In this document: one piece after another, positions 1-64,000 of the stretch
How the letters are laid out: every line of letters begins with the position of its first letter
Position numbering within the stretch: position 1 is the first letter of the stretch
NCBI GenBank assembly: GCA_032372955.1
Contig: GCA_032372955.1_4725.1
Origin: Escherichia coli
GTDB taxonomy: Bacteria; Pseudomonadota; Gammaproteobacteria; Enterobacterales; Enterobacteriaceae
Reading direction: 5' to 3' (one strand)
Length of the DNA: 64,000 nt
Notes under the pieces: generated by a model
The model's database searches: none
Seen by the model: the letters and a program-made list of their open reading frames with translations, nothing else
Told to the model about the DNA's origin: nothing
Translations under genes and position numbers: made by a program

Positions 1-74
1 AAACGTACAATGCTGGGTCAAGCGATCCTCATGCTCCGTATTTCGATTGTCTTATCCACAGCTTCGCTAAGCTG

Positions 75-605
75 ATGGAACCGCTGAACCATCTCATCAA
101 ACTGTTTGGTGATAAGTACGACGGTAAAGAGAACGGTTATTGTGATGTTACCTGGGTCGAGGATTTTGAACCGATCAATCAACATCGTGGTCAGATTCCG
201 CCAGCGAAATACAACATGGGTGTAACGCTGAACAGTCGTCCACAGCCGACGGTTAAGCCAAACCCATCAGCAGCTGCACATGAAGGTATGCAACCGCGTC
301 CTGCTTCAACAGGCAGTGTGATCGATAACCTGTTGGGTAAAACCGCACCTGTCCAACCTAATCAGTGGGAAAGTGGTGGTAACCAACCGGCAGGTAATAG
401 TACGTTTGATGCGTTGATGAACCGTGTTGCGGAACGTAACGGTACGATGTTCAATAATGCTGCTTGGCCAGGCATGGGCATGCAACCTGCTGGGTGGGGG
501 ATGCCGCCAGCACCGCAGTCGCCAAACGGTTTACGTCGTCGTGCTGAGATGGAACGTAACAACATCCTGAGCGCGTGGACAGGACATACTGTAAATCGTT
601 TCTGA
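75..605 (+). CDS. hypothetical protein, Gly/Pro/Gln-rich low-complexity; may be 5'-truncated by the window edge
   Basis: 176-codon ORF from first ATG; the same frame stays open back to nt 3, so the true start may lie upstream of the window. Confidence 0.45.
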   Translation: MEPLNHLIKLFGDKYDGKENGYCDVTWVEDFEPINQHRGQIPPAKYNMGVTLNSRPQPTVKPNPSAAAHEGMQPRPASTGSVIDNLLGKTAPVQPNQWESGGNQPAGNSTFDALMNRVAERNGTMFNNAAWPGMGMQPAGWGMPPAPQSPNGLRRRAEMERNNILSAWTGHTVNRF

Positions 606-625
606 TGTATTAAGTCATCGAACGA

Positions 626-670
626 CGGCATAAATGCCCTCCCTACGCTTTACGCTGTGGGAGGGTTATC
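626..670. terminator. GC-rich stem-loop between convergent genes; TTTATGCC follows on the minus-strand side
   Basis: CCCTCCC(637-643)/GGGAGGG(659-665); minus-strand reading gives stem then CATTTATGCCG. Confidence 0.5.
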
Positions 671-1024
671 TTAAGCGCTGTAGTGGATTGTGCGGTACTG
701 TTGTTTTAATGTGTTGATTGCGCTTGTATCGACAATCTTCATGGTTAGAACATCGGCGGTGTATTCCGTAGGGTCGCGATAACCATTGAGTCTCATGGTT
801 ATCCAGTGCATTGGTTCACTGCCCTCACCGAGCAGAACACGGCACAATCCATAAAAGTTACCATCGAATTCGTAGGCGCGTTCGGGTGGTATGTCTATCG
901 TAGAGACCAGTCCGGCATTTTTGAAATATTCCAGATGCATCTCAACAACGTTCCTGAAATCAAGATCGTGGATGAGGTCATCGGGGTTTGTCTTAAGAAA
1001 GTCGTTCAGGGGCGTGTTAGACAT
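671..1024 (-). CDS. hypothetical protein
   Basis: Minus-strand ORF; track start at 1036 is TTG, first ATG is at 1024; ends just after the stem-loop at 637..665. Confidence 0.45.
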   Translation of the reverse strand: MSNTPLNDFLKTNPDDLIHDLDFRNVVEMHLEYFKNAGLVSTIDIPPERAYEFDGNFYGLCRVLLGEGSEPMHWITMRLNGYRDPTEYTADVLTMKIVDTSAINTLKQQYRTIHYSA

Positions 1025-1055
1025 GACGTACCTCAATTCGATAATAGGAAGTCCT

Positions 1056-3224
1056 ATGCATTATAAAGAAAAACCTCTTTATGAATCTGTGAAGCAGGCA
1101 ATCGCTGAAGGTAAAATCATTCCCATTAAACAGGAGTATACTGGCGTAGGGACTGGACTTAACGGGCTACTGCATTATAACTCAGCACAGCGCGCTGCGA
1201 TGTTTGGTGGACATCTTAGCCAAGCGTTGGTTATCAAAGATGCGAAACCGTCCCGACTGACGACGGGGATCGAATACCAGTACGGACAGAACACGTGGTC
1301 AGTAGAGTTTCCAGTCGAATCTCGCATCATAGATATCATCCCACGTTTCCAACCGGGGCATACAGCAAACAGCATCAAAACAAACACGATGCATTACGTG
1401 CTGTATGAAAACCAAGAGGATGGTAACCGTCACGAGCTACGCTTGCTTGAAGTGCCTGAGCATCACATCATGCATCAGCAGTACGGTTTCCGTTTTCGAC
1501 CAACCAACTTGTTCCATTCCCTTCGTCGAGGCCAGATCGTACCGCGATATTCTCGTTTGATGGAAAGCCCAGCGATCAATCAAGAAACGCGCGAGTGGGG
1601 TTACGGTCGCGATTGCAAAGTGTGTTTCGGTAGCTTCTATCAATGTATCGAGGATGGTGGTGTTGCCCGTCGTGGTGTATTGAAGCATTTCACCAGTACC
1701 GGCATTGAGAAGCGAACGATCACATCAGGTAAATCACGATACCCAATCAATCTCTACGGTGATGATGAGGTATATCAAGCAATACCCGAGAACGGTGAGC
1801 GTATTCGTAAGGATGGGTTGCTTGCCGCAACACGCGAAATCGATCCTATCCTTAGCGTTGTTGACATGATGACGTGTAACCTTCAGCGTGTGGATTATGT
1901 TTACGACGATCTCACTTACGCTGAACCGAATGCGCGTGTAACGGATATCGATGTTGTCAGTGATCGACATCGTCGTTCTGGACGTCAAGCCCGCGAGCGT
2001 GCGATTATGATGGAAGAGAAGATGCGTCCTCCGTATCGTCAATTCCTGAAATACGAGAACGCAATCGGTTTGCTTTACACCCGAATTCAGGATGCTGTTC
2101 GTAAGTACGAACGTGAACGCGTTGGTACGTCGATACGTCATCATCAAACGGTGATGTGGTGGTTGAACCTGGCTGATGCTGAACACGGTATTGATATCCG
2201 CAATCCTAACGGACAGCTACGTCATGTGTTACCAACCCGCGATTACCGTAAAGAGAATCTCGATGATTGGCGTGTGACCATCACGTACACGTATGACGTT
2301 GTTCCAGGTATCGGGTTTAAATTCACCGGTATGGCGGGTGATAAATTCGTTGTAACCGACATCATGGAAGACGATGAAATGCCGGTTGACCAATGGGGTA
2401 ACGTTGCGGACTTCATGTTCGACGATAGTACGGTAATCAAAAGGATGAGTTTAAGTCGTGTTAACGCACCGTACATCAACGGCGTTGGCGATCAGATCAT
2501 GCGTGAACTGAAACCGGTGATGGATGCAGGCGATCTGGAGACCGCTTGGAACACACTGATGCGCTACTACTATATCGTCAGTCCTGAATTCGTGGAACAG
2601 GTTGTTGAAAAATACTGTATCACGGATGAGGATAAATGGGATCATTTACGGTACGTACAACGCCACGGTACGGAAGTTTATATCCCGACGGACAGTATCG
2701 CAGCCGGTTCAGAACGTATGGAGAATCTGATTCGTGAGTTCCCGTTGAAGAAAGGTCCTGTACGGTATCGTGGACGTTCTGGGCAATGGCGGACAACCAA
2801 GAACGATATTGCGATCGGCGACACGTACATCATGATGTTGGAGAAGACGGCGAACGACTGGTCAGCTGTGGGTATTCCTAAACTGCAAGCGCACGGATTA
2901 CCGTCGAAACTCAGTAATAGCGATAAATACAGTTCTCCGGGTAAAGAGCAACCGACTCGTTACTGTGGTGAATCTGAACATCGTGAAGTTACCGCCTTTG
3001 CTGGCGGATGGTTCGCAAGCGTCTTTATGGATTATGCGAACAATCCAAAACAGGTGGATAGCATCACTGAAAGCATCTACGCGACCGATAAGCCGTCAGC
3101 GATTCCTATTGCGACCAACTTCGAGAAGTATCCCATTGGCGGTAACCGTGCGTTGAGGATTCTGTATCATCAGCTGAACGTTGCTGGCGGACAAATCATC
3201 GACGCAGATGACTGCGAAAGCTAA
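1056..3224 (+). CDS. divergent multisubunit RNA polymerase beta-like subunit (C-terminal module)
   Basis: 722 codons from ATG 1056 with AGGAAG RBS (track ORF 891..3224 overlaps the divergent gene). GMAGDKFVVTDIMEDDEMPVD, IAIGDTYIMMLEKTANDWS and GESEHREVTAFAGGWF align by eye to RpoB GDKxAGRHGNKGV..EDMP, GYMYMLKLNHLVDDK and GEMEVWALEAYGA. Confidence 0.6.
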   Translation: MHYKEKPLYESVKQAIAEGKIIPIKQEYTGVGTGLNGLLHYNSAQRAAMFGGHLSQALVIKDAKPSRLTTGIEYQYGQNTWSVEFPVESRIIDIIPRFQPGHTANSIKTNTMHYVLYENQEDGNRHELRLLEVPEHHIMHQQYGFRFRPTNLFHSLRRGQIVPRYSRLMESPAINQETREWGYGRDCKVCFGSFYQCIEDGGVARRGVLKHFTSTGIEKRTITSGKSRYPINLYGDDEVYQAIPENGERIRKDGLLAATREIDPILSVVDMMTCNLQRVDYVYDDLTYAEPNARVTDIDVVSDRHRRSGRQARERAIMMEEKMRPPYRQFLKYENAIGLLYTRIQDAVRKYERERVGTSIRHHQTVMWWLNLADAEHGIDIRNPNGQLRHVLPTRDYRKENLDDWRVTITYTYDVVPGIGFKFTGMAGDKFVVTDIMEDDEMPVDQWGNVADFMFDDSTVIKRMSLSRVNAPYINGVGDQIMRELKPVMDAGDLETAWNTLMRYYYIVSPEFVEQVVEKYCITDEDKWDHLRYVQRHGTEVYIPTDSIAAGSERMENLIREFPLKKGPVRYRGRSGQWRTTKNDIAIGDTYIMMLEKTANDWSAVGIPKLQAHGLPSKLSNSDKYSSPGKEQPTRYCGESEHREVTAFAGGWFASVFMDYANNPKQVDSITESIYATDKPSAIPIATNFEKYPIGGNRALRILYHQLNVAGGQIIDADDCES

Positions 3225-3235
3225 CGAGGTATACG

Positions 3236-3646
3236 ATGGATCATTCGGATAGCGTGATAGCAATGATTACGCCACATCTGTTGCGCAACCTTCCAGCACC
3301 GAACGTCAAAACGAAGAATCATAATCGTCTTCTTGGATTATATCGAGACTGGCGGGATTCTGAAGGATTGACACGGATCGCGAACATCGATGCGGCTTAT
3401 GATGCATTTCGTGACGAACACGATGAAAACGGCAATCTTAAGCCCATTGCAGCGCAGTTACGTAAAGATGTCGGTGATGATGAAGTTCGCGATCTCCGCA
3501 TCTGCGAAGAGGTTGCTACGAAGACCGCTCGGGGGTTAATGTTGCTGGAACTCTTCGGTGAACAAGGCCGTACCGAATTGCAGTCTGAACTTATCGCTTG
3601 CTTCGAAGACACGTTGTTAGAATTTAAAGATCGTCCTCCTTTCTGA
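3236..3646 (+). CDS. hypothetical acidic protein
   Basis: 136-codon ORF, GAGG RBS, followed by stem-loop 3658..3686. Confidence 0.55.
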   Translation: MDHSDSVIAMITPHLLRNLPAPNVKTKNHNRLLGLYRDWRDSEGLTRIANIDAAYDAFRDEHDENGNLKPIAAQLRKDVGDDEVRDLRICEEVATKTARGLMLLELFGEQGRTELQSELIACFEDTLLEFKDRPPF

Positions 3647-3657
3647 TGCATATTACG

Positions 3658-3698
3658 CCTCCTCCTGCCCATGTGGTGGGAGGAGGATGTTTATGCTG
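3658..3698 (+). terminator. stem-loop plus ATGTTTATGCTG (terminator or promoter punctuation)
   Basis: CCTCCTCC(3658-3665)/GGGAGGAGG(3678-3686). Confidence 0.5.
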
Positions 3699-4112
3699 AT
3701 TAAAGGGACGGTTTATTTTAACTGCTTAACACTAGAATGTGAAGACTTAAAGAGGATCCCTGGTATGAGTGATAACGAAAATCGTTCCGTAGCAGTGAAC
3801 TACGTCAACAATTTAATCTTGCAAGAACTTACTCGTGATGCAGTAAGGGCATCAAATAAGCTAGGTTTTATCAACCACCACGGACACATCATCGACATTA
3901 ACAATCCTGACTGCCAGATCGTCGACATACGCAGCCAGGTCGAACACGTCGCTAACGTCATGGTTAAAGCTGAATACTGGCTGGAAACCATGAAAGAGCA
4001 TGTTATCCAACCCCAACAATTAGATATCGACGTTGATGAAATTATTGAACAAGTTGAAGAGTCGTTCAATGAACTTGTCAACCACCGTATCGAAAAAGTT
4101 TTAAAGTTTTAA
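3693..4112 (+). CDS. hypothetical protein (start ambiguous: 3687, 3693 or 3765)
   Basis: ORF in frame with the ATG of the TTTATGCTG motif directly after the stem-loop; the GGGAGGAGG 3' arm could act as an SD; alternative start 3765 has AGAGGA RBS. Confidence 0.45.
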   Translation: MLIKGTVYFNCLTLECEDLKRIPGMSDNENRSVAVNYVNNLILQELTRDAVRASNKLGFINHHGHIIDINNPDCQIVDIRSQVEHVANVMVKAEYWLETMKEHVIQPQQLDIDVDEIIEQVEESFNELVNHRIEKVLKF

Positions 4113-4145
4113 ACGATTGCTAACATTCACCTGAGGAAAAACATA

Positions 4146-4508
4146 ATGAACTTAATTCGCAAATTAACACTGCAAGAACTGGCCCGTCCAATCGGTATTG
4201 AGGCAGCACTGCATGATGAAGATAGCAATGCGCTACAAGTCGCCGTGTTTACAGCAACCACGAACTACGCTGTTGATGTAGGTACCATTGAACCCGTACG
4301 TAGTTTTGAAGAAGATGCAACCGTTATTGATACCGTTGCTCAAAACGTCGCACAGGGTTTGGTTGTACTTGACCTGGCTGGTGATGCTGGTGAAGAAGCA
4401 CTGCGCGAAGCGATGGCTGATTACGCAGCTAACTGGGATACCACCGTCACAATGAAAACATTCGATGGTTCTGAAGAGGAAGATACGGAAGAAGACAGCG
4501 TAGAATAA
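4146..4508 (+). CDS. hypothetical acidic protein
   Basis: 120 codons, GAGGAAAAA RBS, C-terminal SEEEDTEEDSVE. Confidence 0.55.
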   Translation: MNLIRKLTLQELARPIGIEAALHDEDSNALQVAVFTATTNYAVDVGTIEPVRSFEEDATVIDTVAQNVAQGLVVLDLAGDAGEEALREAMADYAANWDTTVTMKTFDGSEEEDTEEDSVE

Positions 4509-4522
4509 TAAACACGAATAAC

Positions 4523-4561
4523 CCTCCCTCTCCCATGCGGAGGTGGGAGGGAATTATGTCG
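4523..4561 (+). terminator. stem-loop plus AATTATGTCG
   Basis: CCCTCCC(4523-4529)/GGGAGGG(4545-4551) with inner CTCC/GGAG pairing. Confidence 0.5.
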
Positions 4562-4665
4562 TTGTTTTTATTTTCCGTTATTTCTGACGGAAATAAAGCA
4601 ATATATGCAAAGGCAACGTATATCCAACATGTCATCTATTTCTACGTAGAAGAGGAAATGAGATT

Positions 4666-5151
4666 ATGGAGATAGCACACGCCAACATATACGGCGATGG
4701 GTTAACGGTATATGAAGAAACATGGGCGAATGAACGAATTGTTTGGCTTAACGGATTCAATGTCAAAACGATCGAGGATCCTTCGTTAGGCGTCGCATAT
4801 ACGTATCCTGTCGATACCTTAGAACAGCTATTTCAGGATATTCGTAACGACCTCATTGAAGTGGAGGGTGTGGATGGAACGGTTTATGGCCGAGTCGATA
4901 AGTTCGGACGTGACCTTCGAGGCGATCATCCAAACATCATTTCTATTGGTGTTTATCCGTATTCGACATTCCCGTTTGTTGATGGCGTTTATGTTATCCG
5001 ACCAAAGTTGGTTGGTGAAGAAAACGTATACCGTAACGATAAAGGATTGCGTGTGACCGAAGTGAGACAGATAAAGGGCTTCATTCTCACGGTTGTTTCG
5101 GATATATCAGACGCTATGGATCCGTACGCTCTACGACAGAAAGCCGGGTAA
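4666..5151 (+). CDS. hypothetical protein
   Basis: 161 codons, AGAGGAAATGAG RBS. Confidence 0.55.
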   Translation: MEIAHANIYGDGLTVYEETWANERIVWLNGFNVKTIEDPSLGVAYTYPVDTLEQLFQDIRNDLIEVEGVDGTVYGRVDKFGRDLRGDHPNIISIGVYPYSTFPFVDGVYVIRPKLVGEENVYRNDKGLRVTEVRQIKGFILTVVSDISDAMDPYALRQKAG

Positions 5152-5296
5152 TGTCGCCGACTTTTACTCCGGCAGTGGAGATATATTAACACCTACATAA
5201 CCTAAGAGAAGGGATTCCCGATGCTATCATGGCGATAGTAAATTCCAACGGAATTGGTAAACCGTATGATAAAACCATTTAAATCGGAAAGTAATA

Positions 5297-7303
5297 ATGA
5301 TTACAACACAGACAACCACCACGAAACGTCGTGTGAGGGCACGCGAGCTTATGCATTGGCCGGTTGATGAGGTGTTCGAATGGGCACAGCCTAATGACCG
5401 TGTGTATATCGAGATGGACGATGGCGTTCATGAATTGCGTGCACGACGCATTTTCTTTAGTTACATGCACTGGTCTGTGCATCGCATGTATCCTGAGACC
5501 CCACTAACAAAAGAGAACCTGGTTGATAAACGCAAGTTCACAGCGGGTTCATCGGTTGCGTTGCAAAGCGCAGCGTATCGTCAATGCATGTATGCTTATC
5601 CACAAGAGAATCGTGAGGTTCTCTGGAAAGCATTGTTCGATATGTTTAACAATGTGTATAACTTCTTTACGTATGCGTTGGAGGAATACGTAACAACGAT
5701 TTGCGCGGACGATTTTTATCAGATTACCGTACACCCCGAAGTTAAGAAAATCATCGCCGAAGCGGAACCCACCCGCGAAGGTATCGAAAGCGCATACAAG
5801 AAACTGACAAAGGTACTGAGCACCGATAAAACGTTACACGCAAACCCTATTGCACGTGCGGTAAGAACCGAACACGTTTCGATCGGACAGGTGCTGCAGT
5901 GTATTGGGATGCGTGGATTCTTGACTGATATTAACTCCGAGATATTCCGTGACCCAGTGATGCGGTCATACGCAGCTGGTTTGATCTCTCTTCCAGACAG
6001 CTTGAAAGAAAGTCGTTCTGCGGCAAAATCGTTGCTGTTCAACAAAGAGCAGATTAAAAAGTCTGAATATTTCGGTCGTGAACTTCAGATAGCGACAGCG
6101 GTTGTACAACGACTCCATCCTGGTGATTGTGGTAGTAAAGAGACCATCCCGATGCCAATCCGTGATGAGACCGACCTGCGTGGCTTCCACGGTCGATTCA
6201 TTATTCGTGACGACGGTTCGTTGGTAGCGATACAACCACACATGAAAGAATTGATCGGCACCACAGTGCGCATGCGCTCTGTTAACTATTGTCATCATCC
6301 CGATCCTGCTGGGGTATGTACGACGTGTTACGGTGAATTAAGTCATAACTTCGCATTGACTGATAATGTCGGCGACGGTGCAGCGCGTACCTGTTCGCAA
6401 CAGGTAACGCAGAACATTCTTTCTACCAAACACCACGATGGTTCGTCAACGGTATCCACAGCACCAATCCCACCGGAATATCAACATATCCTTCGCTACA
6501 GCCAGAACATGAACGACATCAAACTCGCACGTGAGCTGAAAGGTAAACACGTGTTGATTAAGATGAAGTTAGGTCTTGCGAACATGTTGTACGACGTAGC
6601 GGAAGCGGAAGAAATCAGTTCGCTGATACCGCAACGTCTGTTTAACATGACGCTTTGCGATATGGAGATTTACGACAGGAAAGATGAAAGCTATCGTAAG
6701 CTCAAAGTCAATTTCGATTTCTGTGGTCGTCCTGTTGTACCGAGTAAAGCGTTTATCCGGTATCTCAAACGCCATAGCTGGGAAGTGACGTCTGACGGGA
6801 TTGTGATTTTCGACTTGAAACATTGGGACAATTCACGTACGTTATTCCAGATGCCGTTAATCCACAAAAACATGATGGAATACGCAAAAGAAATCGAACG
6901 TGAATTCAAATTCGGGAAAGGTTCTTTCAGTGCCGGATTCCTCTCGGAAGACGAAGCAACACCGGAAGAAGTTGCAAACGTGCTGTACTATTGGCATCGC
7001 CTGTGTGCTCAGCGTCTGCGAATGAACCTTTCGCATCTCGACGTTATTCTCTACGCCAGCATGATTCGTTCACCGCACACGAAAGATTATCGCATGCCGA
7101 AACAGGGAACAACACGATACTTCAGTACCTTCAAGAAGAACATGAACATGCGCTCCTTGAGTATGAAGTTCGCTCACCAAGAGCAGCTGGATGCGTTCCA
7201 AAACCCGAACAGTTATATCCCAACCATGAAGCCGGATCATCCGATCGACTACATGCTGTTACCGCGTAAAGAACCTAAACCGGAGGATGTAATCACGTTA
7301 TGA
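5297..7303 (+). CDS. divergent multisubunit RNA polymerase beta-prime-like subunit (C-terminal module with bridge-helix and trigger-loop-like segments)
   Basis: 668 codons. SAAKSLLFNKEQIKKSEYFGRELQIATAVV resembles the RpoC bridge helix, RLHPGDCG the following DDCGT, VRMRSVNYCHHPDPAGVCTTCYGEL the C-terminal Cys cluster, and RTCSQQVTQNILSTKHHDGS the trigger loop GTQLTMRTFHIGG. Confidence 0.6.
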   Translation: MITTQTTTTKRRVRARELMHWPVDEVFEWAQPNDRVYIEMDDGVHELRARRIFFSYMHWSVHRMYPETPLTKENLVDKRKFTAGSSVALQSAAYRQCMYAYPQENREVLWKALFDMFNNVYNFFTYALEEYVTTICADDFYQITVHPEVKKIIAEAEPTREGIESAYKKLTKVLSTDKTLHANPIARAVRTEHVSIGQVLQCIGMRGFLTDINSEIFRDPVMRSYAAGLISLPDSLKESRSAAKSLLFNKEQIKKSEYFGRELQIATAVVQRLHPGDCGSKETIPMPIRDETDLRGFHGRFIIRDDGSLVAIQPHMKELIGTTVRMRSVNYCHHPDPAGVCTTCYGELSHNFALTDNVGDGAARTCSQQVTQNILSTKHHDGSSTVSTAPIPPEYQHILRYSQNMNDIKLARELKGKHVLIKMKLGLANMLYDVAEAEEISSLIPQRLFNMTLCDMEIYDRKDESYRKLKVNFDFCGRPVVPSKAFIRYLKRHSWEVTSDGIVIFDLKHWDNSRTLFQMPLIHKNMMEYAKEIEREFKFGKGSFSAGFLSEDEATPEEVANVLYYWHRLCAQRLRMNLSHLDVILYASMIRSPHTKDYRMPKQGTTRYFSTFKKNMNMRSLSMKFAHQEQLDAFQNPNSYIPTMKPDHPIDYMLLPRKEPKPEDVITL

Positions 7304-8874
7304 AGTTAGCTCGTATCGACGTCTTCTCGCATGGCATGAGGCTGAGCGGATACGGACTTCGATTTGCCCATCTTATCGGCCATTACCTTCGAGACCGTTG
7401 TTTGCATCTGAGGAAACGGCGTGACCCTCGTACACGGAGAATGGTTACCGATACCATAAACACGTATGCCGCGGCAAGAAGCGATTATAGCGAGGTATAC
7501 TTACTCCGCGAACAGTTGAAATCGTTTTTGGATTTTATCTTTTCCCGAGGGATACGAAAAGAGTGGTTGGAAATCGTCTATCACGATCCGGTACCAGGTA
7601 AGGAAGTGGAGTTCGTAAAGAAATGGAAGTTTCCATGGCGTGAAGATCAGCAAGAATGGTTGGAGTACATGGACGGGGGTAAGGATACCCCCTTCAGAAT
7701 GAGCCTAAACACCGCTCAAACGGGGTCGGGTAAAACAGCCATGTCTCAGGAGATTACCTTCCGACGCGGTGTACGGACGGGCATCATTCTGTCGCCGAGA
7801 TACATGCCAGGCTGGCGAAGCTCACTACTGAACTTCTTCGGAATGGAACCAGGGGACGTTATCGAGATACGCGGGAACGCTAAGGAGGATCCACCGCATC
7901 CCGACATTCCTCGTTACAGTATGTTGGAGTTTCAAACCTTGGTTGAACAAGGTGAACTCGACTTCAAAATCGCATTGTTCTCCTTGAACATGTTCCAACG
8001 TTATATTGCGGACTACGAGAAGAATAACTGCGTTGCGCCATATGCCTTTCATCCCGCTGAGTTTTGGGAAAAGACCGGCATAGGTTTGCTGATTCATGAC
8101 GAGTGTCACGAAGCATTGCATTTCTTGTTTAAGGTCAAGTGTTACGCCAATATTCCGGAAATCATTTATCTGTCGGCAACAGCGGTATCCGATGATCCGT
8201 TTATCGAACAGATGCTGTATTTGATGTATCCGAAAGAAGCCCGTTATGCGAAAGGCGAATACAAGAAATACATTGCGGTAAATGCGGTAACGTACCGACT
8301 ACGCAGTACAGATAAAGTCAGATACAAAGGGTTTGGTGGAGCTTATTCGCACACGATATTCGAACAGTCTATCATGAAGAACAAGCAACTCAAACTCGCG
8401 TATTTTAACTTCATCTATACCGTTATTATCAAGGGTTTCATGAACCAGTATCAGGAAGGTATGAAGATGCTGGTGTATTGTGCGACCGTTGATATGTGTA
8501 AGTCGTTGTCGCATTATCTCAGTGAACGTATTCCTGAGCTAGAGATCGGTCCTTATACTGCTGAAGAAGATTTCATGGTCTTGCTGGATAACGATATTAG
8601 CGTTACGACAGTGAAATCGGCAGGTACCGGTATCGACCTTCCTGACTTGGTGATGACGTTCATGACGTTAGCGATGGGGTCACGAACCGGCAACATTCAG
8701 GTGTTGGGACGACTGCGTCAGCTGAAAGGGAAGTTTGAAGGAATGACGCCAACGTTCTGGTATCTGGTATGTACTTCTATCGAAGCGCACCGTAAATACC
8801 ATCAGCGCAAGGTGGAGTTCTTCAGCGACAAAGTGCTTACCCAGCGTGTTATCGATGAAGATTTTGAATTGTAA
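7300..8874 (+). CDS. SF2 helicase (DExH-type)
   Basis: ATGA overlap with upstream stop; Walker A AQTGSGKT, motif II HDECHE, motif VI-like QVLGRLRQ. Confidence 0.6.
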   Translation: MKLARIDVFSHGMRLSGYGLRFAHLIGHYLRDRCLHLRKRRDPRTRRMVTDTINTYAAARSDYSEVYLLREQLKSFLDFIFSRGIRKEWLEIVYHDPVPGKEVEFVKKWKFPWREDQQEWLEYMDGGKDTPFRMSLNTAQTGSGKTAMSQEITFRRGVRTGIILSPRYMPGWRSSLLNFFGMEPGDVIEIRGNAKEDPPHPDIPRYSMLEFQTLVEQGELDFKIALFSLNMFQRYIADYEKNNCVAPYAFHPAEFWEKTGIGLLIHDECHEALHFLFKVKCYANIPEIIYLSATAVSDDPFIEQMLYLMYPKEARYAKGEYKKYIAVNAVTYRLRSTDKVRYKGFGGAYSHTIFEQSIMKNKQLKLAYFNFIYTVIIKGFMNQYQEGMKMLVYCATVDMCKSLSHYLSERIPELEIGPYTAEEDFMVLLDNDISVTTVKSAGTGIDLPDLVMTFMTLAMGSRTGNIQVLGRLRQLKGKFEGMTPTFWYLVCTSIEAHRKYHQRKVEFFSDKVLTQRVIDEDFEL

Positions 8875-8942
8875 CGATAGCGTTTGGTGGAATCAAAAAT
8901 CAATGAGGGGCCTCGAAGCAGGCCCTTATAACCGGAGCATGT

Positions 8943-9836
8943 ATGTCACAAGTAAGAGGCGTGAAACAAATCGCCAATTTAATGATGTTAAGTGGTGAGA
9001 CACAGCAGGAACGTGAGCTGGTCTTCTTTGGTAAACTGGCTGAAGACGGTGTTGAACGTCTTCGTCAAGTCGCATCAAAAATCGAACATATGGTGCAACA
9101 TCAATGGTTGTTTGATAACACAGCCGTTGGTGGTGTGAAAGGTCAGGTGCGCGCACGTGCGATACAGATCGATAACGAAGAACCGAAATACATCATGACT
9201 ACGAAGGTGTATCGCGGTCCAGGTGATGCAACGGAAAGCGAAGTCGAAATTCCGGTCGAGATGTTTGACGCGATCGAACGTATGGCTCCTGAAGGCCAAG
9301 CGAAAACACGTTACACCGTAGAAAGCGCTGATGGTCTGGCATGGGAAGTTGACGTCATCTATACACGAGACCACCAGGTTGTTGAGTGGACGAAGATCGA
9401 TATTGAAATTCCGGCTGGAACTTATCTTCGTGAAAATCCGACGTTGCCTGAAGCGTTGAGTGATGTGTTTGTGCAGATGATCGATCGTCCTCACGCAAAA
9501 CGTACGGATGAAGAGAACGCTATTCTTGACGATCTGTTCAAGAACAAATTCTACATCAAGAACGATAAGGTTGTGGTGAGCAAACTTCCTGAAGGGTTTG
9601 AACGCTTTGTTGATCCTAAGGTCGTCATTGAAATGCTGATGCCTGCCATCGAACCTCTCGTAAATATGATTCCAGCGTTAAGCTACAACGAGAAGTATTT
9701 TGATTTCGATGAAGAAGGTCAGCTGAAAAGCGCTTTACAAGAACTCAAGCATGCCGCACTCAGTGTCTTACGTTTAAGTAAGAAGAACAACGAAGAGTGT
9801 GATTGCGACCAAGATAAGAATGGAGAAAATGAATGA
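8943..9836 (+). CDS. hypothetical protein
   Basis: 297 codons, GGAG RBS. Confidence 0.55.
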   Translation: MSQVRGVKQIANLMMLSGETQQERELVFFGKLAEDGVERLRQVASKIEHMVQHQWLFDNTAVGGVKGQVRARAIQIDNEEPKYIMTTKVYRGPGDATESEVEIPVEMFDAIERMAPEGQAKTRYTVESADGLAWEVDVIYTRDHQVVEWTKIDIEIPAGTYLRENPTLPEALSDVFVQMIDRPHAKRTDEENAILDDLFKNKFYIKNDKVVVSKLPEGFERFVDPKVVIEMLMPAIEPLVNMIPALSYNEKYFDFDEEGQLKSALQELKHAALSVLRLSKKNNEECDCDQDKNGENE

Positions 9837-10171
9837 ACGTACAACAAATCTGTTTAATCGATGATCAGTTCAGTGAAATTAACGGTGAGCGTTACAATGT
9901 TGTAAGCTGGACGCTTTCGATGGTCCAGGCTGCTGAACAATTCCCGATGGACAAACACAGCCCTGAAGCGTTCCGCGATGTCTATAAACAAACCCAGCTG
10001 GTTGACCGTAAACTACCCGAAGGTTACGACGACGAGAAACTACTGAACGATATTAAGCGTGCGTTCGCCTTACACATGCTAACCTTAACCGAAGACGATC
10101 CTTTAGAAATCCCTGACGAGTGGCTTATCTACGATATGGAAGCCTACTTCATGAAAGAACTCTGGTTCTAA
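9833..10171 (+). CDS. hypothetical protein
   Basis: 112 codons, ATGA start/stop overlap with upstream gene. Confidence 0.55.
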   Translation: MNVQQICLIDDQFSEINGERYNVVSWTLSMVQAAEQFPMDKHSPEAFRDVYKQTQLVDRKLPEGYDDEKLLNDIKRAFALHMLTLTEDDPLEIPDEWLIYDMEAYFMKELWF

Positions 10172-10188
10172 ATTAAATTGACATAAAC

Positions 10189-10244
10189 CTTCCTCCCCGC
10201 CCGTTATGGGTAGGGAGGAAGATATGCTAACTATTTTTTTTTTT
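10189..10244. terminator. bidirectional intrinsic terminator between convergent genes
   Basis: CTTCCTCCC(10189-10197)/GGGAGGAAG(10213-10221); plus side ATATGCTAAC then T11 run (10234-10244); minus side stem then TTTATGTCA. Confidence 0.65.
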
Positions 10245-11694
10245 ACTCGGTGAAGTGTGGTTTATAACCAGCCTGCCATGCGGCGGTCATGGCGTCGTAG
10301 TTGATGTGTGAAGTGCCTGCCGGGAATGTCCAACCACTCAGATCCTGATTGAACGCGAAGCACCCAGACAACATATTGTTTGCATTCTTAACAGACGAAA
10401 CATCCCACGAACCGATCGGTTGGTTGAATGTAGCGCAACCGTAGAAGAGGTCCTTCATTGAAGTAATGTTGCGGGTGTTCCATTTGGTGATGTTCACGTC
10501 GTTAATAACGCTGCATCGCGTAAACATACCTTCTAACGATGTCCAGTATGCCGGGATATAATCGGGAACCTTAGTTAAACTGTTCGCCGCAAGGAATGAT
10601 GGGGCCTTAGGTAATCCGTTGTTCCAGTCAACGATTTCAGTGATGTTACCACCGGTGAAGCTTTGCTGTACCTCTGTATCTTCAACATTGGTAGGGGTAC
10701 CCGTAGCGACGATCGTACGTTCCGTAGTGTCCGCATAAGTGTGCCGATATTCATTATCGCCTGAGTCCTGCGTCGTCTTATTCCCATCACCCCAATCGAT
10801 ATTGACATTTGTCCAACCATCTAATGACAATATAATGCTGCCGCCTTTTGTTTTAAGAACGTATTGGATTGGTTTAGGTGAAGCGTGACCAACAACCATA
10901 GCACCCTTAAGGCTACCGATAACCCAATCTTTCTTGGTGGTTACCAGTAACTCGGCGTCACCGTATGACCGCACCTCTACTCTACGAGCGTCTTCGCTTC
11001 CGTTAATTGTCTGCATTGCTTGTTGCATTTGTTCGCTGGTAATATCACCATAACGAACCATGACGTTCAGGATATTCTGGAAGTACGCAGCGTCAAGGAC
11101 ACCTTCAGTTGTTTCGGCATTTCCGTTTTCGCCGATAACCGAGGTTGTTGCTAACAGTAACGAACCAGATGTGTCAGCTTCAACGCCATCCAGATAAACC
11201 AGATTCGTAAGATTGGTTTGCTTGATGATCGTAATCAAGCTCAACGTATCGTTAGCGATATTGAACTGAAGATTACCAGCCCAAACATAAGACGTGTTTG
11301 CAACCGGAACCGTAATGTCTTTAATACCGGTGTCTTCGAACGTAATCTGCTTATTCAGCTCGGATTCGAGGAAGTCGACGGTTGTGTCGAATACCAATCC
11401 GTAACGTTCAGCGATCGTGTTGATGATATCCCTTACGGCGGTATCATTTTTAACGATAACCCGTAACGGGATCCCAGTGAAGTTTTTAGCGATGTCTCGA
11501 CGGATATAGGTCAGGGACTGCTCGTTAAAGTAACGGCTAGCATCGTTCGGTTTGATCGTAACAACAACCGTTCCGGGCACTTCGCTTACCGGTTCAGTTA
11601 GTTCAAATTTTACGTCGTCTAATGTCAGCTGTAAGCTGTTTTTGCTATTTACTAACGCGAGAAGTTCGTCTTTCCAGCTTTGTTTGAGTTTCAT
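10243..11694 (-). CDS. putative receptor-binding/tail-fibre family protein: shared N-terminal anchor domain plus C-terminal DUF285/BspA-like repeats
   Basis: N-terminal ~130 aa paralogous to ORFs 53839..54366 and 60057..62669 (WKDELL..RRDIAKNFTGIPLRVIV..ERYGLVFD); C-terminal FYGCATFNQPIGSWDVSSV..MLSGCFAFNQDLSGWTF matches the DUF285 repeat pattern. Confidence 0.55.
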   Translation of the reverse strand: MKLKQSWKDELLALVNSKNSLQLTLDDVKFELTEPVSEVPGTVVVTIKPNDASRYFNEQSLTYIRRDIAKNFTGIPLRVIVKNDTAVRDIINTIAERYGLVFDTTVDFLESELNKQITFEDTGIKDITVPVANTSYVWAGNLQFNIANDTLSLITIIKQTNLTNLVYLDGVEADTSGSLLLATTSVIGENGNAETTEGVLDAAYFQNILNVMVRYGDITSEQMQQAMQTINGSEDARRVEVRSYGDAELLVTTKKDWVIGSLKGAMVVGHASPKPIQYVLKTKGGSIILSLDGWTNVNIDWGDGNKTTQDSGDNEYRHTYADTTERTIVATGTPTNVEDTEVQQSFTGGNITEIVDWNNGLPKAPSFLAANSLTKVPDYIPAYWTSLEGMFTRCSVINDVNITKWNTRNITSMKDLFYGCATFNQPIGSWDVSSVKNANNMLSGCFAFNQDLSGWTFPAGTSHINYDAMTAAWQAGYKPHFTE

Positions 11695-11793
11695 TTATTC
11701 TGCCTTATTAAATAAGTACAACGCATATACGTCATACGATCTTGCAACAAATACAGCATAAAGCTCTGCATGATGTCAGGTAGAGCTTCTTAA

Positions 11794-13875
11794 TCACCAT
11801 TCCAAGAACGCAGGTCGTGGTTTAATATCGTATTCCGTGGTGTTTACGGTAACGTATTGATCGTATCCTTCCATCGCCAACGTTTCTTGCAAGTTAACAT
11901 CATCTTGCTTGTTCACAACATATTTGACACCCGTGATTTCTTCAACAAGCTGTCGACTTAACTCCATGATTTCGTGGCTACGTGTAGAAACGTTACCCTC
12001 GCTTCCCGTATCTAACATGAAACGATAAATCCGAACAGGTTGCGTTTGCCCTACACGGTCAAGACGGCTGATGGCTTGGATTTCATCGGATGAACGCCAT
12101 GGGTTGTTCAGGAAAAGACCGACATTACACATCAGCATCGGAACCCCTTCAGCTAAGCTATCAAATGTTGCGATAGCGGGACCGCTGTCAGGATCATCGC
12201 GTAAGCGAGCAAGTATCTGGTTGATGTTCTTGTTGGTCTTCCCGTAAATGGGTTCAGGTAAGAAACCCGCATCACGAAGCATGTTGTCGACGCGCTCAAC
12301 CACCTGAACGTACGACGTGAAGATCAACACTTTGGCTTCAGCGTTGTTGATGTACCCTTCGAAGTCGATGTACTCCACCATGTCGACATGACACCGAATG
12401 CGGGCTGCACCTAGAACACGGGCCAACGCTTCACCCTGAATTTTCAACCCAACGTACTTGATGACACTCTTGGCGTCTTTGAAAGCAATCCTTAAATCGG
12501 AAGGAAGAACCGGCATGATAGAACGTTTTTCAAACGCATTGCAGAACATCGCATCTTCTTTGTCTCTGACGGGATCGTAACCTTTCTGGAAACGAGCGAC
12601 GATCGATTCGTATCGAGATAGCTCTTTACGTTCTCCGTCGGTACGAATAGTCTTACGATAGTAGTCCAAGGCGTCATCAAAAATCTTTCTGTAGTGTCCC
12701 CAGTTATCCTTGTAATACTTCGCCCGATCGCGTACAAATATCGCCATGTCGTCGCGGATACTCGAGATGGTATAATCGCTGCCGTTAGGGAGCTTCACGT
12801 AAACATCCTGAACTTCCGGTCGGGTTTTACGATAAGCTTCTTTAGGTACAACATGCATCATGAACCCAAGACGATGTCTGAGGATATCGTTAGCGCGACT
12901 GCTGGTTAAACCGTAAATCGCTTTGAAGCTATCGACCACCTGTCCTTGGAACATCGGGTCGATACAACCTAAACATGGGATCATCTCAGAACCCATCTGT
13001 TTAACGGGCGTACCCGACATAAACAAGACATGCACATCCGCATTCATGGTCTGACGCATCGTCTGTACGAGATCAACCAATCGTTGGGAACGTTGGCTGT
13101 TCTTGTCGTTGAAGTTATGGCTTTCGTCAACCACGATCAACACGCGCTTCGCTGTGCGTTTATGCTTGATCATTACATCGTTTAATAAACCCATCGACTC
13201 GTAATGCAGAAAATAATACTTATCGCTTTTCTGCAACTGTGATGGTGGCATTGTATCTGACCAGAACGCGGTTTCTGTTGCGGGGTCAACGATGGCTTTG
13301 TTTACATCGGATTGCCATGCTGAACGCATGGTGTTCTTAGGACAGCAGACCACAAATACATCGACGTTCATTGCGGCGCTTAAAGCCAATGCGGTGATTG
13401 TTTTACCGGCACCAGCACCCATCGCACACACGTATCCTTTCAGTCGGTATTTAGGTACGTTACGGTTATAGATGTCGATAAACTCATCTTGATAATCGAA
13501 CAGGGAGAGCGTTAGCATTTTGTTCATGCGTGCTTTATCGAGGATTGCAGGTTGTTCGATTGTGGTATTTTGCAGCCACGTTTCCTGCAGCAGTACCTCA
13601 ATAAGGTGTTTCAGCATGCGTTTGTTACTGCGGGTATTCTTTGCTTCGATGATCGTTTCGAGAATATAAACGAAATCGGGAAGGTAAAAGTTGTGGAGAC
13701 TGAGTCCACTAGAAGAGAAATTACGAAACATATGTTTCATAAATCGGGAGGTACCCCATATTCGCTGAATGTCATCTGAAAGACGCCAGGCATCGATACC
13801 CCCGATATGCACGGTGTTGTTACTCTGATTTTTAACCGCTATTCGGTTCATTAAACGATTGATTCTATCCAACAT
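11794..13875 (-). CDS. SNF2/DEAD-like SF2 helicase
   Basis: Walker A GAGAGKT, motif II VVDESHN, motif III FMSGTP, motif VI AISRLDRVGQTQPV; ATG at 13875 preferred over GTG at 13923, which lies inside stem-loop 13911..13939. Confidence 0.6.
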   Translation of the reverse strand: MLDRINRLMNRIAVKNQSNNTVHIGGIDAWRLSDDIQRIWGTSRFMKHMFRNFSSSGLSLHNFYLPDFVYILETIIEAKNTRSNKRMLKHLIEVLLQETWLQNTTIEQPAILDKARMNKMLTLSLFDYQDEFIDIYNRNVPKYRLKGYVCAMGAGAGKTITALALSAAMNVDVFVVCCPKNTMRSAWQSDVNKAIVDPATETAFWSDTMPPSQLQKSDKYYFLHYESMGLLNDVMIKHKRTAKRVLIVVDESHNFNDKNSQRSQRLVDLVQTMRQTMNADVHVLFMSGTPVKQMGSEMIPCLGCIDPMFQGQVVDSFKAIYGLTSSRANDILRHRLGFMMHVVPKEAYRKTRPEVQDVYVKLPNGSDYTISSIRDDMAIFVRDRAKYYKDNWGHYRKIFDDALDYYRKTIRTDGERKELSRYESIVARFQKGYDPVRDKEDAMFCNAFEKRSIMPVLPSDLRIAFKDAKSVIKYVGLKIQGEALARVLGAARIRCHVDMVEYIDFEGYINNAEAKVLIFTSYVQVVERVDNMLRDAGFLPEPIYGKTNKNINQILARLRDDPDSGPAIATFDSLAEGVPMLMCNVGLFLNNPWRSSDEIQAISRLDRVGQTQPVRIYRFMLDTGSEGNVSTRSHEIMELSRQLVEEITGVKYVVNKQDDVNLQETLAMEGYDQYVTVNTTEYDIKPRPAFLEW

Positions 13876-13910
13876 AATCGCGCTCGATTTAATAGAATGT
13901 ATGATAAAAA

Positions 13911-13939
13911 CTCCTCCCCACACCTTTCCTGGGGAGGAG
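13911..13939. promoter_or_regulatory. GC-rich stem-loop in a divergent intergenic region
   Basis: CTCCTCCCC(13911-13919)/GGGGAGGAG(13931-13939) between the start of minus gene 11794..13875 and plus gene 14084..14770. Confidence 0.4.
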
Positions 13940-14018
13940 GCCGGGGATGTCCCTTAAAATGACGTCATTCGACAATCCATAAAATACGATGGGCATCGAA
14001 ACGGACCAACACAAATCC

Positions 14019-14042
14019 TTTCACGGCTATATTACTTACGTG
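14019..14042 (+). promoter_or_regulatory. candidate phage promoter, TATATTAC-containing conserved motif (copy 1)
   Basis: TTTCACGGCTATATTACTTACGTG, 20/20 nt core identical to 43431..43450; about 45 nt upstream of ATG 14084. Confidence 0.45.
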
Positions 14043-14083
14043 GGTAAAGAAAATTTATTAATAGATTCAAAGAGGTACGTGCG

Positions 14084-14770
14084 ATGAAATCTTTATATTC
14101 GTTGGATTGTTTAAATTTCTTATCTCAGGAAACACGCGCTGAAGTAATTGAAAATATTCGGAAGAACGATCTTGCCCATCAAGAAGAACATGTGCTTGCT
14201 GTTGTTGAACTGGCAAATGAACTTGCTGATGTGGTTGGTATCATCAAGCCCACGGAACGTCGTCGTCTATTAACGGCTGCTTTTATGCATGATATCGCTT
14301 GCCACGAAAACAGAACATACCACCACCTTATCGGGGGTATTCGTGCGTCGGTTATACTGCTTCGTAACGAGCAGCATATTTTCACACCGGAAGACATCGA
14401 GGAGATACGCGTACTTATTGCTGAGCATCGTGCGTCGTATTCTGGTCCACGTAGCTCGGTTGCTTCTCAGGTGCTTCGTCTGGCGGATATGGGTCGTCTC
14501 GATAGCGAACGTTTTGGTATCCGTGCAATCGAACATCGTTACGGTCAGATGAGCAAAGAGTTCGCATTACAGGAAACCGCCGACTATCTTATTTCTAAAT
14601 TTGCGCCTGATGGCTACGCTTGGATTACGTATCCGGCGTTAGGTCAGCAACTTTATATGAAAGAGATTGCGGTGATTAAATCGCTCTGTGCGGATCGTGA
14701 TAAACTCATTGCTTATTTGGATGATGTTTATACGTATGTTGAAAAGAAACATGGTGAAATCATGTGTTAA
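14084..14770 (+). CDS. HD-domain phosphohydrolase
   Basis: H..HD..H..D pattern (EEHVLAV, AAFMHDIACHE, AEHRAS, LRLADMG); AGAGG RBS. Confidence 0.55.
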   Translation: MKSLYSLDCLNFLSQETRAEVIENIRKNDLAHQEEHVLAVVELANELADVVGIIKPTERRRLLTAAFMHDIACHENRTYHHLIGGIRASVILLRNEQHIFTPEDIEEIRVLIAEHRASYSGPRSSVASQVLRLADMGRLDSERFGIRAIEHRYGQMSKEFALQETADYLISKFAPDGYAWITYPALGQQLYMKEIAVIKSLCADRDKLIAYLDDVYTYVEKKHGEIMC

Positions 14771-14792
14771 ACATGAAAGCGGAGAATAATGA

Positions 14793-15275
14793 ATGAGTAT
14801 CGTTGATTTAACATTAACAGAAGTTGGTGATGGTATTGAGGTTTCGATGAAAACCTCCGACGATCGCACCGTTGTTGCTAAACTGGAAGAAACCCTGTAC
14901 GGCAATTACGTGGTGGGCGTTTCAGGGAAGGTGAGTATGTATCGCCTGGCTGGTATTTTAAGCGTCTTTGATGGGGGATTGCTGCCGTCCGACCAACTCG
15001 AGCTCCAGAACAAATTGATCGACAATGACTTCTACACGGAAAATGTGAAAGTCTTTGGTTACAGCATGATGGGTGGTGTATTTAGCGCCGCGACGAACAC
15101 GCTTAACTTCGGTACCCAACAACTGATTCAGTTCAGTATCGAAAAGGGTAAACTGAAAACGGCGTGGAAAGGCAGCGCTGCATTCACACCAACCGATCTT
15201 CTGCTTACTTCCGCAGAACAGCATTTAAAAGCAAGTAAATCGGGTCGTGCGTTTCTGGAGCAATTAAATCAATGA
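14793..15275 (+). CDS. hypothetical protein
   Basis: 160 codons, GGAG RBS. Confidence 0.5.
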   Translation: MSIVDLTLTEVGDGIEVSMKTSDDRTVVAKLEETLYGNYVVGVSGKVSMYRLAGILSVFDGGLLPSDQLELQNKLIDNDFYTENVKVFGYSMMGGVFSAATNTLNFGTQQLIQFSIEKGKLKTAWKGSAAFTPTDLLLTSAEQHLKASKSGRAFLEQLNQ

Positions 15276-15829
15276 CCCCGGCCATCTTCTTTATGTCGGA
15301 TACCCATTTTGATAGCGAGCGTACCTGGACGTATTCACGCCGTCCGTTCGCAAGCGTCGCTGATATGAACCAGCACATGCTGAAAGCCATCAACAAGCTT
15401 CCAAAGAACAGTGTGTTGTGGCATTTAGGTGATTGGGGTAAGTTCGAGTTCGTGGAAGCCATTCGTTCTGATATCCAGGTTCAATTGGTATTGGGGAATT
15501 GGGACGAAGACGCATACAAAGCAACAGGATTAAGCTTTGAAGCGTGGCGTGATAAATTGCTCGGTATGGGGTTTGCTGCGGTTTATGAACATCCGTTGGT
15601 ATTGCCGATTAGCAATGACGAATCCTACTGGCTATGCCATAAGCCCAGCGAAAGAAACCCAGGCTACTTTAATTTATTCGGTCATATTCATCGCTGTATG
15701 TTAGCGAAGGCTAACGGACTTAATGTCGGCGTTGATCAGCATTTCTATGCGCCGATTAGTTTGGACACCGTGCGTTTTTGGCGTAATGCGATAGAAAATC
15801 ATTACGACGAAGAAGTATGGATGGAGTGA
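15272..15829 (+). CDS. calcineurin-like metallophosphoesterase
   Basis: Motifs SDTHF (DxH), HLGDWG (GD), LGNWDED (GNHD/E-like), FGHIH (GHxH). Confidence 0.6.
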   Translation: MTPAIFFMSDTHFDSERTWTYSRRPFASVADMNQHMLKAINKLPKNSVLWHLGDWGKFEFVEAIRSDIQVQLVLGNWDEDAYKATGLSFEAWRDKLLGMGFAAVYEHPLVLPISNDESYWLCHKPSERNPGYFNLFGHIHRCMLAKANGLNVGVDQHFYAPISLDTVRFWRNAIENHYDEEVWME

Positions 15830-15839
15830 TCATTAACCA

Positions 15840-15866
15840 CCCTCCCTTCGGGGAGGGTTTATGCTG
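15840..15866 (+). terminator. stem-loop with UUCG tetraloop plus TTTATGCTG
   Basis: CCCTCCC(15840-15846) TTCG GGGAGGG(15851-15857) TTTATGCTG(15858-15866). Confidence 0.55.
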
Positions 15867-15895
15867 CGTTACCAGCACCTGTTAAGGAGATAAAG

Positions 15896-16171
15896 ATGTC
15901 TCGATCATCGACACACCCTGATCCCTGGAAACGATTTCTTAAGGAGCTTCATTATCATGTCGCAGCTCGACCCGGTTTGAGCGCACACCAAATGGAAATC
16001 GTTCTACAGGCGTTACTCATACGACACCCTCAAGTTACACGTATTAAATCATTCATTGGATCTGGAGAGTTCTATGCTTGCAAAAACTGTTTTAGCCGTC
16101 GTGACCATTACATCTACTTCTATTATCGCGCGGTTCCTTCGTCAATGACGGGTCGCGGTGTGGATTTTTAA
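15896..16171 (+). CDS. hypothetical protein
   Basis: 91 codons, AAGGAGA RBS; preceded by 10-codon uORF that starts in the TTTATGCTG motif. Confidence 0.5.
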   Translation: MSRSSTHPDPWKRFLKELHYHVAARPGLSAHQMEIVLQALLIRHPQVTRIKSFIGSGEFYACKNCFSRRDHYIYFYYRAVPSSMTGRGVDF

Positions 16172-16245
16172 CACATGACTACGGTAAAAATTAACGGTTT
16201 TTCATGTTCGTATAGGACATGAAAACAAACAATAAAGGCGTTAGA

Positions 16246-16680
16246 ATGAAGAATTCCATTGTTCGTCACGATTCGGATCGCGGGTTTTTTATCGATACGG
16301 ATATCCTTCACGATATTTATTTCAATGACGATCGTGAATTAGCTGAGCTTGTAGACCAACGCTCGGAGACAATCGTCGCTGCTGGAGGAATATTTAAACC
16401 TCAACGATGGGAGGGACTTGATGTTAGTATCCGTCCCATCATCAGCCGAGAAACGCCTTTTGAATTACTCTTTATTTTCTCACCCCGATCGTTACCTGAT
16501 GAACAACCGACAACGTTATCCTTAACGGCTGAAGTTGGTTATTGGTCGTACCATATCGAACAAAACGGCGTGGTACGTGAGGGTACGCTCGAACCTTTGG
16601 AATTAAAGAAGTTTCTTGGTACCATCAAAGACCAAGAACGTAAACGTAACCGTGCAATACGGAAACAAAACCGGAATTAA
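16246..16680 (+). CDS. hypothetical protein
   Basis: Track ATG 16219 lies inside an AT-rich hairpin; next in-frame ATG at 16246 used. Confidence 0.45.
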   Translation: MKNSIVRHDSDRGFFIDTDILHDIYFNDDRELAELVDQRSETIVAAGGIFKPQRWEGLDVSIRPIISRETPFELLFIFSPRSLPDEQPTTLSLTAEVGYWSYHIEQNGVVREGTLEPLELKKFLGTIKDQERKRNRAIRKQNRN

Positions 16681-16726
16681 TTTATTAGCAATCTCGACCA
16701 CAGAAATCGGTCACTTTTAATAGGAA

Positions 16727-17257
16727 TTGAAAAGAATGAAAAAGTTGTTTCTTGCGGCTTTATTTATTACGGCTTCAGCACATGCTTGGGATTATAGCGA
16801 ACTGGAAACCGGACACGCCAAACTAGGCACGATGTATACCTGGTCATCAGCAGAAGTCAGTGCACCAACCGCCCTGGAAGTTAACTGCTTGTCTACGGGA
16901 GGCGCGTGGGTAAAACTGGATACGGAAGATGAAGGTTATCAGGCACCTCTTCTTCGTGACTATCCGGGTATCGTTAAAATCACGATTGGAACCGTTGATG
17001 GAATCAGTTATTTCAATGGAGAAACCGATCTTAACTTCTGGTCGAAGGGTGGACAACAGCGTTTGGTGAACTTCGTTAGTGAATTGAATCAAGCGTTGAC
17101 CATTTCGGTGTTAACCGATGATGGTAAAACGTACCGCGTTCGTCCGATCGAACCGGAGATGCGAATCGATGTCCGTAAATGTCCAGCGGGTGTGCCAGCA
17201 ATGGTTGACCCCAACACGCGTACCGTACGCACACCTGAAGAAATGAACGCACTTTAA
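16727..17257 (+). CDS. secreted protein (signal peptide)
   Basis: N-terminal MKRMKKLFLAALFITASAHA signal-peptide-like segment. Confidence 0.55.
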   Translation: MKRMKKLFLAALFITASAHAWDYSELETGHAKLGTMYTWSSAEVSAPTALEVNCLSTGGAWVKLDTEDEGYQAPLLRDYPGIVKITIGTVDGISYFNGETDLNFWSKGGQQRLVNFVSELNQALTISVLTDDGKTYRVRPIEPEMRIDVRKCPAGVPAMVDPNTRTVRTPEEMNAL

Positions 17258-17264
17258 CATGGAG

Positions 17265-17308
17265 GAAGGTGGATGGGCGTACCCATCCACCTTCACGAGG
17301 CTATTATG
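17265..17308 (+). terminator. perfect 13-bp stem-loop followed by CTATTATGG
   Basis: GAAGGTGGATGGG(17265-17277) CGTA CCCATCCACCTTC(17282-17294). Confidence 0.5.
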
Positions 17309-17536
17309 GCGAAGAAACCAAAGAAACGTAATAAGAGATACAATCCGAATAAACGTTCGAAGTTTACGCTGGTTTACATGACGGACACTGAGTTCCAGGA
17401 AGCCAATCGACGTCATCGTTGTCTACGGGAAGCTTACCTCAATGAACATGGCTCTAAGGTTCTAACGGCTGCTGACGATGTTCCTGAAGAACAGTTTACC
17501 GATATTCAGTTATTCTTATCAAAAGGAATTCAATAA
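17306..17536 (+). CDS. small basic protein
   Basis: Track start 17273 lies inside perfect 13-bp stem 17265..17294; ATG 17306 follows ACGAGG RBS; N-terminus MAKKPKKRNKR. Confidence 0.45.
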   Translation: MAKKPKKRNKRYNPNKRSKFTLVYMTDTEFQEANRRHRCLREAYLNEHGSKVLTAADDVPEEQFTDIQLFLSKGIQ

Positions 17537-18492
17537 TGAAAACGCTTATTGATACGACATGCCCTCATTGCGGACACGACATTTCGCTGGCATCGATTCG
17601 TTACGATATGTTTTCGGATATGCCGTTGCCGAACACGTGCTATGTTTGTACTAGCTGTTTGAAAACCGTTAAGGTATTTGTTGTCGATAACAGCGCAGAA
17701 CGCCATATTTCGTTTTTACCATCGGATGAAAAACACGAAGCGATTTGGTCGATTATTTTCTCTAATACAACTCGCCCAGCCAATCCGTTTGTTTCCAGTA
17801 CATCGATGGCTGTTGATGTCGATTGTTTTATGTCTGAGTTAACCTTGGGTACCGTCGAACATATTAATGCGATCGCCGATCTTTATATTGGTCAGTCGTT
17901 GAATCAAGGGCATCTGTCACCAAACGGGACTCTCTGTATCGAAGGAGACAACTACGAAGAGGCGATGTCGCATTACCGCACGCATCTGACGATACCCATG
18001 CGCTACATCAGCGATATTCAAGAAGCCGCACTTTTCGCAACCGATCTTGCGTGGTTATTTAATGCGGTTATCCATCAAGCAAATGAGGGTACGTTGTTGC
18101 AGAAAGTTGATGGTAAGATCGGCTGGTGCCACAGCGTGCGTAGTGCGGTTGTGATCGATTACTTATTGCGTAATCGGTGGATTGCCCAACTGTTTAATTA
18201 TTGGTATCAATACGTCTTGGATTACGACGTTGAGCCGGTTCTTTACAGTGCTGATGGTAGCGTCTGGTTGTCGCATGGGTTTGTTAAAGGGCTGGATGTT
18301 GATGAACCCCTGTTCCTCTATCCACGAGGATTTCGGGAACTAACGTTTGATGAGGCAATGGAACTGTTAAAACAGGATAATCCTGTCAACCACCATGAAG
18401 AGAACGCTCGTCGATTCAGTCCTGATCGTAAAGCGACGGATCTGTCCGACAGCAATGCTTCGATAATTCCAGCAGATCGTGTCTTGCATTAA
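17536..18492 (+). CDS. hypothetical protein with N-terminal zinc-ribbon-like CxxC pairs
   Basis: CPHCGH ... CYVCTSC near N-terminus; 318 codons. Confidence 0.55.
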   Translation: MKTLIDTTCPHCGHDISLASIRYDMFSDMPLPNTCYVCTSCLKTVKVFVVDNSAERHISFLPSDEKHEAIWSIIFSNTTRPANPFVSSTSMAVDVDCFMSELTLGTVEHINAIADLYIGQSLNQGHLSPNGTLCIEGDNYEEAMSHYRTHLTIPMRYISDIQEAALFATDLAWLFNAVIHQANEGTLLQKVDGKIGWCHSVRSAVVIDYLLRNRWIAQLFNYWYQYVLDYDVEPVLYSADGSVWLSHGFVKGLDVDEPLFLYPRGFRELTFDEAMELLKQDNPVNHHEENARRFSPDRKATDLSDSNASIIPADRVLH

Positions 18493-18507
18493 CAAGGGGG
18501 TCTCGGT

Positions 18508-19350
18508 GTGAAAATCAGTTATCAGGAACAGGATCATCGCTGTAAACACTGTGATAAAGATCTTAGTAAACCGATGCTTGCAGCATACGGTCAACACGAA
18601 CCAACGGTGGTATGTGATGACTGCGCAAGCCGCTACTCACTTGTGCGTGAAGGTGATGATGAGGGTATCCAACTTAAGTTACGTGATACCCATGAATATC
18701 GACTTCGTGTTGTCGCGGTACTGGCTCCACCGTACCAGAAAGGGAAACCCCGTAAAGCAGCATGGACGTTCGCGGAGTTCGATGTGGCGATTGATAAACC
18801 GATTACGAAAGGTCTTTCACCGTTCAACGACATCGTTGAGTATAACAACATCAAGAACGCGGTTGCTGATTTGCTCCCATTATCACCACACAGTTGTGTC
18901 TATGGGGTTGGAACGTTACCGCAGGTGTGTTGTGTCTTACCACGAGAAACATATATATCGTTAGGTGCCCGACAACTGATTAAGTTCTTTGGGGTATATG
19001 ACGATATGCTGAGTAAGATCGGTGAGCTTCTGGTTACCATGTCGAAAACCAAAGACGTTAGCCGGAAGAACAAAGATGTGCGTATTAGTCATGCGGTTTG
19101 TGCGCATCTGATGGCGGGGTCGATGTGGTTGGGTGATTACGCTAACACGGTTATTAGCCAGCTCCCCATTTCGTACGAGGTTGTGTTTAAAGATGGCGTT
19201 TTCTACGGCGTGCGTCGTAAAGATACGGCTTTCCAGCTGAAGAATATCATTCTCGACTTACCTATCGATCATCTTATCGCCACTGTTATTTCTGATCCCT
19301 CACGCGTTGTCGACATGGTACGTGGAAAACTAAAAGGTAACCCAGCATGA
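18508..19350 (+). CDS. hypothetical protein with N-terminal zinc-ribbon-like CxxC pairs
   Basis: GTG start after GGGGG RBS; CKHCDK ... CDDCAS. Confidence 0.5.
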   Translation: MKISYQEQDHRCKHCDKDLSKPMLAAYGQHEPTVVCDDCASRYSLVREGDDEGIQLKLRDTHEYRLRVVAVLAPPYQKGKPRKAAWTFAEFDVAIDKPITKGLSPFNDIVEYNNIKNAVADLLPLSPHSCVYGVGTLPQVCCVLPRETYISLGARQLIKFFGVYDDMLSKIGELLVTMSKTKDVSRKNKDVRISHAVCAHLMAGSMWLGDYANTVISQLPISYEVVFKDGVFYGVRRKDTAFQLKNIILDLPIDHLIATVISDPSRVVDMVRGKLKGNPA

Positions 19351-19658
19351 AACGACTATCTGCAAGACAGGTGTCGTTGTGTTACTACGGAATGGAGTAC
19401 GATGCCTTAGCAAAATTGTTTCGTCAGTATCTTGAAGATCATCACCTTACCAACGATGATCTCTTTTCTTATTCTTATTTGAACTACCCGATTAACATGA
19501 TACGCTACTCGGAAGCCGAAGGCGAATACCTGGTGGTTGCTTCCGTTATGCGTTATCTGTTAGTTGATCTATACAAACGTCTGTACCTGCCGGAGAGACT
19601 GCGTATACAAGAAACATTAAGGAGACTTCATAGTGAGCGTTTTACGGGAAGCGTTTAA
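19347..19658 (+). CDS. hypothetical protein
   Basis: 103 codons, ATGA overlap. Confidence 0.5.
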   Translation: MKRLSARQVSLCYYGMEYDALAKLFRQYLEDHHLTNDDLFSYSYLNYPINMIRYSEAEGEYLVVASVMRYLLVDLYKRLYLPERLRIQETLRRLHSERFTGSV

Positions 19659-20229
19659 GTTCGTTGCTGGAGAACAGACCGACGATGATATTCGGCGATT
19701 CATGGCATATATCGCACCGCTGAGTCACGATGGGGTTCCGGGACATAATGTGTTCCTGCCGTTGCGGGGTGTTTCGACAACAGCCGCCTATGTCCGTCTG
19801 TTAACCGAGATGTTGCGGATTAGCGAGCACCCTGGTGGTACCAACCGTGTTAGCTTGAAAGGGCTTGCTGAGCAATTATCTTACATGCCTGTTATCCGTG
19901 AGAAACCATCATGGGCGGAAGAACGTCGCGCGTTAACCCTGATACGCAATCTGGATTCTGATGCTTGGCGTGAGAACCTCATCACGTATTTGTTGATCAT
20001 CAAACGTCGTCAGAAACCAGCGAAGAGTCTGCTCATTATTGACGACAACGACCCGAACGTTGATTTGGTTGAGATCACACGAGCAATAAGCGCGTTGACC
20101 GGTGAATCAATCAATCCTAAACTTGAACCGTTGGCCGCAATCCGTCAGATGGTCAGCAGGCTGTCTGATAATACGGCCTTTGTCAATATTTGCAGCGATT
20201 ACGATAAAGAAAAGGAGAGTATTCGATGA
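19633..20229 (+). CDS. hypothetical protein
   Basis: GTG start after AAGGAGA RBS; 198 codons. Confidence 0.5.
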   Translation: MSVLREAFKFVAGEQTDDDIRRFMAYIAPLSHDGVPGHNVFLPLRGVSTTAAYVRLLTEMLRISEHPGGTNRVSLKGLAEQLSYMPVIREKPSWAEERRALTLIRNLDSDAWRENLITYLLIIKRRQKPAKSLLIIDDNDPNVDLVEITRAISALTGESINPKLEPLAAIRQMVSRLSDNTAFVNICSDYDKEKESIR

Positions 20230-20561
20230 TAGACAGTATCGAACTTAATGAAGAGCAGCCGTTATCGGTCGTACAACAACTTTTAGCGCAGCATGAGCTT
20301 GTTTGGTCGGAAGAGCGTACGCCATGTGAAAACTGTCGCTATAACCATGTTGTCGCTGAGACCGTTTTTGGTTCTCTAACTATCGAGTGGAAAGGTTGGA
20401 AGGATTATACCAGCTACGACTGCGATTTACCTTTCCCAGTCAACGATGAGTTTCCACACATCAACGCTGATAGTTTAGATGAAGCGAAAGCGAAAGTAAA
20501 AGCTTGGTACGACTACGTGATATTGGCTGGACTCGGCCTGACAACAGATAAACCAGAATAA
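20226..20561 (+). CDS. hypothetical protein
   Basis: 111 codons, ATGA overlap. Confidence 0.5.
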   Translation: MIDSIELNEEQPLSVVQQLLAQHELVWSEERTPCENCRYNHVVAETVFGSLTIEWKGWKDYTSYDCDLPFPVNDEFPHINADSLDEAKAKVKAWYDYVILAGLGLTTDKPE

Positions 20562-20573
20562 TGAAAAGGTGTT

Positions 20574-21899
20574 ATGATGAGCAAACTACTGTTTGAAATT
20601 AACGGGAAAGAATATACACCGCCCCAGGCAGTTATCGGTGCGTTATTACGATACACTGCATACCGGCGTCAAGGATGGTTGTTTGATATTGATGGACCGG
20701 CGTTTATTACAGCGATACAGGATGCTATCGCCCCGAAGAAATTATGCGATAATTACAATACTGAACTGTCGTACAAATTATCGCCTATGGTTCCATATGC
20801 GTCCTATAAGGAACTTTTGACGGGTATATGTTCGTATGAACAAGGTGGGTCCACATCGTACACGCGTGCGCTGGAATTCGTAGAAGAAATAGTGCGTCGA
20901 TTGAAAGTTGATCCGTATAACACGCGTAAGGGAATAATACAACTAATGGTGTACGATTTCTCGGCTAGCCAAGAAATCATCGCGGAGTATAATCCTTACT
21001 TACTTATACGTGCTTTCTTCTGGATCGATGCAGCGCTAGATGATCGTTCCGGACCATGCCGTTTAGCGATTCATGCCGGTGAACGCCAGTTGAAGCAATG
21101 GTTGGAAGATTGCGATATCAATTTGCATGGCATGACGATACCCGATTTCTTCGAAGACTATTTTTCGTTATCGGGACTCGATGATGCTGTAGTAGAACTG
21201 AAACCTACGGATACCGATCCGGTTGTCGTCGAACTTAAAACCGAATCGGATACCAGCAACCATTCGTTCGAGCCGTTAGCGGTAGAGAAGCCTGCATTTT
21301 GTTTAGATGTTGAAAACCTTAGTTTGGAAAAGAATGGAGTATTGCTGGAAATCGGTATCGTGTTCTTCGATCTGGCTAATCCAGAATCCATTGTTAACGG
21401 TCCGCGTATAGATATCTTCCCTGACGTTCATGGTCAAATCGCTGACGGCGGTCGTATCAGTGAATCAACAGTAGAATGGTGGCAAACCAAAGCACCAAAG
21501 GAAGCGCGCGACTATTGTTTTCAACATTGTAAGGCAATGGGTTATAAAGAAGCCATCGCCGAAGTAAATGCGTTCGTCAACAGTATTCGTGACAGAATGA
21601 CTGAATACTACGGTAAAGATACCTTCTATTATCTTGCTCGTGGTGAAACAGATTGGCCTCAATTAGAGCATTGGTTCCGTAAAGCGGGCTTTAAGCCAGT
21701 TTGTCGTTATAACCAGGTTCAGGATATCCGTTCGATGATTGCTGCGTATCAAGACAAACCGGTATCCATCTTAGGCACCAAAGAGTATCCAGACATGGGT
21801 ATTCCGCTGATCCGTCATACCGCTATCGGTGACGCAATCATGGATGCGTACGACGTTGCGTTAGCGCGAAGCATGGCGACGTCTAAGCTACTGAAGTGA
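20574..21899 (+). CDS. protein with C-terminal DEDDh-type 3'-5' exonuclease-like domain
   Basis: FCLDVENLS (Exo I D-x-E-like) and HTAIGDAIMDAYD (Exo III H-x4-D-like) in the C-terminal half. Confidence 0.45.
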   Translation: MMSKLLFEINGKEYTPPQAVIGALLRYTAYRRQGWLFDIDGPAFITAIQDAIAPKKLCDNYNTELSYKLSPMVPYASYKELLTGICSYEQGGSTSYTRALEFVEEIVRRLKVDPYNTRKGIIQLMVYDFSASQEIIAEYNPYLLIRAFFWIDAALDDRSGPCRLAIHAGERQLKQWLEDCDINLHGMTIPDFFEDYFSLSGLDDAVVELKPTDTDPVVVELKTESDTSNHSFEPLAVEKPAFCLDVENLSLEKNGVLLEIGIVFFDLANPESIVNGPRIDIFPDVHGQIADGGRISESTVEWWQTKAPKEARDYCFQHCKAMGYKEAIAEVNAFVNSIRDRMTEYYGKDTFYYLARGETDWPQLEHWFRKAGFKPVCRYNQVQDIRSMIAAYQDKPVSILGTKEYPDMGIPLIRHTAIGDAIMDAYDVALARSMATSKLLK

Positions 21900-21950
21900 T
21901 AGCACCCTGCGCAATGAATATGACGATGATCGTTTAATAAAGGAAAGAAG

Positions 21951-22265
21951 ATGTCTGAAAAGCATATTGAAATTCTTGATGCCGCTATCGCTTCGAAAGA
22001 TAGCGGTACATTCATCAAAGCGGTATTTGCAGAACAGCGTAATAACCCAGCAACGCTGAATAAAGTTCGTGATGCAATTGCATTCCGTCTTACCAAGTCA
22101 GATATTTCTGATGTGGATAAAACAACGATGCGTAAATTACGCGACGATCTTAATGCATACATCGCTCGTGGTTGTACGGATAAAACCGTTCGTGAGGTTC
22201 TCGATTCTAACGTGAAATACGAATCAGACTTCAAGAAGAACGGTTCAACACCGAAAACAGAATAA
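21951..22265 (+). CDS. hypothetical protein
   Basis: 104 codons, AAGGAAAGAAG RBS. Confidence 0.5.
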   Translation: MSEKHIEILDAAIASKDSGTFIKAVFAEQRNNPATLNKVRDAIAFRLTKSDISDVDKTTMRKLRDDLNAYIARGCTDKTVREVLDSNVKYESDFKKNGSTPKTE

Positions 22266-22274
22266 CAGCATATT

Positions 22275-22315
22275 CCCTCCTCCTTCCCTGATGGGTTGGA
22301 GGAGGGTTATGTTCG
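22275..22315 (+). terminator. stem-loop plus TTATGTTCG
   Basis: CCCTCCTCC(22275-22283)/GGAGGAGGG(22298-22306) with inner CCC-TGAT-GGG. Confidence 0.5.
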
Positions 22316-22328
22316 TATTGAGGTTAAC

Positions 22329-22628
22329 ATGCTCGATCGTGAACGATTGAAGAAAACGACAAAGCTCCTCGATGAGTTCAGAACCGCGGGTCAATTCGAG
22401 AGCTTCACTAAGAACCGAGCTATTGTTCGATTCCTTCTTTATTTGTGTTGCGTTGATTCGTCAGAGCGGGTTAGCCATACGTGTCCTCTGCTCAACGAAA
22501 ATCGTATTCCGTTATACAAAGCCGAAGAGTTATGTGAGTTCTTGATGAAATTCGGCGTTTTCTGTAACAGATATCGTGGCGATAGATCCGATGGGTATCT
22601 TGTCGAATTTAATGTCTTATTTCATTAA
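22329..22628 (+). CDS. hypothetical protein
   Basis: Track TTG start 22296 lies in the stem-loop; ATG 22329 has GAGG RBS. Confidence 0.4.
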   Translation: MLDRERLKKTTKLLDEFRTAGQFESFTKNRAIVRFLLYLCCVDSSERVSHTCPLLNENRIPLYKAEELCEFLMKFGVFCNRYRGDRSDGYLVEFNVLFH

Positions 22629-22675
22629 AACATTACTGAAATAGGATATCTAATGAGGTGAAATTCCTCGCTACT

Positions 22676-22700
22676 ACTTACTTACTATAATTACTTATTT
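22676..22700 (+). promoter_or_regulatory. possible variant of the TATATTAC motif upstream of paralog family A
   Basis: ACTTACTATAATTACTTATTTAC about 15 nt upstream of ATG 22714; one extra A relative to CTATATTACTTA. Confidence 0.25.
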
Positions 22701-22713
22701 ACCGAGGTATCAA

Positions 22714-23316
22714 ATGACTGTTTATTTGAAAATGATTAACGGGCATTCCAATGAAATTGCCGACGCTAATCGTCCTTTCAATTTATATCCCGTTCCTGAC
22801 GGAGCTTGTATTGAATTCAATCGTGATCCTACAGGGAATCCGTTCATTAATGTCGTCATGAGCGATAAAACAAAAAGATCGTTTTATCCGACAGGTAATA
22901 CCTATGTCGTTGAGGATAAAACGACGGTATCCAAGTTTGAGTTCGAAGAAAAATTTAGCGCTGAAGATCGTAAAGAGACGTTAGATTTTCTTCAGAGTTT
23001 GGATTCATATCAGAATTTACCGGCGGATATTAAATGCTTAAAAATCGAAGATATGCTGTTAGCATTAAAACATACACCTCTTAAATGTTCAGAGAAAACG
23101 CCACGCGTGTTTAATATCCGTCTATTGAAATACTGTACACAACCGGTTAGAGTGAAAGAGAGTCAAACTCCATTGCTGGAAAAGTTATTCAGCGATTGTG
23201 GTTATCCCCACGTTGGATTTATTTACCCGGAACCAGAAAAATCATCAACCGAAAGAACGGTAATGCACATTGTTGTTAAATTACCTTCGGCGGAGAATAT
23301 CCTGTCGGGTTGGTGA
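22714..23316 (+). CDS. hypothetical protein, paralog family A (member 1)
   Basis: N-terminus MxVxLKMxxG..NAxPFxLxxVPD..IEFNRD..G shared with the next two genes. Confidence 0.55.
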   Translation: MTVYLKMINGHSNEIADANRPFNLYPVPDGACIEFNRDPTGNPFINVVMSDKTKRSFYPTGNTYVVEDKTTVSKFEFEEKFSAEDRKETLDFLQSLDSYQNLPADIKCLKIEDMLLALKHTPLKCSEKTPRVFNIRLLKYCTQPVRVKESQTPLLEKLFSDCGYPHVGFIYPEPEKSSTERTVMHIVVKLPSAENILSGW

Positions 23317-23330
23317 TATACCTCAACCCT

Positions 23331-23356
23331 TGAAGGGGAGGGTTAAATCCCCTTCA
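23331..23356 (+). terminator. GC-rich stem-loop (G-arm first)
   Basis: TGAAGGGGA(23331-23339)/TCCCCTTCA(23348-23356). Confidence 0.45.
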
Positions 23357-23388
23357 TTACTACTACTAGGACTACTAAGGAATAAAAC

Positions 23389-23922
23389 ATGAGCGTTATT
23401 GTAAAAGTAATGGGCAACTGCGATACTAGCGATCGTAACAACGCAAAACCGTTTACATTGCATGTGGTACCAGATCGCTTGACCACAATTGAATTCAACC
23501 GCGATTCGATGGGTAGACCGACACTGGAATTCGTCGCCCATGGTGATAAGGATCAACGATTTATCGATTACCCAGGTGGTAACGTTTATGTGATGGACAA
23601 TGGTAACACCATCGCAACGTATGCCTATTCCTGTGGTTTTGGGAAGGATGATGTTGACCGTATGTACGCGTACGTCCGTGCTACGAAGTATGGGGAAGTG
23701 CTGGATGCGAGTGGTAAACTTGACGATCGCCTTATTTGTGCGTTGTTGGAAATCCGTTTAATCGATCGTGATATAAAACAAACGCGCAATATCGAGTTTG
23801 TAAAATCAGACAATCCTAACTTTGTTAGTCACGTAAATCGTCTTTTACAAGAGTTGTTTACTGGTGAATTAACGGCATATTACGCCGGTGCGAACGGCAA
23901 AATCATCGCGATCGTTAAGTAG
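23389..23922 (+). CDS. hypothetical protein, paralog family A (member 2)
   Basis: Paralogous to 22714..23316 and 24009..24557. Confidence 0.55.
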   Translation: MSVIVKVMGNCDTSDRNNAKPFTLHVVPDRLTTIEFNRDSMGRPTLEFVAHGDKDQRFIDYPGGNVYVMDNGNTIATYAYSCGFGKDDVDRMYAYVRATKYGEVLDASGKLDDRLICALLEIRLIDRDIKQTRNIEFVKSDNPNFVSHVNRLLQELFTGELTAYYAGANGKIIAIVK

Positions 23923-23931
23923 TAATCCCTA

Positions 23932-23955
23932 CGAGGGGGTGGGATAATACCCCCT
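23932..23955 (+). terminator. GC-rich stem-loop (G-arm first)
   Basis: GAGGGGGT(23932-23939)/ACCCCCTC(23948-23955). Confidence 0.45.
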
Positions 23956-24008
23956 CAATTTGTTGTACTATCTATCATTTCTATTATCTATTATCATGAG
24001 GTTCTATT

Positions 24009-24557
24009 ATGTCTATGTTTTTGAAAATGATGAGCGGTTACAATCTCCCCGATGAGAACAATGCGAAGCCTTGTACGGTTCTACCGCTTTCGGATAAATG
24101 TAAGATCGAATTCGGTCGCGACGAGTACGGCGCACCTGTTGTAACCGTCGCCTATGAAGACGGAACAATCGAGAGCTATCATCCTGATGGGAATACTTAC
24201 CTCACCGAAGATCGTCGTACGATCGCAGCGTATGCGTACTCTGAATACGTAGCGCCAGGTCGTCGTATGGCTGTCGAGGTCACGATGAAAGACCTTAAGC
24301 GCTACGACGATTATGCACAGTTCGCAACCAATAACCAGATTGCGCATTTCCTAACTGTGTTATCTTGCGTTCCTCGCGGATGCGGCATAACCCGTAAATG
24401 TCGTCTGTCTGTTGACGATCGTATCAATGTAGGCGATATTGATAAACTTAGCGATTTTATCGCGGATATGGGTTATCAATTTGCTGGCTATACCACAACA
24501 AATCCGATGGATGACGAAATTATTTACGTTCTCGAATTCGCTGTTCTCGTGAAATAA
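24009..24557 (+). CDS. hypothetical protein, paralog family A (member 3)
   Basis: Paralogous to the two preceding genes. Confidence 0.55.
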   Translation: MSMFLKMMSGYNLPDENNAKPCTVLPLSDKCKIEFGRDEYGAPVVTVAYEDGTIESYHPDGNTYLTEDRRTIAAYAYSEYVAPGRRMAVEVTMKDLKRYDDYAQFATNNQIAHFLTVLSCVPRGCGITRKCRLSVDDRINVGDIDKLSDFIADMGYQFAGYTTTNPMDDEIIYVLEFAVLVK

Positions 24558-24570
24558 GTTGATTGATGGA

Positions 24571-24599
24571 GCCTCCCGTAATGGGAGGCTTTTATGCTG
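24571..24599 (+). terminator. stem-loop plus TTTTATGCTG
   Basis: GCCTCCC(24571-24577) GTAAT GGGAGGC(24583-24589). Confidence 0.55.
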
Positions 24600-24721
24600 C
24601 CATATCCCGTCCATCAAAACTAACGGATTTTAAGAATTCTCTGAAGCCAGGAGAACCGACGTTGTAAGTAATTAGGGCGTCTCGACAAAACTCTATTTAC
24701 TTTTACGACGAGGTGAAAACG

Positions 24722-24925
24722 ATGTTAACGAAGGAATCCAAGAAGAACATTGAAGCATGGATTTTTGATAATGCGCCGTTGAATCTATCATTGGATCCGA
24801 AGGTTCGTGGTTTACAAGCTGATTTTGCGTATAACGTGTTACATGGTTGCTGTTACACGTTAAGCAATCCTAAATATCGTTATAAATTTCAGGAACTACT
24901 CGAAACACTTAGAGGATTAAAATGA
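24722..24925 (+). CDS. hypothetical small protein
   Basis: ATG after GAGGTG RBS; ATGA-coupled to thyA. Confidence 0.4.
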
Positions 24926-25941
24926 AACAGTATTTGGACCTTTTGCAAGACATCATGGATAACGGTCGCGATAAAGCCGATCGCACAGGTACCGGAACCC
25001 GTTCCGTATTCGGGCGTCAAATGCGTTTTGACTTGAAGAAAGGATTCCCGCTGGTAACCACCAAGAAGATTCACCTTAAGAGCGTTATCCACGAACTGCT
25101 CTGGTTTCTTAACGGTGATACGAACGTTGCTTATCTTCAAGATAACGGTGTTCGTATCTGGAATGAATGGGCTGACGAAGAAGGGAATCTAGGACCGATT
25201 TACGGCAAACAATGGCGGGAATGGATCGACTATAAAGTGGTTGTTCCGCACGATACAGAACGTACTCGTGAGTTGATGCAACGCGGCTATGAGTATTGCG
25301 GCATCCTTGACGCCGGTATGCTAAAACACCTCGTGTATGTTAAACCTCACGATCAGATTGCAAACGTAATGCGTCAGCTTAAAGAAGATCCTGATTCTCG
25401 ACGGATCATCGTTAGCGCGTGGAACGTAGGCGATTTAGACGATATGCATCTCGCTCCGTGCCATTCATTTTATCAGTTCTATACCCACGAGCTCACGATC
25501 GATGAACGCGTTGATTATGTTCAACGCAATGACGTATTAAGAACCCAATGGGTTACGGATGACGTACGGCATAGTGAAACGGAACTTTGGTTGAACGCGC
25601 ATAACGTACCAACACGTGCTTTATCCTGTCAGCTTTATCAGCGATCGTGCGACGCAGTGCTTGGGAAACCGTTCAACATCGCATCGTATTCGTTGTTAAC
25701 GCATATGCTTGCCCAACAGCTGAATATGGACGTTGGTGAGTTCGTGTGGACGGGTGGAGATTGCCACATCTATCACAACCACTTCGAACAGGTTAAAGAG
25801 CAGCTCAGTCGTGAGCCGTACCCATTACCGAAGCTAACAATCGTACGTAAACCGGAAAGTATTACGGATTACCGTTACGAAGACTTTGTGTTTGTTGGAT
25901 ATCAATCACATCCGGCTATCAAGGCTAAGGTGGCGGTGTAA
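24922..25941 (+). CDS. thyA: thymidylate synthase (ThyA) with two internal insertions
   Basis: [63 protein letters not shown] closely match E. coli ThyA; 339 aa versus about 264 aa. Confidence 0.9.
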
Positions 25942-25952
25942 ATTAACAACTG

Positions 25953-25972
25953 AGGGTGGGTACGCCCACCCT
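25953..25972 (+). terminator. GC-rich stem-loop after thyA
   Basis: AGGGTGGG(25953-25960) TACG CCCACCCT(25965-25972). Confidence 0.45.
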
Positions 25973-25988
25973 AATACGGAGAACTATC

Positions 25989-26282
25989 GTGGATGAAGTA
26001 AGTTCTGAACTGTTAGAAGCAATGGATGAGCGAGTAACCACTATCGGTTTTTATCTCACTGGTGTTACTGAAGCATTACCCATACCGAAAAATAGTTACG
26101 AGATGGAGGCTGATAGCATACTTACACAAACCCTTCCTATACAGCTTAAAGCAGAAATTAACGAACGTCTACGCGTCGATATGCTTACGAAAGAACAGCG
26201 TGAATCCTTGCTGGAAGCATTAGATACCATCGACAAGAGAATGACGCTTCTTAAATTAGGTTTTAAGAAGCAATTGCATTAA
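25989..26282 (+). CDS. hypothetical protein
   Basis: GTG start after GGAG RBS; track start 25956 lies inside stem-loop. Confidence 0.45.
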   Translation: MDEVSSELLEAMDERVTTIGFYLTGVTEALPIPKNSYEMEADSILTQTLPIQLKAEINERLRVDMLTKEQRESLLEALDTIDKRMTLLKLGFKKQLH

Positions 26283-26312
26283 GAATATCGAGATTTATTT
26301 TAGGAGTTTAGA

Positions 26313-26453
26313 ATGGCCTGGTCATACCCCTATCGTATTCTGATAGGTGTTAAAAATAAGAAAGGTCCCCGTAAAGGTAAATGGAGATACACCTGGTTAT
26401 GCGGACAGATAGAACTAAAACCAAGGATCTTCTCTGCCTGGAGTAAAAAGTGA
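26313..26453 (+). CDS. small basic protein with KKGPRKGK motif (46 aa)
   Basis: Not in ORF track (<60 aa); TAGGAG RBS; stop overlaps next start. Confidence 0.35.
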   Translation: MAWSYPYRILIGVKNKKGPRKGKWRYTWLCGQIELKPRIFSAWSKK

Positions 26454-26656
26454 TGATTAATTCTCTACAGCGCCACATACTAAATCATGTTATCAACGAC
26501 ATGATTGGTGTTCGTTTAGTCAAAGGAAAACACAAGAAAGGTTGCAATAAAGGAAAACGGTTCGTGGCGTATGTGGTACCAACGACTGAACGAAGGATCG
26601 CAAATGCTGCGGTGGATTCTATCGCGAAAGCGATGCCGTGGCTTATGTTGGACTGA
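26453..26656 (+). CDS. small basic protein
   Basis: 67 codons; KGKHKKGCNKGKRF motif. Confidence 0.4.
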   Translation: MINSLQRHILNHVINDMIGVRLVKGKHKKGCNKGKRFVAYVVPTTERRIANAAVDSIAKAMPWLMLD

Positions 26657-26682
26657 CTTTTTAGAGGAAAGAGAGGTTACGC

Positions 26683-26874
26683 ATGCAATGTCTCGAAGTG
26701 ACAGAAGCAGGTACGCTAGAATATATCGACCCGATGTATTCATCCCGATTTATCGCCACTCGATATTTGGATCGTGTTTATAACAAACGCGTTAAACGAG
26801 GCCCAGGTAAAGGCAGACAGAAGAAAGTAAGTATTTATAAATGCCATAAAGCGCCTAATCCGGTGTATTATTGA
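26683..26874 (+). CDS. small basic protein with KRGPGKGR motif
   Basis: 63 codons, GAGAGG RBS. Confidence 0.4.
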   Translation: MQCLEVTEAGTLEYIDPMYSSRFIATRYLDRVYNKRVKRGPGKGRQKKVSIYKCHKAPNPVYY

Positions 26875-27218
26875 AGATAGCGTTGAAGAGGATCTACCCT
26901 ATGCTTAGCATCACTTATTTTCGTCGATGCTGGTATATTCATCAGTACCGCAAAAACAGGAATCAGATTATCGATATAAAGTTTCATATTGACTCTTTAC
27001 TCAAACTAGAGAAGGTGAAAGAACAACCGTTGGTTGTCGTTCGGTTGAGGTCTTTATTAGAACGTTTACGTATAGCGTCGCAGGTGAATGAACAGCTTCA
27101 TCAGGCGAATAAAGCGCGTGCGCCAAGGGTTGTACGGAAATGTTATCGTTCCGGATTTAACCATCGATTGAAAAGTATACGTAACAGTTTAAAGCATATA
27201 ACGGAGAATATGGCATGA
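26871..27218 (+). CDS. hypothetical basic protein
   Basis: 115 codons, ATGA overlap. Confidence 0.45.
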   Translation: MKIALKRIYPMLSITYFRRCWYIHQYRKNRNQIIDIKFHIDSLLKLEKVKEQPLVVVRLRSLLERLRIASQVNEQLHQANKARAPRVVRKCYRSGFNHRLKSIRNSLKHITENMA

Positions 27219-27859
27219 AAGATATCGCGGAAACAAAAGAAGAGAAATACACCCAACTGAAGAAGAAACTGGAGAAACAAGGTTTTCTAGCGAAACGTTT
27301 AATCCGTGTTATGCGTTATAAATACAAATGCTATTTCGGTACGGAGCTATCGAACGGTGATGCGTTTGTTAACGAGTGTCGTCGGACAATATCTCGCATT
27401 AATGACTTACAAGCGCGTAATGATTGGTGGTACAAAGAATCGGAAAACTTCACTGATACCGACCGCCGTACCGTATCCCACTTAGAAAAACAGTTGAAGG
27501 AGTTAATGGAAGACAGAGCCGACTTACAACGTCGAATCCATCAGCGATTTGATGAGTGGGAGAAGGGGGCTTTTATTAACGGTGATGAGATACGTATCGA
27601 TAACATCATTAGACGTCTTATCGCTAAAGATGATGAGGAAGACTTACCGTTACCGGACGATCACGATACCGCGAAACAGGTTCTCGAACAAGCGGTACGT
27701 TGCATGGGTGCTTTGCTCTCCCTGGGTCATATCGAACGCAAAAAGATCGTTCAATGTAAATTCGAAAAGCTTCTCGTTCAGTTCCACCGCAAGTTCTTTT
27801 ATAGCACCGAAAAAGAAGTTGCTGTACAACTAATAGAAGGTATCAATGAAGTTAAATAG
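27215..27859 (+). CDS. hypothetical protein
   Basis: 214 codons, ATGA overlap. Confidence 0.5.
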   Translation: MKDIAETKEEKYTQLKKKLEKQGFLAKRLIRVMRYKYKCYFGTELSNGDAFVNECRRTISRINDLQARNDWWYKESENFTDTDRRTVSHLEKQLKELMEDRADLQRRIHQRFDEWEKGAFINGDEIRIDNIIRRLIAKDDEEDLPLPDDHDTAKQVLEQAVRCMGALLSLGHIERKKIVQCKFEKLLVQFHRKFFYSTEKEVAVQLIEGINEVK

Positions 27860-28214
27860 AACTGTTCGGAGTATACAGTCATTTTGGTATCGATATTGGT
27901 TTAATCGTAATTTACGTGACTTCGTTCGGCTTATCCGTTATGTGAAGCTCATGATAAATTGTCGTGAGTTAAATAGAGAGTTGGGGATAGGTAGTGCGAG
28001 GAAATATACGTACGATACAGACCCGTTTATCGAGTACTGCAATTCGTATATAAGAGATATCGTGGTTCTGATGAAATCGAGCCATGAGTTGTTTATGTAT
28101 TGCGATTCTTGCTACAAGTCCTTTCTCGGACGCCGTGTTCGTGCAAATCGAATAAGAAATGCGATCTCTATGTTACATTGGCGATTTTACTATTTTCCAG
28201 ACCCCGATAAATAA
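27846..28214 (+). CDS. hypothetical basic protein
   Basis: 122 codons. Confidence 0.45.
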   Translation: MKLNRTVRSIQSFWYRYWFNRNLRDFVRLIRYVKLMINCRELNRELGIGSARKYTYDTDPFIEYCNSYIRDIVVLMKSSHELFMYCDSCYKSFLGRRVRANRIRNAISMLHWRFYYFPDPDK

Positions 28215-28225
28215 ACAACGTGTAT

Positions 28226-28552
28226 ATGAATCAGACAGCTATAATTGATATTTATAACTATCGTAAATACACATCCATGCTCGATGCTGCGACTTCGCTG
28301 TTAGAGCACAAGTTACGCGAATGCAACGTACAGACCGCTACAGAAGAAGTTCTGGAAATCGCGCAGTTGTTACTTGATCGTTTAAAAGAACTTCGAATTT
28401 ACGTGGCGAGCATGTATGGGAATGGTCCCGATGCTGTAAGTATTGCTTACAACAAACCAAGATTGATGGTGGAGAAGATTATCGAGCAAACCGGTAACAT
28501 CGACAATGAAATCAGCGCCTTTATAAGCGGCGTCAATACGTTAAAACTTTAA
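28226..28552 (+). CDS. hypothetical protein
   Basis: ATG 28226 (track GTG 28220). Confidence 0.45.
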   Translation: MNQTAIIDIYNYRKYTSMLDAATSLLEHKLRECNVQTATEEVLEIAQLLLDRLKELRIYVASMYGNGPDAVSIAYNKPRLMVEKIIEQTGNIDNEISAFISGVNTLKL

Positions 28553-28557
28553 GAGAG

Positions 28558-28866
28558 ATGATAAAAATGAACGAAAACAATTGTGAACTGGTTCCAGAAG
28601 AAAGGTTGGTTGCGATTCGTGATTACTTCTTGGCTGATGAAGAGAACAAACCATTCTTCGTCTTTTCGGATAATAAACATCAAGCAACCTGTGAACTCGC
28701 TGCAGCCGAGGGTATGCGTGATGCGTTAGTGTATCGATTGGAAGCGAAACGATCTGTTGTATCAGACACGACAGAGATCGATAATGCAATCAAGGCGGTC
28801 GATCGTCGATATGACGAGTTACTTACCGAGTATGAGAAAGGGTCGCAAACGGTAATTCTTCACTAA
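28558..28866 (+). CDS. hypothetical protein
   Basis: 102 codons, AAGAGAG RBS. Confidence 0.45.
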   Translation: MIKMNENNCELVPEERLVAIRDYFLADEENKPFFVFSDNKHQATCELAAAEGMRDALVYRLEAKRSVVSDTTEIDNAIKAVDRRYDELLTEYEKGSQTVILH

Positions 28867-28896
28867 TCCGCCCCATCCATTTGCACGGAGACGCAG

Positions 28897-29178
28897 ATGT
28901 TCAACAGTTCGATGGTGTATTACGGTAGTATCGTTCAGGTATTGGTACCTTTCATCGATGATCGTACCTGTTTAGCAGCAGACGCACGGTATATTCAACG
29001 CTGGGTAAAACTTGGGCGATTAACACGAAAACATTTACAGCATGCGATGACTTCAACCCATGCTGCGATTCATCTTATCGACCCTAACTTTCGCGACGGT
29101 AAAAGACACATTCACCTTTATCGTGAAAGTTATGTCCGCTGGTTAGAAAACGCATTAAAGGATAAAGAACATGAGTAA
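28897..29178 (+). CDS. hypothetical protein
   Basis: 93 codons, GGAGACG RBS. Confidence 0.45.
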   Translation: MFNSSMVYYGSIVQVLVPFIDDRTCLAADARYIQRWVKLGRLTRKHLQHAMTSTHAAIHLIDPNFRDGKRHIHLYRESYVRWLENALKDKEHE

Positions 29179-29656
29179 CACAGTTAAACTTAATGAAAAC
29201 AATTTTTCAAAACTGGACGATTTTATCGAAGAATATATCGAGAAAAAGCAATGGGCTATTATCAGTGTCGCTCCTGATGAGGGAAGCGACGAGCCTGGCT
29301 TTATGTATACTGTTGGTCTAACCGAACACGGAATGCCGGAAATCTTCGTATCCGGTTACTGCCCTGCCCTTGGTTCAGCAATCAACAAACTGGGTAACTT
29401 CATGGTGAAGGCAAAGACCATCCCGTTAGGCGCGTTCGATGGTAATCTGATTTTGAAGGGTACGGGTGAAACCTTGCGTCTCGACGTACGCGAAATTGAG
29501 GATATTGAATCCTTCAACGAAGTGTATGCGATAGCGGCTTTCGCTCGATACGGTAAAAAAGTTGCAGGTATTCAGCTTGTTTGGCCTGACACCAGCAATA
29601 CGTTACCACATGAAGGTGGTTACGAATCATGCTGCTGTCCGCAGATCCTGCTTTAA
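29171..29656 (+). CDS. hypothetical protein
   Basis: 161 codons. Confidence 0.5.
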   Translation: MSNTVKLNENNFSKLDDFIEEYIEKKQWAIISVAPDEGSDEPGFMYTVGLTEHGMPEIFVSGYCPALGSAINKLGNFMVKAKTIPLGAFDGNLILKGTGETLRLDVREIEDIESFNEVYAIAAFARYGKKVAGIQLVWPDTSNTLPHEGGYESCCCPQILL

Positions 29657-29694
29657 TCTTAATACCAATAATTAAATTGTTTATAGGAGTTTTT

Positions 29695-29883
29695 GTGAAA
29701 TCGACCATCAACCGCACCGATTTTCATCCCGATCGTATTGCGGAGACCTTTGCTCGTATGGATAATAACACGTTCGCCATGTTGTTCAACAGCGGATTTG
29801 ATTCTACCCACGAGACCAGTCGTTCTACCGGTGTGATTATCGATGCGGAATGTGTCCATGTTAAGGAAACAAACGCGGAATAA
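29695..29883 (+). CDS. hypothetical small protein
   Basis: GTG after TAGGAG RBS; weak. Confidence 0.3.
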   Translation: MKSTINRTDFHPDRIAETFARMDNNTFAMLFNSGFDSTHETSRSTGVIIDAECVHVKETNAE

Positions 29884-29889
29884 GACGCA

Positions 29890-30264
29890 ATGTACGTTAT
29901 TATCGATGATGTTGAAGGACGACAGCTAACGCCAGTTCAATCGTTACGATTGCGTAATGCCGCATTGATGTACGCTGTGTTATGGTGGGACTGTAAAACA
30001 CGCTTACCTAGCGATGCAAAATCGATGCGGCGCTATTCAGAAGCATTAGTGTCGTGTGAACATGATGAGATTTTTCAACGACTCTTTGACCGGCTATCAG
30101 GTTATCAAGCAATCATTCGGAAGGGTTTGTTTGTCTCTATTGAATGGTTCGGTACTGAGTTACGGTTAATCGTTGACCGCAAGGGTATGACATTACGCCC
30201 TAACGCATTCGAGTCGACACGAGCGATTGCTTGGTGGGACGAGGAAGGTAATCGTCTCTGGTGA
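29890..30264 (+). CDS. hypothetical protein
   Basis: 124 codons; followed by stem-loop 30271..30289. Confidence 0.5.
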   Translation: MYVIIDDVEGRQLTPVQSLRLRNAALMYAVLWWDCKTRLPSDAKSMRRYSEALVSCEHDEIFQRLFDRLSGYQAIIRKGLFVSIEWFGTELRLIVDRKGMTLRPNAFESTRAIAWWDEEGNRLW

Positions 30265-30270
30265 TAAGCA

Positions 30271-30289
30271 CCCCGTCTTAATGACGGGG
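30271..30289 (+). terminator. GC-rich stem-loop
   Basis: CCCCGTC(30271-30277) TTAAT GACGGGG(30283-30289). Confidence 0.4.
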
Positions 30290-30341
30290 GATACGCTTAA
30301 GTAAAGGTATGAGATCAGACAACAACCGAACGAGGTGAAAC

Positions 30342-30458
30342 ATGGTGAATAATGACGAGCTTACGGAAATAAAATCTTGGGTTGCTAAAGCGCTGCTTGC
30401 GTATAGCGCCGTCGGCGTACTGTTTGCCGTAATTGGCATGGTAGGTATGCTACGATGA
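30342..30458 (+). CDS. possible small single-pass membrane peptide (38 aa)
   Basis: Not in track; GAGGTG RBS; hydrophobic core AKALLAYSAVGVLFAVIGMVGML; stop overlaps next start. Confidence 0.3.
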   Translation: MVNNDELTEIKSWVAKALLAYSAVGVLFAVIGMVGMLR

Positions 30459-30721
30459 GCATCGAGGATGACTTTTTACGGAACGCACTTGACTTTTATT
30501 CTAAACCATTAACACCCGGTGGGTTGGAATTGGGTGTGGTCGATCCTGATAAATTGCATCCAATTGCTAAATGGTTGAATCAACATCGAGAAGGGCTGTA
30601 TTCCGTTGACCAACCGGAACTGGTGGCACGTTGGCATATTAAGAAAAGCGGTCTCAATATGTCGTTACAAGCGCGTGCGAACAAAGACCATATTGCCCTA
30701 TCGATCATGGGTACTTTTTAA
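30455..30721 (+). CDS. hypothetical protein
   Basis: 88 codons. Confidence 0.45.
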   Translation: MSIEDDFLRNALDFYSKPLTPGGLELGVVDPDKLHPIAKWLNQHREGLYSVDQPELVARWHIKKSGLNMSLQARANKDHIALSIMGTF

Positions 30722-30735
30722 CGAGGATAATTTAC

Positions 30736-31713
30736 ATGGCTTCTGTTGGCCCAATCGATAAGACACGCGATGCGGTAAAGGCGTTGCTCGAAAGAATTTA
30801 TTTTGAGCTTGCGAATGCCGAACATCCAAGCGTGAGTCTTTTCGATGATAAACTCACAGCGATTAATAACGTTCATCCAATGCTGTATCAGGATCTCCTT
30901 ACGTCGTGGAAACCGATGGGTGTTTTCGCGAACGCTTTTTCAGATACCGTCGTAGCCAGCGGCTTTGAAAAACCGAAGCTACCTTTTGTCTATGAGCCGT
31001 CGGTCGATCCAAGACGGGAGCGTCTGGGTGTTTTAACGCACGCTCTGATTGACAGTATTGGTTATTATCTTTCCTCTGAATGGACAGCTAAATATACCGA
31101 GCTGTTAGACGAATACGAGCTGTGGCGTAATCAGATCTTAACGGATGCGGAGAAGAAAGCATACGCGATCGCGTTGGCGGAGAAAACCCGCGGGGACGTT
31201 GGTCGCTTAATCCACGATTTTTACGCGGTTTTGAAACCAACCTACTACGAAACAAAACGTCAACTGACCTGGGAAGAAGCACAGGCGTTGATGCAGAGCG
31301 CAGAAACAGCGGATGATATTTCGGGTATAATCCACGATTACTGTATGTCAAGAATCCTGCTGGATAAAGGCAATCAGAAATACGTTCGTGAGGTTCCGCT
31401 TCCCAATAACGCGATGGGGATCGCAAACGAGATTTTCGAGTTCCTGAACGAATGGAATCCGCCGTTACTTGCGATTACGTATATCTGCGATGATATTCTT
31501 ACCGAGGATCTGTTCCTTCCATTGTTAGGTGAAGCGTCGCTGCGACGTTATTCCCAGACGTTCAAGAACAGCGCAACGATGGCATCGACCGTACCGGTTA
31601 GTTTACCACGTCGTCGTAAAATGCTTACGGTATCCGCTGGCAAGATTAACCTCTTAGTGTTGTATTATGCTGTAAGAAACGGCCTGCCAACATTAATTTT
31701 CAGGAAAAAGTAA
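30736..31713 (+). CDS. hypothetical protein
   Basis: 325 codons, GAGGATAA RBS. Confidence 0.55.
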   Translation: MASVGPIDKTRDAVKALLERIYFELANAEHPSVSLFDDKLTAINNVHPMLYQDLLTSWKPMGVFANAFSDTVVASGFEKPKLPFVYEPSVDPRRERLGVLTHALIDSIGYYLSSEWTAKYTELLDEYELWRNQILTDAEKKAYAIALAEKTRGDVGRLIHDFYAVLKPTYYETKRQLTWEEAQALMQSAETADDISGIIHDYCMSRILLDKGNQKYVREVPLPNNAMGIANEIFEFLNEWNPPLLAITYICDDILTEDLFLPLLGEASLRRYSQTFKNSATMASTVPVSLPRRRKMLTVSAGKINLLVLYYAVRNGLPTLIFRKK

Positions 31714-32130
31714 ATGGCTGAAGCGACTGTACAAAACCCCCTTTCATTGATTCAGCAAATAAACATACAGATTTCTCCAAAATGCTGTTCTCTTGAACTT
31801 GCATTATCCCACGTCGAAAGCTGGGTAACCTTTCGCCGCACGGTGCATCCGCGTTTCCCGGTAAATATCAGTCCTGTCATCGTGGTGGCATTAGAAAACG
31901 AAGACCTTACTCAAGACATGTGGCAACGCATCCGTGGACGCATACCGCAATACGTAAATGTGATGGGTGTTCTGTTAGTAAGTGACACCGAAGCATTCGA
32001 AAGCCATCCGTTGTGTTACGCCGATGTGGTGGTTACGGATAACCCGATGATGCTTGAACGTATGCGTGCTGTGCTGACTAATCCGGTTCGAACGGAAATA
32101 CTCATCGACATTAAACAGGATGCTTCTTAA
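31714..32130 (+). CDS. hypothetical protein
   Basis: 138 codons. Confidence 0.5.
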   Translation: MAEATVQNPLSLIQQINIQISPKCCSLELALSHVESWVTFRRTVHPRFPVNISPVIVVALENEDLTQDMWQRIRGRIPQYVNVMGVLLVSDTEAFESHPLCYADVVVTDNPMMLERMRAVLTNPVRTEILIDIKQDAS

Positions 32131-32440
32131 CAGTTTGGGTGATAACATGCGTTATTGGAAACTTTCAGCTTATCAAATTGCGTTATTGGGTATCGACACC
32201 AAAGAGAAAGAATTGTTGCACGGTGAACTCGACACCGCTTACCTTTCAGAAAACAACATGGTTGTATGTAAATTTGTTGGGTTAACGACGCGACGTAATA
32301 CGGTACATGAAACCTATGCGTTGAAGGGTAAAGGCATGCAGGAAGTTGCTGCCGTGATTCGTACCGGTATCGTGGTACCGCCAGGTGTAAGTGATAATCT
32401 TGATGAGGTGTTACATGGAACTCGTAAAGCAACCCGTTAA
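32120..32440 (+). CDS. hypothetical protein
   Basis: 106 codons; start uncertain (32120 or 32147). Confidence 0.4.
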   Translation: MLLNSLGDNMRYWKLSAYQIALLGIDTKEKELLHGELDTAYLSENNMVVCKFVGLTTRRNTVHETYALKGKGMQEVAAVIRTGIVVPPGVSDNLDEVLHGTRKATR

Positions 32441-33023
32441 TGCGTGGACGATCATGCCGGATGAAGCTGTTCGCTATGGCTTCCTGAAGAAGCACGCGCC
32501 GAAGCTCATCGATGGTACCATCGGACCGGAACAGGATTTGTTGTATGCCGTGCTGTTTGATGACTATCGTGCGATGGCGGTTTATGGTGAGTCAGGAAAA
32601 GCACACGTCGTAAGCATCGAACGTTACGTGTTTAATGAGCCGGGTGTTAAGGAACAGCTTGATGCCATCATGATGAACACGAAACCCGTACCTGAACATA
32701 TCAAGCTTCAGTTCCTCGAGATGCTGAATCCAGATGAACGGACGGTGCGGCTTATTCGTAACGATCCTGCCACCCAGGAACTCACGGAAGTATTACTGGA
32801 CCTGAAACTGCATGTCGCCCTCGAACGTGCTGAAGGGGGTAAGGTTAATACCTGTATCCGTCAATTCTGTAAATCCCGTGAAGCGAAGGTTAAACACCAT
32901 CAAACACGGAATATCCTGAAAGCGATTCGTTCCGTCGCGTTACCTGAAATTAAAATGAAGGAAGTGCTGTCGTTATACGAAGCTTATATGAACGACGAAG
33001 TCGAATGCGTCGTGAAGTCGTGA
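32415..33023 (+). CDS. hypothetical protein
   Basis: ATG 32415 after GAGGTG RBS; overlaps preceding gene in another frame. Confidence 0.45.
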   Translation: MELVKQPVNAWTIMPDEAVRYGFLKKHAPKLIDGTIGPEQDLLYAVLFDDYRAMAVYGESGKAHVVSIERYVFNEPGVKEQLDAIMMNTKPVPEHIKLQFLEMLNPDERTVRLIRNDPATQELTEVLLDLKLHVALERAEGGKVNTCIRQFCKSREAKVKHHQTRNILKAIRSVALPEIKMKEVLSLYEAYMNDEVECVVKS

Positions 33024-33044
33024 CGAAATAAAAGCATATTGCCT

Positions 33045-33083
33045 GTGTCCCTCCCATCATGGGCGGGCACGGGCGTTATGCTG
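33045..33083 (+). terminator. imperfect GC-rich stem-loop plus GTTATGCTG
   Basis: GTCCCTCCC/GGGCGGGCAC imperfect pairing; TTATGCTG at 33076-33083. Confidence 0.4.
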
Positions 33084-33130
33084 ATGTACATTTTGACAAT
33101 TTTTTGGTTTCGTATGGAGGAAACGACAAC

Positions 33131-36181
<3,051 letters not shown>

Positions 36182-36185
36182 GAAA

Positions 36186-36506
36186 ATGGGTAAATGTTGG
36201 ACGGATAAAGAAGATGAAGCGTTGCTGCTTATTCTTAGCACGTCACCAAAAGCGAGTTATAAAGAAGTAGCACGTTGCATGAATCGAACACCATGTTCTA
36301 TTCGCGCACGTTACATCAGGTTGAGGAAACGACGTGGTGATCTACCGCCTCGCGGGGGAGCTTACACACCCGAAGAAAGGGTTAGGATTACCATGCTTGC
36401 AAAGAAACATACCCTAAAAGAAATTGCTGAAATAATGAATCGTAGCGTACACGCCATCCGGTGTTATTGTTTTCGAAACAAGATATCGCTTAAAGTAAGA
36501 CGTTGA
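36186..36506 (+). CDS. tandem-HTH (Myb/SANT-like or sigma-r4-like) protein, paralog 1 of 6
   Basis: WTDKEDEALLLIL..YKEVARCMNRTPCSIRARY and YTPEERVRI..LKEIAEIMNRSVHAIRCY. Confidence 0.55.
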   Translation: MGKCWTDKEDEALLLILSTSPKASYKEVARCMNRTPCSIRARYIRLRKRRGDLPPRGGAYTPEERVRITMLAKKHTLKEIAEIMNRSVHAIRCYCFRNKISLKVRR

Positions 36507-36518
36507 TGGGGTGGCACT

Positions 36519-36986
36519 ATGGTCAAGGACTGGACACCCGAAGAAGACGCGATATTGATTACCCTGTACCGAAACGGTATCCCGATGCAAGAGATTGCGG
36601 CACGGCTTGACCGAACAGAAGGTTCGGTTCAAGGTCGAATTAACCGTAATCGCAAGCGCTGGAAACTCATGTCGCGTCACCGCTATTGTTGTTTCGAAGA
36701 ACGCGTGATGTTAGCCGATTATCTTAAGACGCATAGCGTAAAAGAAGCTGCAGCGATGTTCAACCGTAGCGTGGACGCAATCGCTAAACTCTGCTACCGT
36801 TACGGTATTGTTGCATGCAAAGCGCAACGTCGAGAGATGATTTATTATCGAATACATACGCTTAGAAAAGAGAATAACACCTGGGAGAGAATACGGAATA
36901 TCATCAATAACGAATTTAACACCCATTACACGTTAAGCGGTGTTCATAGCCTCTACTACACTCAAGCATTAAAACGCGTAGAATAG
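36519..36986 (+). CDS. tandem-HTH protein, paralog 2 of 6
   Basis: WTPEEDAILITLY..MQEIAARLDRTEGSVQGR plus second HTH-like repeat. Confidence 0.55.
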   Translation: MVKDWTPEEDAILITLYRNGIPMQEIAARLDRTEGSVQGRINRNRKRWKLMSRHRYCCFEERVMLADYLKTHSVKEAAAMFNRSVDAIAKLCYRYGIVACKAQRREMIYYRIHTLRKENNTWERIRNIINNEFNTHYTLSGVHSLYYTQALKRVE

Positions 36987-36999
36987 GAGAAATCTCGTT

Positions 37000-37503
37000 G
37001 TGAAACCTCCAGTACGACGATGGAATCGTAAGGATGATGAACAGTTGCTGGAATTGTACTATCGTCACCCGAAATTAAAAATCCGTGAAATCGCAGAAAT
37101 CATGGAAACAACGTACGGTGCAATTAAATCGAGGTTGATATACTTAAATGTTGAACGTCGTAAACCGCATAAACGTTTCAGTGTCGATGAGTTGGAATAC
37201 ATCAGAGTGCACTGCAAACACAAAAGTTACAAACAACTCGCACGCGATTTAAACAGGGATCCAAACAGTATTAGAACGATTGCACACCGTCATGGTTTCA
37301 AGCGGTTAAGCGAGGCTGATACTAAGATCTTCATAGCCTTCGTTGATACATTGTTAGAAGAAACACAGGATTGGCACCACATTGCTGAACGGGTTAATGC
37401 GCATTTCGGTATAACACGTACGAAGCAGGCTGTCTATCAGCGTTGGTGGCATCATAGAAAGAAAAGAGGGATACAAGATGGGACGATCTCGACCGTGGCG
37501 TGA
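37000..37503 (+). CDS. tandem-HTH protein, paralog 3 of 6
   Basis: GTG start after AGGAGA RBS; WNRKDDEQLLELY..IREIAEIMETTYGAIKSR; FSVDELEYI..YKQLARDLNRDPNSIRT. Confidence 0.55.
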   Translation: MKPPVRRWNRKDDEQLLELYYRHPKLKIREIAEIMETTYGAIKSRLIYLNVERRKPHKRFSVDELEYIRVHCKHKSYKQLARDLNRDPNSIRTIAHRHGFKRLSEADTKIFIAFVDTLLEETQDWHHIAERVNAHFGITRTKQAVYQRWWHHRKKRGIQDGTISTVA

Positions 37504-37981
37504 CGACGAGCTGAAAGATGTTACGCATCTGTATTTGAACACATCGATGACGATTGATGAAATCGCGCAACGGACAGGGCGAACACGCGCCAGCGTCGAC
37601 GCGCGTCTGGGGCGTTTGGGAATACGTCAACGTCAAAAGCATCGGCCGTATACGGAAGAAGAACGCACATACATCAAGTCGGTAATCAAACAAAAATCGC
37701 TGAGGGAGATTGCGTACGATTTAAACCGTTCGTATGACTCGGTTCGTCAGTTTATACGGCTTAATAGAATTCGTCGTGCGCTAACCAAGCAAGAACGGGA
37801 AGCGATTATCGCGTTTATCGCGGAACGACTTAACGTTACCCAAAATTGGAATGTTATCACATACGACGTTGTTGTTAAATTTGGGATTACAACGAATAAA
37901 CATGCGTTGTATCAACGTTGGTGTTACTACACGAAAAACAAAGGAGCTGCCTATGCGCAAATACCGTCGCTGGACAGATGA
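37478..37981 (+). CDS. tandem-HTH protein, paralog 4 of 6
   Basis: WRDDELKDVTHLY..IDEIAQRTGRTRASVDAR; YTEEERTYI..LREIAYDLNRSYDSVRQ. Confidence 0.55.
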   Translation: MGRSRPWRDDELKDVTHLYLNTSMTIDEIAQRTGRTRASVDARLGRLGIRQRQKHRPYTEEERTYIKSVIKQKSLREIAYDLNRSYDSVRQFIRLNRIRRALTKQEREAIIAFIAERLNVTQNWNVITYDVVVKFGITTNKHALYQRWCYYTKNKGAAYAQIPSLDR

Positions 37982-38483
37982 GGAACTCTCACGCCTCGAG
38001 AATTACGCGGACCAGATACCCAGACCACCGGTTAGTGAGCTGGCTGCTGTATTTCAACGCACAGAAAGCGCGATTAAGAATAAGTTGTATATGTTGTTCC
38101 CTTCGATGAGAACCAATGAGGCATATACAGACAACGAGATTTCCTATATTCGCGACAATATCCACAGATACTCGGTTAAACAACTGTCAAATCATCTTGG
38201 CCGATCGAGAGCGAGTGTCGCCTCCGTAATACGACGACTTAAGCTACGTCGATACGACCCAGATGAATGGTGCAAAATTTCAGACCGTATTACAGCACTT
38301 CGACGTGAAGGAGTTAACTGGAGGGAAGTTGCTCGCATTATCAGCGTCGAGTTCAAACGGGAGTATCGTCACACACATCTTTGTCAGCGTTACTATTATA
38401 ACACACGTGGTAAGAAATGGCAGCAGGTAAAGAATACACAACAACCGAAATCGCATTCATACGCCGAAACGCGGGCGTCATGA
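37953..38483 (+). CDS. tandem-HTH protein, paralog 5 of 6
   Basis: ATG 37953 after AAAGGAG RBS (track 37851 start is upstream in-frame); WTDEELSRLENY..VSELAAVFQRTESAIKNK; YTDNEISYI..VKQLSNHLGRSRASV. Confidence 0.55.
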   Translation: MRKYRRWTDEELSRLENYADQIPRPPVSELAAVFQRTESAIKNKLYMLFPSMRTNEAYTDNEISYIRDNIHRYSVKQLSNHLGRSRASVASVIRRLKLRRYDPDEWCKISDRITALRREGVNWREVARIISVEFKREYRHTHLCQRYYYNTRGKKWQQVKNTQQPKSHSYAETRAS

Positions 38484-38923
38484 CATCGAAAGAAATAGGT
38501 GAAGCGTTAGGACGGAGTCAGAGAGCAATTAGCGCGATTGCTTCAATGCTTAACATCAAACTGAGTCATCGTAATCGGAACGATATTTTATCGCGGGTTG
38601 TCCATTTACGTGATGGCGAGAACCGTCGATGGCGGGAGATCATTACCATCATTCAGGATGAGTTTGATGTCACGTATTCCGAATCGGGACTACAGCGTGG
38701 ATATCAACGCGTGAAGCTCACGACGATAAAGAACACCGATCCTACTCGTCTTCGTATGTTAAATGAAATCCATCGTTATCGGCAATACGATAAACTTCCA
38801 TGGAAAGAGGTGCAAAAACGTATCGAGGTGCGTTACAACAAACATTATCAAATCACAACACTTTGTCAAATGTACCGACGTCATCGTAATCGACTGTTAG
38901 GTAATGAGGGAATTTTAGCATGA
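38417..38923 (+). CDS. tandem-HTH protein, paralog 6 of 6
   Basis: YTTTEIAFI..SKEIGEALGRSQRAISAI; overlaps the previous gene by 67 nt in another frame; alternative start 38480. Confidence 0.5.
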   Translation: MAAGKEYTTTEIAFIRRNAGVMTSKEIGEALGRSQRAISAIASMLNIKLSHRNRNDILSRVVHLRDGENRRWREIITIIQDEFDVTYSESGLQRGYQRVKLTTIKNTDPTRLRMLNEIHRYRQYDKLPWKEVQKRIEVRYNKHYQITTLCQMYRRHRNRLLGNEGILA

Positions 38924-39453
38924 GCATCAAAACAGTAGTTATTAATGAACGGCCGTTCTATTGCGTTATCGCCTCAACGGCCGCCGATCCACACCTTTAC
39001 CCACATAAACGACAGATTCGTGAGCTGTACCGTATTCTCGACGACGTAGAATCAGAGGCATGGGCTACCACGTTTATGTTTGAGAATATCCCCGATTTAA
39101 AACGCGAGTACGATGCCTTAGAACTAGAAAAGCGTTTACCAGACACCGCAAAGTTGGTCGTTATGATCGACGCCATCGCTTCGATGCCGGTAGGCCTCTT
39201 GGAAGTGAATATAGAGAGCCATATGGGTATTCATGACGTTACATCGATTATTGTAAAACCCGAATATCGCGGACGTGGTATCGGCCACGCCTTGATGAAC
39301 GAAGCACGTAACATCGCTTACCAGTGCGGTGGGCATTCTATTGGCCTGGATGTTCGTGCCGATAACGCTGAAGCCCAGGCGTTCTATGAGTCTGAGGGTT
39401 TCACGGTAAGATCGTCCTGGTTAACATCGTCCGTAAAACAGAAAGGAGCTTAA
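38920..39453 (+). CDS. GNAT-family N-acetyltransferase
   Basis: IVKPEYRGRGIGHALMNEA..GLDVRADNAEAQAFYESEGF acetyl-CoA-binding pattern. Confidence 0.65.
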   Translation: MSIKTVVINERPFYCVIASTAADPHLYPHKRQIRELYRILDDVESEAWATTFMFENIPDLKREYDALELEKRLPDTAKLVVMIDAIASMPVGLLEVNIESHMGIHDVTSIIVKPEYRGRGIGHALMNEARNIAYQCGGHSIGLDVRADNAEAQAFYESEGFTVRSSWLTSSVKQKGA

Positions 39454-39454
39454 C

Positions 39455-39883
39455 ATGAGCTGGTTCGATCGTAAATTCTTCACGTTGGAAGAAGTCTTGA
39501 ACCTACCTTGCGACGCGAATAAGGAAAAGATCGCCGACATGCAACGAATCGCATTAACTCACGCGATTAATGATGTCTCACAGTTCTCTATCGGTGATCG
39601 TGTTGAGCTTCCGTTCGGAACCGGCGAAGAAGGAGATAACACAGCGGTTAAATTCGTTCCCGCTGTTGTCGTGGGTGTCCATTTCACGGCATCACAAGTC
39701 AGTTACGACCTTGCGATACCTATCGACGGTTGTGACTTGTTTATGGTCTTCAACAATTTCCGTGGTGATATGCGCACGATAGACGGAAGCAATGCGACCG
39801 ATTTCATCGAGAAACGTGTTGCCGAGGCGTTGGTGAAGAAAACGCTCGGTACGCCGAATCTTAAAGTTATTGAAAATGAATAA
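39455..39883 (+). CDS. hypothetical protein
   Basis: 142 codons. Confidence 0.5.
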   Translation: MSWFDRKFFTLEEVLNLPCDANKEKIADMQRIALTHAINDVSQFSIGDRVELPFGTGEEGDNTAVKFVPAVVVGVHFTASQVSYDLAIPIDGCDLFMVFNNFRGDMRTIDGSNATDFIEKRVAEALVKKTLGTPNLKVIENE

Positions 39884-39888
39884 TTGTA

Positions 39889-39916
39889 CCCTCCCGGCAT
39901 GGGAGGGCTTATGCCG
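39889..39916 (+). terminator. stem-loop plus CTTATGCCG
   Basis: CCCTCCC(39889-39895) GGCAT GGGAGGG(39901-39907). Confidence 0.55.
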
Positions 39917-39932
39917 ATAAAAAGGAAACAAA

Positions 39933-40583
39933 ATGAACGACGTTATTGCATTAGTCACGCAAGGCGAAACCAAAATGCCGTTGCCGTACCAGCAGCTTGC
40001 TGCTATCTTAGAACCAATGACGCACCATCAACAATGGATCGTGCGTGAAGAATATACCCAGCGCATCGGGTGGTCATTGTTAACCATGGATACCGCGCTC
40101 CAGTTAGCGAGCATCTGTTACGGGCGACGCGTCGCTGACCTGGGTTGTGGGACGGGTTACCTGACTTACGTGTTACGTAAACTCGGTGTTGAGGATATTA
40201 CCGCGTACGACATCGCAATACATCCCCATCCGTTTATTGATGATATCCAGCAAGCGGACTACACAAACATCGATCTTTCACAGTACGACGTTATTTTACT
40301 GTCGTGGCCACCTTACGACAAACCACAAGCGGCATTGGTTGCCGCACGTATTCAACCTCACCAGCTTTTGGTCTATCAGGGTGAAGGATACGGAGGCTGC
40401 ACTGGAGATGACACCTTCCATTCGATGCTTCGTTCGGATTTTGCCTCTGTGGAAGAATTCACCGTTAACTTAAATGCACGTCATTTGAACTTTTACGGTA
40501 TATACGACTCATGGACGGTTTATCGCAAGCAATCAGAATTTACAAAACAAAAGGATGATTTGGAAGATATGCGTCATGAATGA
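39933..40583 (+). CDS. SAM-dependent methyltransferase (motif I then PPY motif)
   Basis: VADLGCGTGYLTY (motif I) followed about 55 aa later by LLSWPPYD (NPPY/DPPY-like). Confidence 0.55.
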   Translation: MNDVIALVTQGETKMPLPYQQLAAILEPMTHHQQWIVREEYTQRIGWSLLTMDTALQLASICYGRRVADLGCGTGYLTYVLRKLGVEDITAYDIAIHPHPFIDDIQQADYTNIDLSQYDVILLSWPPYDKPQAALVAARIQPHQLLVYQGEGYGGCTGDDTFHSMLRSDFASVEEFTVNLNARHLNFYGIYDSWTVYRKQSEFTKQKDDLEDMRHE

Positions 40584-40593
40584 AGGAAAAGAA

Positions 40594-41280
40594 ATGGAGG
40601 ACCGTTTTATGTTAATCGTAACCAGCAGGCAGGAAGTATCCGATTGGCTTAACATTCATCTTAACGCTAACGCCTCCCCAGGGGGCGTTGTGATCAATCC
40701 CGTTTATAATGGGCTGCCGTTCAAAGCTCGATATGAACGAGGTGCGTTGGTATCTGCGAAAGTGAATGACGTCTCATTAAATCCGGAACATGCTTTACGC
40801 GTATTTCGTATTCCGTTAACGATCAATTATCGTGGTTTAGCAAAAGTGATGGTCGTTTCTGGTACGGTATGTAAATACGCTGAAGCGTCTATCGATGATT
40901 TTCATAATGGGGTAAGGCACTTTAGTGCGGTTGCTGTAGGTTATCCTGAAGCGGATCGGGTTGAGGTTATCGAACAGGGATCTACAGCTATTCCGTCCGA
41001 CGTGTTTAAACTGCGTTGTTTGTTCGAGACTTGGCGCTTAGCCAGCTTCAAACAGTCGCGAATCGTTCCACATCGAACAGTATCGGACGCGCTACGACAG
41101 CTTGATGTGATCGTCGCAACGTTAAATCGGACAAAAGGTATTTCTGCGTTGTTGTTTTCGTTGAACAGTCCAGAAGACCGTTCACGAACGCAGAATCCAG
41201 ACTGTGTGTTCTTAACCCCGGAAGGAGTTATCCATGGTTTACCGAAGAAGTCTCTGGAAGGTAAGATGGCAACGTCTTAA
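40594..41280 (+). CDS. hypothetical protein
   Basis: ATG 40594 after GAAGGA RBS (alternative 40576). Confidence 0.45.
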   Translation: MEDRFMLIVTSRQEVSDWLNIHLNANASPGGVVINPVYNGLPFKARYERGALVSAKVNDVSLNPEHALRVFRIPLTINYRGLAKVMVVSGTVCKYAEASIDDFHNGVRHFSAVAVGYPEADRVEVIEQGSTAIPSDVFKLRCLFETWRLASFKQSRIVPHRTVSDALRQLDVIVATLNRTKGISALLFSLNSPEDRSRTQNPDCVFLTPEGVIHGLPKKSLEGKMATS

Positions 41281-41324
41281 GTGGTTATGTAAAGAGAAAT
41301 GGAAAAAGATAAAGAGGGCTTTAA

Positions 41325-41924
41325 ATGACAGTGGTGAGTATTACTGAGCCGCGGTTTATCCGCGAAGTTATCGACCGTCGTCGATCGGTGATCGTTGCTT
41401 ACGGACGAATGGAAAGTACCGCACCTCAAGAACTTTGCGTGCTATTCCAGGGGTGTTTCGTACACCGACAGGAAGGCCATAAGGGTAAAATCGTTCCTGG
41501 TGATTTGATTAAAGCGATGCGTAAGATCGATGTTGAACAACGCAAGCTGAATCTGTCGCATCGTCTGCCTCCCCTCGATGAGGCCGAAGCCAAAGACTTC
41601 GCCGATCGGGTTATGAAATCAGCTATCGTTCAGTACTTCGGAAACATGCCAAGCAAACGTAATAAAGCCTTACATGTTGAATCCGATCAGCTGCTTCATT
41701 GGAATTCGAAAGCGTTCCGATTCGAAGAGGTGTTCTTACCCACTTTCGGTAAACGGTTGGCGTGGGACTTTTCAACAGAGTATGTTTACAGCGGAGACAT
41801 CCCGCCAGAAATACAACATAAGAAAGGGAAAGTACTAGAAGAGCAAACAGAAGCTGCAGTCATCGAACAGGTTTACCAGCGTCTGACATTCTGGTTGTTC
41901 GGACCAATACTGGAACCTAAGTAA
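41325..41924 (+). CDS. hypothetical protein
   Basis: 199 codons, AGAGGG RBS. Confidence 0.5.
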   Translation: MTVVSITEPRFIREVIDRRRSVIVAYGRMESTAPQELCVLFQGCFVHRQEGHKGKIVPGDLIKAMRKIDVEQRKLNLSHRLPPLDEAEAKDFADRVMKSAIVQYFGNMPSKRNKALHVESDQLLHWNSKAFRFEEVFLPTFGKRLAWDFSTEYVYSGDIPPEIQHKKGKVLEEQTEAAVIEQVYQRLTFWLFGPILEPK

Positions 41925-42002
41925 AACATTACATACACCAAATAACTTTTTAATACCGGGTAAATCCTCCTTATCTAAACATATTTCAAAAGGACAGTAA
42001 TC

Positions 42003-42449
42003 ATGCAAATTACAAAAGCAGAACGTATCGAAATTTTCAAAACCACAAAAACCAACGAACAGAATCGAATCGCTAACAATACTCGACTGGTTGCTCGAAT
42101 GTTGCGTGCGGGCTACGAGCAAGCCTCTCGATTTACCAGCCATTTAAAGCAGACTGGCATTGCTTATTACGACGAAGATAAAGACATTCTGATTTACACC
42201 GGATGGATCGAAAACCATTGCTGGTGCGATCACGGACATGCGATAATGCACCTGCTCCCAAGCGGTAACGTTAGCGTAACGTTTACATTAACGCCGTTGA
42301 TGGTGCGTCGTGCGTTCCGTATGAATAACTTCATGGAACTGCAGGCGTACGTCCCAATAGCAGCAAAGATGGTATTACCGACCATCCACGATTGCACGGA
42401 TATTGTATTCGATGGAAAAGACCTATCCATCACGTACTATTTAGATTGA
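42003..42449 (+). CDS. hypothetical protein
   Basis: 148 codons, AAAGGA RBS. Confidence 0.5.
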   Translation: MQITKAERIEIFKTTKTNEQNRIANNTRLVARMLRAGYEQASRFTSHLKQTGIAYYDEDKDILIYTGWIENHCWCDHGHAIMHLLPSGNVSVTFTLTPLMVRRAFRMNNFMELQAYVPIAAKMVLPTIHDCTDIVFDGKDLSITYYLD

Positions 42450-42456
42450 GGGAAAG

Positions 42457-43413
42457 ATGATGGCTGTGCTAACGCCCAGATACTTCACCTTCGTTTGCGG
42501 TAATAAACCGAAATTTAGTTACAGTGATGATATCCATCGCATGCTACGTAACCGCGTAGCAAAAGCGTTGATTGCACTCATTTCGGAGCGTTACGGGTTT
42601 GGTCTCGATTACCCCAAAGAAGGAGGTCGGCTGGTTGCTCCGTTACCACCGAATGATCATCCGATACACCCGTTATTGGATACGGTGATTCTTCCCCTGT
42701 TCACTGAACAGACGCCCCTAACAAAAAGTTTATGTCGCCATTTGCTCTATGATTACAGTGTGCTGTGGGAGCCATTACGTACGATGCAACCACCGCGTAA
42801 TTTAGGCGTATTTGACAAGTATGAAGTGTCAACCATTGTTAATCTGCTTGGCGGCGAACATGCTTTAGGTTGGCGCGTTGCCGATGAACTTACGATAAGT
42901 TGGGGGGTGAGTAACGTCACAGATTACGATATAGACCGTAAACAAATCTGTCTTTGGGAGCATACCGGCCCGACAGTGCAAGAACTGCTTGATATGCCCA
43001 ATCTCTTCTACACGGGAGTGATACTGGGTTATCGGCCAGGGGATAAGGACTTCTACCTCGAAAATCATCGATGGTTAACGCAATATGGGCACACTTTAAC
43101 CTACCCAAAACTTGAAGAAATGGGGAATAATGTTTGGTGTATCCGTAATTTAGCCATTCTTCCCGATAACGAGCATTTTGCGAAAATACTTGCCGATAAA
43201 GGAGGCATGGAAGATATTTACAGCGTGTGTTTTGATTTAGGCATCGCCTGTGTCTTTCGTATCGCTGACGTCGGAGGGAGTCCGCGCATCGAGATGGTTG
43301 AACGCTATCGTTGGGCAGAAGGTACGATACCACCTGATGAAATACTCAAACTTTTCCCTGAGGTTGTGGTTAAACGGATTAATGAGATCCAACCCTACTT
43401 AGCAAAAGCGTGA
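42457..43413 (+). CDS. hypothetical protein
   Basis: 318 codons, GAGGGAAAG RBS. Confidence 0.55.
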   Translation: MMAVLTPRYFTFVCGNKPKFSYSDDIHRMLRNRVAKALIALISERYGFGLDYPKEGGRLVAPLPPNDHPIHPLLDTVILPLFTEQTPLTKSLCRHLLYDYSVLWEPLRTMQPPRNLGVFDKYEVSTIVNLLGGEHALGWRVADELTISWGVSNVTDYDIDRKQICLWEHTGPTVQELLDMPNLFYTGVILGYRPGDKDFYLENHRWLTQYGHTLTYPKLEEMGNNVWCIRNLAILPDNEHFAKILADKGGMEDIYSVCFDLGIACVFRIADVGGSPRIEMVERYRWAEGTIPPDEILKLFPEVVVKRINEIQPYLAKA

Positions 43414-43430
43414 ATGGGTTAATACATTAA

Positions 43431-43480
43431 TTTTCACGGCTATATTACTTAGGTGAAGCAATGCAGTAATCAGCTTCACC
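43431..43480 (+). promoter_or_regulatory. candidate phage promoter, TATATTAC motif (copy 2), followed by a 5' hairpin
   Basis: TTTTCACGGCTATATTACTTAGGTG then GGTGAAGC(43452-43459)/GCTTCACC(43473-43480). Confidence 0.45.
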
Positions 43481-43521
43481 TTGAATTATTAGCAACCAAT
43501 CCAATATAAAAGGATGTCAAG

Positions 43522-43839
43522 ATGAGTATGTTTAAAATGGCTGTATTCGCTATTCGTAATAATCGCGATATCTTAGGTCATTTGGAAGCCGACGCGGAAG
43601 GAACATTGATTCGTTTCATGCGTCGTGTTAAAGAAGCCTTTGATAATCGCGAGTATCTCGTGGAAGTTGTTGAGGACCTTCCACCGAACTCGATGCGTTT
43701 TGTCGCTATCGATGGGTCCGCAACCGACATCCGTTTCATCACCGTTAACGGAACAATGATGATGTTTTCGGGCGATGATACTGTTACAGGGCTGTTTCCA
43801 ATCGTAACGGTTCTGGGTCATTTCTTACGTGCAAACTAA
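43522..43839 (+). CDS. hypothetical protein
   Basis: 105 codons, AAAGGA RBS; downstream of TATATTAC motif and 5' hairpin. Confidence 0.5.
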   Translation: MSMFKMAVFAIRNNRDILGHLEADAEGTLIRFMRRVKEAFDNREYLVEVVEDLPPNSMRFVAIDGSATDIRFITVNGTMMMFSGDDTVTGLFPIVTVLGHFLRAN

Positions 43840-43841
43840 TC

Positions 43842-43874
43842 AGGCCCCCCTAAATGGGGGGGCCTTTATACCGA
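43842..43874 (+). terminator. stem-loop plus TTTATACCG
   Basis: AGGCCCCCC(43842-43850) TAAAT GGGGGGCCT(43857-43865). Confidence 0.5.
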
Positions 43875-43899
43875 TTTTATTTCAACGAGGATCTTTATC

Positions 43900-44322
43900 A
43901 TGAAACTGTTCAAAAATATCGCATTCGCTATCGTCACCACTCTGGCTTTTGTTAGCACGCAAGCACAGGCTAACTGGATGGCTCGTGGGAATAACTGTTA
44001 CGCCTACAGCGAAGACGGTCGTTATCAGATTGGTATCTCCGATCGTTCGCTTGTTGTCATGGGTCAATTTCAATGCCGTGCGCACTATCCGATGTCTGAT
44101 ACCGTAGGAATCAATGGACGTGTATACCAAGCATTGAATATCTGCAGTCCGGACATGCGTTTGATCCCGGTTATTAGCCTTGCGAATACAGATCAAGCTG
44201 CTAGCGCAATCGCCAGCCTTAAAGAAGCACGTCGTGCGCGTATTCGTGCGTTTAACGAAACCATCATCGTAAATACCGATGATATTCAGGCATGCGCTAA
44301 CAGTGTAGCGGCCGTACGTTAA
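43900..44322 (+). CDS. secreted protein (signal peptide)
   Basis: MKLFKNIAFAIVTTLAFVSTQAQA signal-peptide-like N-terminus. Confidence 0.5.
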   Translation: MKLFKNIAFAIVTTLAFVSTQAQANWMARGNNCYAYSEDGRYQIGISDRSLVVMGQFQCRAHYPMSDTVGINGRVYQALNICSPDMRLIPVISLANTDQAASAIASLKEARRARIRAFNETIIVNTDDIQACANSVAAVR

Positions 44323-44358
44323 TAGGTATTGTAACATTTTACTTTCGAGGAAAATATC

Positions 44359-44709
44359 ATGAAAACGTTAACTAAATTGTTTGTTGCTGTTGCTATTCTG
44401 TTCGGTAGTGTTGTCGGTTCAGCACAGGCTGGATTGCTGGATAGCCCAGAGGTTTACGATAAAGCAAAAGCAATCTACATGGCCATGGAGAGCATGACGC
44501 CAGCAGACCTTGAAGAATGTGGTGTTGATTTCGGTACCCCGAAAGAACTTCCCGGAGTTAAGAACCCTACCAACCCCAGCGTGAAATTGAAAGTGGCAGA
44601 CTTCGAAGTTTTCAACCCCTCTTTCAAGACCTACGCGCGGGTTCGTATACTTGTTGATCCAGCAACCGGTGTTGTTCAGGGCGGTGAATATCTCTATCTG
44701 GGTAAATAA
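44359..44709 (+). CDS. secreted protein (signal peptide)
   Basis: MKTLTKLFVAVAILFGSVVGSAQA signal-peptide-like N-terminus. Confidence 0.5.
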   Translation: MKTLTKLFVAVAILFGSVVGSAQAGLLDSPEVYDKAKAIYMAMESMTPADLEECGVDFGTPKELPGVKNPTNPSVKLKVADFEVFNPSFKTYARVRILVDPATGVVQGGEYLYLGK

Positions 44710-44727
44710 TTGAGTAAGGACAATACG

Positions 44728-44937
44728 ATGATTCCAGCTAACCCTCTTTTAAGTATCAATCCTTTCCACAGCAATCCTGGTGTCGATCAGATACAACCTG
44801 CTTTTTTATCACAGTTCCGGGCTGATTATGATGGCGACACCGTAACTGGAAACAGTATCCGTCTGTTGAATCGCCGCAAGAAAGGTCCAGGTAAAGGCAA
44901 AGTAAAAATCATTCAACGTTTAATCTCTTATGTATAA
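44728..44937 (+). CDS. small basic protein with RADYDGD and KKGPGKGK motifs
   Basis: ATG 44728 after AAGGA RBS (track TTG 44710); QIQPAFLSQFRADYDGDTV resembles the RNAP beta-prime NADFDGD loop; followed by stem-loop 44955..44980. Confidence 0.4.
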   Translation: MIPANPLLSINPFHSNPGVDQIQPAFLSQFRADYDGDTVTGNSIRLLNRRKKGPGKGKVKIIQRLISYV

Positions 44938-44954
44938 ACCAACACTGTTTGATA

Positions 44955-44980
44955 AGTGCCGCCTACATATGGGCGGCACT
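44955..44980 (+). terminator. GC-rich stem-loop
   Basis: AGTGCCGCC(44955-44963)/GGCGGCACT(44972-44980); TCTTTATGTTG about 10 nt downstream. Confidence 0.45.
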
Positions 44981-45110
44981 GCTCTGGTCTTTATGTTGTA
45001 CAACAGTTGTCAAGGAGGTATGTGGGTACGTGCGTTGTTACTCGCATTCGCGTTAGTGATGTTTCTAAAATTTGAATCATCGCTTTATCAGAAAAAGTAA
45101 GAAGGAGTTC

Positions 45111-45305
45111 ATGATGGGACATATGCTACTACGGGGATTAACGGGGATGGTTCTAGCATGGATGGTCATTGGGTTTTGTGGGATGATGTTCTTCATGGTC
45201 GATGAACCTGCTGCCCGAATTAACGTAGGGTTATGGTTCGTCTTCTTGATGATAGCGGTATTCGTTATCGTTACCTTGTTAAGGAATGTAGGAAAGCGCA
45301 AATAA
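45111..45305 (+). CDS. small two-TM membrane protein (holin-like candidate)
   Basis: AAGGAG RBS; two hydrophobic helices, basic C-terminus NVGKRK. Confidence 0.45.
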   Translation: MMGHMLLRGLTGMVLAWMVIGFCGMMFFMVDEPAARINVGLWFVFLMIAVFVIVTLLRNVGKRK

Positions 45306-45321
45306 ACGAACGGGAAAAGCC

Positions 45322-45693
45322 ATGGGTTTAAAGACATACGCAAAAATCTATTTCATTTTCACTTTTATAATGATTGGGATTTCTGCAGCGAATATCGATT
45401 TTGAAACAACGACGGAACGCGTTTATTACGTTATCCGAACCATCGTTTGTGTTATAGGGCAGCTTCCCCTTTTGTATATTTGTACATGGTCGACGCGTAA
45501 CATCAGACGGTTTGTCGTGTATGGGTTCGCGTACGTTCTTTTTATGCTTGTTATGTGGCAGGTCGATGCTCGACTGAGCGATATCGCAAATATCATCGCA
45601 ACGGCGATTCTCAGTGCAACAAGCTGGTGTTTATTTTTACCGATGTGTCGACGTGTCGAGGATGAAGGTTATGGGTATCATGGAGAATCTTAA
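45322..45693 (+). CDS. multi-pass membrane protein
   Basis: Three to four hydrophobic segments. Confidence 0.45.
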   Translation: MGLKTYAKIYFIFTFIMIGISAANIDFETTTERVYYVIRTIVCVIGQLPLLYICTWSTRNIRRFVVYGFAYVLFMLVMWQVDARLSDIANIIATAILSATSWCLFLPMCRRVEDEGYGYHGES

Positions 45694-45982
45694 GTTAACT
45701 AATCGCATCCTTGTCGATAGAGAAGTTGTTTTACGCGAGATACGAAGCGTGATGGCGATCTTTAATCTGGATCATCGATCTGCCATTATGTCTATTCTCT
45801 TGAATAAAACAACCTTTAATATCCGGGAGATACGTCGTATTCACAACGGTATGGAACGACGGCATAAATTAAGCGACGAACTCGTACATTGCGAGTTTAT
45901 ACCGCATCAAGTCTATCGACGTATTTATCGTGATCCATGCCTTCGGGATAAATACAACCTATGGCTCGACGGTAGAGGTTAA
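45671..45982 (+). CDS. hypothetical protein
   Basis: Start uncertain (45662/45671/45680); overlaps upstream gene. Confidence 0.35.
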   Translation: MGIMENLKLTNRILVDREVVLREIRSVMAIFNLDHRSAIMSILLNKTTFNIREIRRIHNGMERRHKLSDELVHCEFIPHQVYRRIYRDPCLRDKYNLWLDGRG

Positions 45983-46234
45983 CATCTTTGAGAAACTATA
46001 TGAATTCAAACGATGTACACCTTTACCGCGTTGGATGCGGGAAATGGGTTCTGTTATCCAACGTTATGTTTATTGCCAAACCAGAGGAGACCGTAATTTC
46101 AGTACCGTTTATTTCTGTCGTGGATGTCGGGCAAACATCTGACGCTAACCTGCTGCCCGCTGAATAGAACAACCCGATGACGGGATGCGTTATCAAGACG
46201 CCAGTGGACAGCACCTTATCGTGAGGTTATTAAG

Positions 46235-46732
46235 ATGCAAGGTATTTTACACACGTTGATTTTAGGGCTTGTTATGTTGCTTATCACACCGTTCAGTCAA
46301 GCATCGGTGAACGCAGGACCTAGAATCGATTGCCGGAAAGAGATCGTCGCATGCGCTGTGTATATGGAAGCCAGAGGCGAATCTGTAAAAGGGCAATACT
46401 CCGTGGCGTTTTTAATACATAATCGATCTATGGACTACCGATTCCCTACGAACGTCAAAGACGTCGTACTGCAAAGAGGTCAATTCCCCTGGACAAAACA
46501 AAGGCGTATTGTCATACGCGATCACGCTGCTTTTGAGCGAGCAAGAGCAATAGCACGAGAGGTCGCAACATTACGTTACACTGACATTGCGGCTTACCAT
46601 AAAGCCGACCCAACACGAGGAGCCGTATTCTTTAACGCGAAACATCTTCGCCCTAAACATTTCAGAAAACATGCTACCAATATCACCGTGGTAGACAGCC
46701 ACATTTTCTTTGGTAAACGACGTCACACGTAA
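46235..46732 (+). CDS. SleB/CwlJ-like cell-wall hydrolase (endolysin candidate) with N-terminal signal or anchor
   Basis: CAVYMEARGES..GQYSVAFLIHNR..FP..VKDVVLQRGQFPW matches the Hydrolase_2 pattern; hydrophobic N-terminus. Confidence 0.65.
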   Translation: MQGILHTLILGLVMLLITPFSQASVNAGPRIDCRKEIVACAVYMEARGESVKGQYSVAFLIHNRSMDYRFPTNVKDVVLQRGQFPWTKQRRIVIRDHAAFERARAIAREVATLRYTDIAAYHKADPTRGAVFFNAKHLRPKHFRKHATNITVVDSHIFFGKRRHT

Positions 46733-46746
46733 AACAAATCCGTATG

Positions 46747-46780
46747 CCCTTCCTGCGTAATGCAGGAAGGGTTTATGCTG
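46747..46780 (+). terminator. stem-loop plus TTTATGCTG
   Basis: CCCTTCCTGC(46747-46756) GTAAT GCAGGAAGGG(46762-46771) TTTATGCTG(46772-46780). Confidence 0.55.
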
Positions 46781-46825
46781 TTAAACTGACTAAATGTAAT
46801 CATCCTAATAAAGAAGGAAATCATC

Positions 46826-47083
46826 ATGAAAACGATCAAAGCAACTAAATCCGTTAAAACAAATAAAACTAACGTTCAGCCGCTGCACCATATCACGGTT
46901 TACCGTAACAAAGATAACGCCATCACCAAGTTCCGCGTTCGTGTAAAAGCGGCTGAATCCGTATTAGAGAAATTGGTTGATATGACGGTTTCTGTCGATG
47001 CCTATGATTCGTATCAGAAAGCAATGCTGGCAGCAATTCAAATCCGCGATAAAGCGCTGAACAACCCAATCAACGCATTTTAA
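46826..47083 (+). CDS. hypothetical basic protein
   Basis: 85 codons, AAGGAAA RBS. Confidence 0.45.
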   Translation: MKTIKATKSVKTNKTNVQPLHHITVYRNKDNAITKFRVRVKAAESVLEKLVDMTVSVDAYDSYQKAMLAAIQIRDKALNNPINAF

Positions 47084-47212
47084 TTACTTAGCAACTTAGC
47101 AAACGGTTCTTCTCTTCCTGAAGCTGTGGAGGGGAAGAACCAGAAAGGAGTAATTATGTTTTCTTTTGTTGTCAGCGAAGAACAATTAGCGAAATTCAAA
47201 TAACGTGCATGG

Positions 47213-47656
47213 ATGGCTATCAAGGAAGGAGTCATTGAACCCGGAATATTACCCGCGTGCCAGGCGTTGTTAGATGCGCCTGGTGTTGCACCGATGTGGT
47301 CATGCGAAGGACACGATAATGTAACCCGTAAAGTGGTCGTTGATGGGAAAACAAGCACAAAGGTTGTTCGTAAGCACCCGCACGTTATCGTCGCTGTAAC
47401 GACCGAAGGGTTGTCTTATATAGACGCTATAGGTGAATGCTTACGACGCCAACCCGCTGATTATATTTGGCGAATTGGGGTTAACAGATTGAGCGATCCC
47501 ACCAAAGAAGATGACACGTCGGAGACACTCTATTGGGCTTGGGATATCCACTCGGTTAATTTCAAACATCGCGATGGCGGGACAATGGAGGAACGCGGTC
47601 AACGATTAAACGCTGCTATTCTGGAAGCGGTAGAGTTCGTAAAGAACAAGAATTAA
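47213..47656 (+). CDS. hypothetical protein
   Basis: 147 codons; weak RBS. Confidence 0.45.
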   Translation: MAIKEGVIEPGILPACQALLDAPGVAPMWSCEGHDNVTRKVVVDGKTSTKVVRKHPHVIVAVTTEGLSYIDAIGECLRRQPADYIWRIGVNRLSDPTKEDDTSETLYWAWDIHSVNFKHRDGGTMEERGQRLNAAILEAVEFVKNKN

Positions 47657-47733
47657 CTTTTACAGAAATTCAGTAACCTGTGTACTTGTAATCATGTCGC
47701 GTAAAAGACAATCTTTTGTTTGAGGAATAGAAA

Positions 47734-48483
47734 ATGCAAGAAGCACGTTATCAAGGAAGCATCATGCTTTCCTGTGGTTTTGTTATCGAACACCCAACGC
47801 TTGGTAAATTGTTCATCAAAGAAGAAATACGTAAACCAGGACAATCGAAGAACTTTTCGCCGCTTTTAGCCGCTAAAGCCTTATTAGAATCGTTCGAGGA
47901 TATTAACGTCGTCACTTATCACACAACGTTATATCAAGCTGATGGGTACAGATGGTTCGACGGATGGATTCGTGTTCATCACGATCAGATCGAGGTCGCT
48001 GTGGGAAACCTAGACGCTCTTCCGTTTACCCGTCATGATATCGATGCTGTTAAAATCGATCATAGTGACGCGGTGATCAAACTGCAGGACGATGAGTTGA
48101 TCCAAGATGTACGTCGTTTCTGGTCGAACTATCAGGATAACATTTTGATTCCGGTACCTGACGAACTCTCTAAAGTTTATGATGGACTGGTTAGCGAGAA
48201 GGGGGACGTATGGCGCACGTGCGAAGATCCCTATCGCTTCTTTACACGTAAACAAAAAGAACGTTTGATGGTACGCGGCTGGATTGAGAATCCTCTCGGC
48301 GATGTTTACCATTACGTTGATGCGGAAGCTGTGGTAAGTGACGAACGGCATAAATTTGATATTCGTGATGAACAGTTAATATGGACAGCGCAGCGTTCAG
48401 TAGAGCAAGATGATGTGATTACTATGTTCTATGATCCTGAAATCAAATTGACTCTGTTTGTAGAAGGGGATATTGACGAATGA
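47734..48483 (+). CDS. hypothetical protein
   Basis: 249 codons, GAGGAATAG RBS. Confidence 0.5.
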   Translation: MQEARYQGSIMLSCGFVIEHPTLGKLFIKEEIRKPGQSKNFSPLLAAKALLESFEDINVVTYHTTLYQADGYRWFDGWIRVHHDQIEVAVGNLDALPFTRHDIDAVKIDHSDAVIKLQDDELIQDVRRFWSNYQDNILIPVPDELSKVYDGLVSEKGDVWRTCEDPYRFFTRKQKERLMVRGWIENPLGDVYHYVDAEAVVSDERHKFDIRDEQLIWTAQRSVEQDDVITMFYDPEIKLTLFVEGDIDE

Positions 48484-49055
48484 ATTGGATTAAGGTAGTG
48501 TTGTTTATTATACTTGTTGCTGTATCTATCGGACTATTCTTTTACACACGTCGGAAAGAACAGAAACGTAAACCGAGCAGACCGTTGGTTACCGGTGTTG
48601 TAACACCCGCAAAACAGTCTGAATTACCTAAATCGCTTTATATGACGGAAGTGACTTTAGATGCATCTAAAGGCAATGAGCTTGTGCTCGAAATGTTAAT
48701 GCAGAAACATTATAAAGATGCTGTATTGACTGCCGAGTATTGGGTTGATCCTAACAGGCCAGGCAAACGCTGGCGCGCATGGTATCCTTTACATGTGCCG
48801 TGCACAAACACCTGGATTGAGTGGCCTGCATTGGTTAGCTATCGTTCAACCGATAAAGCGAACAAAGCAGCGTTCTTCTTAGACACCAATCGTTTCAAAT
48901 GGTATCCCGATAAGGTAACGAATGAGCCGGTATGGATGCCTAAGAAAGGTGGTACGTGCTTTACTGTTGGACAAGTCCTGTTAACAGATTTGGACGACCA
49001 GAACAACTTCTTTGTCATTGAAGAAGAAAAGCTTAACGATCTGATTCCTTACTAA
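48480..49055 (+). CDS. membrane-anchored protein (N-terminal TM helix)
   Basis: WIKVVLFIILVAVSIGLFFY followed by RRKEQKRK; followed by strong intrinsic terminator. Confidence 0.5.
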   Translation: MNWIKVVLFIILVAVSIGLFFYTRRKEQKRKPSRPLVTGVVTPAKQSELPKSLYMTEVTLDASKGNELVLEMLMQKHYKDAVLTAEYWVDPNRPGKRWRAWYPLHVPCTNTWIEWPALVSYRSTDKANKAAFFLDTNRFKWYPDKVTNEPVWMPKKGGTCFTVGQVLLTDLDDQNNFFVIEEEKLNDLIPY

Positions 49056-49075
49056 TCGTTCGATATAACGGTACA

Positions 49076-49134
49076 CGGTGTTCATCCCTAAAAAGGATGA
49101 ACACCGTTTTCCTATTTTTCGTTTTTTTTTTTTG
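49076..49134 (+). terminator. strong Rho-independent terminator (12-bp stem plus long T tract)
   Basis: CGGTGTTCATCC(49076-49087)/GGATGAACACCG(49095-49106) then TTTTCCTATTTTTCGTTTTTTTTTTTT. Confidence 0.75.
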
Positions 49135-49192
49135 AGGTTCCCATGGTATGAATTAGGTTTCTTTCCTATCAACGATCATCTATGAGGTCAGT

Positions 49193-50023
49193 ATGTATCC
49201 TGAAGCATCGTGGCAGGAAGAAGCGTTATCTAAAATAAACGCTTATCTCCAGCATCCGTTGTCTCTGTCAGACATTACGTTAACGCCAGCCTGGTATGGT
49301 GCATCAGGTCGGTTACGCCTTTCTATAGCCCCCACACCACAATCGGTTTACTACGTCGAAGACCCCGTACAGGTTTATCTTCAACGTCGCGATATTAATA
49401 AGCTCTTTATCAAACACCAACCTTTTATTGTCGTTGCTGATATGACGACGACAGCAGACTGCTTAACGCAGCTGTTTAAGAAGTATGGGTTGAAGATCGA
49501 TTTAACGATCTTTGATTCTTCAGCGTTAGCGTTACCGGTTAAATTTGAAAGCGGTGAGAAAACCATATCTGTTCCCGTTCTTTCTGACGCATCAGCATCG
49601 TGGTACGGTACGTTTCAATTCCTCGCACGAAAAGATGTAAGTGCCGATATTAGCGAACTGATTACGGTACGAGAACCGCTAACCTCGTATTATCCAGAAG
49701 ATAGTAAACAAGGGGATTTCCACACATTCAGTACATACGGCATCAAGCTAAATATACCGCCGCAAGATGCGATACGTTCGATGTCGGTTGGAGATACTCC
49801 CGAAGGATACAACGCATTCCGTTTAGCCTCATCGCTGATTTCAATGAGTTATACCTCAGCTTGGGAACTCATCACAACAGCCAGTGTCGTTTATAATGGA
49901 AAAGTTGCCGATGCGAACGATTTAGATGTTCCAATACTTCCGTCGTTCGGAAGCTCTGTTCTGGTGTTAAAACCTCATTCCGATAGCGGCGTCAGCAGCA
50001 AACTTTATTTTAGTTACGATTAA
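49193..50023 (+). CDS. hypothetical protein (possible virion/tail component by position)
   Basis: 276 codons, GAGGT RBS; first gene after terminator 49076..49134. Confidence 0.5.
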   Translation: MYPEASWQEEALSKINAYLQHPLSLSDITLTPAWYGASGRLRLSIAPTPQSVYYVEDPVQVYLQRRDINKLFIKHQPFIVVADMTTTADCLTQLFKKYGLKIDLTIFDSSALALPVKFESGEKTISVPVLSDASASWYGTFQFLARKDVSADISELITVREPLTSYYPEDSKQGDFHTFSTYGIKLNIPPQDAIRSMSVGDTPEGYNAFRLASSLISMSYTSAWELITTASVVYNGKVADANDLDVPILPSFGSSVLVLKPHSDSGVSSKLYFSYD

Positions 50024-50036
50024 GGTGGAGTAAATA

Positions 50037-53000
50037 ATGGCGACATTCTTACCTGACGATAAGCAGGATCTGGTTGACCAACTCAATATACTAAATAAAA
50101 CAGATATCCCGGTTGATGGTATCGCAGTCACTGCTGTTGGCGATAGTCAAAAACTTGATGGTGTTGGAAAATACACGGGGACGGTTACGGTTAATAAACC
50201 AAAACGGTCATTCGCGACATTGTTTCCGTTCGGCGCGATCATGAAAAAAGAAACCGGTGATGAGGATGTTACTGGTCGCGCTGCGCTCGCGTTGTTGAAC
50301 GAGCAGTTCCATCTGACGATTGCAGAAAGTTACTTCACAGAAGAATCTTTAAATGCGACATACCAGTTAGGGACATGGAACAGCATCTTCGCACAAATCG
50401 CTTTAGAACCAACCGAGGATAACCCGTACTGGAAAGATACGCTGTTCATCTCAATGTATCGGTCAACGCTAGGTGCTTTGGAGACATATAGTGCAAGCGC
50501 ATCATCGAGTATTTATGTTGATTTAGGATCGGCTAGAAAAGCGTTCGATCTGAATCGTACTGGCGTATACAAGTTACCTTTACCAACAACGTCCGGTAGT
50601 GTACCGAACCGTTATGAATGGTGTCAGTTATTAGAGATTACCCCATCGGTGGTTGGTGGACAGATTGATTGGAGCAACTACTTAACGCTGGAGCCGTTAA
50701 CGCCGACGTTCCCAGTGATGGAAATCAATACAACCTATTACTTCTTGCTCTGGACATTTAACCGTAAAGATTGGCACGTGAAACAAATCACCGCATCGGA
50801 GCGTTATAACGATGTTGCTCAACTTATCGGTAAATGGGTGCTTACGGCGTCGCCGGTTAATTTCGTTGGTTATGGTCATGCAAGATTCTTAACCCGAAAT
50901 ACGGGAACGTTTACCAATCCAGAAACCGATCATTACGTGTTAAATGAAAGCGGGGTCATGGTAAACAACCGTCATTTCATTGCAGCGACACGACAAGAAG
51001 CGCAACCGGATGGTGACGCAACAACAGAAGGACAGTCGCTGTTAATTCTGGGTGCTGGTATATTCAGTCATACAACGGATGATACCAAGCTTAAAGCGCA
51101 CTATCTCACATTAGCAGAGTCATCGTTCGATGCGTATATAAAAGCGTTCTATGCGGACCTTGAACCACCGGATACACCGGCACGCTGGATCGCTAACTGG
51201 ATTGTTAATGGTAAACAACCCGTGCTGGCCCATTATCCTCTTGCAAAAGACGATTACCCAACACACGGTGGTTTCCATGACACCGCGGTTACATTTACCA
51301 ACGGTATTGGAAAAATAACACACGGCGCACCCACGTTCGGGGAATACATGGATCTTGTTGTTCAGGTCTATGAGGGTAAACTCGGCTGGCAGAATTTGAA
51401 CGCGGATGTGTTCAAAACCAATGATGATGGGACAATTGACTGGGATACAAAGGGTACGGTGTTTCCTATCGAGAAAGTTGCGTTACGCACAAAACGTTAC
51501 GTAAGTGCGGACGGGGACGATCTTGAAGCGTGTACTGACGATGAAGTAGGTACCATCGTACTCAAAGATAAATCCGTCAACGGCTCTTACTTGGTTGCAT
51601 GGGCACCCCGTGTTCCTGTTGAATACGGTGGATACCTCATCAAAACAAACGAGTGTCAGCATAACCGACCGATCCAGGTGCCGGTCACCAGAGACTACAT
51701 GGGAAACGCGTCAGACGCTGAACAGTGGTTTTGTGAAGCAGCCTACACCTTATACCGTTTAACGCAGCAGGAGCGTTATCAGAAAGCGTACAAGGCATCG
51801 TTGTTTACGATTGAAGAATATACCCGTATCGACGCCAATGATAAGTTCTTCCGTCAGGTAAAAGGAACCGATCGTTACGACACCGACGGTATCGCTTACA
51901 CGTATACATACCCATCGAAAGCACCGTTTACAATCACGCGTGATACCGATGGCTGGATCGTGATTCAAGCATCTTCAGCACAAATTTACCTTGAGCAGCA
52001 GGCCATTCCGTTCCGCGTCAATCGTGATTCAATTCTTCGTGTAACCTGCGGAGGTAAAGATACAGCAGGTGTTGCAATTCCGGTTGAGATCTCATTATCG
52101 CTTTCTTTGGACAAAACCGAAGCGAACGCCAAAACGTACAAGCTGGTTTTACCTTCCAGCGTTGAACCGAAAGGATGGGATTTCAAAATAGGCTCGTTGA
52201 TTCCTGCTGACGCGGTTGATGAAGCTTCAACACCAACCGGTGATGCTGTTACAGGTTCTGTGTTGATATCGGCTGATAAAGTCGGCTGGAAAGATGATGT
52301 CGCCATCACAACAGAATTCAGCGAAGCGGTGGAAGATTCCTGGGATGGGTTGTTCCTAAAAGCGCAGCTTACTGCAGCAGGCGGGCAATTTGAATTCAAT
52401 CCAACCGCAAAACAGATCGTAAGGCAGGTCAGTTATTTCGCGTCGATTGACTACAACGTTCGTGTAGAAGATGCAAATGGTTGGCGATGGTGGTATATGC
52501 TACCGGCTACCACAGCAAGAAATACATTGACGCTTTCGGCGAACGGATGGACGCTCTCAGGGTATCAACCCGGACACGCTGATACTGACCCTAGACCTTC
52601 CGCACCCGTGTGGGGCGATGGCTCAACTGAAATTCTGTTCTTGCCTGACGACAGCGATATCGCTGAAGGGGTATTTAAGCTTTACGCCATCAACAATCCA
52701 CCGTCAACATACACCACCGATGACGGATATACCATGTTGTTTACGTTAAAAGCAACCTTTGAGGCAGAGGGAACATTACGTGTTGGTGATTGCACGATTG
52801 TCAACCAACGTCTCGATCCGTTGCCTTATACTCCGGGTATTATTCCGTTCTCGAACAACTATATCCCTAACGCACCGACGTTCGACAGTTGGCGTGGTCA
52901 GCCTTATCCCGGCTACCAGCATCCATGGGTTTTCCTGGATATGGACGTACCGGCTGAACGACGTGACCTCATGATTCAGAACGTTGTGAATTTCTGGTAT

Positions 53001-53633
53001 GATTCACAGCAGTGGTATTATCAGAAATTCGGGGTTTTAGGGCCGGGTGCGAGTGCGTACGTGTGGGATCGTTGGGATGCGCCAAGCGGATCAAAAGTTA
53101 ATGATTTTACGATGTACCACTTCGGCGATCAGACGGCATGGTCTGGTTATCAGCCGAGGGCTTTCTTTTCAGCGGTGAGGCTTTATGCTGGACTGCTCGA
53201 TCGTGGTTTGGCTGTCCCTGAGAAGTTATCCACTTACATCAGTCACTGGATCGATTTCTTGTTTACGTATCAACAGGAAAACGCTTATCAATCTCCTACG
53301 GATTTTCCGATGGATAAACCTCCTGCTTTTATTCCTAATGACTTTACTGGTCACATGGCAGGATTATGGTTGGCGGGTGCGTCGTTAGCAATGTTGTACG
53401 GACATCCCAACGATAAAGGTTATTCTGTTGCTGTTAATGCTTATAACGAAATCGTTGGGAACTACATCAACCATTACACCGTTGACGACGTAATGAATGG
53501 TGGGTGGAGTCCTGCACCAGATAGCGCTAATCTCGGTAGAGACGGAATGTATTTTGGTTTCTGGAGTGGGGAGATCCTCCGAGGATTAGGCTATTATATT
53601 GCCTTATTACGTGATGTAAAACCAACAATTTAA
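50037..53633 (+). CDS. large putative virion structural protein (tail/baseplate-associated)
   Basis: 1198 codons, AAGGTGGAG RBS; immediately upstream of fibre genes; no enzymatic motif identified with confidence. Confidence 0.55.
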   Translation: MATFLPDDKQDLVDQLNILNKTDIPVDGIAVTAVGDSQKLDGVGKYTGTVTVNKPKRSFATLFPFGAIMKKETGDEDVTGRAALALLNEQFHLTIAESYFTEESLNATYQLGTWNSIFAQIALEPTEDNPYWKDTLFISMYRSTLGALETYSASASSSIYVDLGSARKAFDLNRTGVYKLPLPTTSGSVPNRYEWCQLLEITPSVVGGQIDWSNYLTLEPLTPTFPVMEINTTYYFLLWTFNRKDWHVKQITASERYNDVAQLIGKWVLTASPVNFVGYGHARFLTRNTGTFTNPETDHYVLNESGVMVNNRHFIAATRQEAQPDGDATTEGQSLLILGAGIFSHTTDDTKLKAHYLTLAESSFDAYIKAFYADLEPPDTPARWIANWIVNGKQPVLAHYPLAKDDYPTHGGFHDTAVTFTNGIGKITHGAPTFGEYMDLVVQVYEGKLGWQNLNADVFKTNDDGTIDWDTKGTVFPIEKVALRTKRYVSADGDDLEACTDDEVGTIVLKDKSVNGSYLVAWAPRVPVEYGGYLIKTNECQHNRPIQVPVTRDYMGNASDAEQWFCEAAYTLYRLTQQERYQKAYKASLFTIEEYTRIDANDKFFRQVKGTDRYDTDGIAYTYTYPSKAPFTITRDTDGWIVIQASSAQIYLEQQAIPFRVNRDSILRVTCGGKDTAGVAIPVEISLSLSLDKTEANAKTYKLVLPSSVEPKGWDFKIGSLIPADAVDEASTPTGDAVTGSVLISADKVGWKDDVAITTEFSEAVEDSWDGLFLKAQLTAAGGQFEFNPTAKQIVRQVSYFASIDYNVRVEDANGWRWWYMLPATTARNTLTLSANGWTLSGYQPGHADTDPRPSAPVWGDGSTEILFLPDDSDIAEGVFKLYAINNPPSTYTTDDGYTMLFTLKATFEAEGTLRVGDCTIVNQRLDPLPYTPGIIPFSNNYIPNAPTFDSWRGQPYPGYQHPWVFLDMDVPAERRDLMIQNVVNFWYDSQQWYYQKFGVLGPGASAYVWDRWDAPSGSKVNDFTMYHFGDQTAWSGYQPRAFFSAVRLYAGLLDRGLAVPEKLSTYISHWIDFLFTYQQENAYQSPTDFPMDKPPAFIPNDFTGHMAGLWLAGASLAMLYGHPNDKGYSVAVNAYNEIVGNYINHYTVDDVMNGGWSPAPDSANLGRDGMYFGFWSGEILRGLGYYIALLRDVKPTI

Positions 53634-53637
53634 CCGA

Positions 53638-53658
53638 TGGGGTGGTTACCACCCCATG
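53638..53658 (+). terminator. GC-rich stem-loop after the 1198-aa structural gene
   Basis: GGGGTGG(53640-53646)/CCACCCC(53650-53656). Confidence 0.45.
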
Positions 53659-53694
53659 AACTTTGGAGTCCAGCAGTATAATCGTATTATCTTC

Positions 53695-53734
53695 CCCTCT
53701 ATCTCGCTTTGTCGGGGTAGAGGGGCAATATGCG
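53695..53734 (+). promoter_or_regulatory. stem-loop plus CAATATGCG
   Basis: CCCCTCTA(53695-53702)/TAGAGGGG(53719-53726); TTTTATGCGG about 12 nt further downstream. Confidence 0.4.
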
Positions 53735-53838
53735 CGGAATTTTATGCGGTCGTCTGGACTGTTTACGCTTACCTCGAATCGCACTTTGGTTTCGAGGAGT
53801 TATATATCTTAATTTGATTGTTGGAGGAGGGTGCGCTT

Positions 53839-54366
53839 ATGCGTTCACTTTACCCGCCATGGAAAGACGAACTGATTACGTTGATAAACAGACGTAACAG
53901 TAGCGTGTTCAGCAGCTCCGATCTTACATTAACCTTGGATGGGAGTTCTGGTGCTAACAGGGCAAAAGTGATCGTCACAGCAAATGAAGGAACAAAGTGG
54001 TGTGGTGAAAGTTTTATCGTTTACGCCCGACGCGATATCGCGAAGGCATTTTTAGGAATACCGGTAAAAATCGTTTTAGAGTCCGTTGAGACAACAACTA
54101 TACATGCGATTATTCGGGCGATTTCAGATCAATACGGGTTCGTCTTTGACCCCGACGTTGATTTTGATGCGGTTACCCTTGCCACTGTTATTGATTTTCG
54201 TGACGATATATCCAAAAAGATTTCTATCCCCATCGCGAATACCTCCATGGTTTGGCGTGGTCGATTGGATCTTACTGTGACAAACCAACACGATGTATCT
54301 CCGGCTCATCTTTACGCCGGTGCCACAACCGTCATTGGTGATATCATCACTATTTATCCAGGATAA
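53839..54366 (+). CDS. short protein carrying the shared receptor-binding-protein N-terminal anchor domain
   Basis: ATG 53839 after GGAGGAGGG RBS; WKDELITLIN..ARRDIAKAFLGIPVKIVLE..DQYGFVFDPDVDF paralogous to N-termini of 10243..11694 and 60057..62669. Confidence 0.5.
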   Translation: MRSLYPPWKDELITLINRRNSSVFSSSDLTLTLDGSSGANRAKVIVTANEGTKWCGESFIVYARRDIAKAFLGIPVKIVLESVETTTIHAIIRAISDQYGFVFDPDVDFDAVTLATVIDFRDDISKKISIPIANTSMVWRGRLDLTVTNQHDVSPAHLYAGATTVIGDIITIYPG

Positions 54367-54372
54367 AACACC

Positions 54373-57300
54373 ATGAGTACAGCATATATAACGGTAGTTA
54401 CCGATAAAGGAGCAGAACGTATCACCGCTGCGTTACTTCCCGACGGTGAGAAACTAAAAATCACACACTTTGCCGTTGGTGATGGTAACGGCTCGATCCC
54501 AACCCCGAACGCCAGCCAAACAGCGCTTGTTCACGAAGTTTATCGTGGGGAAGTTTCTAATATCCACGCGGATGGCGATAGCACAACCAGGATTATCGTT
54601 GAGGGTATTATTCCTGCTGGTCAAGGTGGGTTCTGGGTACGTGAGATCGGTCTGTACGATGACCAAGGTGTTCTGATTGCCGTCTGCAGTGCACCAGAAA
54701 GATATAAGCCTACGCCTACCGAAGGCGCAACCAGCGTTCTTAACTGCCAGGTGCATGTCGTTGTTAGTAATACGAGTGCGATACAGCTTAAGGTGTTGGA
54801 TAACGCATTTCTTCCTGATGCAACGACTGCTACACGCGGTTTAACTATTCTAAGTAATGAAACCGATAGCGACGACGAGACAAAATCGGCCACGCCTAAA
54901 GCTGTTAATGCCGTTCGTAAACAATTGCCCGTTGTTGTAACAGATATTCGTGACCGTACCAGCGGACGAGTGGCTCTACCCGGTATGTTCGGTTATGGGG
55001 CAATACTTACCGACGTTAAGAATTTTAGCGGCACCGCTGGAGTAACAGAATTCTTAACATGGGTTAAAGCCGCAACCCCGGGGATTTACCAGGTATCACA
55101 GTCAGCTGGAGACAATAAAATAATTCCAGGAGTGACGTTTACCGGTCTTATTGAAATCAATTACATCAGCTCGTCACGGAACAGTTCTGGCCCACAAAAC
55201 GAAGAGAAGGGAATATTCTTTTTAGGCGTTAACGGTGACTTCTGGTATAACCGTTATCATGCCAGCAGTGGTGGTTCTCTCATCGGGTGGGAAAACCTGA
55301 AAGTCGATGTCGACGCACTTAAACGTCTCATCGCGCTCAAGGCAGATCTTAATAGCCCTGTGTTCACCGGTATCCCGGCAGCGCCCACCGCAGCAGTTAA
55401 CAATAGCAGTCGACAGATTGCCAACACGGAATTTGTGATGCGCGCGATCGCAGCGCTGATCGACTCGTCACCAGCGACGCTAAATACGCTTAATAAGCTG
55501 GCTCGAGCTATAGGAAGTGATCCTAATTTCGCAACGACGGTAACAAATGCGTTAGCTGGGAAGCAGCCCCTTAACGCATTACTGACCGCCTTTTCAGGTT
55601 TAGCAACATCAGCAAACAAATTCCCGTATTTTACCGATACGAATAAGGTTGATTTAGCGACGATCACACCGACAGCACGGACGTTACTACAGCAATCTAG
55701 CATTGAAAGCATGCAAGCATTGTTGCGGTTATCGGCAACACTATTCCAGCGTTTTCGAGGACAGCTCCCCACCGACGCAAATCTGAATACCTACGGTCCG
55801 GTTGAAGCGTCTGTGGGTATTTGGTCTAAACCAGTATCAACGAACGCGGACGTCGCCCACAATTTCCCTGAAGCAAATGCCGCAGGTTACATTGAAGTGC
55901 TCCCAACTGGGCAATTCGGTGGAACGCAACGTTACACTGTATGTACAGGCAATATTTACGTACGTAGTTTAACGGCAGCATGGAACGGCCAGGATGGTCC
56001 ATGGGATGATTGGCTGAAAGTGGGTAATAATGCAGCCACAGCAGCTAAACTTGCTACCGCAAGAACGATAGGTGGCGTCAGCTTCGATGGTTCTGCTAAC
56101 ATCGATCTCCCCGGTGTTAACAAAGCTGGCACCCAGAATACCAGCGGTAACGCTGCTAGTGCAACCAAGCTACAAACTGCACGTAGAATCGGTGGCGTTG
56201 CCTTTGACGGAACAGCGGATATTGCATTACCGGGTGTGAATGCGACAGGTAACCAAAACACCACGGGGAATGCGGCAACCGCCACGAAATTGAAAACCGC
56301 TGTTACGATCGGCGGTGTGAGTTTCGATGGTTCGGCCAGCATCAGTCTACCGGGTGTTAACGCCGCGGGAAACCAAGACACCAGCGGAAACGCAGGAAGC
56401 GCAACCAAAATTCAGACCGCGAGAACCATCGGGGGTGTTTCTTTTGATGGTACTGCGAACATTGATTTACCAGGCGTAAATAAAGCGGGCACGCAAAATA
56501 CCAGCGGCAACGCGGCTACAGCGACAAAGCTACAGACCGCCCGTAAAATCGGTGGTGTTGCGTTCGATGGTACGGCCGATATCGCATTACCAGGCGTTAA
56601 TGCGGTTGGCAATCAGAATACGACGGGTAACGCCGCGACAGCCACGAAATTGAAAACACCGATCACGATCGGCGGAGTTTCTTTTGATGGCTCTGCTAGC
56701 ATTAACCTACCAGGTGTCAACGCGGCAGGTAATCAAAGCACTTCCGGAAACGCTGGTTCAGCAACAAAACTTCAGACGGCGAGAACCATAGGGGGCGTGT
56801 CCTTTGATGGTACTGCCAACATTGATTTACCGGGTGTGAACAAAGCAGGTAATCAGAGTACCTCTGGTAATGCGGCTACTGCCACGAAACTCCAAACAGC
56901 ACGGAAGATTAATGGGGTCGCCTTTGACGGTACAACTGATATTAGCTTTAGCATTAACGTGCTCGCTTCCAAGGGACGGGTCACCGCTTTAGCTAATGCG
57001 ACCCAGGGCAGCAGTACGGGTATTCAGATGTATGAAGCGTACAATAACGGATACCCTACAGCCTACGGTAACATTGTTCATCTTAAAGGTGCTTCATCGG
57101 TTGGTGAAGGTGAAATCCTCATTGGGTGGTCGGGTACCTCGGGCGCGCACGCTCCAGCTTATTTACGTTCGCGTCGGGATGCAACCGATGCGAAATGGTC
57201 GGAATGGGCGCAGATCTACACATCTAAGGATAGTATCCCGGGTGTGAATACAACAGGTAACCAAAACACCACGGGGAATGCGGCAACCGCCACGAGGTTG

Positions 57301-58251
57301 CAAACGGCAAGGACGATTGGTGGTGTCTCATTTAACGGGACGGCAAATATCAACCTGCCTGGGGTAAACACCACCGGTAACCAAGACACGACCGGTAATG
57401 CTGCCACGGCGACAAAACTGAAGACAGCCCGCACCATTGGTGGGGTGTCTTTCGACGGTAGTGCGAACATCAATCTGCCTGGTGTTAACGCCGCGGGAAA
57501 CCAGAATACATCAGGAAACGCAGCAACGGCAACGAAGTTGCAGACCGCGCGCACGATTAACGGTAAACCTTTCGATGGTACAGCTAATATCACGTTAGCA
57601 GCTAAAGATCTTGGTTTAGCCGATTCTAGTGGATATGTCGGGCGTTTACTGAATATGCGGGTTTTCACATCGTCAGGGACGTACACCCCAACACAAGGAA
57701 CAAAACGGATTAGAGTAACGATAACCGGTGGTGGCGGTGGCGGTGGCGGTTGTCAGGCTTATTCCAACAGCGAAACGTTTTTTGGCGCTGGAGGAGGAGC
57801 TGGCGGAACAGTAATTTCGGTTATAACGGTAGCAGCTGCTAGTTATTCTGTTATAATTGGTTCTGGTGGTTCCGGTGGCTCTGGGGCGACGAATGGGAAC
57901 GGGGGTGGAGATAGTAAATTTGCATCCCTGCTAACTGCTCCCGGCGGGCAAGGCGCAGGAAAAACAACTGTCACAAACACTGGCGGTGGCTATGGGGGCG
58001 CACCTACTACCGGGGATATACGCATTCCGGGTGGAGACGGTAGCGATGGACAAGCCGGTACTCTTGCCGCCGGTGGATGTGGGGGTGCGTCATATTGGGG
58101 CGGTGGCGGTCGCGCTGGTGTTGGCACCGCCCATAACGGCCTCGCGCCTGGTTCGGGTGGTGGTGGTGCTTACGATAACTCTTACTCAGGAACCGCTAAG
58201 CCTGGTGGGCGTGGCGCTAATGGGATTTGCATCATCGAGGAGTTTATGTAA
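54373..58251 (+). CDS. long tail fibre protein (P2 gpH-like N-terminus, tandem 37-aa fibre repeats, Gly-rich C-terminal tip)
   Basis: N-terminus [42 protein letters not shown] resembles phage tail-collar fibre domain; 13 repeats of [40 protein letters not shown]; C-terminus rich in GG/GGxGG. Confidence 0.85.
56028..57600 (+). repeat. in-frame tandem repeats (111 nt / 37 aa) inside the tail-fibre gene; boundaries approximate
   Basis: Nine consecutive units then four more after a non-repeat spacer; protein near-identical, DNA mostly diverged at synonymous sites, but an identical ~40-nt stretch (CAGGTAACCAAAACACCACGGGGAATGCGGCAACCGCCACGA) recurs near 56247 and 57252. Confidence 0.8.
57727..57750 (+). 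repeat. (GGT/GGC)8 glycine-codon microsatellite in the fibre tip
   Basis: GGTGGTGGCGGTGGCGGTGGCGGT encodes an 8-Gly run. Confidence 0.6.
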
Positions 58252-58667
58252 TGAGTACATTATACGCTGTTATTGAAAATGGAGTGGTAGTAAACACGAT
58301 TGTTTACGACGGTGAAGCAGAGCTCGATATATTCGACAATCAGCAGTTGGTTCATATCGACGATAAGGAGGCTGTGTCACCTGGAATAGGTTGGTCATAC
58401 TCAAATGGTGAGTTTACCGCACCTCCGGAACCCGAGCGGCAACACGAAGATCTCGTCGCCGAGGCAGAACAGATAAAACAATCTTTGATTGATTCTGCGC
58501 TGGCTTCCATCGATCTTATTCAGTTAAAATTACGGGCTGGGCGAAAACTGACTCCGGAAGAAACGACCCGACTTAATGCTGTTTTGGATTACACTGATGC
58601 GGTGACTGCTGTCGATACCGATGCTGCACCAAATATCGATTGGCCGGAATTTCCTACAACTGTGTAA
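58251..58667 (+). CDS. tail fibre assembly chaperone (Tfa-like)
   Basis: ATG overlaps fibre stop (TAATG); [21 protein letters not shown] ... DAAPNIDWPEFP typical of lambda/P2-type Tfa. Confidence 0.75.
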   Translation: MSTLYAVIENGVVVNTIVYDGEAELDIFDNQQLVHIDDKEAVSPGIGWSYSNGEFTAPPEPERQHEDLVAEAEQIKQSLIDSALASIDLIQLKLRAGRKLTPEETTRLNAVLDYTDAVTAVDTDAAPNIDWPEFPTTV

Positions 58668-58708
58668 TTACTATGGAAATCACTCCCGTTAACACATGAG
58701 GAAATCCG

Positions 58709-59215
58709 ATGACAAAGAAACTTTGCGCGATCGTTCTTGGTATGCTGATGGTGCTTTCTCTGGGTGGGTGTGCTACGCTGGAAGGTTTACCGAACCTGGA
58801 TAAAGACCTGACGCAACTGGTGGGGTTAAAACCTGTTGAGAAGAACAGCAATCTCGCTGTGTATTCTTGCTGGGGTGCAACCCAGGAATTCGAACATTGG
58901 AAACCGAAGTTCTCAACCACTGAAATCTGGAACGATAAGGTTCTGGTTGTGGATGAAGGTAGTCAATTTACCGTTGACTCTCCGGTAACCGTTTTCGAGT
59001 CCACCCAGTTGTATACCACGGTGAAAGACTACGTTGACCTGGGGTTCAATACCGCAACCAGCGAACGCTTCTACCGCATGAACAAACCAACATTGTCTTA
59101 CGCAAGTTCAACCCTGAACTCGAACGGCGATGGTGTTGGGATGGTCTTCTTCAATTGTTCTACCGACCGTGCATTGATCGCTGATCCCAACTCCATTGAG
59201 GTTATCAGTAAGTAA
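58709..59215 (+). CDS. lipoprotein (signal peptide with lipobox-like LGGC)
   Basis: MTKKLCAIVLGMLMVLSLGGC N-terminus. Confidence 0.55.
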   Translation: MTKKLCAIVLGMLMVLSLGGCATLEGLPNLDKDLTQLVGLKPVEKNSNLAVYSCWGATQEFEHWKPKFSTTEIWNDKVLVVDEGSQFTVDSPVTVFESTQLYTTVKDYVDLGFNTATSERFYRMNKPTLSYASSTLNSNGDGVGMVFFNCSTDRALIADPNSIEVISK

Positions 59216-59223
59216 TTAAGTAC

Positions 59224-59263
59224 GCTCCTCCAACCCGTCAGGGAAGGAGGAGCTGCTATGGCG
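59224..59263 (+). terminator. stem-loop with 14-nt loop AACCCGTCAGGGAA plus GCTATGGCG
   Basis: GCTCCTCC(59224-59231)/GGAGGAGC(59246-59253). Confidence 0.5.
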
Positions 59264-59392
59264 TCATCGTATGAAATTTCCTTTTTGAGAATAGAAACGA
59301 GGTAGAAAATGGCGATAGCGCGAACTATAGGGTTCACGTCCAGCACACATCCGATATCCGCCACTTCAACCACCAACGTATAGGACAAGACC

Positions 59393-60034
59393 ATGGCTAT
59401 AAGTACAGATAAAACACCGAATAGCGGCGCACGTTTACAAGATGGTAACTCATGGCACGATAACACCGACGCTTACTACAACACCATGATCTGCTGGACG
59501 TTCGACGTTCGTGATATTGCGACACAAGTCCAGAACAATTATCCTGGTACCAAATACCTCGAATCGATAAACGGCTATGTGAACACAAAAGAAAAGAAAC
59601 ACGGACAAGGTACCAACCCCGTTATCATTCCGAATATTCCACCGCAGCAATTTACCTCACTTAAGAACATGAGTCCGTCGCTATGGTGGAACGCGGGCGG
59701 ACGCGGTAGCAACGGCAATGTGTATTGCGACTCGCGTAGTCACACTTGGCATCCATGGAACGCGAATGCGAACTGGTCAGCCGTCCCTGTGACCGAATTG
59801 TTATCGTCGCCTTTACCCGTTGCGTTTGTCTTTAAGGCGGTTTCTGGTAAACATAACGTTGCGGTATGGAATTGCCATCTCCACAATTTAACTTTCTATT
59901 ACATCCGTCCCGGATTCCCTGGTTGGTGTGGTAACATCATGAGCCAGAATGGTAGAGCTGTTCCAGGCTGGGTATCACAACTCGTCAGCGGGAACTGGTT
60001 AACTTCCTTCGTGGGCGGTAAGCAGTACATCTAA
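59393..60034 (+). CDS. hypothetical Trp-rich protein
   Basis: 213 codons. Confidence 0.5.
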   Translation: MAISTDKTPNSGARLQDGNSWHDNTDAYYNTMICWTFDVRDIATQVQNNYPGTKYLESINGYVNTKEKKHGQGTNPVIIPNIPPQQFTSLKNMSPSLWWNAGGRGSNGNVYCDSRSHTWHPWNANANWSAVPVTELLSSPLPVAFVFKAVSGKHNVAVWNCHLHNLTFYYIRPGFPGWCGNIMSQNGRAVPGWVSQLVSGNWLTSFVGGKQYI

Positions 60035-60056
60035 TTCTAAAGGGCTGAGGTTTTTA

Positions 60057-62669
60057 ATGAAGTTACATGAAACCGCGCAAAATGAAATACTAAGATTGGT
60101 CAACGAGAAAAACGGACTTTCTCTTACTTCCGACGATGTTGTATTTGCACGTGTTCTATCGGCACCCGAAACAACCTCCATTCTTTTTAAAGGGAAAGAT
60201 GGAAGCCGGTATTACAAATCCGTATTCGTCTCGTTGGTTAAACGAGACCTCGCTAAAGCGTTCTTGGGAATACCTGTCAAGATTATCATTGAAGAAGATA
60301 CCCAGTTACGTGAAATCATGCAAGAGGTCGCTGACCGTTACGGTATTGCCTTTGATCTCGCAACCGACTTCCTACAAGGACAATTAAATAAAACGACAAC
60401 AACGTCTACCACAGGCCGCCAATCCGTTAAAGTAACAGCGGATGAGGGAAGTTTGGTTTGGGCGGGCGATCTTGTACTAACCGTTGAAAACCGTAAATAC
60501 AACCTGTTGTCGCTTATTCAGCATCTTGACCTTACCGGACTGAAATATCTTAACGACGATAGAACGAAGGGTGACGTCGAGTTATTGATTGCTGGCATCG
60601 ACCCCGTTCGCTTTGTAGGTCTCGCAAACTTACAACAGGGTGAGGTCATTTACCCCGCCTTAGCCCACCGCATCGCGGATGCGATTCATCGAGAAAACGC
60701 GCCGGAAGATATCGGTTTACCCGCGCTACGTGGGTTATTTGAAAACGCAACAGTCACGAAGGTCGAACGTACGGACCTCGGCGATGCGTACAGTGTTCCG
60801 ATTAATACGAACGACCATTATCAAGGTACTGCCGTATTCCATCTCAATAATGGCAACCCTAAAGGCGCACCAACCTACCGCTACGCAAAAGGTACGCGTA
60901 ACCTCTGGCAACCGATGTATTGGATTATCAACGGTCAGTCAACAGAGAACTTCGCGGTTGTCAGTGAAGACATGGTACTTAATGCGTATATGCGATGCCA
61001 TACCGCTAACGGGTTGGTCGGGATAGAATGGCGGACAACGGATACGCTGGATCACGGCTGTATTGCGTATGATCCCATGACGTCGTTGCTTGGTTTGATC
61101 TTTAAAGCGAAGATCACGTTTACTGGCGATCAGCGTAACTTTGCAGATACCGAACACCCGCCGGTTTTAACCGTTGTACACAAAGACGATAGCCGTCAGT
61201 ATATCTCATTAACCCGATACGCGACAGATGTCTCTGAAGACGGTAGAAGCGCAATCGTAACGATCGATTTCAACGACGCAATGGCGGGGTTCTATGCTGA
61301 CGAACCTATCGAACTCGAATCGGTAACGTCGTTGATGTTCAGCATGAGTTCTCGACATTATAAGGAAGATGCGACTGAAACGACCTATCTGGAAACACCG
61401 ATCGACCTCGGCTTAACCATCGAGATTCTTCCTATCGATGGGGTGTATCAGGAAATGACGGTTAGTCGCCACCACTGTACGCCACACGAACTTCGTGCGA
61501 TAACCGCTTATGATGACCATTACAACATCACGCCGGAGCGTGTATTTGAGAACCTGGTGTATGCGGGATATCAAGATGAATTAGTGCATTATGTTGGGAT
61601 GTCGCATTTCTACGATACTGTCTGGACACCAAGTGCGGGTAAGTTACTGGTGAACACCACGGATGTATTAAATCCGCCCTGTATTGCGTGGCATGAAGCG
61701 TTCGCCGCATATGCTGCAAAACACCATTTCTCTGTCACCATCAGTTTAAGTTACGAATTGATGAGTACAGCATGCCCGTTCGAGTGGGCGCAGCAGGATT
61801 GGGAAGGAAACATCGCAGCAACCGGATATACGCCACCGTCTTGGTTGTTGTCTCCATGCAACCAACAGGCGATGGCGTGGTTAGGGGATGTGTTAACCGC
61901 GTTTGCCGATATCATCTACCCTCATGTCCAGGACATTTGTGTGCAGGTAGGTGAACCTTGGTGGTGGATCAACACGGCGAACAACAAACCGTGTATCTAC
62001 GATTACCAAACCAAACTGGCTTTCAATAACCGATATCCCAACAAATATGCCGCAGACATCGGTGATATCAACAACCCATTATCCGGCGGTGACTACGATC
62101 TCTACGTTGAGTTTTGTAACGACCAGTTAGGATACAGTTGCTGGAATCTCGTTAACCGGGTAAAATCGAAATACACGCAGATCAAAACCGGTATTCTTCC
62201 GTTCTTACCGACGATCATGTCGAATGCGTTCACGGAGAAACTCAATCTTCCCAAAGCATGGTATAATCCAGAGAAATTCGATCGGTTCTATTCGGAGTGT
62301 TACGACTGGATTATTGAGACGCATGTCACCAAGGCTGAGCAAGCGATCACCATTCCGCGAGATACGCTTGGTTTCCCGGTTAGTCAGATCCACTATTACC
62401 TGGGATTTGTTCCTGGTGAAGATCTCGCACCGCTTTATGGATTCGATGTTAAAACGCCGTATAAACGCGAACTCTGGAAACGTATCATGGGTAACCACGC
62501 AAATAACCTGGATATGTTCGAAGGACTCACTCAGTACATCTGGGCGTATCCGCAGTTCATCGGTGATAGCATCATTCCAGGCCAGGTTCCCGAAGAGTTT
62601 TATTTCCTCGGAAAACGTTATGATATCATTCGTACGGACATTCCTTTTGATTTTACGCCGGACGCTTAA
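60057..62669 (+). CDS. putative receptor-binding protein / tailspike with shared N-terminal anchor domain
   Basis: GAGG RBS; N-terminus NEILRLVNEKNGLSLT..VKRDLAKAFLGIPVKIIIE..DRYGIAFDLATDF paralogous to 10243..11694 and 53839..54366; large unrelated C-terminal domain. Confidence 0.55.
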   Translation: MKLHETAQNEILRLVNEKNGLSLTSDDVVFARVLSAPETTSILFKGKDGSRYYKSVFVSLVKRDLAKAFLGIPVKIIIEEDTQLREIMQEVADRYGIAFDLATDFLQGQLNKTTTTSTTGRQSVKVTADEGSLVWAGDLVLTVENRKYNLLSLIQHLDLTGLKYLNDDRTKGDVELLIAGIDPVRFVGLANLQQGEVIYPALAHRIADAIHRENAPEDIGLPALRGLFENATVTKVERTDLGDAYSVPINTNDHYQGTAVFHLNNGNPKGAPTYRYAKGTRNLWQPMYWIINGQSTENFAVVSEDMVLNAYMRCHTANGLVGIEWRTTDTLDHGCIAYDPMTSLLGLIFKAKITFTGDQRNFADTEHPPVLTVVHKDDSRQYISLTRYATDVSEDGRSAIVTIDFNDAMAGFYADEPIELESVTSLMFSMSSRHYKEDATETTYLETPIDLGLTIEILPIDGVYQEMTVSRHHCTPHELRAITAYDDHYNITPERVFENLVYAGYQDELVHYVGMSHFYDTVWTPSAGKLLVNTTDVLNPPCIAWHEAFAAYAAKHHFSVTISLSYELMSTACPFEWAQQDWEGNIAATGYTPPSWLLSPCNQQAMAWLGDVLTAFADIIYPHVQDICVQVGEPWWWINTANNKPCIYDYQTKLAFNNRYPNKYAADIGDINNPLSGGDYDLYVEFCNDQLGYSCWNLVNRVKSKYTQIKTGILPFLPTIMSNAFTEKLNLPKAWYNPEKFDRFYSECYDWIIETHVTKAEQAITIPRDTLGFPVSQIHYYLGFVPGEDLAPLYGFDVKTPYKRELWKRIMGNHANNLDMFEGLTQYIWAYPQFIGDSIIPGQVPEEFYFLGKRYDIIRTDIPFDFTPDA

Positions 62670-62690
62670 CACGTTGGAGGTGGTGTCTAC

Positions 62691-63260
62691 ATGAAAGTAA
62701 AAGACCTTTACAAAATAAAACCGCAAACGATGGGTACTGCGAGCTTGGTTCTCGTTGATGGGCGCTCCCTGGTTGATGCGCTTAATAGTTACGACAACAT
62801 CAACATTCCTGTCGGTCAACGATTAAGCATACAGCGGTTAAAAAACTATCTCGATGATGCTGGATTAGCTCCTGACACACGAAAAGAAATCGAAGAATTG
62901 GAAATCGATGAAACGAGTTCCGTTGAAGGTAATCTTCCTGATCTTACCGCTATTCACGATAAGGCTAATCAACCCGCTGTCCAAAACTTCGTTGTGGTCA
63001 TTGCAACAATCTCTCTCTTTTTGGTGACGTTAGTATACACCGGTATCTGGGCATGGCTTGCGTTCGTCGCGCAAACCAAACCGAGCATTAACCATCTGTT
63101 CGTTCTGGCTGCTTGCTGGACGATGGTGATCTGGAAATCACAAGGCATCATCAGTCGCGAACGTCGTGATTTGATGTCGGTTATCGTCGGCGATGCGCCA
63201 AGTAAAAATCGCTTTTGGGATAATATCGAAAGCCTAGGTAAAGTGATGAAGAATCGTTGA
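62691..63260 (+). CDS. membrane protein
   Basis: GGAGGTGG RBS; two or three hydrophobic helices in the C-terminal half. Confidence 0.5.
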   Translation: MKVKDLYKIKPQTMGTASLVLVDGRSLVDALNSYDNINIPVGQRLSIQRLKNYLDDAGLAPDTRKEIEELEIDETSSVEGNLPDLTAIHDKANQPAVQNFVVVIATISLFLVTLVYTGIWAWLAFVAQTKPSINHLFVLAACWTMVIWKSQGIISRERRDLMSVIVGDAPSKNRFWDNIESLGKVMKNR

Positions 63261-63269
63261 GGGTAACAC

Positions 63270-63644
63270 ATGGCTGATACCACCCCACCATGGATCGATC
63301 TGAATGTGCATCTTGTCTGGCGTTACGCTGGACGTTACACCCACGCGCACGATTTTAACGACGGTAAACTTAGTTATTACAGCATCGCTTTTACCGAAGC
63401 ACAAATACGTGCGTGGTTCGCTCAACTGAATTATCCCAATTTGATTGCAAAGAAAAGCTATTCAATGTCAAGAACACGATTAACTGTGACATTGGAGCTG
63501 TTCAATAAATCAACGTGGGTTGACGCGTACCGGCTTCGTGAGGTTATTGATAGGCAGTTCCGTAAGCATCGTCATGAAGTGCCATCAATGCCGAAGAAAG
63601 ATCCTATTGTTCCACCGGAAGATGCCATCTGGAACGAACATTAA
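63270..63644 (+). CDS. hypothetical protein
   Basis: 124 codons. Confidence 0.5.
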   Translation: MADTTPPWIDLNVHLVWRYAGRYTHAHDFNDGKLSYYSIAFTEAQIRAWFAQLNYPNLIAKKSYSMSRTRLTVTLELFNKSTWVDAYRLREVIDRQFRKHRHEVPSMPKKDPIVPPEDAIWNEH

Positions 63645-63659
63645 TAACATAACAGCATA

Positions 63660-63698
63660 AGCCCTCTCCCAACCCGTAAGGGAAGGGAGAGGGCTATG
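63660..63698. terminator. stem-loop with 14-nt loop AACCCGTAAGGGAA between convergent genes; CTATG follows
   Basis: AGCCCTCTCCC(63660-63670)/GGGAGAGGGCT(63685-63695). Confidence 0.55.
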
Positions 63699-63709
63699 TT
63701 ACCTTTACA

Positions 63710-63994
63710 TTAGAACAAGTAGAAATGAACGTTTGGTACGGTGGCAAGATACTGTTTGATTTGTGCGCGTACCCATTGAGGCTGGATTGTCTCGGATTGT
63801 CCGTAACCGATATTACCGCAACCAGAACCGACCGGAGGAATTGCAACGATCAGCGGTTCAGCCGGACGCCGATATGAGAAGCCGTCTCTTTCGAACTGAA
63901 GCTCCAATAACCACGCTTTTAACGCCAGTAAACCGTTAACGATATACTCGCGTCGTGTTCTTTCGCGCCAATCCGATTTTGATGGAAACAACAC
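63710..63994 (-). CDS. hypothetical protein (near window edge)
   Basis: Minus-strand ORF converging on stem-loop 63660..63695. Confidence 0.4.
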   Translation of the reverse strand: MLFPSKSDWRERTRREYIVNGLLALKAWLLELQFERDGFSYRRPAEPLIVAIPPVGSGCGNIGYGQSETIQPQWVRAQIKQYLATVPNVHFYLF

Positions 63995-64000
63995 GTAGGT

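Follow-up and report, generated by a model that had tools for sequence, protein, structure and literature searches.

The four adjacent genes described here form an accessory-gene array, which occupies a variable hotspot in the genome of a nucleus-forming jumbo phage related to Goslar. The window (the whole stretch of DNA analyzed, 64,000 nucleotides) derives from a Goslar-like chimallivirus with ~92% nucleotide identity to Goslar, and the hotspot lies between the capsid-latch gene and thyA. Within it, four self-contained cassettes sit between two elements of a "hairpin + TTATG" class that is typical of this genome, with other copies at positions 3659, 15839, 24570 (the right bracket), 39889, 46747, 59225, and 63664. 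The cassettes follow a common plan, in which a hairpin lies 3' of each N-domain gene and a G-poor ACU/UAC-repeat leader lies directly 5' of the SD sequence (Table 1).

Table 1 Features of the four-gene block and its borders, in window positions.
Feature	Position	Strand	Remarks
Strong CCTCC/GGAGG hairpin, then GGTTATG	22277..22304	+	-26.6 kcal/mol; left bracket of the four-gene block
Solo C-domain ORF, 99 aa, fourth member	22329..22628	+	No N-domain; no TAC-repeat leader
Weak 4-bp hairpin GAGGtgaaattCCTC (GAGG/CCTC)	22655..22669	+	-0.9 kcal/mol; kept in relatives; left joint of the p1 cassette
p1 leader: G-poor TACT/TTAC repeat tract, then SD GAGG (22704-22707)	22670..22713	+	
p1, 200 aa: N-domain + p3-type C-domain	22714..23316	+	
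p1/p2 hairpin, 9-bp stem, no U-tract	23331..23356	+	-15.8 kcal/mol
p2 leader: ACTACTACT (23359-23367), then AGGACTACTAAGGA, SD at 23377-23381	23357..23388	+	Family-linked leader motif
p2, 177 aa: N-domain + different C-half	23389..23922	+	Goslar gp144 ortholog
p2/p3 hairpin, 9-bp stem, T-rich tail	23933..23956	+	-18.0 kcal/mol; putative terminator in the Goslar annotation
p3 leader: TACTATC/TATTATC repeats, then SD GAGG	23957..24008	+	Nearly invariant among relatives
p3, 182 aa: N-domain + C-domain	24009..24557	+	Goslar gp143 ortholog
Terminator-type hairpin (24570-24590), then TTTATGCTG	24570..24599	+	-17.2 kcal/mol, z = -3.85; right bracket; Goslar-annotated terminator

Three of these genes (p1, p2, and p3) had been singled out as tandem paralogs in a preliminary description of the sequence, which gave their coordinates exactly. 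Their paralogy is borne out by BLASTP similarity lying outside low-complexity sequence, with pairwise E values of 9e-14 (p1/p2), 1e-20 (p1/p3), and 6e-14 (p2/p3) at 26-37% identity; they are ancient paralogs, not recent duplicates. The motifs quoted for them correspond to invariant alignment columns (M1, K6, P21, D29, I33, E34, F35, R37, D38, G41, P43, P59, G61, N62, Y64, and T71). We showed that the products are two-domain proteins, the N-domain being the family core and the C-half being exchangeable. The N-domain is a conserved, all-beta, acidic unit of 77 aa (AF2 model pLDDT of 94.6; median pI 4.85 and net charge -4 across the family, with a pI below 6 in 86%). Divergence at the C-terminus, as originally proposed, applies to the C-half of p2, for which a relation to the p1/p3-type C-domain was not detectable (HMM E = 0.12), but not to p1 and p3, whose alignment covers ~175 aa and includes a C-domain common to both. 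The fourth gene is related to this same C-domain, according to an HMM built without p2-type rows (E = 3e-8) and to comparison with p3 by BLASTP (E = 6e-7) and hhalign (E = 4.9e-5), and a profile search recovered its ortholog, P0196. When the N- and C-domain HMMs were run against all six-frame ORFs of the window, no family members were found outside the cluster.

The N-domain was identified in 129 representative clusters (50% identity), at the extreme N-terminus in all of them. Proteins bearing it are mostly 75-115 aa long and most members in other phages consist of the N-domain alone; the longest reaches 481 aa, and the long members carry unrelated tails. The named hosts of phages encoding the family are Escherichia, Erwinia, Pseudomonas, Proteus, Vibrio, Acinetobacter, and Burkholderia. 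The earlier designation as a gene family of unknown function still stands: Pfam, NCBIfam, PADLOC, and Rfam gave only sub-threshold chance matches and none above the family threshold, and no structural neighbour was found. In PHROGs, p2 hits phrog_10337 (3e-7) as well as the 81 N-terminal positions of phrog_10807 (7e-6), two families that carry no functional annotation; the phrog_10807 profile has 379 positions, the length of RAY gp198. Neither family was matched by p1, and p3 gave a marginal match only. What emerges from this locus is a domain family that is widespread and structurally confident and that has no entry in Pfam, NCBIfam, or PADLOC.

The family had also been called diversifying, a term that is apt for its turnover, given that copy number and allele content vary, but misleading for its selection. 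Close relatives contain 1 to 3 full-length members in several latch-thyA architectures, and ortholog identity spans 65-100% where the flanking genes show 92-99%. IMG/VR contained only Goslar and one relative. Selection is purifying, with whole-gene NG86 dN/dS values of 0.16 (p1), 0.18 (p2), and 0.16 (p3); the N-domains gave 0.06-0.11, the C-halves 0.14-0.33, and the solo C-domain gene 0.13. The intergenic hairpin/leader units are better preserved than the genes around them: identity reaches 96.5% between p2 and p3, versus 82.3% and 89.2% for the genes, and 96.8% in the p3-g67 intergenic region. The p1 cassette (about 22696-23357) is wholly missing from Goslar, and the joints of this indel are made of the hairpin and a shared TACTACT. 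The comparisons showed that cassettes are gained, lost, or replaced whole, whereas the hairpin/leader joints are conserved.

This arrangement recalls the PeSL (promoter-early stem-loop) cassettes known from T4-type phages, where they occupy hyperplastic regions (Arbiol et al. 2010, PMC2839356; Comeau et al. 2014, PMC4122927). In both systems, small non-essential ORFs of variable regions are delimited by short conserved intergenic units that contain a stem-loop, whole ORFs are inserted, deleted, or replaced at these units between close relatives, and conservation is higher in the units than in the ORFs; indels bounded by cassettes in a hyperplastic region, which characterize PeSL, are represented here by the p1 cassette relative to Goslar. 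In contrast to PeSL cassettes, the units of the window are not near-identical copies: the three hairpin/leader units have no more than short TACT-type repeats in common (mean column identity of 47%) and are too dissimilar for homologous recombination within the genome, and the microhomology at the p1 indel amounts to only ~7-9 nt, far shorter than in PeSL-type recombination. They also lack a strong sigma-70-like early promoter, and their leader is tied to one protein family and kept across genera, a feature foreign to PeSL.

The AT-rich leaders with TAC or TAT repeats, noted before each paralog from the outset, are clearly non-random. Ranked by TAC/TAT/CTA content, the p1-p3 leaders occupy positions 1-3 among the 53 of the window (11, 11, and 9; median 2, next best 5), their tracts are the sole three of this kind when both strands are checked, and the leaders of the two Goslar orthologs are the top two tracts of the whole 237-kb Goslar genome. 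We showed in this way that TAC/ACT-repeat leaders are specific to the family within the genome. Each paralog has its own repeat variant, and ACTACTACT occurs once in the window and is unique in the Goslar genome. A P0123-type gene in slot 1 carries the N-domain with a leader poor in repeats.

The association extends to other phages. Homologs in four further lineages, one of them a metagenomic contig (RAY gp198, Phabio 456, Viktualia, and L009), carry the motif ACTACTACT 15-23 nt ahead of their ATG, and a shorter form, ACTACTAG, precedes 201phi2-1 gp34; the proteins sharing the motif are only ~30% identical. In small phages, ACTA[CG] occurs at -30 to -5 of 6/7 solo N-domain genes versus 5/129 other genes (p = 4e-7). 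In L024, L029, and L031, GGCAGAGATGCC is perfectly conserved upstream of the gene despite only 42-45% protein identity, and some members additionally carry a GGCAGAGAUGCC GNRA mini-hairpin. These comparisons showed that the leader is conserved across genera and specific to one gene family, its conservation reaching far beyond that of its coding sequence. A literature search for ACUACUACU retrieved only unrelated siRNA and primer sequences. As to a resemblance to Hfq- or CsrA-type sites, (ARN)n is incompatible with ACU, and an overlap with GGA motifs would be expected of every strong SD sequence. Available ChmC eCLIP data were obtained with PhiPA3, not Goslar, and do not apply to these leaders. 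An enhancer acting through lack of structure was not supported, the leaders not being consistently less structured than others (ranks 33, 3, and 9 of 53).

The preliminary description held the genes to be independently transcribed, with a GC stem-loop before each. Strong hairpins do lie upstream of p2 and p3, but the claim fails for p1 because its upstream hairpin is the weak 4-bp one of Table 1. Independent transcription is unproven, since the leaders lack the Goslar strong early-promoter consensus. This consensus, TTTCACGGCTATATTACTTAgGTGA, has no copy in the cluster, even at 3 mismatches; it is present at window positions 14025 (the nearest upstream of the cluster) and 43438, and at ~8 Goslar sites including one upstream of chmA. 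We therefore rejected the leaders as strong early promoters, the extended early consensus being missing. A sigma-70-like consensus scan of positions 21500-25500 found no plus-strand site in any leader and 3 sites overall versus 9.2 expected; chimalliviruses are not known to depend on the host RNA polymerase. The leaders could contain weak or middle-class phage promoters.

Among phiKZ-type signals, an AT-rich early promoter of the virion RNA polymerase centred near -10 and a TATG late promoter have been described (PMC7598289). The top intergenic motif of Goslar, (C)TATATTAC(T), belongs with the AT-rich early promoters, TTATG follows many hairpins of the window, including both brackets of the block, and the Goslar orthologs are early-class. 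The family leaders differ in being devoid of the extended early consensus and placed against the SD sequence, and TATG-type elements are confined to the two outer ends of the block.

It is conceivable, but unlikely, that the cassettes are autonomous transcription units in which the TAC/TAT-rich leader would serve as a phage RNA polymerase promoter right after the terminator of the previous gene. The hairpins following p1, p2, and p3, two of which were called terminators by the Goslar annotators, are consistent with this organization, as are the high conservation of the leaders, the similarity of their TTACTTA-like core to part of the Goslar early-promoter core TATATTACTTA, and a read density of gp144 and gp143 ~1.5-fold above that of their neighbours. 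However, a U-tract is present at the hairpin following p3 alone, and in the Goslar RNA-seq data the read counts of gp144 and gp143 are nearly identical on both sides of the p2/p3 hairpin, with no drop. Together with an early-class coverage that is fairly uniform over ~50 genes, these counts suggest read-through from upstream. Furthermore, just 1-4 nt separate the end of the repeat from the SD sequence in Phabio, Viktualia, and 201phi2-1, too little to accommodate both a transcription start and a ribosome-binding site. Because the repeat tracts abut the SD sequence, a 5'-UTR or translational element fits better than a promoter.

Such an element might be of several kinds. The ACU-repeat/ACUAG motif at the SD sequence could function as a portable and dedicated cis-regulatory operator that co-migrates with the domain among Chimalliviridae and unrelated small phages, a proposal to which we attach a low probability. 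If it were correct, the leader would be read by a trans-acting factor, possibly a complex containing the N-domain protein itself, in an undescribed gene-specific post-transcriptional circuit, and the tandem array would represent co-diversified operator/protein pairs. A specific translational operator would also offer a new regulatory handle in phages that separate transcription from translation, as well as a portable expression signal. Alternatively, the N-domain protein may bind its own leader beside the SD sequence and repress its own translation, which would explain why leader and domain travel together. Their co-occurrence across genera and hosts argues for such autoregulation, as do the lack of such a leader in the solo C-domain gene and in every other gene of the genome, the distinct repeat variant of each paralog, and the invariance of GGCAGAGATGCC among divergent members. 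The acidic nature of the N-domains is nevertheless unfavourable for RNA binding, and we regard autoregulation as rather improbable.

With regard to expression, Goslar gp143 and gp144 show a log2FC of ~+0.1 under ChmA knock-down, as opposed to -4 to -7 for late/structural genes (bioRxiv 10.1101/2023.09.20.558163, Sup. Table 2). Both are early-class genes whose transcription is independent of nucleus formation, an assignment established for the Goslar orthologs and not for the window phage. Their peptides were also detected in Goslar virion preparations (bioRxiv 10.64898/2026.04.21.720040, Table S4), raising the question of whether the proteins are packaged or injected, with the N-domain as a head-targeting or docking module for a variable C-terminal cargo. 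The constant position of the N-domain ahead of variable tails and the location of the cluster two genes away from the capsid "latch" gene gp146 point in this direction, as does the fact that the solo N-domain gene adjoins terminase, portal, or Mu-F genes in 5/7 small-phage contexts. Yet the two proteins are present in trace amounts, with LFQ fractions of 0.0004 (gp143, 3 spectra) and 0.0001 (gp144), and contaminants with similar mRNA levels are higher, including ThyA (0.0012), an exoribonuclease (0.0035), a helicase (0.0006), ChmC (0.0047), chimallin, and PhuZ. Moreover, most members are domain-only and would have no cargo, and module boundaries are generic sites of accessory-gene insertion; one of the small-phage contexts is early-like, and another is ambiguous. 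Virion membership was rejected on the ground that gp143 and gp144 fall below non-structural proteins of the same preparation, and a role in the particle appears very doubtful.

Accessory genes of this kind are known from phage "morons" and accessory islands, and Mu-F polymorphic toxins combine an N-terminal anchor with variable C-terminal effectors. The family shares with these systems small self-contained genes, flanking signals of their own, insertion at module boundaries, and one N-module joined to many unrelated C-termini. In contrast to them, it occurs here in a lytic jumbo phage and not a prophage, its members mostly consist of the N-domain alone, and a search of ten long N-domain members turned up no Pfam domain, none of the C-termini showing a toxin domain or a known effector domain.

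The reading we favour, which we hold to be plausible though somewhat short of probable, is a cassette array encoding early modulators, with a leader that would act at translation initiation and with exchange at the joints. The proteins may be made early and bind protein partners so as to modulate factors of the host or the phage, in the manner of host-takeover or counter-defence proteins, a description that we draw from context only (early class, accessory hotspot, and small acidic proteins). A shared activity would reside in the N-domain, with specificity contributed by the C-halves; the leader would act on the mRNA as an operator or enhancer, not as a promoter, and cassettes would be exchanged by breakage and rejoining at the hairpin/leader joints.

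Nucleus-forming jumbo phages figure prominently as models and are candidates for use in phage therapy, yet the majority of their early accessory genes await study. The hotspot of cassette turnover is now documented for Goslar-like phages, which commonly turn up as contigs of ~240 kb in assemblies of Salmonella and E. coli. Finally, independent gene callers placed the solo C-domain gene on the plus strand, where the Goslar annotation has a minus-strand ORF; the annotation of this stretch is on the wrong strand, and the Goslar reference is hereby corrected at the equivalent position.

The segment 22000-25000 is ~92% identical in nucleotide sequence to Escherichia phage vB_EcoM_Goslar, a nucleus-forming jumbo phage (Goslarvirus, Chimalliviridae) whose syntenic stretch reads exonuclease gene, gp146, gp145, gp144, gp143, gp142, and thyA. 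The three tandem genes p1, p2, and p3 (gp144 and gp143 are the Goslar orthologs of p2 and p3) belong to an accessory array of four genes, which are ancient paralogs. The array occupies a gain/loss hotspot, is expressed early, and evolves under purifying selection; its joints are conserved, and its leader is both family-specific and maintained across genera. p1 has a 100%-identical match in a Salmonella Newport assembly, a protein annotated on a 243.9-kb contig, and orthologs are present on many contigs of 235-250 kb, both from metagenomes and from assemblies of Salmonella, E. coli, and Shigella.

The reading frames have the boundaries given in the preliminary description, and the paralogy it proposed is genuine: pairwise BLASTP yields E values of 9e-14, 1e-20, and 6e-14 at 26-37% identity, and the motifs said to be shared are invariant columns of the p1/p2/p3 alignment. 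An exhaustive profile search also retrieved P0196, a 99-aa protein matching the C-half only, whose counterpart in the window, solo C, sits directly upstream of p1. Solo C is homologous to the p3 C-half (BLASTP 6e-7, hhalign 4.9e-5, HMM without p2-type rows 3e-8), is under purifying selection (dN/dS = 0.13), and is placed on the same strand by independent gene-calling pipelines. At this site, Goslar carries the annotation Goslar_00145, a 75-aa minus-strand ORF (MK327938 134413-134640) opposite the conserved 99-aa gene; given the dN/dS and C-domain homology of the latter, Goslar_00145 is likely a misannotation. Because solo C matches the p3 C-half, whereas the p2 C-half has no detectable relationship to the p1/p3 C-domain (HMM E = 0.12), the array is solo C, N+C (p1), N+C' (p2), and N+C (p3). 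Scanning all six frames of the window with HMMs detected no other family members.

Features of the array and its surroundings in the window
Feature	Position	Strand	Remark
Exonuclease gene	20574-21899		Rv2179c-like 3'-5'
Latch gene	21951-22265	+	gp146 ortholog
Solo C	22329-22628	+	C-domain only
p1	22714-23316
p2	23389-23922
p3	24009-24557
thyA	24922-25941		intact
p1 cassette	~22696-23357		indel relative to Goslar
Hairpin 5' of p1	22655-22669		4-bp stem, -0.9 kcal/mol
Hairpin p1/p2	23331-23356		-15.8 kcal/mol
Hairpin p2/p3	23933-23956		-18.0 kcal/mol
Hairpin after p3	24570-24590		-17.2 kcal/mol
ACTACTACT	23359-23367		p2 leader
CCTCC/GGAGG hairpin + (T)TATG(C/T)	3659, 15839, 22277, 24570, 39889, 46747, 59225, 63664	+
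GGCTATATTACTTA	14025-14038, 43438-43451	+	exact copies

The N-domain is carried by 129 clusters among 1.84 billion representatives, and in nearly all of them the match is confined to residues 1-80 and always starts at residue 1-4 (consensus M..vKmMSgEdlpDsd.sKgF.L...F.Rd..G.P...Y.p.GN.YVm.e.GKTIasF.). Most of these proteins are 73-115 aa long, the remainder reaching 481 aa with unrelated tails; no Pfam domains were found in 10 long members, and all entries retrieved by a second search were "hypothetical protein" records lacking Pfam matches. Annotated carriers are Erwinia RAY-group phages (gp198, 379 aa), Pseudomonas phages Phabio, Viktualia, and 201phi2-1 (gp34), Proteus phage 10, Salmonella phage SA002, a 139-kb Vibrio phage, and 45-kb Acinetobacter Obolenskvirus phages. 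AlphaFold2 models the N-domain confidently as an all-beta fold of seven strands (pLDDT 94.6); the model of full-length p3 contains an alpha/beta C-domain in addition (pLDDT 77). Seven unrelated small phages or prophages have a solo N-domain gene; in 5 of them it is 1-3 genes away from terminase, portal, or Mu-F genes and often opens that operon (L003 at 3501; L024, L025, L027, and L029 at 6001); in L025 and L029, what looks from the sequence like a tRNA-gene 3' end lies just upstream.

The TAC/TAT-rich leaders are markedly atypical. With TAC/TAT/CTA trinucleotide counts of 11, 11, and 9 (median, 2), those of p1-p3 rank 1-3 among 53 window leaders, and neither strand of the window has another such tract; the gp144 and gp143 leaders are the two top-scoring tracts of the entire 237-kb Goslar genome. 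Solo C has no repeat leader. The 9-mer ACTACTACT occurs once in the window (both strands) and once in Goslar, in the gp144 leader. It recurs 15-23 nt 5' of the N-domain gene ATG in RAY gp198, Viktualia, Phabio 456, and a metagenomic locus (L009), and nowhere else in the loci retrieved from other lineages; ACTACTAGAAGG (201phi2-1 gp34) and ACTAGTAGAAGGA (Vibrio R16F) take the equivalent position. The proteins sharing this leader are only ~30% identical to p2/p3, and a 9-mer like this would fall within 40 nt of a given ATG by chance with a probability of ~2e-4. Among the small phages, 6/7 solo N-domain genes have ACTA[CG] between -30 and -5, versus 5/129 other genes (p = 4e-7). Moreover, GGCAGAGATGCC is perfectly conserved, once per locus, upstream of N-domain genes in a Burkholderia prophage contig (L024, 5970-5981), L029 (5937-5948), and L031 (5970-5981), whose proteins are only 42-45% and coding DNA 49-55% identical. 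It could fold as a GNRA-loop mini-hairpin, and a second copy in L029, GCCAGAGATGGC, ~10 nt downstream, is altered on both sides of the stem with pairing kept. Among close relatives, the p2 leader has 3 or 4 ACT repeats (window 23359-23367; Goslar, locus L001, 4675-4686; L018 4644-4655), consistent with slippage.

Could the leaders be phage promoters? De novo k-mer analysis of 146 Goslar upstream regions gave (C)TATATTAC(T) as the top motif (32-64-fold enriched), with sites, including one upstream of chmA, that extend to TTTCACGGCTATATTACTTAgGTGA. Both copies of GGCTATATTACTTA lie inside TTTCACGGCTATATTACTTA(c/g)GTG. This extended motif is found ~8 times in Goslar, the chmA upstream region included, and so probably represents the vRNAP early promoter in Goslar-like phages. 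No family leader matches the top Goslar motif. The leader motif abuts the Shine-Dalgarno sequence (gap of 1-4 nt in Phabio, Viktualia, and 201phi2-1), which points to an mRNA-level element more than to a promoter, a role that we consider unlikely.

A GC stem-loop had been described upstream of each gene; it is strong between p1/p2 and p2/p3, but weak upstream of p1. Between genes, this genome typically has a CCTCC/GGAGG hairpin with TTATG(C/T) directly after it (at least 8 in the window). The element may combine a terminator with a TATG-type (phiKZ late-like) start signal; Goslar upstream regions are 9.8-fold enriched in TTTATGC. Two such elements, at 22277 and 24570, bracket the array, and the two internal hairpins followed by a TAC-rich leader are unique to it. 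The p2-p3 hairpin-plus-leader unit is 96.5% identical versus 82.3% and 89.2% for p2 and p3, and the unit between p3 and the next gene (g67) 96.8% versus 89.2% and 86.4% for the adjoining genes. Intergenic units are likewise better conserved than genes in the PeSL cassettes of T4-type phages (PMC2839356); unlike these, the array joints lack the PeSL-defining sigma-70 promoter and high similarity between copies.

In Goslar RNA-seq, ChmA knock-down lowers the transcripts of structural genes (log2FC -4 to -7) but leaves gp143 and gp144, like all of gp106-gp159, unchanged (~+0.1; bioRxiv 10.1101/2023.09.20.558163, Sup. Table 2); gp143 and gp144 are thus of the early, nucleus-independent class. Computed from read counts and gene lengths, read density at 30 mpi is 1.74 (gp144) and 1.67 (gp143) reads/nt, against 1.13 for gp146, 1.10 for gp142, and 0.6-1.4 for the neighborhood, a step of only ~1.5-fold with no fall across the p2/p3 hairpin. 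The latch mRNA (gp146, recently assigned as capsid "latch" protein, 55 copies) also behaves as early class despite its capsid role. Packaging of gp143 and gp144 in the virion might be suspected from their detection by virion LC-MS/MS, but their LFQ fractions of 0.0004 and 0.0001 (bioRxiv 10.64898/2026.04.21.720040, Table S4) are below those that this preparation gave for ThyA, the exoribonuclease, a helicase, ChmC, chimallin, and PhuZ; we therefore take the peptides as proof of translation and not of virion membership, and consider packaging very unlikely.

We tentatively propose that the leader would act at translation initiation and that the proteins, which are small and acidic, would modulate factors of the host or the phage by binding to proteins. 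An autoregulatory circuit, with the proteins binding RNA, is weakened by the acidic N-domain (median pI 4.85; below 6 in 86%) and seems very unlikely.

The variable segment lies between the conserved latch gene and thyA, and comparison of relatives bears out copy-number variation there. Solo C, p1, p2, and p3 occur together in the window, L012, and L014-L018; Goslar and L004 have solo C, p2, and p3, and L013, grouped with Goslar by its Goslar-type p2 leader, starts at p2. L006 and L007 carry diverged p1 (74%) and p2 (70%), p3, and a DUF7448 gene, without solo C; L010 and L011 carry solo C, the p2-like P0123 (39%) in slot 1, p2 (65%), and p3, followed in L010 by a DUF7448 gene (L011 ends right behind p3); L008 has one distant member, P0121 (37% to p3), and a DUF7448 gene. 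Alignment breakpoints of the p1 indel overlap by 19 nt, and TACTACT beside the hairpins is the part common to both window joints.

Identity to the window is 92-99% for flanking genes, 74-100% for p1, 65-97% for p2, and 76-85% for p3. The family had been called diversifying; dN/dS is 0.16-0.18 for p1-p3 (N-domains 0.06-0.11, C-halves 0.14-0.33), with 0.12 for the latch gene and 0.09 for thyA. Because p1-p3 dS exceeds that of the adjacent latch and solo C genes (thyA is intermediate), exchange of old alleles rather than positive selection is suggested.

Several minor observations concern the same region. The DUF7448 gene (287-294 aa), with small ORFs, lies downstream of p3 (L006 5956-6819, L008 5664-6527, L010 2325-3209) and is in neither the window nor Goslar, forming another variable cassette of this hotspot. 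In L014 and L017 (~4673-4694), p2 starts with ATA, not ATG; an ORF of 170 aa then opens 7 codons further on and lacks the first beta-strand, which may reflect decay of p2 or a non-canonical start. The exonuclease gene is mosaic among otherwise ~95%-identical phages (53% versus 77-100% aa identity; window, L001, L008, L012, L015, L017, and L018); in L015 and L018 it is either truncated or split. L012 has a 600-aa ORF at the thyA position, and in L016, L017, and L018 (~6207-8333) thyA is split by a GIY-YIG/NUMOD3 homing-endonuclease gene, in what looks like an intron-type insertion.

Follow-up and report, generated by a model that had tools for sequence, protein, structure and literature searches.

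Four small genes in the 64-kb stretch of jumbo-phage DNA analysed here (hereafter the window) are real genes under purifying selection, and the lysine- and glycine-rich motif that they share is a selected peptide, not a DNA or RNA element. We tentatively interpret their products, ORF1 to ORF4, as a hitherto undescribed family of tiny and highly basic proteins from phiKZ-like jumbo phages, possibly accessory proteins that bind nucleic acid via the tip of a hairpin, a function suggested by their charge and by the predicted hairpin. The common core is a strand, a [VI][KR][KR]-G-P-G-K-G-[KR] loop and a second strand. The four genes and the parts of them discussed below are as follows.

26313..26453, plus strand: ORF1, orthologue of Goslar gp139; 46 aa, pI 10.6, MAWSYPYRILIGVKNKKGPRKGKWRYTWLCGQIELKPRIFSAWSKK.
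26358..26381, plus strand: ORF1 motif KKGPRKGK, invariant in 7 orthologues, with a synonymous CCC/CCT change.
26453..26656, plus strand: ORF2, Goslar YP_009820823; 67 aa, pI 10.4, with a KKGCNKGK loop.
26534..26557, plus strand: ORF2 motif KKGCNKGK, a variant in which P is replaced by C/Y/V.
26683..26874, plus strand: ORF3, Goslar gp137; 63 aa, pI 9.8; an ORF4 paralogue with a deletion of the DYDGD(TV) segment.
26794..26817, plus strand: ORF3 motif KRGPGKGR, the same as the motif of the Siatvirus proteins.
44728..44937, plus strand: ORF4, Goslar gp102; 69 aa, pI 10.4, with the C-terminal module ADYDGD-x13-KKGPGKGKVKIIQRLISYV.
44788..44859, plus strand: ORF4 segment similar to beta-prime, IQPAFLSQFRADYDGDTVTGNSI; it resembles the catalytic Asp-triad loop of jumbo-phage RNA polymerase beta-prime together with the strand that comes next.
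44878..44901, plus strand: ORF4 motif KKGPGKGK, at the tip of a predicted hairpin.

The four reading frames and the peptides quoted from them in the initial annotation are all present in the window. The proteins carry a net charge of +5.6 to +10.5, with pI values of 9.8-10.6, and a Shine-Dalgarno-like sequence, read from the DNA, precedes each of the four ORFs. The stop codon of ORF1 and the start codon of ORF2 share one base (TGATG); an alternative GTG start for ORF2 lies at 26450. ORF1 is the shortest member and consists essentially of the hairpin and a short tail. In the family alignments, the motif and its flanks are the best-conserved stretches. The N-terminus of ORF2 is variable and its C-terminus KAMPWLMLD is invariant, and the C-terminal 39 residues of ORF4 (ADYDGD...KKGPGKGKVKIIQRLISYV) are likewise invariant; the N-terminus ahead of them evolves fast and in some genomes contains an insertion of 30 residues. 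Multisubunit RNA polymerase beta-prime has an absolutely conserved Asp-triad loop of the NADFDGD type; a sequence resembling it, RADYDGD, is found in ORF4 only and is lacking in ORF1, ORF2 and ORF3.

The genes are part of a phage related to Escherichia phage vB_EcoM_Goslar (NC_048170, 237,307 bp), a nucleus-forming jumbo phage, to which the region 25900-28300 is 96.6 % identical over its full length; the minus strand of Goslar corresponds to the plus strand of the window. In the Goslar annotation ORF1 to ORF3 are the hypothetical proteins gp139, YP_009820823 and gp137, ORF4 is gp102, and the gene for thymidylate synthase and a 97-aa ORF are located immediately upstream of the ORF1-3 cluster. 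All four ORFs are annotated or called in every Goslar-like genome examined, except that ORF3 is missing from one of them (L016). Synteny downstream of thymidylate synthase is kept, and the three-gene cluster holds the same position in diverged Goslar relatives. No terminator-like sites were found on the coding strand inside the co-directional block. The block had been described as AT-rich, and it is so to a mild degree only, with a GC content of 42.3 % (26313-26874) or 41.3 % (26313-28214) vs 45.7 % for the whole window. Contigs that carry orthologues reflect 'persistent' Goslar-like phages in enterobacterial isolate assemblies (bioRxiv 10.1101/2024.12.31.630880). The main text and two supplementary files of a cryoEM and mass-spectrometry paper on the Goslar virion (10.64898/2026.04.21.720040) do not name the four genes.

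The motif is confined to these genes to a degree that chance does not explain. Both a strict pattern ([KR][KR]G[PC][GRN]KG[KR]) and a loose one ([KR]G..KG[KR]) give exactly 4 matches in the six-frame translation of the window, one in each of the four ORFs including the RADYDGD mini-ORF, whereas 200 second-order Markov simulations of the window yielded on average 0.095 matches to the loose pattern (maximum 2) and 0 to the strict one. The complete Goslar genome likewise has 4 loose-pattern matches, confined to the orthologues gp139, YP_009820823, gp137 and gp102. Thus the motif is common to the four proteins, always in frame, and occurs nowhere else in the window or in Goslar. The accompanying claim of a shared DNA consensus stands in part: GGYCCNGGTAAAGG is exact in ORF3 and ORF4 and has one mismatch in ORF1, but ORF2 (GGTTGCAATAAAGG) does not fit it. 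With up to 2 mismatches allowed, the window has one further match, on the minus strand at 48786-48799, which is at chance level.

Selection acts on the peptide. Between the window and Goslar, substitutions within the ORFs are mostly synonymous, three of them in motif codons (CCC/CCT, GGA/GGG and GGC/GGT), and across diverged relatives the eight motif codons show about 12 synonymous variants vs 3 amino-acid variants. Measured against the most divergent genomes (Nei-Gojobori), dN/dS is 0.22-0.45 over all four genes: 0.23-0.28 for ORF1, 0.22-0.28 for ORF2, 0.36-0.42 for ORF3 and 0.45 for ORF4. The DNA repeat between the ORF1-3 loci, which includes a direct repeat of 33 nt with 76 % identity between ORF1 and ORF2, is limited to the motif codons; Rfam gave 0 matches on the window. 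Because the codons drift while the peptide is held, dN/dS is low, Rfam is empty and only motif codons are repeated, the shared feature is a selected peptide. The initial proposal of a family of small basic proteins with a common peptide is borne out in this respect, since they are conserved as proteins. Its other suggestion, a repeated DNA or RNA element read in frame, predicted similar motif frequencies in non-coding or out-of-frame contexts, and no such copies were detected beyond chance in the window DNA, its six frames or the six frames of Goslar.

By profile comparison, ORF1, ORF3 and ORF4 are paralogues. Alignment of the ORF4 and ORF3 families with hhalign gave a probability of 70 % (E=4e-5) over 33 columns, interrupted by a gap of 7 residues at the place of the DYDGDTV missing from ORF3, and ORF1 matched the ORF4 family at E=6.8e-5. 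ORF2 aligned with the ORF4 profile over a 12-residue motif stretch only (E=0.01, probability 4 %), and may be convergent. Pairwise Smith-Waterman comparisons among the four proteins with the motif removed were mostly non-significant. The AlphaFold2 models are low in overall confidence (mean pLDDT 56 and 63). In the ORF4 model the sole reasonably confident part (block-mean pLDDT 67-83) comprises strands 44-52 and 59-67 with GPGKGK between them, so that the Lys/Gly loop is predicted to cap a long beta-hairpin. The ORF2 model (mean pLDDT 62.6) has a helix at 4-18, a hairpin at the motif (27-32/35-40) and a second helix at 46-60. When the ORF2 model was compared with the PDB by Foldseek, all matches were noise (E>1), and such a search is meaningless at a pLDDT of 63.

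A profile search of 5.8 billion proteins gave 103 matches, all of them orthologues of ORF1-4 on Goslar-like contigs (~235-250 kb) or fragments; a tblastn search of 50,697 phage records with the window proteins found Goslar only, and IMG/VR contained Goslar and one close relative only. An HMM search with the ORF4 family against 1.84 billion representatives revealed one new true relative, the 46-aa protein UQT02910 (P0105) of Serratia phage Totoro, MSILQGDFDGDTIIGYYVRLAHKVKKGPGKGTSRRVVIFMRTMGVN. Another match from the same search (P0104, 848 aa) is a false positive, a thrombospondin-type protein with DxDGDG calcium repeats. From Totoro, tblastn led to 220-225-aa proteins of ~300-kb Klebsiella and Serratia phages (Siatvirus KpLz-2_45, Centimanus, MJ359 and others), which carry the module at the C-terminus, ending ...FVDFDGDVIKAYRLTLSSPIKRGPGKGRIRVVSRFISVFNQ. 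A broadened profile added further proteins of 45-91 aa on large metagenomic contigs (P0106-P0112), most of them with GD[FY][DEN]GD 12-20 residues before [VI][KR][KR]GPGKG; P0110 lacks the acidic loop.

The combined module, D[FY]DGD-x12-17-[KR][KR]GPGKG, recurs in Totoro, Siatvirus and metagenomic jumbo-phage proteins, mostly at or near the C-terminus. By our own rough and informal estimate, chance co-occurrence of the two motifs would be ~0.3 in the whole database vs at least 6 independent lineages observed. The proteins of Totoro, Siatvirus, P0106 and P0110 are positional orthologues, each encoded by the first gene after a conserved gene of ~415 aa (380 aa in L055) that is transcribed divergently. 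This neighbour belongs to phrog_2921 (Siatvirus copy) and has the Goslar homologue gp224; it gave no functional clue. At the Totoro/Siatvirus locus only the hairpin is constant, and the N-terminal part ranges from a few to ~180 residues. In back-translated scans of IMG/VR the bare octapeptide occurs, besides the Goslar-like and Siatvirus copies, only in unrelated contexts at roughly chance frequency, among them a phage protein of 71 aa with the end ...KYIVKKGPGKGKEPKK and a protein of bacterial type, MHEFK...KRGPGKGRKVTSRKQAIAIG.

The acidic half of the module points to the phage's own split multisubunit RNA polymerase. ORF4 aligned with the spliced exon junction of the Goslar vRNAP beta-prime (gp205) in a Smith-Waterman comparison with z=6.7 (p ~3e-4). 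A homologous-protein search with the spliced vRNAP beta-prime segment gave no matches, and tblastn retrieved the tails instead; matching tails gathered from five other jumbo phages make up the beta-prime alignment (A7), to which the module alignment (A8) was related by hhalign at a probability of 87 % (E=4.2e-6, 24 columns). The aligned beta-prime stretch stops before the basic loop. The top PDB hits of the module profile were the beta-prime chains of the AR9 jumbo-phage RNAP (7S00_d and 7S01_d), although weak (E=0.33), and ORF4 matched PHROG 2986 weakly over 23 residues (E=0.17). Both Goslar beta-prime-like N-pieces (gp205 and gp247) are cut by annotated group I introns within or just before the DFDGD codons, at the junctions ...GLGGD|FDGDTVSVNVLYS... 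and ...GYNADF|....

Compared with the C-terminal region of the beta-prime N-piece (Goslar vRNAP gp205 with its downstream exon; AR9 nvRNAP, 7S00 chain d), the module shares the signature hydrophobic-x-x-hydrophobic-G-[GA]-D-[FY]-D-G-D-[TV]-[VI] and the next strand, a position at or near the C-terminus of the polypeptide, and the same phage group. It differs in size (40-50 residues vs 400-500 for the beta-prime subunit), the rest of the double-psi beta-barrel being absent; in apparently having the KKGPGKGK loop in place of ~30 beta-prime residues that form a helix and a hairpin; and in the loss of the Asp triad from three of the four genes, ORF1 to ORF3. In a MAFFT alignment, statistically unsupported, the loop seems to stand in for ~30 beta-prime tail residues, and the final strand, VKIIQRLISYV, seems to match the conserved end ...LVLRNITG. 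From these comparisons, the RADYDGD segment and the basic loop, which the initial annotation did not connect, appear to be one conserved module related to RNA polymerase beta-prime and found in other jumbo phages.

Polymerase subunits in the family sense are not what ORF1-4 are, as they are 46-69 aa long, have no Pfam match and reach PHROG 2986 only at E=0.17. Pfam polymerase models were matched neither by ORF1-4 (E up to 1) nor by the module sequences (E up to 10). The idea that ORF4 supplies a missing DGD or tail to the intron-split nvRNAP beta-prime (gp247) was rejected, as Goslar has DGD codons at ~168,213 and 'gp185' encodes a tail homologous to that of Erwinia phage Simmy50. KKGPGKGK was also considered as the 'GDK...RHGNKG' lysine loop of the beta subunit and discarded in this role, as the annotated Goslar polymerase subunits show no motif-like loop.

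The other half of the module, the basic hairpin, matched no characterized family. Nothing below E=0.1 was found in Pfam-A, PHROGs v4 or NCBIfam 20 for ORF1-4 or for their relatives in Totoro and Siatvirus, P0106 and P0107, sequence and profile searches of the PDB gave nothing significant for the family, and the motif is absent from the searchable literature. PDB profile matches to LSD1, uS11, tau, SZT2 and GluRS were all weak. Residues 33-66 of ORF2 matched GluRS 5H4V and 7K86 (E=0.04 and 0.19), and an assignment of ORF2 to the N-terminal region of class I glutamyl-tRNA synthetases was discarded, there being no Pfam match (E up to 1) and no HIGH or KMSKS in its 67 residues.

Some known elements resemble the hairpin in design. 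The KOW hairpin of ribosomal protein uL24, NusG and Spt5, considered as a lead, consists of a hydrophobic strand, a tight Gly/Lys-rich loop and a second hydrophobic strand, and occurs in small basic proteins that bind nucleic acid. The family has the same layout, and the uL24 sequence ...GKDKGKRGKVKNV... looks like ...KKGPGKGKVKII...; the loop of the family lies 6-8 residues farther from the GD start than the KOW spacing, G-D-x-V-x-V-x2-G-x2-K-G-x2-G-x-V, provides for. KOW itself (PF00467) was rejected, with no match by ORF1-4 (E up to 1) or ten module sequences (E up to 10), and uL24 and NusG chains were absent from the PDB profile search results. In the arms of HU/IHF, with their proline tip, and in the GRP core of AT-hooks, a Pro/Gly tip flanked by Lys/Arg reaches into nucleic-acid grooves. 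The family is likewise small and very basic and has such a tip on an extended element, but it shows no sequence or profile relationship to either, and the HU/IHF fold is not predicted for it. An AT-hook was excluded because the core R-G-R-P or G-R-P is absent, the motifs being K-K-G-P-G/R-K-G-K or K-K-G-C-N-K-G-K. The KGPGPGRE loop of uS11 is alike in its strand, K-G-P-G-x-G-R and amphipathic segment (LEVMVKGPGPGRESTIR against IRLLNRRKKGPGKGKVKIIQ), a similarity that is not significant (E=1.7), and it runs into a helix inside a larger alpha/beta fold, unlike the hairpin of the family.

Our tentative reading runs as follows. In the putative ancestral form, which ORF4, Totoro, Siatvirus and several metagenomic proteins would retain, a GD[FY]DGD loop lies 12-17 residues upstream of the basic loop, and this acidic segment would descend from, or closely copy, the catalytic-loop region near the C-terminus of the phage's split beta-prime N-piece. 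In the Goslar lineage the gene was duplicated, so that the family now has four copies there, and the acidic loop was lost step by step: ORF3 no longer has it and ORF1 is cut down to the hairpin. ORF2 has only a similar loop on a different scaffold. The basic hairpin tip may contact nucleic acid (RNA or DNA, backbone or groove), the hydrophobic faces of the strands may mediate self-association or docking, and the proteins could act as early or middle non-virion accessory factors that bind nucleic acid. Nucleic-acid binding is here a best guess from charge and the hairpin, and neither homology nor a curated family (Pfam, PHROG, NCBIfam, PDB) points to it. What is strictly conserved is G-P-G-K-G and not just positive charge, which would suit a specific protein partner at least as well as unspecific binding of nucleic acid.

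According to the main rival explanation, which we consider unlikely, the mini-proteins dock on the multisubunit RNA polymerase, either the split enzyme of the phage or that of the host, because their module copies the catalytic loop of beta-prime and its next strand. As an assembly factor, a regulator or an inhibitor, they could substitute for the tail of the beta-prime N-piece or be placed close to the active centre, with the basic tip on the nucleic-acid scaffold. The resemblance to beta-prime is the only significant remote similarity found, and the family is limited to jumbo phages with genes for split beta/beta-prime polymerases. The module mostly lies at the very C-terminus or stops no more than ~10 residues short of it, like the corresponding segment of beta-prime N-pieces, and several small members begin 5-10 residues before GDFDGD, the point at which group I introns split the Goslar beta-prime genes. 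Against this, ORF1, ORF2, ORF3 and P0110 have lost the acidic loop and kept the hairpin, so the hairpin, and not the beta-prime-like part, is the selected core. Furthermore, the Goslar polymerases have their own DGD codons and tails with no piece missing, the beta-prime profile alignment stops short of the basic loop, and the genes are not linked to polymerase genes in the genome.

The loop could instead be a short linear motif, a G-P-G-K-G peptide recognised by a common protein partner (a host machine such as the ribosome, for instance) or used in targeting with respect to the phage nucleus, and carried on otherwise unrelated small scaffolds. We give this a small probability. It would account for the poor conservation of the paralogues outside the motif and for ORF2, which shares the loop only, as well as for the constant hairpin behind N-terminal parts of very different length in Totoro and Siatvirus; in addition, the glycines and the proline are held more strictly than charge alone requires. 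However, loop and flanking strands form one structural unit and vary together, the motif has no trace in the searchable literature, and the candidate similarities, to the uS11 loop and to the PGGG repeats of tau (E=0.79), are at chance level.

A more elaborate and rather improbable scenario would have the mini-proteins born from the 3' end of an intron-split beta-prime gene, starting at the DFDGD codons where the group I intron is inserted. With a Mg-binding Asp-triad loop and a basic hairpin, they would act in trans on the transcription machinery of nucleus-forming phages, tuning or blocking a multisubunit RNA polymerase by mimicry of its active site or tail, and the Asp-less ORF1-3 would be derived binders of nucleic acid or polymerase.

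Decay is improbable as well. In that case the genes would be functionless remnants of duplicated pieces of polymerase (and other) genes, and the loop inherited baggage. ORF4 is indeed fragment-like, ORF3 is absent from one genome, ORF lengths and termini vary, and dN/dS is relaxed (0.36-0.45) for ORF3 and ORF4. Yet dN/dS is well below 1 in all four genes, dozens of genomes have the orthologues with intact reading frames, ribosome-binding sites are retained, as are coupled starts, and the motif is kept between jumbo-phage groups of different host genera. Finally, a repeated DNA or RNA element (a binding site or structured RNA) merely read in frame, or a chance coincidence, is effectively refuted: despite the 33-nt direct repeat that joins ORF1 and ORF2 and the three occurrences of GGYCCNGGTAAAGG, every copy is in frame on the coding strand with 0 intergenic or out of frame, third-codon positions in the motif vary among orthologues and paralogues, Rfam has no match, Totoro and Siatvirus share the peptide and not the DNA, and 4 copies are observed vs 0.095 expected.

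Nucleus-forming jumbo phages are rich in unannotated small genes, and the family, undescribed but narrow, provides a sharp searchable signature among them. Its genes are selected as proteins and appear tied to the catalytic loop of the split RNA polymerase that the phage itself encodes, an evolutionary link that was unexpected. If the hairpin binds nucleic acid or polymerase, it would represent a compact new binding element and also a documented case in which an active-site segment of an essential enzyme was recycled into a mini-protein, possibly aided by introns that cut the gene exactly there. Should the family prove to be only a lineage-specific accessory protein, the analysis would still give a clean annotation for four 'hypothetical' genes, with a DNA or RNA element ruled out.

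Group I introns that carry HNH genes are annotated in both of the RNA polymerase beta-prime-like N-pieces of Escherichia phage Goslar, gp247 and gp205, and split them either inside the NADFDGD codons or immediately before them. The two regions are:

L005 ~17600-20910 (Goslar record 167,600-170,910; outside the window), gp247 region, intron-split beta-prime-like N-piece
L006 ~11570-15264 (Goslar record 211,570-215,264; outside the window), gp205 region, intron-split beta-prime-like N-piece

The sole DGD codons in the gp247 region are GACGGTGAC, at ~168,213, where the HNH ORF lies on one side and a second structured, GC-rich stretch on the other, a placement that suggests a 9-nt micro-exon flanked by two introns, or else an unusual splice arrangement. 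The gene annotated as 'gp185' is in fact the downstream exon of gp247, because its sequence matches the tail of the Simmy50 beta-prime.

The thymidylate synthase gene is split in one divergent Goslar-like phage, by a gene for a GIY-YIG/NUMOD3 (I-TevI-like) endonuclease, in an arrangement reminiscent of the T4 td intron:

L007 7347-9474 (ENA contig k141_17454), split thymidylate synthase gene, compared with window 24922-25941

In a further sequence (L018) thyA is likewise called as two ORFs; in the window the gene is unbroken and encodes 339 aa. Immediately 3' of its stop codon, at window ~25953-25972, lies a perfect GC-rich stem-loop (GGGTGGG-TAC-GCCCACCC) that has no T-run and that the terminator scan missed; its possible roles are as a terminator for the phage polymerase or as an RNA-stability element.

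Two small neighbours of the cluster of basic genes may be another pair of local paralogues:

window 26901-27218, small neighbour gene
window 27846-28214, small neighbour gene

Compared by eye, their starts are alike in aromatic/basic stretches (SITYFRRCWYIHQYRKNRNQII vs SIQSFWYRYWFNRNLRDFVRLI).

The small basic proteins that share the K/G-rich octapeptide (ORF1 to ORF4) have structural variants among Goslar-like genomes, at the following positions:

L011 4334-4624, family structural variant
L008-L010 6001-6291, family structural variant
L016 1770-2429, family structural variant

One ORF1 variant has 96 aa, with an acidic N-terminal extension of 48 residues; an ORF4 variant has a 30-residue insertion in which the pre-loop strand, as RIRLLV(D/R)RK, occurs a second time; and ORF3 is deleted in one genome (L016).

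Phage proteins of ~71 aa from an unrelated family (IMG/VR contigs L023, L026, L028, L029, L031 and L032) terminate in ...GANGTLKYIVKKGPGKGKEPKK. They carry the identical octapeptide behind a strand-like segment but have it at the extreme C-terminus, with no strand after it.

The C-terminus of ORF2, KAMPWLMLD, does not vary among all orthologues. The second half of the protein, residues 33-67 (window 26549-26653; KGKRFVAYVVPTTERRIANAAVDSIAKAMPWLMLD), has a borderline PDB profile match (E=0.04) to a strand-helix segment close to the N-terminus of glutamyl-tRNA synthetases. This resemblance could be due to chance, or the ORF2 segment could be a further recycled enzyme fragment.

Follow-up and report, generated by a model that had tools for sequence, protein, structure and literature searches.

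The window analyzed here, a 64-kb stretch of DNA, contains at positions 36186-38923 an array of six small genes lying in the DNA of a Goslar-like nucleus-forming jumbo phage. Why such a phage carries six similar genes in a row, and what their products act on, are the questions raised by this locus. A preliminary description had proposed that the genes encode a family of sequence-specific DNA binders, for instance a set of regulators or host-takeover factors with different targets.

The array consists of six diverged paralogues

The six consecutive genes of 106 to 176 aa in the preliminary description were recovered as six open reading frames on the + strand, and they are orthologues of the consecutive genes gp119-gp114 of Escherichia phage Goslar. 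Their coordinates are given below with those of the constituent domains (types A, B, C and C', described in a later section).

36186..36506, + strand: g1, gp119 orthologue, 106 aa; A 36192-36320, B 36360-36485
36519..36986, + strand: g2, gp118 orthologue, 155 aa; A 36525-36647, B 36684-36809, C 36819-36980
37000..37503, + strand: g3, gp117 orthologue, 167 aa, GTG start; A 37015-37149, B 37174-37299, C 37309-37470
37478..37981, + strand: g4, gp116 orthologue, 167 aa; A 37490-37621, B 37646-37771, C 37784-37945
37953..38483, + strand: g5, gp115 orthologue, 176 aa; A 37965-38096, B 38121-38246, C 38256-38417
38417..38923, + strand: g6, gp114 orthologue in its long form, 168 aa; B 38432-38557, C 38567-38725, C' 38738-38905
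38417..38483, + strand: dual-coding g5/g6 overlap of 67 nt, with g5 in frame 0 and g6 in the -1 frame

Adjacent genes also overlap at g3/g4 (26 nt) and g4/g5 (29 nt), and the encoded proteins are small and very basic, with a pI of 9.7-10.4 (about 10). Their paralogy, first claimed from shared motifs, was borne out by pairwise BLASTP (22-37% identity, E-values down to 1e-27) and by the match of all six to PHROG 323 ('transcriptional regulator, D5-like') with E-values of 8e-10 to 1e-19. An HMM built from g1-g6 retrieved these six only from the 64-kb window. With dN/dS values of 0.04-0.28, g1-g6 are diverged paralogues under purifying selection. Positional orthology is 1:1 in five genomes, and the six-gene order is kept in every Goslar-like relative found, g6 being the most conserved member and g2 one of the two slowly evolving members.

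Two other origins of the array were considered and rejected. The decay of one long poly-HTH gene into pseudogene pieces is contradicted by the dN/dS values and the 1:1 orthology, and the conserved starts, stops and Shine-Dalgarno sites of the array genes also count against it. Stop-codon read-through from g1 into g2 was dismissed as well, the two genes being in the same frame here but in different frames in the relative L004.

The start of g6 and its overlap with g5

The 67-nt overlap between g5 and g6 noted previously is real, given that g6 starts at the ATG at 38417. Goslar records start gp114 at an internal ATG, which gives a protein of 147 aa and an overlap of 4 nt. Five observations support the long start over the internal one. 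In the relative P0016, a Leu stands at the position of the internal Met, and in the relative L008, g6 begins 3 nt past the g5 stop and encodes the same N-terminal motif. In the AlphaFold model, helix 1 of the first g6 domain falls inside the N-terminal extension. Moreover, the overlap is the best-conserved DNA stretch of the array, with identities of 100% and 92% against a background of 60-90%. No X_XXY_YYZ slippery heptamer was found in g5 or in the g5/g6 overlap. A programmed -1 frameshift fusing g5 to g6 was rejected on the basis of this missing heptamer in g5 and of the non-overlapping genes in L008. The choice of the internal ATG as the start means that the shorter Goslar gp114 annotation truncates an HTH domain.

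Each protein is a string of three-helix domains

The domain architecture is A-B in g1, A-B-C in g2-g5 and B-C-C' in g6; g1 lacks a C domain here, whereas L004 and L008 have one in g1. Domains A and B are related to each other (hhalign 97%, E 3e-11), as are C and C' (hhalign 96%, E 5e-9). The W-x2-(E/D)ED repeat, which had been ascribed to each gene, is present as the A domain in g1-g5 and absent from g6, which has no A repeat. Similarly, the W..I...F...YQR.Y segment is conserved as described, but it represents a third three-helix domain, C, that occurs twice in g6.

AlphaFold models of g4 (pLDDT 82.7) and g6 (pLDDT 80.9) each contain nine helices forming three three-helix bundles with short basic linkers. 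The pLDDT of the domains is 84-93, and the pTM is only 0.44-0.47, as expected for flexibly linked domains. In both models the bundles share a tri-helical fold with an HTH made of helices 2 and 3, as in Myb/SANT. The conserved motifs map in these predictions onto helix 2, the turn and helix 3, in agreement with the Myb/SANT-like or sigma-70 region 4-like HTH suggested earlier. The outcome that the preliminary description had named as refuting its proposal, a lack of a common fold or of HTH-like helices, was therefore not observed. Profile searches point the same way, since individual domains reach the Pfam gathering scores of Myb_DNA-bind_6, Myb_DNA-binding, Sigma70_r4_2, HTH_23 and HTH_28. The A domain of g1 scores 35.7 bits with Myb_DNA-bind_6 (gathering 22.9) and 32.6 bits with Myb_DNA-binding (gathering 24.4), and the C domain of g3 scores 27.3 bits with Myb_DNA-bind_6 (gathering 22.9). 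With these Myb models (PF00249, PF13921), g2, g5 and the remaining domains are sub-threshold, and g4 and g6 have no match. For g2, Sigma70_r4_2 gives 34.3 bits, and HTH_28 and HTH_23 are also above their gathering scores. Fold matches of the array proteins comprise Cbp2, c-Myb, Pax-6, Tc3, GcrA and sigma region 4; for GcrA-like regulators, there was no PF07750 match above threshold. Apart from the Myb match in g3, the C domain has no significant match among PDB sequences and Pfam, with HTH_33 only faint. Because a DNA-binding family is matched significantly by the C domain of g3 only, the C-type domain could be a protein-interaction module.

Another possibility is that the proteins are sigma-like subunits conferring promoter specificity, which would attach to one of the phage's two multisubunit RNA polymerases and so determine the promoter class. 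Region 4-like HTH domains are generic, however, and neither region 2 nor region 3 was detected beyond one faint Sigma70_r3 match (E 0.065). NCBIfam sigma models scored 16-22 bits against cut-offs of 43-323, and the family is absent from other chimalliviruses with the same polymerases. As only a region 4-like HTH is present, the g1-g6 proteins are not sigma factors, and a sigma-like docking role is very unlikely.

Whether the array genes are relics of mobile-element DNA-binding modules, of homing-endonuclease or IS630/Tc1-type paired-like origin and with no function of their own, was also considered. Such an origin would fit the secondary PHROG matches to HNH endonucleases, which involve the HTH parts only, the phage endonucleases among the BFVD matches, the weak likeness of the C domain to HTH_33 and the cassette-like exchange described below. 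However, searches of Pfam, NCBIfam and PADLOC with the array proteins revealed no nuclease domain (HNH, GIY-YIG or LAGLIDADG), there is no transposase domain anywhere in the array, and all six genes are under purifying selection with their order, starts and stops conserved in five genomes, so that we regard functionless relics as highly improbable. The PADLOC search for defence and anti-defence functions gave chance-level matches only.

Cassette-like replacement of alleles and recognition helices

One relative has a backbone that is otherwise ~90% identical, but its g1 and g3-g5 are alleles of only 39-50% identity, and this replacement by divergent alleles is cassette-like. Searching 50,697 phage records by tblastn yielded Goslar only, word-indexed searches of 5.8 billion proteins yielded only Goslar-like orthologues and one Salmonella SANT/Myb fragment, and an IMG/VR scan with g6 yielded Goslar and one relative. 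In these searches the family thus appears, at the sequence level, limited to Goslar-like phages, and it cannot be a general solution to transcription control in nucleus-forming phages.

Paralogues share only 20-25% identity in their recognition helices, but the divergent alleles share 53-57%. Each paralogue has its own recognition-helix signature, which is kept among its orthologues, so that the six paralogues probably have six different target sites. Scans of the 64-kb window for repeats and intergenic motifs turned up nothing but hairpin+TATG elements and a single 20-nt repeated motif, and no cognate DNA site assignable to the array proteins.

For regulators that depend on fixed cis sites, such a swap of alleles is unusual; it could indicate host-facing or conflict-related roles. 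In the host-takeover alternative, the proteins would stay in the cytoplasm, which holds the host chromosome during infection by nucleus-forming phages. By binding host DNA there, they would shut down or redirect host transcription or replication, or label the nucleoid for degradation. The same DNA-binding fold would serve this role, the family is lineage-specific, swaps of g1 and g3-g5 between near-identical phages are typical of host-interface genes, and expression of about 70% of Goslar genes has begun by 5 min. Nevertheless, nothing ties the array proteins to host DNA, their recognition helices are comparatively conserved between divergent alleles, the array lies in a replication-gene block, and the related protein D5 of phage T5 acts on phage processes. 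In addition, the known relatives all come from E. coli or Salmonella samples, which leaves little host diversity to explain the diversity of alleles. We therefore consider host takeover possible but unlikely.

Genomic neighbourhood and proposed function

The surroundings of the array contain the following features.

33040..33083, + strand: GC-rich hairpin with TTATGCTG behind it; candidate terminator/TATG-type promoter element bordering the array unit upstream
33412..35487, + strand: NAD-dependent DNA ligase (gp121 orthologue); same gene block, upstream of the array
35474..36181, + strand: gp120-like ORF, not a family member; a presence/absence cassette between the ligase and g1
38920..39453, + strand: GNAT acetyltransferase (gp113 orthologue), whose start overlaps the g6 stop by 4 nt
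39888..39913, + strand: GC-rich hairpin (CCCTCCC/GGGAGGG) with TTATGCCG behind it; candidate boundary of the array unit on its downstream side

The GNAT gene comes after the array in all relatives, and its product is a generic RimI/SpeG-like protein that scores below all cut-offs. No internal sigma-70-like promoter or terminator stands out within the array unit. The arrangement suggests that the array is co-transcribed with the NAD-dependent ligase as part of a replication-gene block, in a unit bracketed by hairpin+TATG elements.

The products of g1-g6 almost certainly bind DNA. We propose, with a probability of about one half, that g1-g6 encode sequence-specific DNA-binding proteins that regulate phage DNA transactions. 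A role in such transactions is favoured by the location in the ligase/replication block together with the remote homology to D5, whose gene itself follows a ligase gene. Each protein would most likely bind double-stranded DNA as a monomer in a beads-on-a-string manner, with the third helix of each domain inserted into successive major grooves and the linkers tracking the backbone, and would read an extended asymmetric site of roughly 15-30 bp. Cbp2/Cbp1, the R2R3 repeats of c-Myb, Pax paired domains and Tc3 bind DNA in such a multi-domain manner. Acting on the phage genome, the six proteins, most likely with distinct specificities, would exert lineage-specific control over transcription class switching, shut-off or replication.

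An alternative is that the proteins are architectural or origin/packaging-site binders, which would coat or mark repeated sites of the phage genome for replication, recombination or a chromatin-like structure, in the way of Cbp1 on CRISPR arrays or of origin-binding proteins, rather than act as classical transcription factors. Cbp2/Cbp1, the closest solved relative, binds repeated 25-bp elements and shapes array transcription, HTH_Cbp1 aligns weakly over the three repeats of g3, D5 is also required for replication, and a ligase gene is nearby. On the other hand, the 64-kb window holds no repeated candidate site family except the hairpin-TATG elements, which resemble transcription signals, six distinct specificities exceed what such a role needs, and the Cbp1 equivalog model of NCBIfam (NF040595) scores only 16.1 and 20.0 bits against a cut-off of 140. 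An architectural role is accordingly judged improbable.

Regulation of phage DNA transactions by g1-g6 also touches a question from phiKZ, where it was left open whether phage DNA-binding proteins set the promoter class (PMC4666361). In a more far-reaching version, which we regard as a long shot, the array would be an exchangeable six-member set of DNA specificities that programmes promoters or genome regions for the two phage RNA polymerases or the replisome in the phage nucleus, with the translationally coupled GNAT perhaps tuning DNA binding, and the swapped g1 and g3-g5 would be co-evolving regulator/site modules or a conflict interface. Such a set would supply a missing determinant, the TATG promoter being 'necessary but not sufficient', and tuning of the array proteins by the GNAT would be reminiscent of the SANT/Myb-plus-acetyltransferase pairing of eukaryotic chromatin regulators.

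To our knowledge, neither a transcription factor nor a regulator dedicated to DNA binding is known from nucleus-forming jumbo phages. None is mentioned in a 2025 review of the biology of these phages, and our search for literature on Goslar gp114-gp119 found none. The present analysis provides five genes so far annotated as 'hypothetical' with a fold and a family (D5-like, Cbp2/Myb-like), corrects the public Goslar gp114 annotation, in which the start shortens an HTH domain, and shows that the order of the six genes is conserved and that alleles are replaced in a cassette-like manner. Since RNA-seq, gene knockdown and protein localisation tools exist for Goslar, which is well established as a model in E. 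coli, g1-g6 are directly testable regulator candidates. Multi-HTH proteins are very common in phages, and if the array proteins are ordinary regulators, the result would be a useful annotation and no surprise.

Comparison with known systems

T5 D5, the founder of PHROG 323 (E 1.2e-71), aligns with the six-gene family profile across two HTH repeats (hhalign 88%, E 2.8e-6), and the matches of g1-g6 to PHROG 323 span positions ~92-270 of 319, with g6 matching from 145. In terms of sequence profiles, the homology of the array proteins to D5 is remote. D5 contains three W/F-T-P-(D/E)-E-type repeats, and an NAD-dependent DNA ligase gene directly precedes it (T5 ligA/ligB-D5), an order of ligase and HTH genes also seen here. 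D5 binds double-stranded DNA and is needed for replication, late transcription and early shut-off, functions that come from older genetics and from the annotation of the T5 record, which names DNA binding and a requirement in replication and late transcription. In contrast to the six genes of 106-176 aa described here, D5 is a single alanine-rich gene of 255 aa, and its extra N-terminal ~70-90 residues have no counterpart in g1-g6. The array proteins therefore do not have the full-length D5 architecture of an N-terminal domain and three HTH repeats; they have instead a distinct C-type domain and a pI of about 10.

Among solved structures, Cbp2 (PDB 2LVS) is the best match by sequence (E 1.8e-9 over A+B) and ranks first in Foldseek with a probability of 0.99, although the E-value of 0.045 is not significant. 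Like the array proteins, Cbp2 and Cbp1 are small and basic, with two (Cbp2) or three (Cbp1) homeodomain-like HTH repeats and basic linkers, and they read an extended ~25-bp site (PMC3597662). However, they are archaeal, chromosomal, single-copy proteins acting on CRISPR repeats, and the tandem and direct repeat scan of the 64-kb window found no CRISPR-like array.

Myb/SANT proteins such as c-Myb R1R2R3, SNAPc and Cdc5 differ in that most array domains are below the Myb gathering scores and lack a regular Trp triad, with longer and more basic linkers. Pax-6 and the Tc3/IS630 transposases resemble the array proteins in having two HTH subdomains and a DNA-tracking linker (fold matches to 6PAX, 1U78 and 1TC3; weak HTH_23/28/29/33/38 matches), but the sequence matches are mostly sub-threshold and the transposase catalytic domain has no equivalent here.

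Finally, the family profile matched 14,939 metagenome cluster representatives at E<=1e-3 and 2,928 at E<=1e-10. Many of these poly-HTH proteins have 300-900 aa and 4-10 tandem W-T-x-EED...EIA..LGRS repeats; their source names are few, only 'hypothetical' and 'CsgD family regulator'. They are single polypeptides with near-identical repeats, some fused to a helicase or a zinc ribbon, whereas in the present phage the repeats are spread over six separate genes and the A, B and C domains have diverged.

Genomic context and paralogy of g1-g6

The region shares 96.2% DNA identity with Escherichia phage vB_EcoM_Goslar, a nucleus-forming jumbo phage. The preliminary description placed six consecutive genes at window 36186-38923, and all six + strand ORFs were found there; g1 to g6 are orthologous to Goslar gp119 to gp114.

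Genes of the array
36186-36506, +, g1, 106 aa
36519-36986, +, g2, 155 aa
37000-37503, +, g3, 167 aa, GTG start
37478-37981, +, g4, 167 aa
37953-38483, +, g5, 176 aa
38417-38923, +, g6, 168 aa

The array is flanked by a NAD-dependent DNA ligase (gp121) and the gp120 ORF on one side and a GNAT acetyltransferase (gp113) on the other. In RefSeq, gp119 alone carries a name ("SANT/Myb domain-containing protein"), the other five being listed as "hypothetical", and our literature search found no paper discussing gp114-gp119; the genes are thus already in public records, yet unannotated. Their paralogy was borne out, with diverged copies sharing 22-37% pairwise identity (BLASTP E down to 1e-27) and PHROG profile matches assigning all six to one common family. 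A profile built from g1-g6 found no additional members in the 64-kb window. The dN/dS check proposed earlier gave 0.04-0.28 against three relatives, resembling the values of the flanking ligase and GNAT, so g1-g6 are real genes; that they are functionless relics of mobile-element DNA-binding modules is most improbable.

Besides overlaps of 26 nt (g3/g4) and 29 nt (g4/g5), a 67-nt g5/g6 overlap had been described. Goslar records place the gp114 start at an internal ATG, which shortens the protein to 147 aa and the overlap with the preceding gene to 4 nt. The long form of g6 starting at 38417 is better supported, because helix 1 of domain B in the g6 model falls within the extension, a relative (P0016) has Leu where the internal Met would be, g6 of the relative L008, lying 3 nt past the stop of a shorter g5, keeps the YxTTEIAFIR motif, and no other DNA stretch of the array is as conserved as the overlap. 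Although g6 lies in the -1 frame relative to g5, no slippery heptamer for such a shift is present, so a programmed frameshift from g5 to g6 is unlikely.

Domain architecture

Domain types A, B and C were resolved from the alignment and AlphaFold2 models of g4 (pLDDT 82.7) and g6 (pLDDT 80.9), each with nine helices forming three three-helix bundles; pTM was low in both, as expected with flexibly linked domains. Domain A corresponds to the W-x2-EED...EIA...R(T/S)..S(V/I) repeat and B to the YT..E...KEIA..LNRS repeat, and the two are homologous (hhalign 97%, E 3e-11). The helix-turn-helix (HTH) nature proposed for these repeats agrees with their classical layout, helix 2 containing "EIA", the turn "R-T/S", and helix 3 opening with "S-V/I". 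The conserved W..I...F...YQR.Y segment is present as described, but represents a third three-helix domain, C, which occurs twice in g6 (C versus C', hhalign 96%, E 5e-9) and has no detectable sequence relationship to A or B. The layouts are A-B in g1, A-B-C in g2-g5 and B-C-C' in g6; g6 lacks A, so the W-x2-EED repeat is not common to all six, contrary to what had been claimed. All six proteins are very basic (pI 9.7-10.4).

HTH_33 is the second HTH of IS630/Tc1 transposase DNA-binding regions. The C-type domains (window 38567-38905 in g6; also g2-g5) bear a weak likeness to this Pfam family and matched a short segment of PDB 8YL2 at E 0.01; no significant assignment was obtained.

Conservation and allele replacement among Goslar-like phages

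We compared the window with the Goslar-like relatives Goslar (L001), L006/L007, L004 (with L003 and L005), L008 and L010. Every one keeps six genes in the same order between ligase and GNAT, and the nearest neighbour of each of g1-g6 is the gene at the same position in the other genome. Evolutionary rates differ sharply from gene to gene.

Amino acid identity, window versus L008
ligase, 96%
g1, 50%
g2, 90%
g3, 48%
g4, 39%
g5, 47%
g6, 91%
GNAT, 95%

DNA similarity stops at gene borders (35471/36183, both sides of 36524-36993, and 38440), which indicates cassette-like allele replacement of g1 and g3-g5 rather than uniform divergence. The C domain of g1 is present in L004 (4573-5031) and L008 (6541-7014), where g1 encodes 152-157 aa, and lost in the window (36186-36506, 106 aa), Goslar, L006 and L010. 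Each orthologous group keeps its own recognition-helix signature (e.g. RCYC in helix 3 of g1 domain B, RDPNS in g3); recognition-helix identity is 53-57% between the most divergent alleles versus 20-25% between paralogues. These signatures would fit six distinct, conserved specificities.

Alone among the features, cassette replacement has no ready explanation under a plain "regulator set", and it keeps host-facing or conflict-related roles open. Host takeover had been suggested in the preliminary description; in the form of takeover of the host chromosome, it is an unlikely role.

Between ligase stop and g1 start, the gp120-like ORF (35474-36181, 235 aa), for which Pfam, PHROGs, NCBIfam and PADLOC gave no match, forms a clean presence/absence cassette: the window, Goslar and L006/L007 carry it, and L004, L008 and L010 do not. 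A Dam-like DNA methyltransferase (PF02086) is intact in L008 (2379-3206) and L004 (426-1250), split in L003, L005, L006 and L007, not annotated in Goslar and missing from the window, where ~33 nt (32114-32146) replace ~850 nt. The start of the GNAT gene (38920-39453) and the stop of g6 share 4 nt (ATGA), and in all relatives this gene comes after the array. It is generic RimI/SpeG-like in sequence and under all curated cut-offs, and any functional tie between it and the basic HTH proteins is purely speculative.

Transcription context

Inside the array, neither a sigma-70-like promoter nor an intrinsic terminator is conspicuous. Elsewhere, a GC-rich CCCTCC/GGAGGG hairpin directly followed by T(T)TATGC(T/C)G recurs between genes, TTATGCTG occurring 10 times against 1.6 expected.

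Hairpin and TATG elements
3660-3698
15838-15866
22262-22313
24569-24599
33040-33083, upstream of the gp122 orthologue
39888-39913, next element, after the gp112 orthologue
46746-46780
63649-63700

Because the elements at 33040-33083 and 39888-39913 are successive, the array seems to lie in one transcription unit with ligase and GNAT. In appearance the element combines a terminator with a TATG-type promoter of the phage non-virion RNA polymerase, its motif resembling the phiKZ TATG promoter. The latter was shown to be required without being sufficient, and the authors of that study considered that a DNA-binding factor of the phage might confer specificity (PMC4666361). In Goslar RNA-seq, 175 of 249 genes were detected at 5 min. 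No transcription factor is named in a recent review of nucleus-forming phages.

Two other repeats were observed. An identical 20-nt motif, TTTCACGGCTATATTACTTA, lies on the + strand in two intergenic gaps (14019-14038 and 43432-43451) and may be a promoter of another class. Direct repeats of 120-nt period in coding sequence (56029-56928 and 57277-57576; seven copies, 61-74% identity to the reference copy) suggest a protein with tandem 40-residue repeats.

Relationship to known DNA-binding proteins

Individual domains reach Pfam gathering scores for Myb_DNA-bind_6, Myb_DNA-binding, Sigma70_r4_2, HTH_23 and HTH_28, which are generic tri-helical HTH signals. NCBIfam scores fall far below cut-offs, so g1-g6 are neither sigma factors nor Cbp1 equivalogs, and a role as sigma-like polymerase subunits is very improbable. 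No defence-system match was found for g1-g6.

When 1.84 billion cluster representatives were searched exhaustively, the family profile matched 14,939 at E<=1e-3, of which 2,928 reached E<=1e-10. Among them are many 300-900-aa proteins in which the same repeat recurs in 4-10 tandem copies, and some are fused to a helicase or zinc ribbon. Few have names ("hypothetical" or "CsgD family regulator" being used); this type of repeat is thus widespread and for the most part uncharacterised. Searches for relatives found small A-B-C proteins only in Goslar-like phages. The genes g1-g6 probably encode DNA binders with tandem Myb/homeodomain-like HTHs that belong to the D5-like PHROG, a kind already known; what is unusual is the organisation, with six separately translated paralogues in fixed order, long overlaps and mosaic alleles. 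As candidates they are useful and open to direct testing, in a model system under active study.

Among PDB sequences, the profile matched Cbp2 of Hyperthermus butylicus (2LVS) across A+B at E 1.8e-9, followed by Myb repeats of c-Myb, Cdc5 and SNAPc. Cbp2, bipartite and homeodomain-like with a basic linker, has 25-bp CRISPR repeats as its binding sites, and Cbp1 contains three homeodomain-like HTH repeats (PMC3597662). Foldseek ranked 2LVS, c-Myb R1-R3, Reb1, Pax-6 and Tc3 highest for g4, with weak E-values because relative domain orientation is arbitrary. In BFVD, the Goslar paralogues came first, followed by multi-HTH phage proteins, both free-standing and fused to endonucleases, with a T5-like "D5 protein" among them. 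Given fold, basic charge and closest relatives, the proteins very likely bind DNA. Most likely, a monomer with two or three linked HTH domains would read an extended asymmetric site across multiple grooves, each paralogue reading its own, different site. Architectural or origin-type binding is quite unlikely.

By analogy with phage T5 D5, the most likely role of g1-g6 would be lineage-specific regulation of phage transcription or replication (probability roughly 0.5). D5, founder of PHROG 323 ("transcriptional regulator, D5-like"; E 1e-71 to that profile), matches the g1-g6 profile (hhalign 88%, E 2.8e-6), has three similar repeats preceded by an N-terminal domain, and is annotated as a DNA-binding protein needed for replication and late transcription. 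It lies directly downstream of the T5 NAD-ligase genes, a neighbourhood that g1-g6 share.

Follow-up and report, generated by a model that had tools for sequence, protein, structure and literature searches.

The NADFDGD motif, which binds Mg, is absolutely conserved in the catalytic domain of the RNA polymerase (RNAP) β′ subunit, a double-psi β-barrel (DPBB; Pfam RNA_pol_Rpb1_2). In Escherichia phage vB_EcoM_Goslar, a 237-kb nucleus-forming chimallivirus (E. coli jumbo phage), both β′-N genes are carried in full, that of the virion RNAP (vRNAP) and that of the nvRNAP, and both are split by group I introns. Chimallivirus RNAP genes have been described before as containing introns with homing endonucleases (PMC11620839; review PMC12908238). 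The window analyzed here, a stretch of 64,000 nucleotides, is colinear with Goslar at ~95% identity (Goslar record 156,820 to 93,138, reverse strand). Three window segments (20567–21279, 22688–23357, and 55590–57500) either lack a BLAST match to Goslar or match it at just 83–89% identity, against the ~95% background; the last one falls in the tail-fibre gene, where host-range divergence would fit.

The subject of this analysis is a 69-codon ORF of the window. Its ortholog in Goslar is gp102 (YP_009820787.1, annotated as hypothetical; record positions 112303–112512), and the ORF is called gp102 below. The Asp triad of gp102 is spaced as in vRNAP β′-N (phiKZ gp180, PhiPA3 gp212, Goslar gp205), and in both an aromatic residue separates the first two Asp residues, with Ala preceding the triad and Thr-Val following. 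A P-A-x-L-like stretch precedes the triad in both, and 18–19 residues are alignable. Unlike β′-N, which comprises 490 aa or more, gp102 has 69 aa and contains neither the DPBB nor any other β′ region. Moreover, the basic hairpin that follows its loop is absent from β′, and the flank of the loop is variable within the gp102 family.

Other described systems share single features with gp102. As in thrombospondin type-3-like, EF-hand, and dockerin loops, D-x-D-x-D precedes a hydrophobic residue and then a basic, amphipathic segment, with Asp at the EF-hand-type positions 1, 3, and 5, and a tandem pair found in 96-aa variants resembles paired F-hands (dockerin loop-helix units). However, the family deviates from the EF-hand/dockerin consensus D-x-[DN]-x-[DN]-G-x-[ILV]-x-x-x-[ED] in having T/V/S at position 6 and Ile at position 12, and none of the Pfam models for EF-hand, dockerin, and TSP3 gives a match. 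Ribosomal protein uS11, a basic nucleic-acid-binding protein, has a similar KGPGxG turn in a strand-KGPG.G-helix/strand arrangement; it is the top PDB sequence match to the gp102 family over 43 residues, with an E value of about 1.3 that is not significant and no fold-level support. In annotation, gp102 is a typical small ORFan of jumbo phages (Goslarvirus, Moabitevirus, Siatvirus), since gp102, TOTORO_00470, and KpLz-2_45 gp286 are all labelled "hypothetical protein". Goslar gp102 is mentioned in no paper found. The protein has thus been deposited already, and it is the 38-residue module within it that is newly delineated here.

The gp102 gene and its surroundings

The features around the ORF are as follows.

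43900–44709, + strand: two upstream genes for small signal-peptide proteins (gp104-like and gp103-like), pN/pS 0.10–0.11
44716–44720, + strand: Shine-Dalgarno sequence AAGGA, 7 nt 5′ of the ATG, read directly and identical in Goslar
44728–44937, + strand: 69-codon ORF, ortholog of Goslar gp102, 86% amino acid identity
44728–44820, + strand: variable N-terminal half (aa 1–31), Pro/Asn-rich, predicted to be disordered (pLDDT <50), pN/pS 0.53
44821–44838, + strand: ADYDGD acidic loop (aa 32–37), the β′-like motif, (nearly) invariant in the family
44839–44856, + strand: hypervariable linker (aa 38–43), from family alignments
44857–44934, + strand: invariant basic tail IRLLNRRKKGPGKGKVKIIQRLISYV (aa 44–69), charge +8.8, a predicted hairpin with its turn at GPGKG
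44955–44980, + strand: 11-bp GC-rich hairpin 3′ of the stop codon, −23.6 kcal/mol, z = −2.9

The ORF runs from an ATG start through 69 codons to a TAA stop, and its product has no signal peptide or transmembrane (TM) segment. It belongs to the Goslar gp102 family by full-length similarity, by its slot between gp103-like and gp101-like genes, and by identical flanks; the same slot is used in seven further genomes. The family comprises 35 homolog clusters at 90% identity in which the frame is kept, all from ~240-kb Goslar-like genomes of E. coli, Salmonella, and Enterobacter samples, with a constant syntenic slot. Its invariant columns are A32, D33, Y34, D35, and G36, followed by K51, K52, G53, P54, G55, G57, and K58, and the basic tail has a pI of 12.

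Across eight genomes, pN/pS is 0.45 for the whole ORF, 0.26 for aa 32–69, and 0.53 for aa 1–31, compared with 0.10–0.31 for neighboring genes. These values show that gp102 is a genuine, fast-evolving accessory gene of Goslar-like chimalliviruses under purifying selection. The constraint falls on a 38-residue module (ADYDGD, the variable linker, and IRLLNRRKKGPGKGKVKIIQRLISYV) and not on QIQPAFLSQF, the flank of the β′ alignment, which belongs to the variable half (aa 1–31). Indeed, in the 96-aa family variants a longer, unrelated N-terminus takes the place of aa 1–31, including the aligned flank. In a published RNA-seq study, every one of the 249 Goslar genes is reported to have exceeded the read threshold at one time point or another (PMC10541120). 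The ORF thus looks to be an expressed gene.

That the ORF might be meaningless, i.e., a chance frame or a decaying pseudogene with a coincidental motif, is highly improbable. The window and Goslar ORFs differ by 10 nonsynonymous and 3 synonymous codons, several database members (P0025, P0030, P0034, and P0035, among others) are truncated or frameshifted, and the family is annotated nowhere, all of which would suit decay. These points are outweighed by the pN/pS values below 1, by the good Shine-Dalgarno sequence and invariant motif, and by the persistence of the module across three phage genera at 36–44% identity with differing DNA. The preliminary description had also allowed for coincidence. 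This holds insofar as the β′ likeness is a short acidic-loop resemblance, but the ORF is not noise, because the gene is under purifying selection and the motif is conserved.

The setting of the ORF between secreted-protein genes and a stem-loop, described earlier, was borne out. The products of 43900–44322 and 44359–44709 have classic signal peptides with AQA at their ends; searches of PHROGs and Pfam with the neighboring small genes gave no family match. On the 3′ side, none of 200 shuffles was as stable as the hairpin, which is kept in Goslar with a compensated stem. It gives a partial terminator-like match and is probably the end of a transcription unit. A scan for sigma-70 promoters and terminators returned no more matches than in shuffles, and an Rfam scan of 43000–47000 returned none at E ≤ 1.

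Just 3′ of the hairpin, an unannotated 26-codon ORF (MWVRALLLAFALVMFLKFESSLYQKK; 45020–45100) is preceded by AAGGAGG. Its product would form a single TM helix, the changes relative to Goslar are conservative hydrophobic swaps, and, judged from these sequence features, it may encode a membrane micro-protein heading a holin-like operon. The following region (45114–46732) is a probable lysis region, consisting of a 63-aa protein with two TM segments, a 123-aa protein with four, and two small soluble ORFs, and ending in an endolysin of the Hydrolase_2/SleB type whose N-terminus is a signal or SAR sequence; a spanin-like lipoprotein is not apparent there.

The module in distant relatives and paralogs

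In general form, the module consists of a loop [AGV]D[FY][DE]GD, a variable linker of ~6 residues, and IRLLNRRKK-GPGKG-KVKIIQRLISYV. An exhaustive family-profile search of 1.84e9 proteins retrieved a 46-aa protein of Serratia phage Totoro, P0158 (MSILQGDFDGDTIIGYYVRLAHKVKKGPGKG...), with E = 9e-5. With P0158 as the query, ~220-aa proteins of Klebsiella jumbo phages were retrieved (E about 1e-3), whose C-terminus reads ...GFVDFDGDVIKAYRLTLSSPIKRGPGKGRIRVVSRFISVFNQ. A profile of the module also retrieved P0159, a 70-aa metagenomic variant with DFEGD, at E = 3e-4. The module therefore occurs free-standing in proteins of 46–70 aa (Totoro-like phages), appended to the C-terminus of ~220-aa proteins (Klebsiella/Serratia jumbo phages), or duplicated. 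Its loop reads GDFDGDT or VDFDGDV in the Totoro and Klebsiella homologs, and the invariant basic tail is likewise conserved in the Klebsiella/Serratia phages.

The Totoro and Klebsiella module genes lie in a mutually syntenic slot near the terminase, unlike the Goslar slot. Their 415-aa neighbor there is a homolog of Goslar gp224. Goslar gp225, the positional equivalent of the module-bearing Klebsiella gene, was considered as a counterpart and found not to be homologous.

The 96-aa Goslar-like variants carry a tandem duplication of D-x-D-x-D, six residues, and IRLL-x-RRK (p < 0.0005). The first copy in these variants is DRDSD, lacking both the aromatic residue and the Gly. In addition, a group of small ORFs elsewhere in the window shares part of the module.

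26313–26874, + strand: tandem trio of small ORFs of 46, 68, and 63 aa (Goslar gp139, an unnumbered CDS, and gp137)

The trio has the basic turn K[KR]G[PC]xKG[KR] without the acidic loop. When the module HMM was run on the ORF set of the window, two of its members scored E = 7e-5 and 0.008, and the third was spotted by eye; the turn is flanked by hydrophobic strands, as in the gp102 tail. Together, the three ORFs make up a small family of paralogous, basic mini-proteins that carries no database annotation. No NCBIfam or PADLOC model matches gp102, the 96-aa form, the Klebsiella protein, P0158, or P0159, and PHROGs and Pfam gave nothing for the 220-aa Klebsiella proteins. Among the libraries searched (Pfam, PHROGs, NCBIfam, and PADLOC), the module and the paralogous basic turn were previously undelineated. 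A scan of IMG/VR for carriers yielded just three loci, all from groups already known.

These comparisons also bear on whether gp102 could be a lysis-associated cationic peptide, in which the basic amphipathic tail would act on the envelope by analogy with the disruptin of phage phiKT, which is cationic and envelope-acting. In Goslar-like phages, its gene adjoins genes for signal-peptide proteins, and the two- and four-TM proteins and the secreted SleB-type endolysin are encoded within 1.3 kb on the 3′ side; the Totoro and Klebsiella phages have a secreted transglycosylase 3–5 kb downstream on the same strand. However, the strong hairpin parts gp102 from the membrane-protein and endolysin genes, the intervening genes in Totoro and Klebsiella phages encode soluble proteins, and in those phages the module forms the end of a 220-aa protein. 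A conserved lysis-cassette context was seen in Goslar-like phages only, not in Totoro or Klebsiella phages. Moreover, gp102 itself lacks both a signal peptide and TM segments, and such a role would leave the conserved acidic loop unexplained. A function in lysis is accordingly rated as quite unlikely.

Likeness to the β′ catalytic loop

As stated in the preliminary description, the ORF matches the Mg-binding loop of β′ with D-x-DGD spacing. Residues 21–39 (QIQPAFLSQFRADYDGDTV) align with the E. coli loop (QLHPLVCAAYNADFDGDQM) without gaps, with 7/19 identities and the Asp triad in register. The counterpart of NADFDGD is RADYDGD in the ORF and QADYDGD in Goslar, so that the three Asp residues, the Gly, and the spacing are kept. 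Relative to NADFDGD, the family has N replaced by R or Q and F by Y, and relatives carry DFDGD, DFEGD, or DRDSD.

Within the window, the pattern AD[FY]DGD, and even D.DGD, occurs a single time in the six-frame translation, the expectations from shuffled windows for the three patterns tested being about 0, 0.01, and 0.23. The 19-mer has an ungapped BLOSUM62 score of 45 against the E. coli loop (next best window 19-mer, 19; maxima of 60 shuffled windows, 25.9 on average and 44 at most) and 57 against the PhiPA3 virion-RNAP loop (next best, 23; null maximum, 35). For the 11-residue flank by itself, the score against E. coli is 14, less than that of the best unrelated 11-mer of the window (23); since the flank alone is unremarkable, the 19-mer score derives mainly from ADYDGDTV. 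The likeness is thus real and non-random within the window, and the motif exceeds shuffled sequences, a comparison that had been proposed earlier.

The closest loops to the gp102 motif are those of jumbo-phage virion-RNAP β′-N. In a tblastn search of 50,697 phage genomes, all matches beyond Goslar were catalytic loops of PhiPA3-like gp212 (phiKZ gp180), with E about 2. An HMM of the β′-N loop and C-terminus (82 sequences) placed gp102 third among 4189 Goslar ORFs (E = 0.03), preceded only by the two exons of the vRNAP β′-N gene itself, with noise beginning at 0.8; the alignment covers only positions 35–53 of 107. A comparison of the gp102 family with β′-N by hhalign gave 83% probability and P = 9e-6 over 18 columns only, and PHROG 2986 (RNAP subunit) was matched by 4 of 36 family members with E values of 0.019–0.16. 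A profile search had been suggested in the preliminary description; Pfam gave nothing for the ORF at E ≤ 10. Likewise, the family profile retrieved no β′ among 1.84e9 representatives at E ≤ 1e-3 and, in the PDB, matched no RNAP chain at E ≤ 10. At database scale, the β′ match lacks significance. No similarity to β′ is found outside the ≤19 residues, and beyond TV nothing aligns with exon 2. A role of gp102 as the β′-N subunit itself (phiKZ gp180 family) was rejected, with ~490 aa before the loop and ~55 aa after it unmatched.

In a scan of all frames, gp102 is the sole contiguous D[FY]DGD in Goslar. The true β′ loops are missed by such a scan because group I introns interrupt the NADFDGD codons. 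The vRNAP β′-N gene reads ...VPAPYLAGLGGD, followed by an intron with the HNH gene gp206 and then FDGDTVSVNV.... The nvRNAP β′-N (gp247) ends at ...LKGYNADF. After it come a full-length group I intron recognized by Rfam, the HNH gene gp186, a further untranslated stretch of ~375 nt, and gp185, which aligns past the loop of 201phi2-1 gp107. In the Goslar record NC_048170, these splits lie outside the window, at 211570–215264 (vRNAP, GGD|FDGD) and 167600–170910 (nvRNAP, NADF|...). The sole DGD codons of the nvRNAP gene are in a stretch of 12–15 nt (GAC GGT GAC GCT) right after the HNH stop, flanked by splice-compatible U/G boundaries and followed by a second structured region, of ~330 nt, that Rfam does not recognize. 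This arrangement suggests, at the sequence level, a "DGDA" micro-exon between two introns.

Dozens of public vRNAP β′-N homologs (P0075, P0077, P0091, and others) have 489–505 aa, 89% of PhiPA3 gp212, and stop at the D|FDGD intron site without the catalytic triad. Because so many database homologs stop exactly there, this intron site is widespread, and automated annotation therefore truncates the subunit where the intron is present. The module does not track the introns, because phages of the Moabite and Klebsiella types have the module and yet a contiguous nvRNAP loop; a link between module and introns was rejected on this basis. Comparison of gp102 with the spliced vRNAP junction DNA gave 31/66 identical positions and 4/22 identical third positions, i.e., chance level, and with these values gp102 was rejected both as a recent copy of the spliced exon junction and as a homing-endonuclease decoy.

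The presence of both complete β′-N genes in Goslar, each intron-split at NADFDGD, also settles the earlier proposal that the ORF is a fragment of a split or degraded β′ N-module. It fails because intact modules exist elsewhere in Goslar. In addition, gp102 has no DNA likeness to the junction and no predicted DPBB, its aligned flank is replaced in the 96-aa members, and its module has a pN/pS of 0.26. Of the outcomes that the preliminary description had named as speaking against a β′-related ORF, intact β′ elsewhere was found, but the motif surpasses shuffled sequences and the ORF looks expressed.

A more distant connection would be an ancient exaptation, in which the loop and its flanking strands are a duplicated piece of chimallivirus virion-RNAP β′-N around the catalytic loop. 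The piece, from a place that is also the intron insertion site, would later have been fused to a basic hairpin and have diverged beyond DNA recognition. Common ancestry of the loop with β′-N is possible because the tblastn matches, whose top entries after Goslar are all gp212 loops, the 83% profile-profile probability, and the distant homologs point there; the GDFDGDT[IV] of the latter, seen as GDFDGDT/VDFDGDV in Totoro and Klebsiella phages, is even nearer than gp102 to the β′-N consensus G[AG]DFDGDT[VI]. The third rank in the β′-N HMM and the PHROG 2986 matches (best E = 0.019) also favor this origin. On the other hand, the likeness spans at most 19 residues, 8 of which dominate, the flank is unconserved within the family, third codon positions agree with the spliced junction no more than by chance (4/22), and no alignment with exon 2 extends past the motif. 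Furthermore, the unit duplicated in the 96-aa variants is DRDSD, the exhaustive and PDB profile searches retrieve no β′, and the same family profile matches unrelated Ca-binding repeats. Taken together, exaptation is considered improbable.

The last of these matches concerns P0156, in which six DYDGDG[IV]VD repeats are recognized by the family profile with E = 7e-10. P0156 is an 848-aa secreted metagenomic protein from outside the window, with six ~120-aa repeats that contain thrombospondin-type-3-like Ca-binding motifs and end in DYDGDG[IV]VDS.D.FP.D..E.QD.DGDG.GDN.D.FPND. This match illustrates how the profile scores of repeat proteins can be inflated by short acidic motifs, and the core motif of gp102 is therefore one common to Ca-binding acidic loops. 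Because the same profile matches thrombospondin-type Ca-binding repeats, the β′ likeness is best read as a short acidic-loop resemblance.

Proposed role and significance

The structure of gp102 was predicted by AF2. Residues 1–41, including the motif, are disordered in the model (pLDDT < 50), and the C-terminal hairpin is formed by strands 44–52 and 59–67 with pLDDT values of 64–81. The models of the 69-aa and 96-aa forms are both of low confidence overall (mean pLDDT 56). A Foldseek search of the gp102 model against the PDB gave no match (all E > 2). No DPBB fold is predicted around the loop, which carries limited weight as negative evidence given such weak models; independently of them, 69 aa are too short for a DPBB plus the other β′ elements.

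The reading that we prefer, with a probability of about 0.5, is that gp102 is an uncharacterized small-protein module combining an Asp-triad cation-binding loop with a basic binding hairpin, and that its β′ likeness is convergent. That the module is an independent family rather than a part of RNAP is very probable. The mechanism is more tentative and, drawn from sequence and models, would be as follows. The Asp triad would chelate a divalent cation (Mg2+ or Ca2+), the basic hairpin would bind a polyanionic partner, most likely nucleic acid, and gp102 would act during infection as a small cation-dependent binding or adaptor protein. The likeness to NADFDGD would then reflect convergence on an acidic metal-binding loop and not a shared function. 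We regard this specific cation and polyanion binding as unlikely to be right in its details.

Alternatively, gp102 might be a functional mimic that inserts its Asp-triad loop into the host or phage RNAP and thereby modulates transcription. By analogy, it might enter the secondary channel, through which Gre/DksA-type factors reach RNAP with acidic tips, or compete for a partner of the catalytic loop. Small size and basic charge, which gp102 has, are common among phage-encoded transcription modulators, its loop is invariant amid drifting surroundings, and the phage depends on two unusual split RNAPs, each of these points being circumstantial. The preliminary description had likewise named an RNAP-interacting mini-protein, to which no finding points in particular. 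However, no homology to known RNAP-binding factors was found in Pfam, PHROGs, NCBIfam, PADLOC, or the PDB, the gene does not adjoin the RNAP genes, and the motif tolerates DFEGD and DRDSD. Such mimicry is hence given little credence. A bolder form, in which D[FY]DGD and the basic hairpin are an exapted β′ catalytic hairpin that docks as a free-standing active-site mimic on RNAP or on a factor recognizing the loop, is slightly less probable still; such a mimic would regulate transcription or decoy a host sensor by its Mg-binding loop.

At present, gp102 adds to the small ORFan accessory proteins known from jumbo phages, and no new kind of system is demonstrated. What is gained is a 38-residue module common to three genera of enterobacterial jumbo phages, with an invariant Asp triad and a KKGPGKG turn, and a basic turn that recurs in several small proteins of one phage. 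Knock-down by CRISPRi-ART is already established in Goslar, which makes the module a tractable target. The case is also a caution for motif scans, since introns hide the true catalytic loops and leave the look-alike gp102 as the only contiguous match. If gp102 were a loop mimic touching RNAP, it would bear on how nucleus-forming phages control their two polymerases, and if it were an exapted active-site mimic, it would represent a new class of phage-encoded polymerase-loop mimics.
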